Source: Methanomicrobiales archaeon
Lineage (GTDB): Archaea > Halobacteriota > Methanomicrobia > Methanomicrobiales > Methanospirillaceae
Assembly: GCA_037137755.1 (NCBI GenBank)
Contig: JBAXJR010000033.1
Coordinates: 1 to 24,990, forward strand
DNA length: 24,990 bases
Reading direction: 5' to 3'
Both the position numbers and the translations under genes were made by a program. This document shows positions 1 through 24,990 of this stretch, piece after piece; the first letter of the stretch is position 1, and each line of letters opens with the position of its first letter. The notes under the pieces were generated by a model. That model had not been told where the DNA came from and searched no databases. It saw nothing but the letters and a program-made list of their open reading frames with translations.

Positions 1-196
1 TTTTAATTCGATACTCTAAGATAAAAATGTAAGCTTGGGTTTTTCGCTATCCTCTGCAGATAAAAAAATTGCAAACCCAGGATTTGGCACCCGCCAGCCG
101 GGAAGCAGGTTCTGGTGCTTCATATCAACGAATTTATGATGTGGAATCAGCGCTGGTAACTTGAAAGGTCTCCCAAAAAAAATCTGAACTTGATAT

Positions 197-628
197 TCAG
201 ACTTCTTTATTCCCCGTGTCATCCTTTGCGAGTGTGTCTAGAATACGATACGTGTTGATGAGTTTATTAAACGATACGACAAGCTCACCTATCTCGTCAT
301 TTGACATGACATCAATTTCTGATGTTTTTATCTCCCCCTGGCTCATATTTTGCGCAATATTTGATAATTTGACGATAGGACTCGTAATGCTGCTGGCAAG
401 GAAGAAACTCCACATCAGGACAATGGCAAGGGTGACAACGGTCAGCAGAATGATTGTTGTCTGGAGCCCTAAACTTGCAGTTATGCTTGCGGTGCCCCCC
501 ATCGAAACGATTCCCAGGAGAAATATCGGGATTGTCGCGACAAACAGCATGCTGATCATGAGTTTGAAGAAAATAGGAATTTGTATCCTGATCTCTTTTC
601 TTTTCGTAGTTTCACTATCATGAGTCAT
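197..628 (-). CDS. Small membrane protein with two TM helices and a HAMP domain
   Basis: Two hydrophobic segments followed by the HAMP signature ITSPIVKLSNIAQNMSQGE...SNDEIGELVVSFNKL; no output domain. Confidence 0.85.
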   Translation of the reverse strand: MTHDSETTKRKEIRIQIPIFFKLMISMLFVATIPIFLLGIVSMGGTASITASLGLQTTIILLTVVTLAIVLMWSFFLASSITSPIVKLSNIAQNMSQGEIKTSEIDVMSNDEIGELVVSFNKLINTYRILDTLAKDDTGNKEV

Positions 629-910
629 GATGAATACATCCCTCTTAACTATAATAATCTTTTACCAGTGATGCATAATAATGTATACCATTATCTTCAC
701 GCAATAGGAAACTAAATTTTTTCCTTATGAAAACGAGAGAATCAATTAGTTTTCTGGGCGAGGTCTATCATCCATATACATGATTATCAAGCTAAATTCA
801 GGAACTGATTATGGATATTATAACCATATCCACACCTGAAGAGTAATATCCCGAAAACCACAAAATTGAGTCAGTACTGTTTTTATGAATTCAGAACAAT
901 AGTATTTGAT

Positions 911-1207
911 ATGACGAATCAGGAAATATCCGTAAATATTCCACAGACACTTGACCCGGTCTATAGCAACATGATCCAGATAGCCTACAAGGAGGATGAA
1001 TTCACCTTTGTTTTCCTTCACCAGTTACCCGGTGTTAACCAGGCGAGAGCCAAGGCCATTGTGAGTATTACCCCCACCCATGCAAAGAACCTCCTCGCAG
1101 TCCTTGAGAAAACAATGGCCGATTTTGAATCAAAATTCGGGAAAATTGAGCCAAAAGGTGAGCGCCCTTCGGTTGATAATGTGACCACCATCAGGGGTTA
1201 CTCCTGA
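911..1207 (+). CDS. DUF3467-family protein
   Basis: PVYSN...EFTFVF...AIVSITPTHAKNLLAVL...FESKFGKI matches the family pattern; ATG at 911 preferred over TTG at 866; T-tract after the stop. Confidence 0.75.
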   Translation: MTNQEISVNIPQTLDPVYSNMIQIAYKEDEFTFVFLHQLPGVNQARAKAIVSITPTHAKNLLAVLEKTMADFESKFGKIEPKGERPSVDNVTTIRGYS

Positions 1208-1290
1208 TACCGTTATTTTTTAGTACAGTTTCCTGCACACCACTCTAAATGTTAATAAATGCAGAACTACTATAGATAAGAGGCATTTTT

Positions 1291-1362
1291 GCCGCCGTGG
1301 CTTAGGGGTATAGCGGCTGATTCGTAATCAGCAGGTCGAGGGTTCAAATCCCTCCAGCGGCT
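1291..1362 (+). tRNA. tRNA-Thr(CGT)
   Basis: Cloverleaf: anticodon arm GCTGA-TTCGTAA-TCAGC, T arm GAGGG-TTCAAAT-CCCTC, acceptor GCCGCCG/CAGCGGC with one C-A mismatch, U discriminator; AT-rich box at ~1250-1260. Confidence 0.95.
1347..1362 (+). repeat. attL core (3' end of tRNA-Thr)
   Basis: AATCCCTCCAGCGGCT, identical to 10047-10062. Confidence 0.92.
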
Positions 1363-1386
1363 TGTCGTAATTGTTCTAATCCAACA
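1362..1386. repeat. Inner-end inverted repeat, left copy
   Basis: TTGTCGTAATTGTTCTAATCCAACA; its reverse complement matches 10024-10048 at 21/25 positions. Confidence 0.85.
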
Positions 1387-1418
1387 CCCTATTTTCACAG
1401 GGCAGAGAAGATACGGCC

Positions 1419-1494
1419 CCATTCCATAAAGTCCGGTATTGTTGCGCTATGGGGCTTGAATCGGGAAAGGAATTATTCTCTTTGGCTCGCTGCT
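1419..1494 (+). repeat. 76-bp direct repeat A, copy 1
   Basis: 75/76 identical to 2921-2996; the pair brackets the sheath-like gene. Confidence 0.95.
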
Positions 1495-1574
1495 CTTCTA
1501 TGACAAGAAATTCGGTTTCAATAGAGCAATCTATAAATATAGTCAAACAAGAAGTTTTTGTTACCAGGGGTAAT

Positions 1575-1637
1575 TTTAAATATCATACTTTGTGTGAGAT
1601 CATGGTGTTTAAAAATAGTCTGGGAGATTTTGGAGGT
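1575..1637 (+). promoter_or_regulatory. Putative TATA box (TTTAAATA, 1575-1582) and RBS (GGAGGT, 1632-1637) of the sheath-like gene
   Basis: Consensus-like archaeal TATA box; Shine-Dalgarno sequence 7 nt before the TTG at 1645. Confidence 0.55.
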
Positions 1638-1644
1638 TGAAAAT

Positions 1645-2733
1645 TTGAAGAAAATTGGCGTTATTATAATTGCCTGTTTAATGTTGATAGCATTTATTGG
1701 TTTTGCTTCAGCAGATCGTGTCGTTCCGGCAGTCCCTGAAACACAGGGTATTGTTACCACAACCGTTGCAAATGTAGACGGTCTCGTCATGGAAACCGAC
1801 GCAGGGGTATGGACTCTGACTGATAATCCCTATAAAATGCACAAGGTTAGTGCCGCAGCTGCGCTTATGGCTACAATTCCGGGGTGGTATTGGATTATGC
1901 TGCCAGCCGATCGGGATCAATTAATCGCAGCGGGAGGGTCATATAAGGTCAATGCTTTACATGAACTTACCGAAATAACCATCCCCGATTCATTAATGAA
2001 TGTGCAAAGAGCCAGTGGATATAATGGCACATGGGGTGAGTGGTATGCTCTCGTACTATCACTTAACCCAACCGCAATCGTAACCGATATCGACTCCGGC
2101 ATTCACACGGGTATCCTCAACACAGGACAGGTGCAGTACACCACCTCGTACGACAAGAACATCGTCGCACAGACTGGACTGACCTCACTTGTAGCAAGCC
2201 AGAACCTCAACACCGGCAACAAGGTAATCGGTCAGTCGAACCTCGACGCCAAGACCGCACTTACCTTCATTGCAACCGGTGACGGTGGAAACGTTGTAGG
2301 TAGCGAGAACCTGATGCTCGACGGTGCAGCCAACGGCAAGACCGCTTCAGACGTTATGCTCTGTCCGTTCTCATCCGCAGGCGCTAACATCATTCCAGCA
2401 TACTGCAACATCATCCAGGCAGGTAGTGCATACGACCTGACATTCGGCTCAGTTACAACCGCTGCAAACGAGAGGTTTGTCGGTACTGATGCAACCATGC
2501 CTGTCGTCCTGAACTACAACATCAACGTTAAGCCATACGGCACATCCGCCGGACAGATCCCGGCAGTCGGCTCGGCATCAGCTTACGTGAAGTCTCACAT
2601 CCAGGAAGCAAGAGGAACAACCAACAACGTTAGAAGCGAAGACGTGGTTTACTCCGAGACCTCAAGTGTTAACGGTATGATCTCCGGATTCACTAAGGAC
2701 ATCAAGTACCAGTCTGGTATGTCTTTACTCTAG
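1645..2733 (+). CDS. Secreted beta-rich protein, probably of the Methanospirillum-type major sheath protein (MspA/SH) family
   Basis: TTG start after GGAGGT; Sec signal peptide KKIGVIIIACLMLIAFIGFASA|D; VPAVPETQGIVTTT, GQVQYTTSYD, MLCPF...IPAYCNII and HIQEARG motifs recalled from Methanomicrobiales sheath-protein paralogs (memory-based); rich in T/S/G/N. Confidence 0.65.
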   Translation: MKKIGVIIIACLMLIAFIGFASADRVVPAVPETQGIVTTTVANVDGLVMETDAGVWTLTDNPYKMHKVSAAAALMATIPGWYWIMLPADRDQLIAAGGSYKVNALHELTEITIPDSLMNVQRASGYNGTWGEWYALVLSLNPTAIVTDIDSGIHTGILNTGQVQYTTSYDKNIVAQTGLTSLVASQNLNTGNKVIGQSNLDAKTALTFIATGDGGNVVGSENLMLDGAANGKTASDVMLCPFSSAGANIIPAYCNIIQAGSAYDLTFGSVTTAANERFVGTDATMPVVLNYNINVKPYGTSAGQIPAVGSASAYVKSHIQEARGTTNNVRSEDVVYSETSSVNGMISGFTKDIKYQSGMSLL

Positions 2734-2920
2734 ACGAGTTTGAGACGGGAATAAGGAAATAAGGGAGAAATACTTCCTCCTACATCCTTGTTCTTTTCAA
2801 AAAATTGCGATTTTTCCCGGAAGATCTATTTTCTCGAAATTTTAGAATGCTGAAAAAATGGGCCTATTCCCTCAAAGTTTCATATGTTCAAATCATGCCC
2901 CTTGCATACTAATTTTGAGT

Positions 2921-2996
2921 CCATTCCATAAAGTCCGGTATTGTTGCGCTATGGGGCTTGAATCGGGAAAGGAATTATTCTCTTTGGCCCGCTGCT
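2921..2996 (+). repeat. 76-bp direct repeat A, copy 2
   Basis: 75/76 identical to 1419-1494. Confidence 0.95.
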
Positions 2997-3056
2997 ATTT
3001 ATGCCTCCCTCTCTGGATACCTGCTTATCTTTGCGATATATGGCTTTAATTGTGGG

Positions 3057-3656
3057 TTAATTTAGGTCCCCGTTCTTCCTCCTTCTCCGGTGTAATTGCA
3101 TTGGAGAAAGTTTTAATTTCCCGGCTATTTGCACCCATGAGAGACCATCCTTCCGCCATGCCTCTACCTTCTGCCAGTCGATGTCATTTCTTGGCCTCCC
3201 TAACTTCTTACCCTCTGCCTTGGCCCTGTCTAGACCTGCCTTCGTGCGCTCTACAAGGTTTGCCCGTTCCCTTTCCGCGACCCATGAAAGTATCATGGTC
3301 ATTAACTGCCTCATTGCCTTGTCCTCGCTCCGGGTGAATCCCTCGTTGGGTGAAAGGCTCCAGACACAGATTCCTTTTTCTTCGAGAACCTGAATGATGC
3401 TAATGGTTTCATAGGTGGTTCTCCCTAACCGGGATAACTCATAAACACAAAGGCATTTTACTTCCGGGTGGATCTCAATGAAATTCATGAGTTTCTTAAA
3501 CCCGGGTCTCTTCAGTGCCGGGACTGTTCCGGACACTCCGTTGTCAGTGAAAATACAGTCTTCCGCGACACCCTCTTTAATCAGGATATTCTTTTGATTG
3601 TCGGTATTCTGCTCCGTTGTCGAAACCCTGACATATCCAATCTTTGTGCAGTTCAT
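3057..3656 (-). CDS. Small serine recombinase (resolvase/invertase) with C-terminal HTH
   Basis: GYVRVST catalytic Ser motif, RPGF, VYELSRLGR, AERER...ERTKAGL..AKAEGKKLGRP, terminal HTH. Confidence 0.95.
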   Translation of the reverse strand: MNCTKIGYVRVSTTEQNTDNQKNILIKEGVAEDCIFTDNGVSGTVPALKRPGFKKLMNFIEIHPEVKCLCVYELSRLGRTTYETISIIQVLEEKGICVWSLSPNEGFTRSEDKAMRQLMTMILSWVAERERANLVERTKAGLDRAKAEGKKLGRPRNDIDWQKVEAWRKDGLSWVQIAGKLKLSPMQLHRRRRKNGDLN

Positions 3657-3667
3657 AGTAACTTAAA

Positions 3668-3738
3668 CCCATATAACATAATGGGATGCTTAAGCATATA
3701 ACATATTCATTCCTTTATGTTACTATTTTTTGACATAA
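3668..3738. promoter_or_regulatory. Putative res-like recombination/operator site overlapping the resolvase promoter
   Basis: CATATAACATA twice (3670-3680, 3695-3705), palindrome ATGCTTAAGCAT (3686-3697), inverted pair TTATGTTA (3715-3722) / TGACATAA (3731-3738). Confidence 0.5.
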
Positions 3739-3760
3739 AAATAAGCGACCTTCTTCGTAT

Positions 3761-3870
3761 TTCCAGTGGAAGCGAAATTGAGAAAATGATAGGAACGGTG
3801 CTTTAATCGCAGGATTTCCAGTGGAAGCGTATGTTATCCAGTGGAAATTCCGCGCATTGTTCCAGTGGAA
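3761..3870. repeat. Four copies of palindromic TTCCAGTGGAA
   Basis: Copies at 3761, 3816, 3836 (ATCCAGTGGAA) and 3860. Confidence 0.85.
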
Positions 3871-3877
3871 GCAGTGG

Positions 3878-3960
3878 TTAAAATCAGATTGAAGAATATC
3901 TCTTCAATTCGGGGTTTTTTGCCCACTCTTCATGAGCAGTTCTGCGAGTTTCTCATATGA
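3878..3960 (+). repeat. 83-bp direct repeat B, copy 1 (diverged duplicate of the 3' end of the TerS-like gene)
   Basis: 74/83 identical to 5728-5810; minus strand reads SYEKLAELLMKSGQKTPN* versus SDEKLAEQLMKSARKTPN*. Confidence 0.9.
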
Positions 3961-4101
3961 GGGTCTTTTTACAGGACAGTGATGGATCAGCCAACGTCAC
4001 AAAGCCCGGTATCGTTGCGAGAGTTGCAAAATAGGGGTTAATTCAATCAATCATTCAAGTTTTGAAATAGGCGCGTTTATCCCTCATCATCTATATGTAT
4101 T

Positions 4102-4884
4102 ATGATGAAGAGGATTTCTTTTATTTTTTTGGCTGCGATAGTTCTAGTCGCATGTGCTGCAACTCTTGCAGGATGTGTTGCTCAATCCACAGCCCCTATT
4201 GGGGTAATAACTACACCCACATCGACCCCCGAGACTATAACTCGGGTAGATGAAACTGGGTTTTATTTGGTAGACGGTCCTGCTAAGTCCCATAATCCTG
4301 TAACAACAATGGTCACGCTGGAAATTACAAATATGGGAGATTTCGATGCTAAAAATGTTCAAGCGCATGTAAAATTAATTTATAAAGGAAATACTCTTGA
4401 TGAAAATACTCTAAACTTTGGAACTGTTAAGGTCGGAATGCCAGTTAAAAAAGAGTTTGTCATGAAGGCACAATTCTCTCCGGCTGATTGGAAATCATAT
4501 ACAAGTGCTAGTTATGAAGGAATGGAATTAAAAACGGATAGTATTACGGGAGATAATATTCCAAATTCTTACACATCGTCATCGGGGTCAATACCTACAT
4601 TGGTCAAATCAACCACCCCAAAATATAAAAAGGGCGATATTATAGGCGATCTGCAATATCCATTTTATTATGAACCAAGATATCATCCCGGCTCGGATTT
4701 GCCATATATGGTAAGGGGTTACAATGTGACCCCATCGGGCACCTATTATACACTAGAGCCTCAAAACATCGAAATAATGTATGGAAGTGATATGTATGTC
4801 CCTTCAAGCTCCCCCACCATAGTTATGGAAATTAATGAAGCGGAGCAGGAATATCCATATTTATTTGATACTTATTCAATCTAA
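4102..4884 (+). CDS. Lipoprotein with a CARDB/Ig-like segment
   Basis: Signal peptide with lipobox LAGC, T/P-rich linker, VTLEITNMGDFDAKNV Ig-like motif; AT-rich codons; T-tract after the stop. Confidence 0.75.
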   Translation: MMKRISFIFLAAIVLVACAATLAGCVAQSTAPIGVITTPTSTPETITRVDETGFYLVDGPAKSHNPVTTMVTLEITNMGDFDAKNVQAHVKLIYKGNTLDENTLNFGTVKVGMPVKKEFVMKAQFSPADWKSYTSASYEGMELKTDSITGDNIPNSYTSSSGSIPTLVKSTTPKYKKGDIIGDLQYPFYYEPRYHPGSDLPYMVRGYNVTPSGTYYTLEPQNIEIMYGSDMYVPSSSPTIVMEINEAEQEYPYLFDTYSI

Positions 4885-5047
4885 AGATAATTTTTTTTCG
4901 TTTTATAGCCAATGGCCCGATATGTGGTGTATTCTGTCTTTTTTAATTGAAAAATGGAGGGAGTCATCGTTACGGGTTTTTCTCCACACATAGGTGGACG
5001 ATCAGAACCGGGAATACATTATTGTCTTGCGACACTGTATCAGCACC

Positions 5048-5707
5048 ATGAAGAAATATCTGATACTCTTGATTTCCGTTGCCTTTGTTGCGGTAATGTT
5101 CGCCGGTTGCACAAGTTCAAGCCCGGCCCCAGATGTTCCAACTCCGACACCCACACCGCAAATTGTGTACGTCACCGTTCTCGTAACTCCAACCACGACG
5201 CAAAAAGTTCCGACAACTAATATGTTAACGAATCAAAATACCGCAGGGATTGCCAACCCTGCCTCGGTTTATTGTAGCCAAGTAGGTGGGACGGATATTA
5301 TCAAGAAGGACACAACAGGAGCAGAATATGGCATGTGTACATTTCCAGATGGTACCTCCTGTGAGGAGTGGGCACTTTACCGTGGCCAGTGCAAGCCAAA
5401 AGTATCAGTTTCCACACCTGTTATCACTTACATTTCAAGTTCGACAATTCCAGCAACACTGTCCGGCAACGGTGATGATGTGGTGAATTTCGCTGCGACG
5501 GGTACAGGGCTACGTATTTTTACAATGAGATATACAGGGACGTCAAATTTTGCAGTGATTCTGAAAGATGGTAATGGGGGATACCTTACGTTGCTTGCGA
5601 ATGAAATCGGATCTTATTCGGGTAAGAAATCCGAACAACTTACAACGGGAAAATATTATTTGGATGTAACAGCAAGCGGGCCTTGGTCAATTCAGATTGC
5701 AAGTTGA
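5048..5707 (+). CDS. Lipoprotein with a DUF333 domain and a C-terminal beta-sandwich
   Basis: Start MKKYLILL at 5048, lipobox FAGC, PTPTPTPQIVYVTV linker, DUF333 motif IANPASVYC...GMCTFPDG..CEEWALYRGQC. Confidence 0.85.
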   Translation: MKKYLILLISVAFVAVMFAGCTSSSPAPDVPTPTPTPQIVYVTVLVTPTTTQKVPTTNMLTNQNTAGIANPASVYCSQVGGTDIIKKDTTGAEYGMCTFPDGTSCEEWALYRGQCKPKVSVSTPVITYISSSTIPATLSGNGDDVVNFAATGTGLRIFTMRYTGTSNFAVILKDGNGGYLTLLANEIGSYSGKKSEQLTTGKYYLDVTASGPWSIQIAS

Positions 5708-5727
5708 TACAGGCACATAAATATCAA

Positions 5728-5810
5728 TTAAAACCGGATTGAAGAATATCTCTTCAATTCGGGGTTTTTCGCGCACTCTTCATGAGCTGTTCTGCTAATT
5801 TTTCATCTGA
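5728..5810 (+). repeat. 83-bp direct repeat B, copy 2
   Basis: 74/83 identical to 3878-3960; contains ATTGAAGA-N5-TCTTCAAT inverted repeat and overlaps the TerS-like stop codon. Confidence 0.9.
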
Positions 5811-6203
5811 CAGATTTGTTATTTCTGCTGATGTGTTGATACTGATTTGAGATTGTGTTTGTATAGCGCCTGTGACCTTTCCAATCAATTCGAGGATTGA
5901 TCGGATTTCCCTAATGGCAACGAGCGCAGTACGGCGATCTCCCGCTTCCTCTGCTTGGTCGAGGATACTGGTTGCTCTTTCCGAGAGGGCTGTCACCTGC
6001 TGCAACAGGGTTCCGGCTTCCGCAACCACCTGAGCCTCATGAGCCTTCACTAGATGGCTTGGCAGGTGCTGAGCGTGCCGCTGTAGGGTTGTTGATGAGA
6101 TTCCCCACTGACCCGAGATACTCCGCAACGAGGCCCCGCCCACTATTGCGGCGTTAATCGTGGAGCAGTCAAGATGGCTGCAAACAGTGCATAGTCGCGG
6201 CAT
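5754..6203 (-). CDS. Virus-type HTH protein, putative terminase small subunit
   Basis: MPRLCTVCSH (CxxCxH) + HTH (SLRSISGQWGISSTTLQRH) + helical oligomerisation region (RTALVAIREIRSILELIGKVTG) + LSDEKL tail; architecture recalled from proteins encoded upstream of TerL in proviruses; RBS GAAGGGAG. Confidence 0.55.
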   Translation of the reverse strand: MPRLCTVCSHLDCSTINAAIVGGASLRSISGQWGISSTTLQRHAQHLPSHLVKAHEAQVVAEAGTLLQQVTALSERATSILDQAEEAGDRRTALVAIREIRSILELIGKVTGAIQTQSQISINTSAEITNLSDEKLAEQLMKSARKTPN

Positions 6204-6303
6204 TTTGTCTCCCTTCGATCTCCTGCTCATCTTCTCTGACTCGCTGCTCTGCCACGGGCCCGATAAAACGAGCGCCGGAGGGCAATGGGATGTTTTCAAT
6301 CAT
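6169..6303 (-). CDS. Small hypothetical protein (44 aa), not in the ORF track
   Basis: MIENIPLPSGARFIGPVAEQRVREDEQEIEGRQNAATMHCLQPS*; GGGGTGA RBS just upstream; fills the gap in the operon. Confidence 0.35.
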   Translation of the reverse strand: MIENIPLPSGARFIGPVAEQRVREDEQEIEGRQNAATMHCLQPS

Positions 6304-6306
6304 GCG

Positions 6307-6651
6307 TCACCCCGCGATCTGCTTCTTGGCGTGTGAACGCTTCACGGGTGCAGGTGCCATGACTGGCGTTTGAGTCTGTTCGACAATCGGGGCCGGGAAT
6401 GGGATTTTCTGGGTTTCCCAGTTGATCGCCAGTATCTGATGGCAGGAATCGCAAATGTAATCTTGGTTCCTTGGGACTGTATGCAGAGGCACATAGACCT
6501 TGTTCACCTGATACGATCCGCATCGGGCACAGGGTCTTCCTGTTCCATAGGTCGGCGTCCGCCAGGACGACGGGTCTTTCTTTCGTTCTGCGTCTTCTGC
6601 AATCTTCTCCGGGGTGAGTTCTGGTTTAAGATGTTGTGTTAGTGCTGCCAT
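6307..6651 (-). CDS. Zinc-finger hypothetical protein
   Basis: CARC...CDSC motif pair; AAGGAG RBS upstream. Confidence 0.7.
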   Translation of the reverse strand: MAALTQHLKPELTPEKIAEDAERKKDPSSWRTPTYGTGRPCARCGSYQVNKVYVPLHTVPRNQDYICDSCHQILAINWETQKIPFPAPIVEQTQTPVMAPAPVKRSHAKKQIAG

Positions 6652-6748
6652 AATTTTAATCTCCTTTTGATAATGGGTTGTTCGTAAATCGGTGCATCAT
6701 TTGATGAATGCCGGGGCCTGAATGTGATAGCGTTGGGGGGCTACACGA

Positions 6749-7129
6749 TCAGACACCCGACCTTTTGAGTAATGGGCATTTACTCGACGCGATTCCCATA
6801 ACAGAATAGCCTTTGAGGACTCCTGCCTTGATTTCAGCCAGAACAGCGGCGTCTTCTACCTTCGATGCGAGAATCCACGACCCCTTTGGGAGTGTGACCT
6901 GACGGCCTTCTAAGGTTACCTGCATCGGTGCAGGTAGCAGGTATGACTCTACAGGAACAGCGACGTTCTTGAGTGTGTGCCGGATATCGATGTTGCGATA
7001 GTCAGACATCCACTTGTGTGCAATACGTTGGATTTCCTTTTCGGTGAGAAGTTTTTCACCCCTTGTTCGGTCGCAATCGGCCAATCCGGGCACGAGTACG
7101 CAGCCGTATACGATCCCTTGCTCGGTCAT
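6749..7129 (-). CDS. XkdF-like putative prohead (capsid maturation) serine protease
   Basis: IVYG.VLVP..., EIQRIAH.W, IDIRH, PVESY, PKGSW, IKAGVLKGYSVMG match the PBSX XkdF-like family pattern; TAATG overlap with the upstream gene. Confidence 0.8.
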   Translation of the reverse strand: MTEQGIVYGCVLVPGLADCDRTRGEKLLTEKEIQRIAHKWMSDYRNIDIRHTLKNVAVPVESYLLPAPMQVTLEGRQVTLPKGSWILASKVEDAAVLAEIKAGVLKGYSVMGIASSKCPLLKRSGV

Positions 7130-8082
7130 TAAATCACTCCTTTTCGTTCTAACCTGTCGATTAGCAAATCGATCTTTTTGTAAATTTCTCGGGTTCGTTG
7201 ATCCGTTTCCCTCTGGTCGAGTTCAAGTTGATCCTGCCGCCTTAGCACAGAGGGCCCGTTCTGTATCCTTGCCCTTTCCTCCAAAGCGTCTAGCATTTCA
7301 ACCGCTGGAATTTTTGTCCTGTTTGCATATTCGACCCGTAAAGAATTGCCGTGGACATATGCCTTCCACATCGCACCCTCTATTTCCTGATACTTTACCC
7401 CGCACTCAATTGTGTATTTTTGTGACTCGATATGTTCCTCATAAGATACGAAATCCCACTCCGCAGGTACAAACCCATATTTCTTTAGATCGTGTATCAC
7501 GTTGATGAGCAAGTCTAAACCGAAACCCTTTCCACCGTCTGCGCATAAGTGGATCATCTCCGTGCCCGTCGATGGGTAGGACTCCCACGTGATCTTTTGC
7601 TGAGTAACCAGATTGCGGGGAAATCCTGTTTTTGGGATTGCTTCGGATGGGTCTAAGGGTGCTGTATCAGGGCTTGTCCACTTTACCCCCCGTGCCCCCA
7701 AAGGTGACAAGGTTTTCCGGAGGGTTACGTTCTCATACAAGGCCCGTGGATTTTTGAAGAACGACGACAATTTTTTGTTTTCCCAAGTGGGATCATAACC
7801 ATAATACCCGTGCGATTTCTTCATAACCGCGCCCTTATATTTCCCCGTTCCGGTAAGGCGGCTTAATGCTTTCTTTACCGCGTCACGGGTAGATTCTGTT
7901 CGCTGTTGCAGTTCCTTCAGGCTGAATGCTTTTTGAGGATCGTCCTTCATTAGTGAAACCAGTACCATAGATAGTGCCGTCCCCTTTGGAGGAATGGGGA
8001 CAAGTGGTTTGTCCACTATCACGGGTTTTTTGTCCACTAGTGACAAGCCTGTGGACTCAGGCTCCGGACAACAGATCGTCAT
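7129..8082 (-). CDS. Winged-helix protein with C-terminal coiled coil, candidate replication protein
   Basis: N-terminal wHTH (FSLKELQQRTESTRDAVKKALSRL...KKSHGYY), C-terminal heptads; ATGA overlap with the upstream gene; function inferred from position only. Confidence 0.6.
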   Translation of the reverse strand: MTICCPEPESTGLSLVDKKPVIVDKPLVPIPPKGTALSMVLVSLMKDDPQKAFSLKELQQRTESTRDAVKKALSRLTGTGKYKGAVMKKSHGYYGYDPTWENKKLSSFFKNPRALYENVTLRKTLSPLGARGVKWTSPDTAPLDPSEAIPKTGFPRNLVTQQKITWESYPSTGTEMIHLCADGGKGFGLDLLINVIHDLKKYGFVPAEWDFVSYEEHIESQKYTIECGVKYQEIEGAMWKAYVHGNSLRVEYANRTKIPAVEMLDALEERARIQNGPSVLRRQDQLELDQRETDQRTREIYKKIDLLIDRLERKGVI

Positions 8083-8291
8083 TTTCGATACCCTTCAGAA
8101 TAAGGGAAATCCTCTGGGAATGAGATCGCCTCTACAATTTGATCATACTGGTCAGCGGGTAATTTGACCCTGAGAAGGCGCAGGGCCGCGACCCGTTCGT
8201 CCGGTGACGCATTCGATAGATCGGACAGGGCATCACAGAAAGCGGCGAAATTATCAGCGGTGATAAAGGGGGTGACGTAATCCCGGGGCAT
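8079..8291 (-). CDS. Hypothetical protein (70 aa)
   Basis: Start/stop overlaps on both sides (TGATG, ATGA). Confidence 0.65.
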   Translation of the reverse strand: MPRDYVTPFITADNFAAFCDALSDLSNASPDERVAALRLLRVKLPADQYDQIVEAISFPEDFPYSEGYRK

Positions 8292-8527
8292 CAGGCATTC
8301 ACCTCGTTGATGTCGTAAGTGATACGTCCGCCATTCAGTTCGATCAGACGAATAGCATTAATTTCTTTGACGTGTCGCTGCAACGCCCACGCACGAACCG
8401 CTTCAATCGTGACTGTCGGCGGAACGTTTATGTCCTGACAACCCGATGTGTTACATAGACCTTTTGAAGTATAGGTCACTGTATGAGGGTTTACTTGGAC
8501 GTGGCCCTCTGCAACCTCGCTTTTCAT
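8291..8527 (-). CDS. Hypothetical protein (78 aa)
   Basis: AAGGAG RBS; start/stop overlaps on both sides. Confidence 0.65.
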   Translation of the reverse strand: MKSEVAEGHVQVNPHTVTYTSKGLCNTSGCQDINVPPTVTIEAVRAWALQRHVKEINAIRLIELNGGRITYDINEVNA

Positions 8528-8682
8528 AGAGACTCCTTAAATTTGAGTTCAAGCGCTTGGGTCAAGGTGGCTGACATGCTTACCCCATTCATCCGAGACA
8601 GATTTCTCAATTTTTCATCGATCACAACGGTTACGGGGACTTTGGTTACCCCCGTTTTGGGATTATATTGAACAATTCCCAT
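8524..8682 (-). CDS. Ribbon-helix-helix (CopG/CcdA-like) regulator, 52 aa, not in the ORF track
   Basis: MGIVQYNPKTGVTKVPVTVVIDEKLRNLSRMNGVSMSATLTQALELKFKESL*: beta strand VTVVID then two helices with a GxSxS turn; ATGA overlap with the next gene. Confidence 0.7.
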   Translation of the reverse strand: MGIVQYNPKTGVTKVPVTVVIDEKLRNLSRMNGVSMSATLTQALELKFKESL

Positions 8683-8771
8683 ACCCGTTCATGTTGGCGT
8701 GGGGGTGTTATGTCACGTTCATGGCTAAGCGGTGGATGGAGAAAAAGTATAAAATTAAAAAAGGGGATAAA

Positions 8772-9989
8772 TTATCCCATTTGCCGCATACGGGCCTCAA
8801 TTTTCTCTTCGATTAGTTTATTAAGATCGATTCCTACCAATGCGTCGACCCGTTCAATCTCGCTGATCGCGTCCGGCGTCAAACCTTTGCCGCATTGCCC
8901 ACAGAATTTTAAACCGGGTGGGTTCACATACCCACACTGACATTGAACGGGGCCGAATGTCTTTCGCTCTTTTAATTTGACGGGTTCCGCATCAATCTTC
9001 CATCTTGCCTTTACGCTGTCGATAATCAGGTTATCGGTTACATGGGTATAGGTTGACAATTGCTCGGAATCTTCATTCCCCCAAGCAATTCGTTTTACAA
9101 CCGTTTCGCCTAATCCATCTTCAATCATCCGGGTAATTGCTGAATGTCTGAATAAATGGGGGGTGACGTGTTTCTGTATCCCTGCTCGTTCCGCTGCTTC
9201 TTTGATCCGCTGGCTGATGTTTGAATATTGTATCTGAACTTTTTCATTACCTACCCGGTAGAAGAATACCAGTTCGTCCGGTGGTGGTGGGCTGGCAATC
9301 CCCATATCATTCATATAACCAATCAAGAACGCTCTGCCATTCCCTGAACAGGGCACAAGCCGGGGTTTACCCGTCTTTTCATCGACATTGATAATTAAAC
9401 CCCAGTCTTCAAATTTAACCTGATTCCATCGTAACGATGCAATCTCACCCACTCGGAAAGCACCTTCTGACATCAGCATAATTATAGCCTTATCCCGGGC
9501 GTTACGGCAGTTTAGGACTATATCTTCTATTTCCTGATCCGTGAGCATCATTTCAGCGGTTTTAGTCATCCGGTCAAACCGTGGTACTTTGATTTCGCTG
9601 ACAGATCCAAGATTTAATTTAATTTTCTTATTCTTGATTAGAATCAGGTAAAACCGTTTTAGAATCCTACAATAGTCGCTTTTTGTATTCTGCTTTATAC
9701 TTGAATCGGCCTTAATCGCTGAAATTGCCGCGTCAAGTTCATCGTTATTCACATCAGCGAATGGTTTTTTCAGGTAGCGGTGACGACCACCAATCAGGGT
9801 GTAAATCAGTTTATATTTCCGGGCCATTGATAGGCTTGTTGATGCTTTCTCCGATTTCACTATAAACAGTTCAATCAGTTTTTTATCATCAGGGGTTATC
9901 CTTCCATCTTTAACCGATTCGAAAAAGATATTGTCAATATACCGTTCATACTGCGTTTTAGTTCCGGTGAATCGTGATTCTGGCTCCAT
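8772..9989 (-). CDS. Tyrosine recombinase/integrase with C-terminal zinc ribbon
   Basis: Catalytic set R (GAFRVGE), K (KTGKPR), HxxR (HLFRHS), W (IAWG), Y (STYTH); CQCG...CGQCG; starts ~60 bp from attR. Confidence 0.95.
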   Translation of the reverse strand: MEPESRFTGTKTQYERYIDNIFFESVKDGRITPDDKKLIELFIVKSEKASTSLSMARKYKLIYTLIGGRHRYLKKPFADVNNDELDAAISAIKADSSIKQNTKSDYCRILKRFYLILIKNKKIKLNLGSVSEIKVPRFDRMTKTAEMMLTDQEIEDIVLNCRNARDKAIIMLMSEGAFRVGEIASLRWNQVKFEDWGLIINVDEKTGKPRLVPCSGNGRAFLIGYMNDMGIASPPPPDELVFFYRVGNEKVQIQYSNISQRIKEAAERAGIQKHVTPHLFRHSAITRMIEDGLGETVVKRIAWGNEDSEQLSTYTHVTDNLIIDSVKARWKIDAEPVKLKERKTFGPVQCQCGYVNPPGLKFCGQCGKGLTPDAISEIERVDALVGIDLNKLIEEKIEARMRQMG

Positions 9990-10023
9990 ACCATTACTTA
10001 CTCGTTAAAGAATATATAATTTC

Positions 10024-10048
10024 TGTTGGATTAGAAGTATTATGATAA
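10024..10048. repeat. Inner-end inverted repeat, right copy
   Basis: TGTTGGATTAGAAGTATTATGATAA, inverted relative to 1362-1386 (21/25). Confidence 0.85.
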
Positions 10049-10062
10049 TCCCTCCAGCGGCT
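10047..10062 (+). repeat. attR core (duplicated tRNA-Thr 3' end)
   Basis: Identical to 1347-1362. Confidence 0.92.
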
Positions 10063-10337
10063 CTATCATACATGGTTCAAATCGGCTATAGCTCTTTTAT
10101 CATCGAGAAAATTTACGTAATCCTATGGCTGCCCGACTTACCACATAGCCAGATGCACCTTCAATTCTCATATTCTATCACCTGTAAATAACTGCCTCAT
10201 ATGTAAGTTTCAGCTGTAGCCTGCAAAATCTCTTCTAAAATCGCTGACCCCCTAAAAACTTTATTTCAGATCGTTCCCTCCATACCAATCCTTAATATCA
10301 GATAGAATCACCGTTAAACCTGGAGTTCGTGGGTTTC

Positions 10338-10895
10338 ATGAAGTATACAAATAAAATACTCGCAGGGATGCTGATTTTTATCGGCTCTACATTTTTTCTT
10401 TTTGGAATTATAATATCCGAAGCCATTTATCCCGGTTACCATGTAACACAGATGGTAAGCGACCTTGGTGTGGGCCCAACAGCATGGCTTTTCAATTCGA
10501 CCATTTTTATTTTTGGCATATCCATCATTATCAGCGCATACCTGCTCCTGAATATCGGGACAAACAGGTATTTTACCCTACTCCTCGGATTGGCAGGGCT
10601 AGGGGCAGTGCTTGTCGGACTTGTTCCGGAAAACCTGGGGACCTCACATGCAATCGCAGCGGCAATGGTATTTTTATTTGGCGGGTTTTGTGCCATTACC
10701 GGATACAAGGTGTTCAGGGGTCCTTTTACATTATTATCACCATTATTTGGTATTATAACACTGGTTGCAGCGATACTATTCGCATCACAACTGTATATCG
10801 GGCTTGGGGCTGGGGGCATGGAACGGATGATTACCTACCCGCTCATCATTTGGGCCCTCGGTGCAGGTGCATACCTGATGTCCCCGGGAAAATAG
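10338..10895 (+). CDS. DUF998-family membrane protein
   Basis: EAIYPGY...SDLG, FNST, VGLVPE...H, LGAGGMERMITYP; multiple TM helices. Confidence 0.85.
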   Translation: MKYTNKILAGMLIFIGSTFFLFGIIISEAIYPGYHVTQMVSDLGVGPTAWLFNSTIFIFGISIIISAYLLLNIGTNRYFTLLLGLAGLGAVLVGLVPENLGTSHAIAAAMVFLFGGFCAITGYKVFRGPFTLLSPLFGIITLVAAILFASQLYIGLGAGGMERMITYPLIIWALGAGAYLMSPGK

Positions 10896-11152
10896 CACTT
10901 TTTCAGTGTCGCTAAAGCCTGCATCCGGCGAAACATGGTTTTTCAAAGTGTGACTGCAACGATGTGAAATATTCATCCATTGCATGAAAAGAGATAATTT
11001 TCATCCAGATTTTCCAGATACAAACGAAAAATACCTTTCAAAACTACCTTTAGGGCCTTACTTATAAAACCAAGAGGGTTACAAACCAAATTGATTCTCA
11101 TTTCCGGAGGTTCTCCGTAATGACTTAGGTACCTGAAAAAATCGATCGGAAT

Positions 11153-11529
11153 TTATTTTCCCTTGAGTTCCTGATCAATAAATGCAATTAAACCAGAGGG
11201 GCTTGCAGGTTTTTCTATAACGTGATGAACAAAAATATTCCTCGCTTCAAGTCCTTCACGGACTTTATTTTCCGGCATACCAGTATAGATTATTACCTTT
11301 GCATCCTTTAATCGGGCGTCCCGGTGGATCATGGAGAGGAAATCAATGCCATCCCAGGGTGTTTAACATCAAGGAGGATCAGGTCAGGAGATACACCCTT
11401 CATAAGGGTGTCATACGCAACCTCCGCTGAACTTGCAATAAGGGTATCATAATGAGCAAGGTACTTGATAAAATAAGCCAGGCTATCTGCAATGTTTTCA
11501 TTATCCTAGATAATAAAAATATGCGTCAT
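11153..11529 (-). pseudogene. CheY-like single-domain response regulator pseudogene
   Basis: MTHIFII*DNENIA...PDLILLDVKHPG, then a frameshift near 11350, then DGIDFL...KVIIYTG...IEKPASPSGL...KGK*; TAG at 11506-11508. Confidence 0.8.
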
Positions 11530-12040
11530 CAACAATACTTTTTGTATCCTGCTGGATAATTCTTTCGAGTCCATCTTTCTTATGATTTATCGAAAATTAG
11601 ATAATACCACTGATACACCCCAATCCCATCTCGTTCAAAAAACAAACGACACATTATAATAATTCAGCAGTTTCATCTGTTATATTTTAGAAACACGTTT
11701 ATTGATTTTTCTGGGGTATTATGAATTTTTTTGTATAAATTTCTGAATTTGTTGCATTTGGATCCGGTTTCGGGGATCATGTTCAATTGGCAGTGTTGGT
11801 TGCTGGCACATTCACTGATTTTTCTAACCAATATCCCATCCTTCAAATTCATACGAGGTGAATTGGCACATAGATAGCCGGAATATTGGATACTATATCC
11901 GGGCGTAATCCTGTCGCACTGTGTCATTTCACACGATAGCACCATACGGCTATTAGCGGGATTCAGGATTGTGATTGACTGGTTGGACACGTAATTGGCA
12001 ACCATTATCCTTATCCGCTAAGCTCGTTCATGTACTGCTG

Positions 12041-13567
12041 ATGTTGGACGAAGAAGTTTTCTCAAAAATAACCCGTATATCGGAAGAGAAAACCACCTTT
12101 TTGCTATCCGAGATCATTCCGGATTTAAACCCTGCAAAAGACAGATCCACCCTGGATATTATTGAAAAAATTAAGAAAAAACGTCCTGAACTTGGCCTTT
12201 CAATGAAACAAGTCGGAAATGATTTTGAACTATCCACACGTCCGGAAGGACCGGTAAAAAAGAAACTGGTACTTACTCCTGATGATAAGAAGCGACTCTG
12301 GAAATTTTTTGAGGAGCCAAAAGTCCCGCGGCCGCTTGACGAACTAATCAGGGAGTATATCACGAAAAAGACCGGAAAACAGTGGGATGACCCCGTCATT
12401 CTTGAAAGGATACGGCAGGCAGTTATCGCACAGAAAGGAGATTACTGGCGTGAAGGAAAGAACAAAAAGGTCCATTACGAGCAGGGATATCGTATTTTTG
12501 CATATCTAGCCTACCAGTTCCCGGTATATTTTATCCAGTTTGAGCATATCCTCAGAATGCTTGCCTCATCGGGATTACTGAAAGAGGACATGACAATTCT
12601 GGACATTGGCAGCGGCCCGGGTGTAGCAGCACTGGCGACGATAGATTTCCTCTCGCGGACCGGGCATGGTAATGCCACGCTTCATGCTGTTGAACTCGCA
12701 GGGGAGCAACGCGAGGCATTTACCTTCCTTACCAGCAGATTTTCAGATGGCGTTGCAGGGATCACCATAAAAGACCCCCTGCCGGATGATCTTACTGCAG
12801 TTCCTATCCGGGCCCTTCCAACTGATGTTGACCTGCTTGTATTCCAGAATGTCCTGAATGAACTCACAGGACTGACAATCAGGGAAAAGGCAGAAAGGGT
12901 AATTGCCCTGGCAGAAGTGTTGTCACCGGATGGAGTCATTGTGATCACCGAGCCCGCAGATATGGTAAATTCTTCTGAATTGAGACAGACAGTCAAGGAA
13001 CTCGCCATGTCCGGACTCGTTGTCACTGCACCATGCCACCCTGGATGGACGAAAACATGTAATCCCCGGCACTGCTGGAGTTTCGTTGAAAAACCACCAT
13101 TAAAGCCGACCCGTTTAATGGAGATGGTAGCTTCATGCAAGGAAGCATACCGGTTCCTCAATACGGACATTAAATATTCCTATGCAGTCCTGGGAAAAAG
13201 TCACTCCCGGACGACAACAGATAACACCAAAGGAATCCGGAAAAAAACGGCACCATTATCGACCCTTTCCCGCCATCTAGACCGCCGGATCAATGTCGGT
13301 GCTGCAGTGATGTCAGGTGACCTTGGTAACACTAAAACCCACCTATGGAAGTTATGCGACGGAACACCACAAAAACCGGTCTATGCAGTGATGCCTTCGT
13401 ATCATCTTTCATCAGAAAATGAATACATCATGAAAGCAGGTTATACTGACCTGGTTGACATTTCAGGAGTACTTGTCCGGTACAACCCGAACCACGATTC
13501 CTACAACCTCCTTATAACGCGGGCAACAAGGATTGTGCCCACCGGGAACAGTCCAGCGAGAAGATGA
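12041..13567 (+). CDS. Class I SAM-dependent methyltransferase (Rsm22-like)
   Basis: AYLAYQFP, ILDIGSGPG, DLLVFQNVLNEL, VITEP, APC...C...CW, KYSYAVL; ATG at 12041 chosen as start. Confidence 0.8.
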   Translation: MLDEEVFSKITRISEEKTTFLLSEIIPDLNPAKDRSTLDIIEKIKKKRPELGLSMKQVGNDFELSTRPEGPVKKKLVLTPDDKKRLWKFFEEPKVPRPLDELIREYITKKTGKQWDDPVILERIRQAVIAQKGDYWREGKNKKVHYEQGYRIFAYLAYQFPVYFIQFEHILRMLASSGLLKEDMTILDIGSGPGVAALATIDFLSRTGHGNATLHAVELAGEQREAFTFLTSRFSDGVAGITIKDPLPDDLTAVPIRALPTDVDLLVFQNVLNELTGLTIREKAERVIALAEVLSPDGVIVITEPADMVNSSELRQTVKELAMSGLVVTAPCHPGWTKTCNPRHCWSFVEKPPLKPTRLMEMVASCKEAYRFLNTDIKYSYAVLGKSHSRTTTDNTKGIRKKTAPLSTLSRHLDRRINVGAAVMSGDLGNTKTHLWKLCDGTPQKPVYAVMPSYHLSSENEYIMKAGYTDLVDISGVLVRYNPNHDSYNLLITRATRIVPTGNSPARR

Positions 13568-13835
13568 CCAGCGAAATGCCAGGGAATATGAAGGGATGAG
13601 ACAGGTTGTACATGGTCCCTCGGAAAAACCCCAATATAGTAAATTTTCCTCTCTTGTTTCAAACACCTTTTCGTCACCGAAAATACCCTCATTTTCGAAA
13701 ACCGGTAACTATAAAAAAAATTTAACGAAGATTTGTAAAAATTCGGTATATTGCGCGATATTAAAAATAGGTGTTCTAAAGGTAAAATTGTCATTCCAGA
13801 ATGTTTATTGACAAACACGAAGAAAATTAATCCGC

Positions 13836-14567
13836 ATGCCATCCGAGAGACATAATAATTACTTCTACCTGAGTAGTTTAGCCCTTATTCTTCTTCTTTT
13901 TACCCTTCTCTGCGGATGTGTTGGCACCAACTGGACACTTGAGGGTAATAATTCGGGTAAACTTCCAGTCGTGGACCCTGCCACGATGACAACTCTACCA
14001 AATAGTACACCCCCTGCAAACCAGGTTGCGGCAGAGCCACCAAATCACGGGAATATTGAAATAAATAATAATGAGAGACTGGAAAAAGCCTGGAAAACAC
14101 TCCGGATCATTAACTCTGACACAAATGAGCGGTACCTGAAATTGGATTTATCCAAGAGCGATGACGTCAATTACCTTCGATACCTTCTGGTTCCTGAAAC
14201 TGTGCAGAAGATCGACCTCGTGCGGTCTGACCTGAACCAGGTAAAACCCGTGAATGATAACGAAAGAAATGATACAAAAATCCTTATTGAAATCACGAAT
14301 TACACTATTCTGAAATATGAGGGACTGGCCTCTGTAATGCACGCCACCCAGTACGTGTCCATCGGGGACCCGATAAAAATGAAGGCCGAGCTCAGGAAGG
14401 CAAAATTCCAGATAATGGATGCACTTGATATTATCAACAAAAGGGAGATAACACAATACCCGAGTATGTACCGTGACCAGGTTGCAGCCGATAAACGGGA
14501 ACTTGATGATATGGCCTCGCAGGTAGATAGTTTTACCCGCTCAGTCTATCTCAATCCGCTTGTATGA
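13836..14567 (+). CDS. Hypothetical lipoprotein, helical
   Basis: Hydrophobic signal ending in LCGC, T/P linker, helical body. Confidence 0.7.
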   Translation: MPSERHNNYFYLSSLALILLLFTLLCGCVGTNWTLEGNNSGKLPVVDPATMTTLPNSTPPANQVAAEPPNHGNIEINNNERLEKAWKTLRIINSDTNERYLKLDLSKSDDVNYLRYLLVPETVQKIDLVRSDLNQVKPVNDNERNDTKILIEITNYTILKYEGLASVMHATQYVSIGDPIKMKAELRKAKFQIMDALDIINKREITQYPSMYRDQVAADKRELDDMASQVDSFTRSVYLNPLV

Positions 14568-14806
14568 GGCTCAATTCACCTGTTTTTTTATGATCCTGCT
14601 CCTCGTAAGTATTTCCCTTACCTGGGCACCAGGAACCTATCCGGACACATGATTCCATATCTTCATAATCACGGCGGGATAATAGCAACATGATAATTTT
14701 TCGCCACAATGGAAAATCACCGGTGTGTGATAAGAGACAGTGTTCCTGCCATGTGACGCGAGGGAGCACGATATTCAGTGGACTATTGCGGGAATGGGAA
14801 CCTGGA

Positions 14807-15703
14807 ATGAAGCATATCATATCAATTCGTGACCTTGATCGACCGTTTATCGATGAACTGATTAACCACGCCAACCATATTGCATCACAGCATTTTAATG
14901 CGAATTCATTAAGCGATAAAATCCTTGCACTTCTTTTCTTTGAACCAAGCACCAGGACCCGTATGTCTTTTGAGGCAGCAATGGCCCGTCTCGGGGGGAC
15001 CTCAATATCTGTTGGGAGTATCGAAGCGAGCTCGATGGCTAAGGGAGAAACTCTTGCCGATACCATTCGGGTGGTAAGCGGGTATGCCGATGCAATTGTT
15101 CTTCGGCACCCAAAGGAGGGTGCAGCGAGACTTGCGAGTGAATTCGCCTCTGTACCGGTCATCAATGCAGGAGATGGTGCAGGACAGCACCCGTCGCAGA
15201 CCCTGCTCGACCTCTATACAATACAACAGTCCCTGCCACTCGACGGGATCGATGTGGGAATGATTGGTGATCTCAGGTATGGACGGACGGCACATTCACT
15301 GGCATATGCCCTCTCCCTTTACCGCAGTCGGATCCATGTGATATCGCCGAAAGGGCTGGAACTCCCTCCTGCACTAATAGGGGAGCTCCGTGACCGTGGT
15401 ACCGAGGTCATAGAGCATGAGCATATTGAGGACATCATCAGGGAACTAGATGTTCTCTATGTAACCCGTATCCAGAGGGAACGTTTCCCTGACTCGGCAT
15501 CATATTTCGATGTCTCCTCAAGTTACAAGATCACCACCGATCTTCTCGAAGGTGTCAGGAGCCACCTCATCGTGCTGCACCCGCTCCCCCGCGTGGACGA
15601 GATTGAACCTGAGGTAGATGACCTCCCCTATGCCCGGTATTTTGAGCAGTCGAGAAACGGTGTCCCGGTGAGGATGGCCATGCTCCAGGAGGTATTAAAA
15701 TGA
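14807..15703 (+). CDS. pyrB: Aspartate carbamoyltransferase catalytic subunit
   Basis: FFEPSTRTR, KGETLADT, NAGDG..QHPSQ, GDLRYGRT, TRIQRER, HPLPR. Confidence 0.98.
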   Translation: MKHIISIRDLDRPFIDELINHANHIASQHFNANSLSDKILALLFFEPSTRTRMSFEAAMARLGGTSISVGSIEASSMAKGETLADTIRVVSGYADAIVLRHPKEGAARLASEFASVPVINAGDGAGQHPSQTLLDLYTIQQSLPLDGIDVGMIGDLRYGRTAHSLAYALSLYRSRIHVISPKGLELPPALIGELRDRGTEVIEHEHIEDIIRELDVLYVTRIQRERFPDSASYFDVSSSYKITTDLLEGVRSHLIVLHPLPRVDEIEPEVDDLPYARYFEQSRNGVPVRMAMLQEVLK

Positions 15704-16170
15704 CCCCTCGTGTTCCACCGGCTGAGGGACTCCTGATTAACCCGATTAAAAATGGCACCGTTATTGACCATATTACATCAGGGGAAGCCCTGAACGTGTT
15801 GAAAATAATCGGGATTACCGGGACAACAACCGAATCAGTGAGTGTTGCCACAAATGTTTCAAGCGGAAAAATAGGAAAGAAAGACATTGTAAAAATTGAG
15901 AAGCGGGAACTCCGCAAAGAGGAGATGGACCGTATTGCACTGATCGCCCCCCGTGTATCGATCAACATTATCCGTGATTACAAAGTATATGCAAAAGGTG
16001 GAGTTGAACGACCGAAATTTCTCTTGGGAGTGGTCAGGTGCCCGAATCCCGGGTGTATAACAAACGCGCATGAACCGGTCAGCAGCAGGTTTGAAGTTCT
16101 GCCGAATGGTCTGCACTGCATGTACTGCGACTGGCTGATCACCAATGACATCACGGGCCATATGATTTAA
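15700..16170 (+). CDS. pyrI: Aspartate carbamoyltransferase regulatory subunit
   Basis: IKNGTVIDHI, GKKDIVKIE, CPNPGCIT, CMYC; overlaps the pyrB stop. Confidence 0.97.
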   Translation: MTPRVPPAEGLLINPIKNGTVIDHITSGEALNVLKIIGITGTTTESVSVATNVSSGKIGKKDIVKIEKRELRKEEMDRIALIAPRVSINIIRDYKVYAKGGVERPKFLLGVVRCPNPGCITNAHEPVSSRFEVLPNGLHCMYCDWLITNDITGHMI

Positions 16171-16235
16171 CCGCGGATACACTCGTTTCGGAACTATAAA
16201 TTGATTCGGGACCCGAAAGATTCAGCTCGCAGGAA

Positions 16236-17030
16236 CTAGGATTGCCGCTGGATTTTTTTCTCGTTGTGCGATTTTTCATGGATCCGGACGAATACCCCGA
16301 TCACGTTATCATTGTTATCGGTAATTGGCTGGGCCTTAAGCGCAACCTCCCTCCTTTTTCCCTTCATTGATAGTATCGCGAGATAGTTCTCGATACCAAT
16401 CACCATACTCTCGCGGATGATATCCCTTACAGGGTCATCAATTAGTTCCCCGGACCTCGTATCGATAAGCGTGAGAAGCTGATTTAATGAAACCATTGTG
16501 GCCTGTGTCCGCTTTACCTCTATCAACCTCTCTGCATATGGGTTCATGAGGAGGATCCGCCCTTTTATATCGGTAATAATGACTGCATCAAGCATTGACA
16601 TGATATTTTGGGAGACCCGGCCTTCAAACCCCATGAACCGCAGCATTATTTCATGGTTGGCGATGGCAATCTCGCTATTTGTAATGATAGTAGTGGTGTT
16701 GAAAGGGATCGTGACAAATCCATAGGGTCCTGTGGACAGGGCCCGGTTGATAATCTCTTCATCTCTTTTTTCTGAAATAAAAATGACAGGGGTATTAAAA
16801 ACATGGTTCATGTAATATGCCGCATTAATGGCATCTATTTTTCCAGGAAGCCAGGCATTCATGAGGACGAGATCGGGGTTGTGTTCGGCAACTAACACAA
16901 GCGCTTCCTCACCGGTCGATACCTTGCCGGTAATGATATAATCCTTACTGGATAACATCCCCTCAAGAAGGTGCGCGATTATTTCATCATTTTCGACTAT
17001 CAGCACTTCTTTCATCAGATTCATAGTCAT
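16236..17030 (-). CDS. Receiver-like + PAS domain protein (atypical receiver)
   Basis: VLIVEND...PDLVLMN...PVIFIS; PAS motif DAVIITDIKGRILLMNPYAERL. Confidence 0.85.
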   Translation of the reverse strand: MTMNLMKEVLIVENDEIIAHLLEGMLSSKDYIITGKVSTGEEALVLVAEHNPDLVLMNAWLPGKIDAINAAYYMNHVFNTPVIFISEKRDEEIINRALSTGPYGFVTIPFNTTTIITNSEIAIANHEIMLRFMGFEGRVSQNIMSMLDAVIITDIKGRILLMNPYAERLIEVKRTQATMVSLNQLLTLIDTRSGELIDDPVRDIIRESMVIGIENYLAILSMKGKRREVALKAQPITDNNDNVIGVFVRIHEKSHNEKKIQRQS

Positions 17031-17052
17031 TCCTAATCAGATCATATACCGT

Positions 17053-17523
17053 TCAGGCAGTTTTTACACCGGTCAGGTGCCCATGCTCGTCGATTTCACC
17101 CCGGTATATCCGTGTACTGGAGATCCAGCGCCGGTCTTCCGCGAGCACACAGGTAATCTGGTGAATATCGACCTTATGCAGTCCTGCTTCATGACGGAGA
17201 CGGTTGATCTCAGTTGCGGCCGCAAGGGTCTCCTCCGAGACGACGATTGCATCAAAATCCTCATCGAGCGCTGAACCATAACGATCGGATAAGGGTTCGA
17301 TGTACCAGTCTGTTGTATATCCCTGGGTTTTAATGAATGTTTTCAGATTTTTTTCCCTTTCTTTATAAGGCCGTACCGGGTGGCTTTTAGCTCTCGCGAA
17401 TGAATCAGTGGTCAGGCCGAGTATTACGACGCCATGGGAGGTTGCAAGGTCAAATGAACGGGCCAGGAGTTGTTTATGCCCATCATGCAGCGGATCAAAT
17501 GTACCACCTACCATAACCTTCAT
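17053..17523 (-). CDS. coaD: Phosphopantetheine adenylyltransferase, archaeal type
   Basis: VGGTFDPLHDGH, IVVSEET, IN..R...GL, ISSTRI..GEID..G. Confidence 0.93.
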   Translation of the reverse strand: MKVMVGGTFDPLHDGHKQLLARSFDLATSHGVVILGLTTDSFARAKSHPVRPYKEREKNLKTFIKTQGYTTDWYIEPLSDRYGSALDEDFDAIVVSEETLAAATEINRLRHEAGLHKVDIHQITCVLAEDRRWISSTRIYRGEIDEHGHLTGVKTA

Positions 17524-17559
17524 TCGCTTGAATCGTTAAACTGCTATAGTATTATGATT

Positions 17560-18045
17560 ATGGATAAACGCACCGGTCCTTTCGGTTTTATTGCACCAAA
17601 TGCCACGGTCCTTGGTTCTGTGACAATCAAAGAAAATGTAAGCATCTGGTTTGGTGCCGTGATCAGGGCGGACAAAGATGATATTTACATAGGAGAATCT
17701 TCAAACGTCCAGGATAATGCAGTTATTCATACAAGTAAGGGGTTTCCGACCTATATCGGTAACCAGGTCTCGATTGGTCATGGTGCGATACTGCACGGTT
17801 GTCGGATACATGACCGCGTGCTTGTCGGTATGGGGACCGTCGTTCTCAACGGTGCCGTTGTCGGGGAAGATACAATCCTGGGTGCAGGTACGGTAGTAAC
17901 AGAAGGAGCTGATATCCCCCCGGGATCTCTCGTGCTTGGGGTGCCGGGGAAAGTAATCAGGCCAACCACCCCCGAACAAAAAAAGAGCATTGTGCACAAT
18001 GCGGAAAGTTACGTCGAACTTGCACAGAGGTACAGGAATGCATGA
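17560..18045 (+). CDS. Gamma carbonic anhydrase-like hexapeptide repeat protein
   Basis: IWFGAVIRAD, SNVQDNAVIH, IGHGAILHGC, LVLGVPGK; start at 17554 or 17560. Confidence 0.9.
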   Translation: MDKRTGPFGFIAPNATVLGSVTIKENVSIWFGAVIRADKDDIYIGESSNVQDNAVIHTSKGFPTYIGNQVSIGHGAILHGCRIHDRVLVGMGTVVLNGAVVGEDTILGAGTVVTEGADIPPGSLVLGVPGKVIRPTTPEQKKSIVHNAESYVELAQRYRNA

Positions 18046-19309
18046 AGTGATTGTCATCGGGGGAGGAGTGACAGGGATCCAGGCTTCCCTCGACCTTGCC
18101 AATCATGGTATTATCGTACATCTCGTAGAATGTCAACCATCGATCGGAGGTCACATGTCCCAGTTAGACAAGACCTTTCCTACGAACGACTGCTCGATGT
18201 GTATACTCTCACCAAAAATGGTAGACGTAATCAGGCACCCGAATATCAGGGTCTACACGCTTTCAGAAGTTGACCGAGTTGATGGGGAAAAAGGGAATTT
18301 CAGGGTAATAATCAGGAAAAACCCCCGTTTTATACATGAAGACCTTTGCAATGGGTGTGGTGACTGCATACAAATCTGCCCTGTAGAAGTCTATAACGAG
18401 TTTGATGCAGGGATGGGAACACGAAGGGCGATCTATAAACCAAATCCGCAGTCAGTCCCTGATATCGTCGTGAAAGACCCGGTTCATTGTGTGGAATGCG
18501 GCCTCTGCTATGATGCATGCCTGCTTGATGCCGTAAAGCAAAAGGATGACCCGGTCTTCATCGAGGTCCATGCCGGGAGTATTATTGTCGCGACAGGGTA
18601 TTCGGTCTTTGACCCGGGCTTAAAAAAACAACTCCGTTATCTGGAATTTCCGGACGTCATCACAACCCTGGAACTCGAGCGGATGATGAATGCCAGCGGT
18701 CCGACTGGGGGTCATATCAGGCGCCTCTCTAATGGACAAAAACCGGACCGCGTGGTGTTCATCCAATGTGTCGGATCAAGGGATATATCAATTAACCGGG
18801 CCTGGTGTTCCTGTGTCTGCTGCATGGCATCAATAAAGAATGCAATCCTTATCAAGGAAAAATCACCGGATACCGATGTGACGATCTGCTACATGGATAT
18901 CAGGGCATATGGCAAAGGTTACGAGGAATTTCGTGAAAGGGCAGAGGAGGCAGGAATAACATTCCTTCGCGGCATGCCGGGCGGAATTAGTGGTGATAAA
19001 GGAGCAATGTCCCTTATTGTCGAGGACAGCGAGACAGGAGAATTAAAAGACTTAAAACCGGACCTGGTCATCCTCGCCGTAGGTATCAGCCCATCTTCTC
19101 AGGGTGCTGAAATCGCAGGAAAATTGGGTATATCTCTTGATTCGTCGGGTTTCTTTAAGTCTCTTGATGATAAAATGGGGATCGTAGAGACCAACAGACC
19201 TGGCATCTATATCGCCGGGGCGGCTGTTGCCCCGAAAGATATTCCAGACTGTGTGGCCGTCGCGGGAGCCGCAGCAATGCGTTCGTTCATTGGGTCAACG
19301 CAGGACTAA
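18038..19309 (+). CDS. hdrA: Short HdrA-family flavoprotein (heterodisulfide reductase subunit A-like)
   Basis: VIGGGVTG, LDKTFPTNDCSMCI, two CxxCxxCxxxC motifs, QCVGSRD...CSCVCC, YMDIRAYGKGYEEF, PKDIPD. Confidence 0.9.
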   Translation: MHEVIVIGGGVTGIQASLDLANHGIIVHLVECQPSIGGHMSQLDKTFPTNDCSMCILSPKMVDVIRHPNIRVYTLSEVDRVDGEKGNFRVIIRKNPRFIHEDLCNGCGDCIQICPVEVYNEFDAGMGTRRAIYKPNPQSVPDIVVKDPVHCVECGLCYDACLLDAVKQKDDPVFIEVHAGSIIVATGYSVFDPGLKKQLRYLEFPDVITTLELERMMNASGPTGGHIRRLSNGQKPDRVVFIQCVGSRDISINRAWCSCVCCMASIKNAILIKEKSPDTDVTICYMDIRAYGKGYEEFRERAEEAGITFLRGMPGGISGDKGAMSLIVEDSETGELKDLKPDLVILAVGISPSSQGAEIAGKLGISLDSSGFFKSLDDKMGIVETNRPGIYIAGAAVAPKDIPDCVAVAGAAAMRSFIGSTQD

Positions 19310-19315
19310 CAGACA

Positions 19316-20368
19316 ATGGAGCAAATTAAAACCCTGTGGTACGAAGAGGATACCGATAGTATCGCCTTTATTGATGAGACGTTACTTCCGGTATCATTTG
19401 AGATCGCCAGGTGCACAACCATTGCAGAACTTGGGACTGCAATAAAAACCCTTGCAATACGCGGAGCACCGGCATTGGGTGTAGCGGGGGCACTAGGGGT
19501 CGCATTAGCCGCGAGGAGATCGAAAGAGACCAGGTATGAACAATTTTGTGACCAGGTACAGGCGGATGCCGAATGTCTCTCAGCGACGCGACCGACCGCT
19601 GTGAATCTCTCCTGGGGCGTACAGCGGGTACTCAGTTGCATGAGGGATGCAGGATCAATCCATCATGCGAAAGAGGTCGCACTCTTCGGAGCGCTCACGG
19701 TAGCCCGGGAAGATGCGATAATCTGCCGCAAAATTGGACAACACGGTGCGGCATTGTTACCGGACCAATGTACCGTGCTCACACATTGCAATGCGGGTGC
19801 GCTTGCATGCAGCGAATGGGGTACAGCGCTGGGGGTTATCCGGTCGGCAGTTGAAGCTGGCAAGGAGGTCAGGGTAATTGCCTGTGAGACCAGGCCTCTC
19901 CTGCAGGGTGCACGTCTTACTGCGTGGGAATTGTTCCGTGATCATATTGATGTTACGGTGATTACCGACTCCATGGCAGCCATGCTAATGCGAAAAGGTG
20001 AAATCGGGAGTGTAATTGTCGGTGCTGACCGGATCACCAGGGATGCGGTTTTTAATAAAATCGGGACTTATATGCATGCAGTGTGCGCAAAATACCATAC
20101 AATTCCTTTCTATGTTGCAGCACCTGTATCCACATTTGACTTCAGAGGAATGGAACAGGATATAATCGTTGAAGAACGTGGACGGGAAGAAGTAGCATCG
20201 TTTTTTGGCCGGAAAACAATTCCAGATGGAGTACCGGTGAGGAACCCGGGATTTGACGCGACACCACTGGGTCTGGTAACCGCGGTTATCACTGAAAGGG
20301 GTATCATAACCGCACCATATGAAATGCGGGAGATCATGGAAACGGCAGAATACACATCGCCGGGGTGA
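19316..20368 (+). CDS. mtnA: Methylthioribose-1-phosphate isomerase
   Basis: IRGAPALG, TRPTAVNL, LTHCNAGALA, ETRPLLQGARLTAWEL, VGADRI, NKIGTY, NPGFD. Confidence 0.95.
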   Translation: MEQIKTLWYEEDTDSIAFIDETLLPVSFEIARCTTIAELGTAIKTLAIRGAPALGVAGALGVALAARRSKETRYEQFCDQVQADAECLSATRPTAVNLSWGVQRVLSCMRDAGSIHHAKEVALFGALTVAREDAIICRKIGQHGAALLPDQCTVLTHCNAGALACSEWGTALGVIRSAVEAGKEVRVIACETRPLLQGARLTAWELFRDHIDVTVITDSMAAMLMRKGEIGSVIVGADRITRDAVFNKIGTYMHAVCAKYHTIPFYVAAPVSTFDFRGMEQDIIVEERGREEVASFFGRKTIPDGVPVRNPGFDATPLGLVTAVITERGIITAPYEMREIMETAEYTSPG

Positions 20369-21114
20369 TCAGATTTCAAACATTTAACACTGAAACAATT
20401 GATTATTCGCTCCTGTCAAGCGTGATATTTGTTATCGGAGAAATTACAGTTATTGTCCTCATCGGGCTGTTTTTTCTTGCGCTTTTTCTTGTGGCCCTCA
20501 CATTTTATTCAATACGGAAAGGCAAACTATTTTTCCCGGGGTTCTTAAAAGCAGGGCTGGTACTGGTCGAAGGGCTCTCCAAGGCATTGTTCAGCCTCTT
20601 CGGTCTTGAAGACAAGGAAATGATGACATTTTTCATCAGGGTCCACAACACGATGAGCAGGAAAGCATTTGAGGCAATCCCGGTCGGGGAACGGGCAATA
20701 TTTTTCCCACAATGCCTGAGGTCTGCAAAATGTCCTGCAAATCTCACACCCGAGGGACTGAAATGCATCAACTGCGGGCAATGTACTGTTACCGATGCGA
20801 TCAGGCTGCTTGAATTACTCGGCTACAGGCTCTTTATTGTCCCGGGGTCATCCTTTATCAAGCGCATGGTAAAGAAGTATCGCCCAAGGGCGATCATCGG
20901 CGTTGGATGCCTCTCTGAGGTGAAGGAAGGCCTTGATATGTCAGACAAACTTGGCCTTGTTGCACTCGGGGTGGTAACTGAGCGGGAAGGATGTGTTGAA
21001 ACGTCGGTGAACTGGGATGATGTATTCGGCGTGGCACTGATGGGTATTGACCCGGCATCAGTACCTGACGAGGTGAAGGTATCCCCCTGGTTCCATACCC
21101 TCGAACATTTCTGA
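20365..21114 (+). CDS. DUF116-family membrane-anchored Cys-rich protein
   Basis: PQCLR...CP, CINCGQC, IVPGSS, IIGVGC..E, GC.ET. Confidence 0.85.
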   Translation: MIRFQTFNTETIDYSLLSSVIFVIGEITVIVLIGLFFLALFLVALTFYSIRKGKLFFPGFLKAGLVLVEGLSKALFSLFGLEDKEMMTFFIRVHNTMSRKAFEAIPVGERAIFFPQCLRSAKCPANLTPEGLKCINCGQCTVTDAIRLLELLGYRLFIVPGSSFIKRMVKKYRPRAIIGVGCLSEVKEGLDMSDKLGLVALGVVTEREGCVETSVNWDDVFGVALMGIDPASVPDEVKVSPWFHTLEHF

Positions 21115-21347
21115 TTTTTTATTCCAGCCCAGTGTTTTTTCTGATAGGTAATATTGGCCCCTGAAACCACCGATAATCCTTTTATCCTGCAAAAGATGCA
21201 GGAATAGGAATCGAATTTTTAAGTTATATCCAACCCATTAACATGAGGCAGGGTTCTTGAAACAAAAATATGGGGACGGTCCCCTGCCCCATTCCAGGGG
21301 CCACATACTTCATCTCAATTCTACAACCAGATCCTGATTCAAATCAC

Positions 21348-22190
21348 TCATGCGAGAAAAAGTTCCGCCAGGGTAAACACGATCAGCGAGGTAAACATTC
21401 CATATTTCAGGTAATTCGTTGCATGACTCTTTTTTATACATTCCGGACTTCTGCAACCGATTGCCAGCCATGCGCTGTAAAGGATGAGGATGTCCACAGG
21501 AATGATACCTGCAAGATACCAGGAACCCCACCGGTAATAGGGGGAAAAACTTACCACTACTGCGATTATGGTAAAAATAATGGAGATTACTACGGTTGGG
21601 CGGACTCCATACTTAACAGGAACTGTTTTTGCACCCGCGGCGATGTCTCCCGGCACATCTTCAGCATCCTTCAGGAGCTCCCTTGCAACCATTGCAAAGA
21701 TGGTAATCAACGCGATAACCAGGTTGTTAACCAGGCCGGATATACCTGCAAATGCCCCTCCAAAAAGAAAAATACTCCCGGAAAGGTAAGCAACCGAGAT
21801 GTTTCCCACAAGCGGGGTACTTTTTAGAGTTTTTGCATAAGCGATAAGTAAGAGTGAATTAAAGAATGCAAAAAAGGCACAGTACGGATTTGTGAACAGA
21901 CTGACCAGGATACCAATGGTGAACAAGGTACCGGCAAAAATAATGGCCCCGCGGGGGGTAACTGTCCCGGAGGGAAGAGGCCTTTCAGGCCTGTTAACCC
22001 TGTCGATAGAAAGGTCAAAATAGTCGTTAATAGTGTTTCCTGCACCGGTAATCAGTACCACAATCACAATAAGAAGGATTACTCCGGGGATGATCGTGCC
22101 GGTTGCAAGCAGATAGGCAAGCGCTGCGGCAAGGCCAGCTACGATAGAATTTACCGGCCTGATAATCCGCCAGTAACCCATGATTGTCAT
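21348..22190 (-). CDS. Digeranylgeranylglyceryl phosphate synthase (UbiA family)
   Basis: RPVNS, NDYFDLSIDRVNRPERPLPSG, RELLKDAEDVPGD. Confidence 0.93.
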   Translation of the reverse strand: MTIMGYWRIIRPVNSIVAGLAAALAYLLATGTIIPGVILLIVIVVLITGAGNTINDYFDLSIDRVNRPERPLPSGTVTPRGAIIFAGTLFTIGILVSLFTNPYCAFFAFFNSLLLIAYAKTLKSTPLVGNISVAYLSGSIFLFGGAFAGISGLVNNLVIALITIFAMVARELLKDAEDVPGDIAAGAKTVPVKYGVRPTVVISIIFTIIAVVVSFSPYYRWGSWYLAGIIPVDILILYSAWLAIGCRSPECIKKSHATNYLKYGMFTSLIVFTLAELFLA

Positions 22191-22246
22191 GATGAAGATC
22201 TTCTCCGGACTGCGTATTGAGGGGGTGAAGGATTTTTTATGAAAAA

Positions 22247-22321
22247 CGGGCGTGGGGGGATTTGAACCCCCGGCATTCAGCTTAGGAGGCTGACGCTATG
22301 TCCGGGCTAAGCCACACGCCC
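22247..22321 (-). tRNA. tRNA-Arg(CCT)
   Basis: Minus strand GGGCGTG...TCAGC-CTCCTAA-GCTGA...GGGGG-TTCAAAT-CCCCC-CACGCCC-G. Confidence 0.96.
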
Positions 22322-22383
22322 TCGCCTATATGAATTGACAAGGGATAGGTATAAGGTTAACGAAACTCATGATATTAGGGATT

Positions 22384-23505
22384 ATGGAATTAATAGAGGC
22401 CGTAGAGGGGAGTACACGTTTTTTCATCCCCGGGCAGGACGAAGATTCCGCCTTCCCACCCGGCACTGCCCCGATTTTTTATAACAGGCGCATGGAGTTA
22501 AACCGCGATGCAACGGTACTCCTGCTCCAGGTAATCCACCCTGAGGATTATATCGATACCATGGGTGCAACCGGTGTAAGGGGCCTCAGGATTGCGCAGG
22601 AATGTGGAATTAAAGTAGTTATAAACGACCGCGACACCCAGGCTGTTGATTTGATCCAGAGAAATATTACCCATTCAGGGCTTGACAACATCACGGTAAC
22701 GAAAAACGATGTGAATGTCCTCCTCTCAGGGCAGAGGTTCGATGCAGTCGACCTGGACCCCTTTGGTACTCCGGCACCGTTTATCGATTCCGCGATACGG
22801 AGTGCACGCCGTTTCCTCATGGTTACGGCAACTGATACCGCACCACTTTGTGGTGCCCATAAAAAGGCAGGTATGAGAAGGTATTTTTCCCAGCCATTGA
22901 ATAATGAGTACCATAGCGAGACCGGTCTCCGGACACTCCTTGGATTCGTAGTTCGTGAGGCGCTGAAATATGATATAGGGCTGGTCCCGCAGTTCTGCTT
23001 TGCCCATGAGCATTTTGTCCGCCTGCACCTCCTGATCAGGAGAGGTGCACCCGCAGCTGAACGGACACTTTCATCTATCGGTTACATCATGCAGTGCCCG
23101 AAATGCCCGTCCCGCGTTGAACAACACGGAATGCTGCCAAAGCACGCGGTGTGTGAATATTGTGACGTCCCACTTATTCCAGTCGGCCCGCTGTGGCTGG
23201 GGGGGATCCAGTCAGAAACAGTCGTTGATAGTATGGTTGAAAAGGTACCGCTGATCCCGCTCGGAACTTCACGGGAACTGGCAGCTCTTCTCGTACTCTG
23301 CAGGAATGAACTTCCAACGGCAGGTTTTTACGACTACCACCAGCTTGCGAAACGGGAGCGACGCTCACCACCACCCATAGAGGAACTGCTTGGCAGGATC
23401 CATGCCATGGGATTTCCTGCAACCCGTTGCCATTACCTTGGTACCGGGGTAAAAACAACCGCCCCCCTTCACCTGCTTCTTGAAGCGGTAAAAGGGGATT
23501 GTTAA
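22384..23505 (+). CDS. trm1: tRNA (guanine-26-N2)-dimethyltransferase
   Basis: FYNRRMELNRD, ATGVRGLR, DLDPFGTPAPF, VTATDTAPLCG, ETGLRTL, GPLWLG. Confidence 0.95.
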   Translation: MELIEAVEGSTRFFIPGQDEDSAFPPGTAPIFYNRRMELNRDATVLLLQVIHPEDYIDTMGATGVRGLRIAQECGIKVVINDRDTQAVDLIQRNITHSGLDNITVTKNDVNVLLSGQRFDAVDLDPFGTPAPFIDSAIRSARRFLMVTATDTAPLCGAHKKAGMRRYFSQPLNNEYHSETGLRTLLGFVVREALKYDIGLVPQFCFAHEHFVRLHLLIRRGAPAAERTLSSIGYIMQCPKCPSRVEQHGMLPKHAVCEYCDVPLIPVGPLWLGGIQSETVVDSMVEKVPLIPLGTSRELAALLVLCRNELPTAGFYDYHQLAKRERRSPPPIEELLGRIHAMGFPATRCHYLGTGVKTTAPLHLLLEAVKGDC

Positions 23506-23597
23506 AAGATAGTTGCAGGCCCTGATTATTTCCCTGCCAGATCAACATTTTGAAAAAAAATCGTTCCCCGGATTTTTTGCAGGGAACTTTTCCGGAA

Positions 23598-24710
23598 TTA
23601 ATGCTCGATGATGATCGAGAGAATATCTCCATCATGGAGTTTATAGGGAAGACCAATCCGTTGTCCGGGATGTTTCACATGGTCACCCCAGACACGGGCG
23701 TACCTGAAGCGATCAACGAAGTCCCGGTGCAGTTTCCTGCATACTGCTTCAACATTGCTGCCTGACCGTATTATCAGTGGTTCTTCGAGATCCGCCTCTT
23801 CACCCTGGGGACGGAGGTAGAGCCTCATGAACCCGAGTTTCTGGTATATCTCCTCTTTTAACTCTTCCATGTGATAACCGGTATGCGCAGAGATCATCAC
23901 TGGCGGCATCGAGAAACGTTCCGCAAGAGTGTTCTCTATCTCATTTGCCTGTTCGTTATCTATAAGGTCAATTTTATTGACTGCAATAAATGCGGGAACA
24001 TATACACGGCTGCCCATTACCTCATCAATCAGGTCTTCCTGCGTGGCTCCTCCCCTGATGAGAATATCGGCATTCATAATTTTACTCTCGCTCATGATGG
24101 CCCGTATTTCATCAATATTCAGTTCAAGCGTGCCAACCTTGTGGACACGCACACCCCCGTGTGAAGTCTTCTTAATCGTGATATCGGGCCTGGGTTTATT
24201 TATCCGGATACCTGCATCGTAGAGTTCTTTCATGAGCACATCAACATGACCCTGGTTGAATACATCAACAAGGACCACGATCATATCTGCACTTCGGACG
24301 ACACCGATTACTTCCTTTCCACGGCCTTTTCCCATCGCGGCCCCTGCAATAAGACCTGGGATATCAAGTATCTGGATTTTTGCGCCCTTGTATTCCATCG
24401 CCCCAGGGACAACTGTTAACGTGGTAAATTCATAGGCCGCAACTGCGCTCTCCGCGCCGGTAAGCTGGTTAAGCAGGGTACTCTTACCGGTAGAAGGGAA
24501 TCCGACAAGGACCACTGTTGCATCGCCGGATTTTTTAACTGAGTACCCTTCTCCTCCACCCCCTGACTTCATCGCCCGGTTAACAGCATCGTCCCGTAGT
24601 CTCGCTATCTTGGCCTTTATCCGGCCGATATGTTTGGAAGTGGCCTTATTGTAAGGTGTCTTCTGGAGCTCATCCTCCAGCTCCTTGATTTGATCCTCGA
24701 GGCCACTCAT
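23598..24710 (-). CDS. DRG/OBG-family GTPase with TGS domain
   Basis: TPYNKAT, GFPSTGKS, YEFTT, DIPG, NKID, C-terminal TGS (ARVWG...PGQ...L.DGD). Confidence 0.95.
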   Translation of the reverse strand: MSGLEDQIKELEDELQKTPYNKATSKHIGRIKAKIARLRDDAVNRAMKSGGGGEGYSVKKSGDATVVLVGFPSTGKSTLLNQLTGAESAVAAYEFTTLTVVPGAMEYKGAKIQILDIPGLIAGAAMGKGRGKEVIGVVRSADMIVVLVDVFNQGHVDVLMKELYDAGIRINKPRPDITIKKTSHGGVRVHKVGTLELNIDEIRAIMSESKIMNADILIRGGATQEDLIDEVMGSRVYVPAFIAVNKIDLIDNEQANEIENTLAERFSMPPVMISAHTGYHMEELKEEIYQKLGFMRLYLRPQGEEADLEEPLIIRSGSNVEAVCRKLHRDFVDRFRYARVWGDHVKHPGQRIGLPYKLHDGDILSIIIEH

Positions 24711-24889
24711 TCTTGCTATTATTGGCTGGATCATTCACATATAGTTGTGGGTGTAGAAATTACCTGACCATTGTTCTGATCAGGGGTACATTTAACGATG
24801 AATAACCGACTTCGTCGCAGGAAACGACGATTAACAGACATATTTAAGTAACTACACTACCCATGTATTTGAGCAGTTATTCCTACATC

Positions 24890-24964
24890 GCTGCTATAGT
24901 GTAGTCCGGCCAATCATGCGAGCCTCTCACGCTCGCGACTGGGGTTCGAATCCCCATAGCAGCA
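24890..24964 (+). tRNA. tRNA-Glu(CTC)
   Basis: GCTGCTA/TAGCAGC acceptor, CGAGC-CTCTCAC-GCTCG anticodon arm, TGGGG-TTCGAAT-CCCCA T arm; TTTAAGTA box at 24843-24850. Confidence 0.96.
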
Positions 24965-24990
24965 TCACGACAACAAGTTCGATTCCCCAT

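What the first reader, a model, noticed from the sequence alone, without database searches (positions are those of the whole stretch)
1645..2733. Sheath (MspA-like amyloid) protein gene carried as cargo on a mobile element
Seen: an intact secreted beta-rich protein gene with its own TATA box and strong RBS, inside the att boundaries. Known: the Methanospirillum sheath is built from the amyloid-like MspA/SH protein, and this ORF shows motifs I recall for that family. Inference: the element supplies an alternative sheath subunit with a different exposed insert (about 1820-2090, Trp/Tyr-rich). This could be surface conversion that alters virus receptor exposure, analogous to phage serotype conversion.
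Basis: partly seen in the sequence, partly recalled or inferred. Interest (0 to 1): 0.75.

Follow-up and report, generated by a model that had tools for sequence, protein, structure and literature searches.

The report
Sheath-protein gene captured by integrated element
An intact gene for a building block of the protein tube that encloses some methanogens has been copied from the host's own gene array into a small mobile element; mobile copies of such genes were already known from viruses.

Summary
ORF 1645-2733 (+, TTG start, 362 aa) is intact. It has a 23-residue signal peptide and a beta-rich fold. It lies inside an 8.7-kb element integrated at tRNA-Thr: 16-bp att repeats at 1347-1362 and 10047-10062, empty sites in three same-genus genomes, and a tyrosine integrase.

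It belongs to the archaeal sheath (SH/MspA) family. The family profile matches a published SH-like protein of a Methanospirillum provirus (hhalign 98.9%, E 1.4e-17). Architecture, a cysteine pair 14 residues apart, copy number and taxonomic spread also fit. The host is an uncultured Methanoregulaceae lineage, not Methanospirillum.

The gene is one unit of a host-type tandem SH array, copied with its upstream module, promoter and downstream region. The 84-nt repeats that bracket it are the array's periodic intergenic module, not recombination sites. The core is 91-96% identical to array copies (dN/dS about 0.1); the outward-facing cap is 41-58% identical. RNA-library contigs match the cap-coding part without a difference.

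"Alternative subunit with a different exposed insert" is supported, but every paralog has its own cap. "Receptor-masking surface conversion" is untested. SH-like genes on viruses, some recently taken from hosts, were published in 2024, so this is a new member of a known kind.

The parts
1291..1362 (+). tRNA-Thr (CGT), the integration target
   Evidence: ARAGORN; Rfam tRNA, 65.3 bits
1347..1362 (.). attL core, a 16-bp direct repeat at the 3' end of the tRNA
   Evidence: Exact 16-mer shared with 10047-10062; empty-site alignment
1363..1386 (.). Left terminal inverted repeat of the element (candidate integrase binding site)
   Evidence: Inverted pair I2, arms 1359-1386 and 10024-10051, 82% complementary
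1419..1502 (+). Left copy of the 84-nt repeat D2: the upstream intergenic module of SH array units. It contains a 21-nt motif at 1426-1446.
   Evidence: 96-97% identical to 2921-3003; a diverged homolog sits between tandem SH genes in L075; the motif lies upstream of SH genes in L080, L085 and L086
1532..1582 (+). Two TATA-like boxes (1532-1539 and 1575-1582): candidate promoter
   Evidence: Read from the sequence; the first box is conserved in L075; an RNA-library contig covers from 1603, but contigs cannot show a transcript start
1632..1637 (+). Ribosome-binding site GGAGGT
   Evidence: Read from the sequence
1645..2733 (+). SH (sheath) family gene, 362 aa: signal peptide 1645-1713, N-terminal strand to 1827, cap 1828-2103, amyloid-like core 2104-2730
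2734..2914 (+). Downstream region copied together with the gene from an SH array
   Evidence: Window 2078-2914 is 89.5% identical to array units in L074 and L075
2921..3003 (+). Right copy of D2: the orphan upstream module of what was the next array unit
3057..3656 (-). Small serine recombinase (resolvase/invertase type)
   Evidence: Pfam PF00239, E 1.4e-34; PHROG DNA invertase, E 2e-47
4102..4884 (+). Secreted lipoprotein-like ORF (leader ends L-A-G-C). A variant of the 21-nt motif lies at 3999-4019.
   Evidence: Translation; motif scan; no Pfam family
4994..5707 (+). Lipoprotein-like ORF with a DUF333 domain
   Evidence: Pfam PF03891, E 2.8e-22
5754..8082 (-). Four element ORFs: 181 aa (5754-6299), 114 aa (6307-6651), XkdF-type protease domain of 126 aa (6749-7129), and ORF317 (7129-8082)
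   Evidence: PF14550, E 4.3e-22; PHROG head maturation protease; ORF317 model and fold search
8772..9989 (-). Tyrosine integrase
   Evidence: PF00589, E 2.3e-26; NCBIfam XerA-type hit below its cut-off
10024..10062 (.). Right terminal inverted repeat (10024-10046) and attR core (10047-10062)

Best explanation
The ORF encodes a working subunit of the archaeal cell sheath (SH/MspA family).

Steps shown here:
- The ORF is an intact family member under purifying selection.
- Window 1419-3003 is slightly more than one repeat unit of a host-type tandem SH array: upstream module, promoter, gene, downstream region, then the upstream module of the next unit.
- This unit sits next to attL inside an 8.7-kb element integrated at tRNA-Thr, which carries a tyrosine integrase.
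- RNA-library contigs identical to this copy exist.

Steps inferred:
- The precursor is exported by Sec and its 23-residue leader is cut off.
- The N-terminal strand and the C-terminal core fold into the two-sheet amyloid-like domain.
- That domain joins host SH subunits edge to edge in the sheath rings.
- The 92-residue cap, specific to this copy, faces outwards.

The cell therefore probably displays one more cap variant beside those of its chromosomal array. Whether this helps the element or is hitch-hiking DNA is open; I rate hitch-hiking or mild surface diversification as most likely.
For: Family membership:
- BLASTP against the 288-aa ORF L105:2249-3112(-) of IMGVR_UViG_3300005403_000166 gives 26% identity over 234 aa, E 1e-17.
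- hhalign of the family profile A3 against the same ORF gives probability 98.9%, E 1.4e-17.
- By eye that ORF equals vir387_00084, an SH-like protein in Supplementary Data 1 of PMC11576556. The UViG is listed in their Table S7.
- The ORF's N-terminal pattern (P-E-T-Q-G ... E-T-D ... W-T-L) appears in their SH alignment rows for Methanolinea_B mesophila (by eye). A related pattern (P-E-N-Q ... W-T-I) appears in the M. hungatei rows (by eye).
- The two invariant cysteines, C240 and C254, are 14 apart, like C257 (PMC10593813) and C271 (PMC6242892) of the M. hungatei protein. C240 lies in a loop with pLDDT below 50 (237-244); Cys257 is described as sitting on a flexible linker loop.

Distribution:
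- 17 profile matches in G000.
- Matches in 14 of 29 other genomes of the family, 0 of 12 in genus g6, and 1 of 121 genomes of the other five families.
- This parallels Table S1 of PMC11576556, where Methanoregula has 0 and other Methanoregulaceae have 5-31.

Copy of an array unit:
- Loci L072-L076 hold 2-3 tandem copies each. Their units align to window 1514-2914.
- The core tree nests the window copy in the array clade, support 100/100.

Selection:
- Core dN/dS is 0.06-0.13 against 7 array copies.
- Core amino-acid identity is 91-96%; cap identity is 41-58%.

Integration.

Expression: contigs from 2 RNA libraries of 1 study match without a difference at 1808-2124, 1888-2108, 1650-1757, 1603-1737 and 2590-2730.

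Co-assembly: complex prediction with the array paralog P0002 gave weak support.
- Score 0.60; best of 3 controls 0.00.
- The mark was reached by 116 of 157 solved complexes and by 2 of 215 mismatched pairs.
- Scores of 0.60 or under came from only 18 of those 157, and from both mismatches that passed.
- The three runs agree in at least 85% of contacts; the partner's pLDDT is at least 72.
Against: - No direct comparison with the M. hungatei sheath protein WP_011449234.1 was computed. Its sequence could not be obtained, and no SH structure is in the PDB.
- The two-sheet topology was read from the secondary-structure string only, not from coordinates.
- Contigs from RNA libraries do not prove transcription and cannot give expression levels (tool warning).
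- DNA contigs that share parts of this gene in other contexts exist in the same waters (loose ends at 1519, 1711, 2011 and 2857). Some RNA contigs could therefore stem from mosaic paralogs. The contigs at 1808-2124 and 1650-1757 do bridge 2011 and 1711 in the window's arrangement.
- The complex score is only 'weak support', and close paralogs would be expected to dock.
- No other instance of this element was found, so it is unknown whether SH carriage is a stable trait.
Confidence: 0.7

Rival explanations
1. Surface conversion. The element expresses its own cap variant so that the sheath surface changes and viruses or other agents that dock on host caps bind less well. This would be analogous to serotype conversion by prophages.
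For: - Caps face the cell exterior in M. hungatei (PMC10593813).
- Caps are the only hypervariable part of these paralogs: 41-58% identity against 91-96% in the core.
- RNA-library contigs match this cap.
- The element also carries two lipoprotein-like genes. One is preceded by the same 21-nt motif as the SH gene, so its cargo is rich in envelope genes.
Against: - No receptor, virus or adsorption data exist.
- The host array already offers at least 3 other cap-bearing paralogs, so one more need not dominate the surface.
- Cap dN/dS stays below 1 (0.17-0.68), and dS there is saturated.
- The element lacks recognisable virion genes apart from one protease domain, so a superinfection-exclusion motive is unclear.
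Confidence: 0.15
2. Sheath sabotage for egress (the model of Medvedeva et al. 2024). The mobile SH-like protein enters nascent hoops and weakens the sheath so that particles can leave.
For: The model was proposed for virus-encoded SH-like proteins with signal peptides that AlphaFold2 predicted to bind host SH (PMC11576556, section 8). The element holds an XkdF-type protease domain typical of head-tailed viruses.
Against: - The published viral proteins are 159-288 aa and mostly capless. This one is 362 aa with a cap.
- Its core is 91-96% identical to host array copies and under purifying selection, which is what an ordinary subunit looks like.
- No capsid, portal or terminase was detected in the 8.7 kb.
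- The A3 scan of IMG/VR found no relative of this subfamily.
Confidence: 0.08
3. The gene is not cargo in any functional sense. The element is a decayed remnant, and the SH unit landed in it later by recombination with the array. It is simply a displaced host paralog.
For: - Internal duplications and relics are present: D1 at 3878-3971 and 5728-5821, and an orphan D2.
- The protease ORF is a lone 126-aa domain.
- ORF317 has relatives in only 3 of 100 other family genomes, at 31-32% identity.
- A DNA contig joins 2920 to 1419, which hints at ongoing unit duplication.
Against: The integrase (405 aa) and both att cores are intact, with matching terminal inverted repeats. The unit lies 57 nt inside attL, so any excision would carry it along. 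This rival differs from the best explanation only in history, not in what the protein does.
Confidence: 0.3

Closest known systems
Major sheath protein SH/MspA of Methanospirillum hungatei JF-1 (WP_011449234.1, Mhun_2271; PMC6242892, PMC10593813)
   Same: - Secreted, with a 23-residue leader.
- An N-terminal strand, then an inserted cap domain, then a beta-rich core.
- Two cysteines 14 residues apart, the first in a flexible loop.
- Multiple paralogs per genome.
   Different: - A different family of organisms (Methanoregulaceae-type MAG).
- The predicted cap has 2 helices and 3 short strands, against six helices and one sheet in M. hungatei.
- No direct sequence or structure comparison was computed here.
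Multi-copy chromosomal SH gene clusters of Methanoregulaceae (UBA9949, UBA467, Methanolinea_A and Methanolinea_B; Medvedeva et al. 2024, PMC11576556)
   Same: - The same subfamily signature.
- Tandem arrays with near-identical cores.
- 5-31 copies per genome in their Table S1, against 17 profile matches here.
- Variable caps.
   Different: This copy lies outside the array, inside an integrated element. It has the longest tip in the core tree (0.068 against 0.011-0.036).
Virus-encoded SH-like proteins of sheathed archaea (Medvedeva et al. 2024), for example vir387_00084 of a Methanospirillum provirus
   Same: - An SH-family gene with a signal peptide on a mobile element.
- Computed homology (E 1e-17).
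- The paper reports that some viral copies are 75-94% identical to host SH, meaning recent capture.
   Different: - The published carriers are head-tailed viruses or proviruses of about 15-135 kb, judging from the Table S6/S7 rows seen. Here the carrier is an 8.7-kb integrase element without detected capsid, portal or terminase.
- The published proteins are 159-288 aa and mostly capless. This one is 362 aa with a cap and its native upstream module.
Lysogenic (serotype) conversion by prophages of bacteria (recalled general knowledge, no call)
   Same: An integrated element carries a gene that could alter the outermost cell surface.
   Different: Those systems modify O-antigen enzymatically. Here a structural subunit would be added. 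No phenotype is known.

Membership tests
Archaeal sheath (SH/MspA) protein family | Sequence homology to a protein already assigned to the family | tested here: met
   BLASTP E 1e-17 and hhalign probability 98.9%, E 1.4e-17, against the ORF of IMGVR_UViG_3300005403_000166. By eye that ORF equals the published SH-like vir387_00084. The comparison with WP_011449234.1 itself was not run.
Archaeal sheath (SH/MspA) protein family | Amyloid-like core of two beta-sheets, each of six antiparallel strands | tested here: inconclusive
   The AlphaFold2 model (pLDDT 83.1) has long strands at 35-59, 163-189, 200-210, 216-229, 253-277, 288-305, 307-322, 331-346 and 349-356. That is compatible with about 12 strands, but the sheet topology was not inspected. 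Foldseek found nothing in the PDB or BFVD; no SH structure is deposited.
Archaeal sheath (SH/MspA) protein family | Sec signal peptide | tested here: met
   A 23-residue hydrophobic leader ending A-S-A, modelled as helix 3-21. No signal-peptide predictor was run.
Archaeal sheath (SH/MspA) protein family | Variable cap domain inserted after the N-terminal strand | tested here: met
   Capless relatives of 271-288 aa align over the N-terminus and the core only. Residues 62-153 vary, with indels, among close paralogs.
Archaeal sheath (SH/MspA) protein family | Many paralogs, partly in tandem clusters, in sheathed Methanomicrobiales but not in Methanoregula | tested here: met
   The pattern parallels Table S1 of PMC11576556. 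Genus names of the G handles are not given, so the match to Methanoregula is inferred.
Archaeal sheath (SH/MspA) protein family | Physical presence in purified sheath | not testable with these tools
   This needs proteomics of sheaths from this uncultured lineage.
tRNA-targeting integrative element with a tyrosine integrase | Direct att repeats, one of them at the 3' end of a tRNA gene | tested here: met
   A 16-bp repeat at 1347-1362 and 10047-10062.
tRNA-targeting integrative element with a tyrosine integrase | Empty site in related genomes | tested here: met
   L015, L016 and L017 join window 1362/1363 to window 10047. L014, L018 and L021 show no sequence beyond the tRNA side. L019 matches 10287 onward. 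L020 runs to 1395. L022 matches the tRNA side only.
tRNA-targeting integrative element with a tyrosine integrase | Integrase gene next to an att site | tested here: met
   PF00589, E 2.3e-26, at 8772-9989(-), 58 nt from attR.
tRNA-targeting integrative element with a tyrosine integrase | Excision or circular form | not tested
   No attP junction was searched for. The one empty-site-like loose end (behind 1363 in run X1) has a flank unlike the window's and stems from another strain.
Virus-encoded SH-like proteins (Medvedeva et al. 2024) | Encoded by a recognisable virus or provirus (major capsid protein and other virion genes) | tested here: not met
   Only an XkdF-type protease domain was found. 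Pfam, PHROGs and NCBIfam gave no capsid, portal or terminase. The IMG/VR scans returned no relative of the SH subfamily and no locus for ORF317; 1 of the 4 pattern stretches of the ORF317 scan passed tblastn but yielded no locus.
Virus-encoded SH-like proteins (Medvedeva et al. 2024) | Short (159-288 aa), usually capless, divergent from host SH | tested here: not met
   362 aa with a cap; the core is 91-96% identical to array copies.

The most novel reading that the evidence does not exclude
The element acts as a 'sheath converter'. It moves a complete, self-regulated SH unit with a private cap, plus two lipoproteins under the same upstream motif, between lineages. This re-decorates the outermost surface of the host and changes which viruses or partners can dock. 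It would be the first case of mobile-element-driven surface conversion of an archaeal sheath.
Probability: 0.12. Interest if true: 0.7.

Novelty: new member of a known kind. Interest (0 to 1): 0.36.

Why it matters
Sheaths are the outermost barrier of several abundant methanogens, and how their many SH paralogs diversify and spread is little known. This locus gives a concrete snapshot of a whole array unit, with its control region, that has moved into an integrase-bearing element. Together with the published viral copies, it supports mobile elements as vehicles for SH exchange.

The locus also shows the pattern behind SH diversity in this lineage: cores are kept alike, while outward-facing caps diverge. 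Finally, it points to a short conserved motif upstream of SH and other envelope genes that could be tested as a regulatory site.

Tried and rejected
Searches that found nothing useful for the ORF:
- Pfam, PHROGs and NCBIfam gave no family.
- The PDB by sequence and by profile gave only chance hits, E 0.033 and E 2.
- Foldseek gave nothing at E <= 0.001 against the PDB or BFVD.
- ESM Atlas scores were at most 0.80, which is chance level.
- The listing of cluster members gave no accession numbers or names, so the M. hungatei protein could not be picked out.
- The genome-contig scan used motifs specific to this subfamily and returned only uncultured Methanomicrobiales/Methanoregulaceae MAGs.
- The IMG/VR scan with A3 found 30 pattern matches, none confirmed. 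The scan with ORF317 returned no locus.

D2 as an att site or cassette boundary of the neighbouring serine recombinase was considered and rejected:
- Array units in L074 and L075 align to almost the whole stretch between the D2 copies.
- A diverged D2 sits between tandem genes in L075.
- The core motif of D2 lies upstream of SH genes in distant loci.
- D2 does not fold better than shuffles (z +1.32) and matches no Rfam family.

A degenerate second att site in front of the right D2 was considered. The similarity there is weak and gapped, so I did not rely on it.

Read laying: no RNA-library contig lay on 1200-1575 or on 2798-4000.

The search of earlier findings by sequence, with D2 and with the protein, returned nothing.

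Full report
**What is there.** The window equals contig C33 of a 2.64-Mb, 106-contig genome, 90.6% complete. The frame 1645-2733 (+) is open. It begins with TTG seven bases after GGAGGT (1632-1637) and ends with TAG. Close homologs begin at the same aligned position with ATG or GTG. Some gene callers chose a GTG 51 nt upstream, giving 379 aa (P0001); neither the ribosome-binding site nor the homologs support that start. The product has 362 residues, with a 23-residue hydrophobic leader ending A-S-A. AlphaFold2, run with 120 relatives, gives mean pLDDT 83.1: a leader helix, long strands, and a mixed helix/strand region at residues 70-151.

**The element.** tRNA-Thr(CGT) lies at 1291-1362. Its last 16 bases recur at 10047-10062. 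I fetched nine same-genus loci with the flank.
- L015, L016 and L017 continue from the tRNA end directly into the sequence at window 10047.
- L014, L018, L021 and L022 matched only the tRNA side within the stretch held.
- L019 matches 10287 onward.
- L020 runs on to 1395.

Imperfect inverted repeats abut both cores (1359-1386 and 10024-10051, 82% complementary). A 405-aa tyrosine integrase lies at 8772-9989(-) (PF00589, E 2.3e-26). So 1363-10062 is an 8.7-kb integrated element, and the ORF is its first gene after attL. Its other genes are:
- a small serine recombinase (3057-3656);
- two lipoprotein-like ORFs (4102-4884, and 4994-5707 with DUF333);
- ORFs of 181 and 114 aa;
- a lone XkdF-type protease domain (6749-7129);
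- ORF317 (7129-8082).

No capsid, portal or terminase was detected. The element is rare. ORF317 has relatives in 3 of 100 other family genomes, at 31-32% identity. The recombinase has relatives in 6 of 60. The IMG/VR scan with ORF317 returned no locus. The only other copy seen is the identical metagenome contig L071.

**What the protein is.** No curated library names it, and no solved structure resembles it. This is expected: the sheath study of Wang et al. 2023 deposited maps but no atomic model (PMC10593813, passages). The search for homologous proteins gave 346 relatives, all unnamed or 'hypothetical'. They come in two forms:
- 340-460 aa, covering the whole ORF at 47-82% identity;
- 259-308 aa, covering 57-59% of the ORF at 61-72% identity, and lacking residues of about 62-153.

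The link to the sheath family is as follows.
- Medvedeva et al. 2024 (PMC11576556; I read the abstract, all of Results, and parts of supplements 2 and 4) list SH-like proteins of (pro)viruses in their Supplementary Data 1.
- I found one of them, vir387_00084, again in IMG/VR contig IMGVR_UViG_3300005403_000166. Their Table S7 lists this contig.
- The ORF L105:2246-3112(-) reads the same by eye.
- BLASTP of the window protein against it gives 26% identity over 234 aa, E 1e-17. A second segment covers the N-terminus, E 1e-4.
- hhalign of profile A3 against it gives probability 98.9%, E 1.4e-17 over 248 columns.

Further agreement:
- Their SH alignment shows a related N-terminal pattern in the M. 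hungatei rows and the ORF's own pattern in the Methanolinea_B mesophila rows (by eye).
- The invariant cysteines C240 and C254 are 14 apart, like Cys257 and C271 (PMC6242892, passages). C240 sits in a low-confidence loop, as described for Cys257.
- The leader has 23 residues in both proteins.

The distribution also fits. Profile A3 matches 14 of 29 other genomes of the family, 0 of 12 in genus g6, and 1 of 121 genomes of the other five families, with 3-26 matches per positive genome. Their Table S1 gives 0 for Methanoregula and 5-31 for other Methanoregulaceae. Record titles of relatives name uncultured Methanomicrobiales and Methanoregulaceae MAGs. The host is therefore not Methanospirillum. 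I could not compute a direct comparison with WP_011449234.1.

**Where the gene came from.** G000 has further family members:
- capless or short forms on C24, C5 (two), C57, C8 and C37;
- five cap-type fragments at contig ends (C29, C60 and C65 hold N-terminal parts; C41 and C57 hold C-terminal parts), 69-89% identical. This is the mark of an unresolved repeat array.

Metagenome loci L072-L076 hold 2-3 tandem copies each. Their units align to window 1514-2914, which is nearly everything between the two 84-nt repeats D2 (1419-1502 and 2921-3003, 96-97% identical). A diverged D2 lies between tandem genes in L075. Its 19-20-nt core lies about 100-135 nt upstream of SH genes in the distant loci L080, L085 and L086.

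So 1419-3003 is a little more than one array period. D2 is the array's upstream module, not a recombination site. A maximum-likelihood tree of the core (23 rows, 627 columns, midpoint root for drawing only) nests the window copy inside the array clade (100/100). It has the longest tip, 0.068 against 0.011-0.036.

**Selection and variability.** I compared the window gene with seven full-length array copies.
- The core (codons 154-362) is 91-96% identical, with dN/dS 0.06-0.13 and dS 0.27-0.44.
- The cap (codons 62-153) is 41-58% identical, with dS about 0.8-2.7 (saturated) and dN/dS 0.17-0.68.
- Among the array copies themselves, mean core dS is 0.254 and mean cap dS is 1.45.

The gene is thus maintained. 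The 'different insert' is the general hypervariable cap, of which every paralog has its own version.

**Expression and assembly.** Twenty public runs from 11 studies hold part of the stretch, 7 of them RNA libraries. I laid four of them. Two RNA libraries from one study gave contigs without a difference at 1808-2124, 1888-2108, 1650-1757, 1603-1737 and 2590-2730. Two of these bridge points (1711, 2011) where DNA contigs of other contexts diverge. Contigs do not prove transcription and give no levels.

Complex prediction with the array paralog P0002 gave weak support: score 0.60, best of 3 controls 0.00. The mark was reached by 116 of 157 solved complexes and by 2 of 215 mismatched pairs, but scores of 0.60 or under came from only 18 of those 157 and from both mismatches that passed. 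The runs agree in at least 85% of contacts, and the partner's pLDDT is at least 72.

**Reading.** The best-supported account is an ordinary, functional sheath subunit with its own cap, copied with its control region from the host-type array into an integrase element, and probably built into the rings beside the host subunits. The egress model of Medvedeva et al. fits poorly, because this protein looks like a normal subunit and the element shows no virion module.

**Novelty.** Two literature searches found SH-like genes on mobile elements described only for viruses and proviruses, in PMC11576556: 'Methanospirillum, sheath, amyloid' gave 18 papers, and 'sheath protein, archaea, integrative element' gave 409 papers with at least 2 of the terms, of which 12 were listed. 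That paper already notes that some viral copies are 75-94% identical to host SH, and it suggests virus-mediated transfer. This case adds a small element without detected virion genes and a full-length, cap-bearing copy with its native upstream module. It is a new member of a known kind.

Noticed in passing
window 1426-1446, 2928-2948, 3999-4019; G000 C1 about 134364-134384 (-), C36 about 3015-3035 (-): A 21-nt motif recurs upstream of secreted-protein genes: the SH gene, the lipoprotein ORF 4102-4884, a surface protein on C36 and an SH relic on C1. G000 has 6 hits at up to 4 mismatches, against 1 for the reversed motif. Exact 19-20-nt cores lie about 100-135 nt upstream of SH genes in L080, L085 and L086. 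It is a candidate regulatory site for envelope genes.
   Followed up: partly
window 2920 joined to 1419 (run X7): One DNA contig (358 nt, depth 5.24, 68 shared letters at the joint) links the end of the SH unit back to its start. It could be a tandem duplicate of the unit in some genomes, an excised circle, or an assembly error across D2.
   Followed up: no
window 7129-8082 (-): ORF317 is the largest element-specific protein. Its AlphaFold2 model (pLDDT 70.3, 4-row alignment) shows a winged-helix-like N-terminal part, two alpha/beta repeats and a 55-residue C-terminal helix. Foldseek's three hits at E <= 0.001 are TBP-containing transcription complexes (E 9.6e-06 and 1.1e-04, TM about 0.2) and one unrelated integrative model. 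Isolated TBP chains follow from E 1.1e-03, with probability up to 0.99 and TM 0.2-0.38. Its function is unknown; it may bind DNA.
   Followed up: partly
window 3878-3971 and 5728-5821: A 94-nt direct repeat (85% identical) overlaps the 3' end of ORF 5754-6299(-). The copy at 3878 looks like a relic of a second such gene.
   Followed up: no
window 1363 (run X1): A DNA contig runs through the tRNA and continues after 1363 with a flank like the empty site of relatives, but unlike the window's own attR flank. A related strain without the element therefore lives in the same kind of water.
   Followed up: no
G000 contig ends C29, C41, C57, C60, C65: Five contigs break inside cap-type SH genes. The host's main SH array is unassembled in this genome, so its SH copy number is underestimated.
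   Followed up: partly
window 1501-2500: G+C is 0.41 over 1501-2000 (upstream region, leader, N-terminal strand and part of the cap) and 0.53 over 2001-2500 (mostly core).
   Followed up: no
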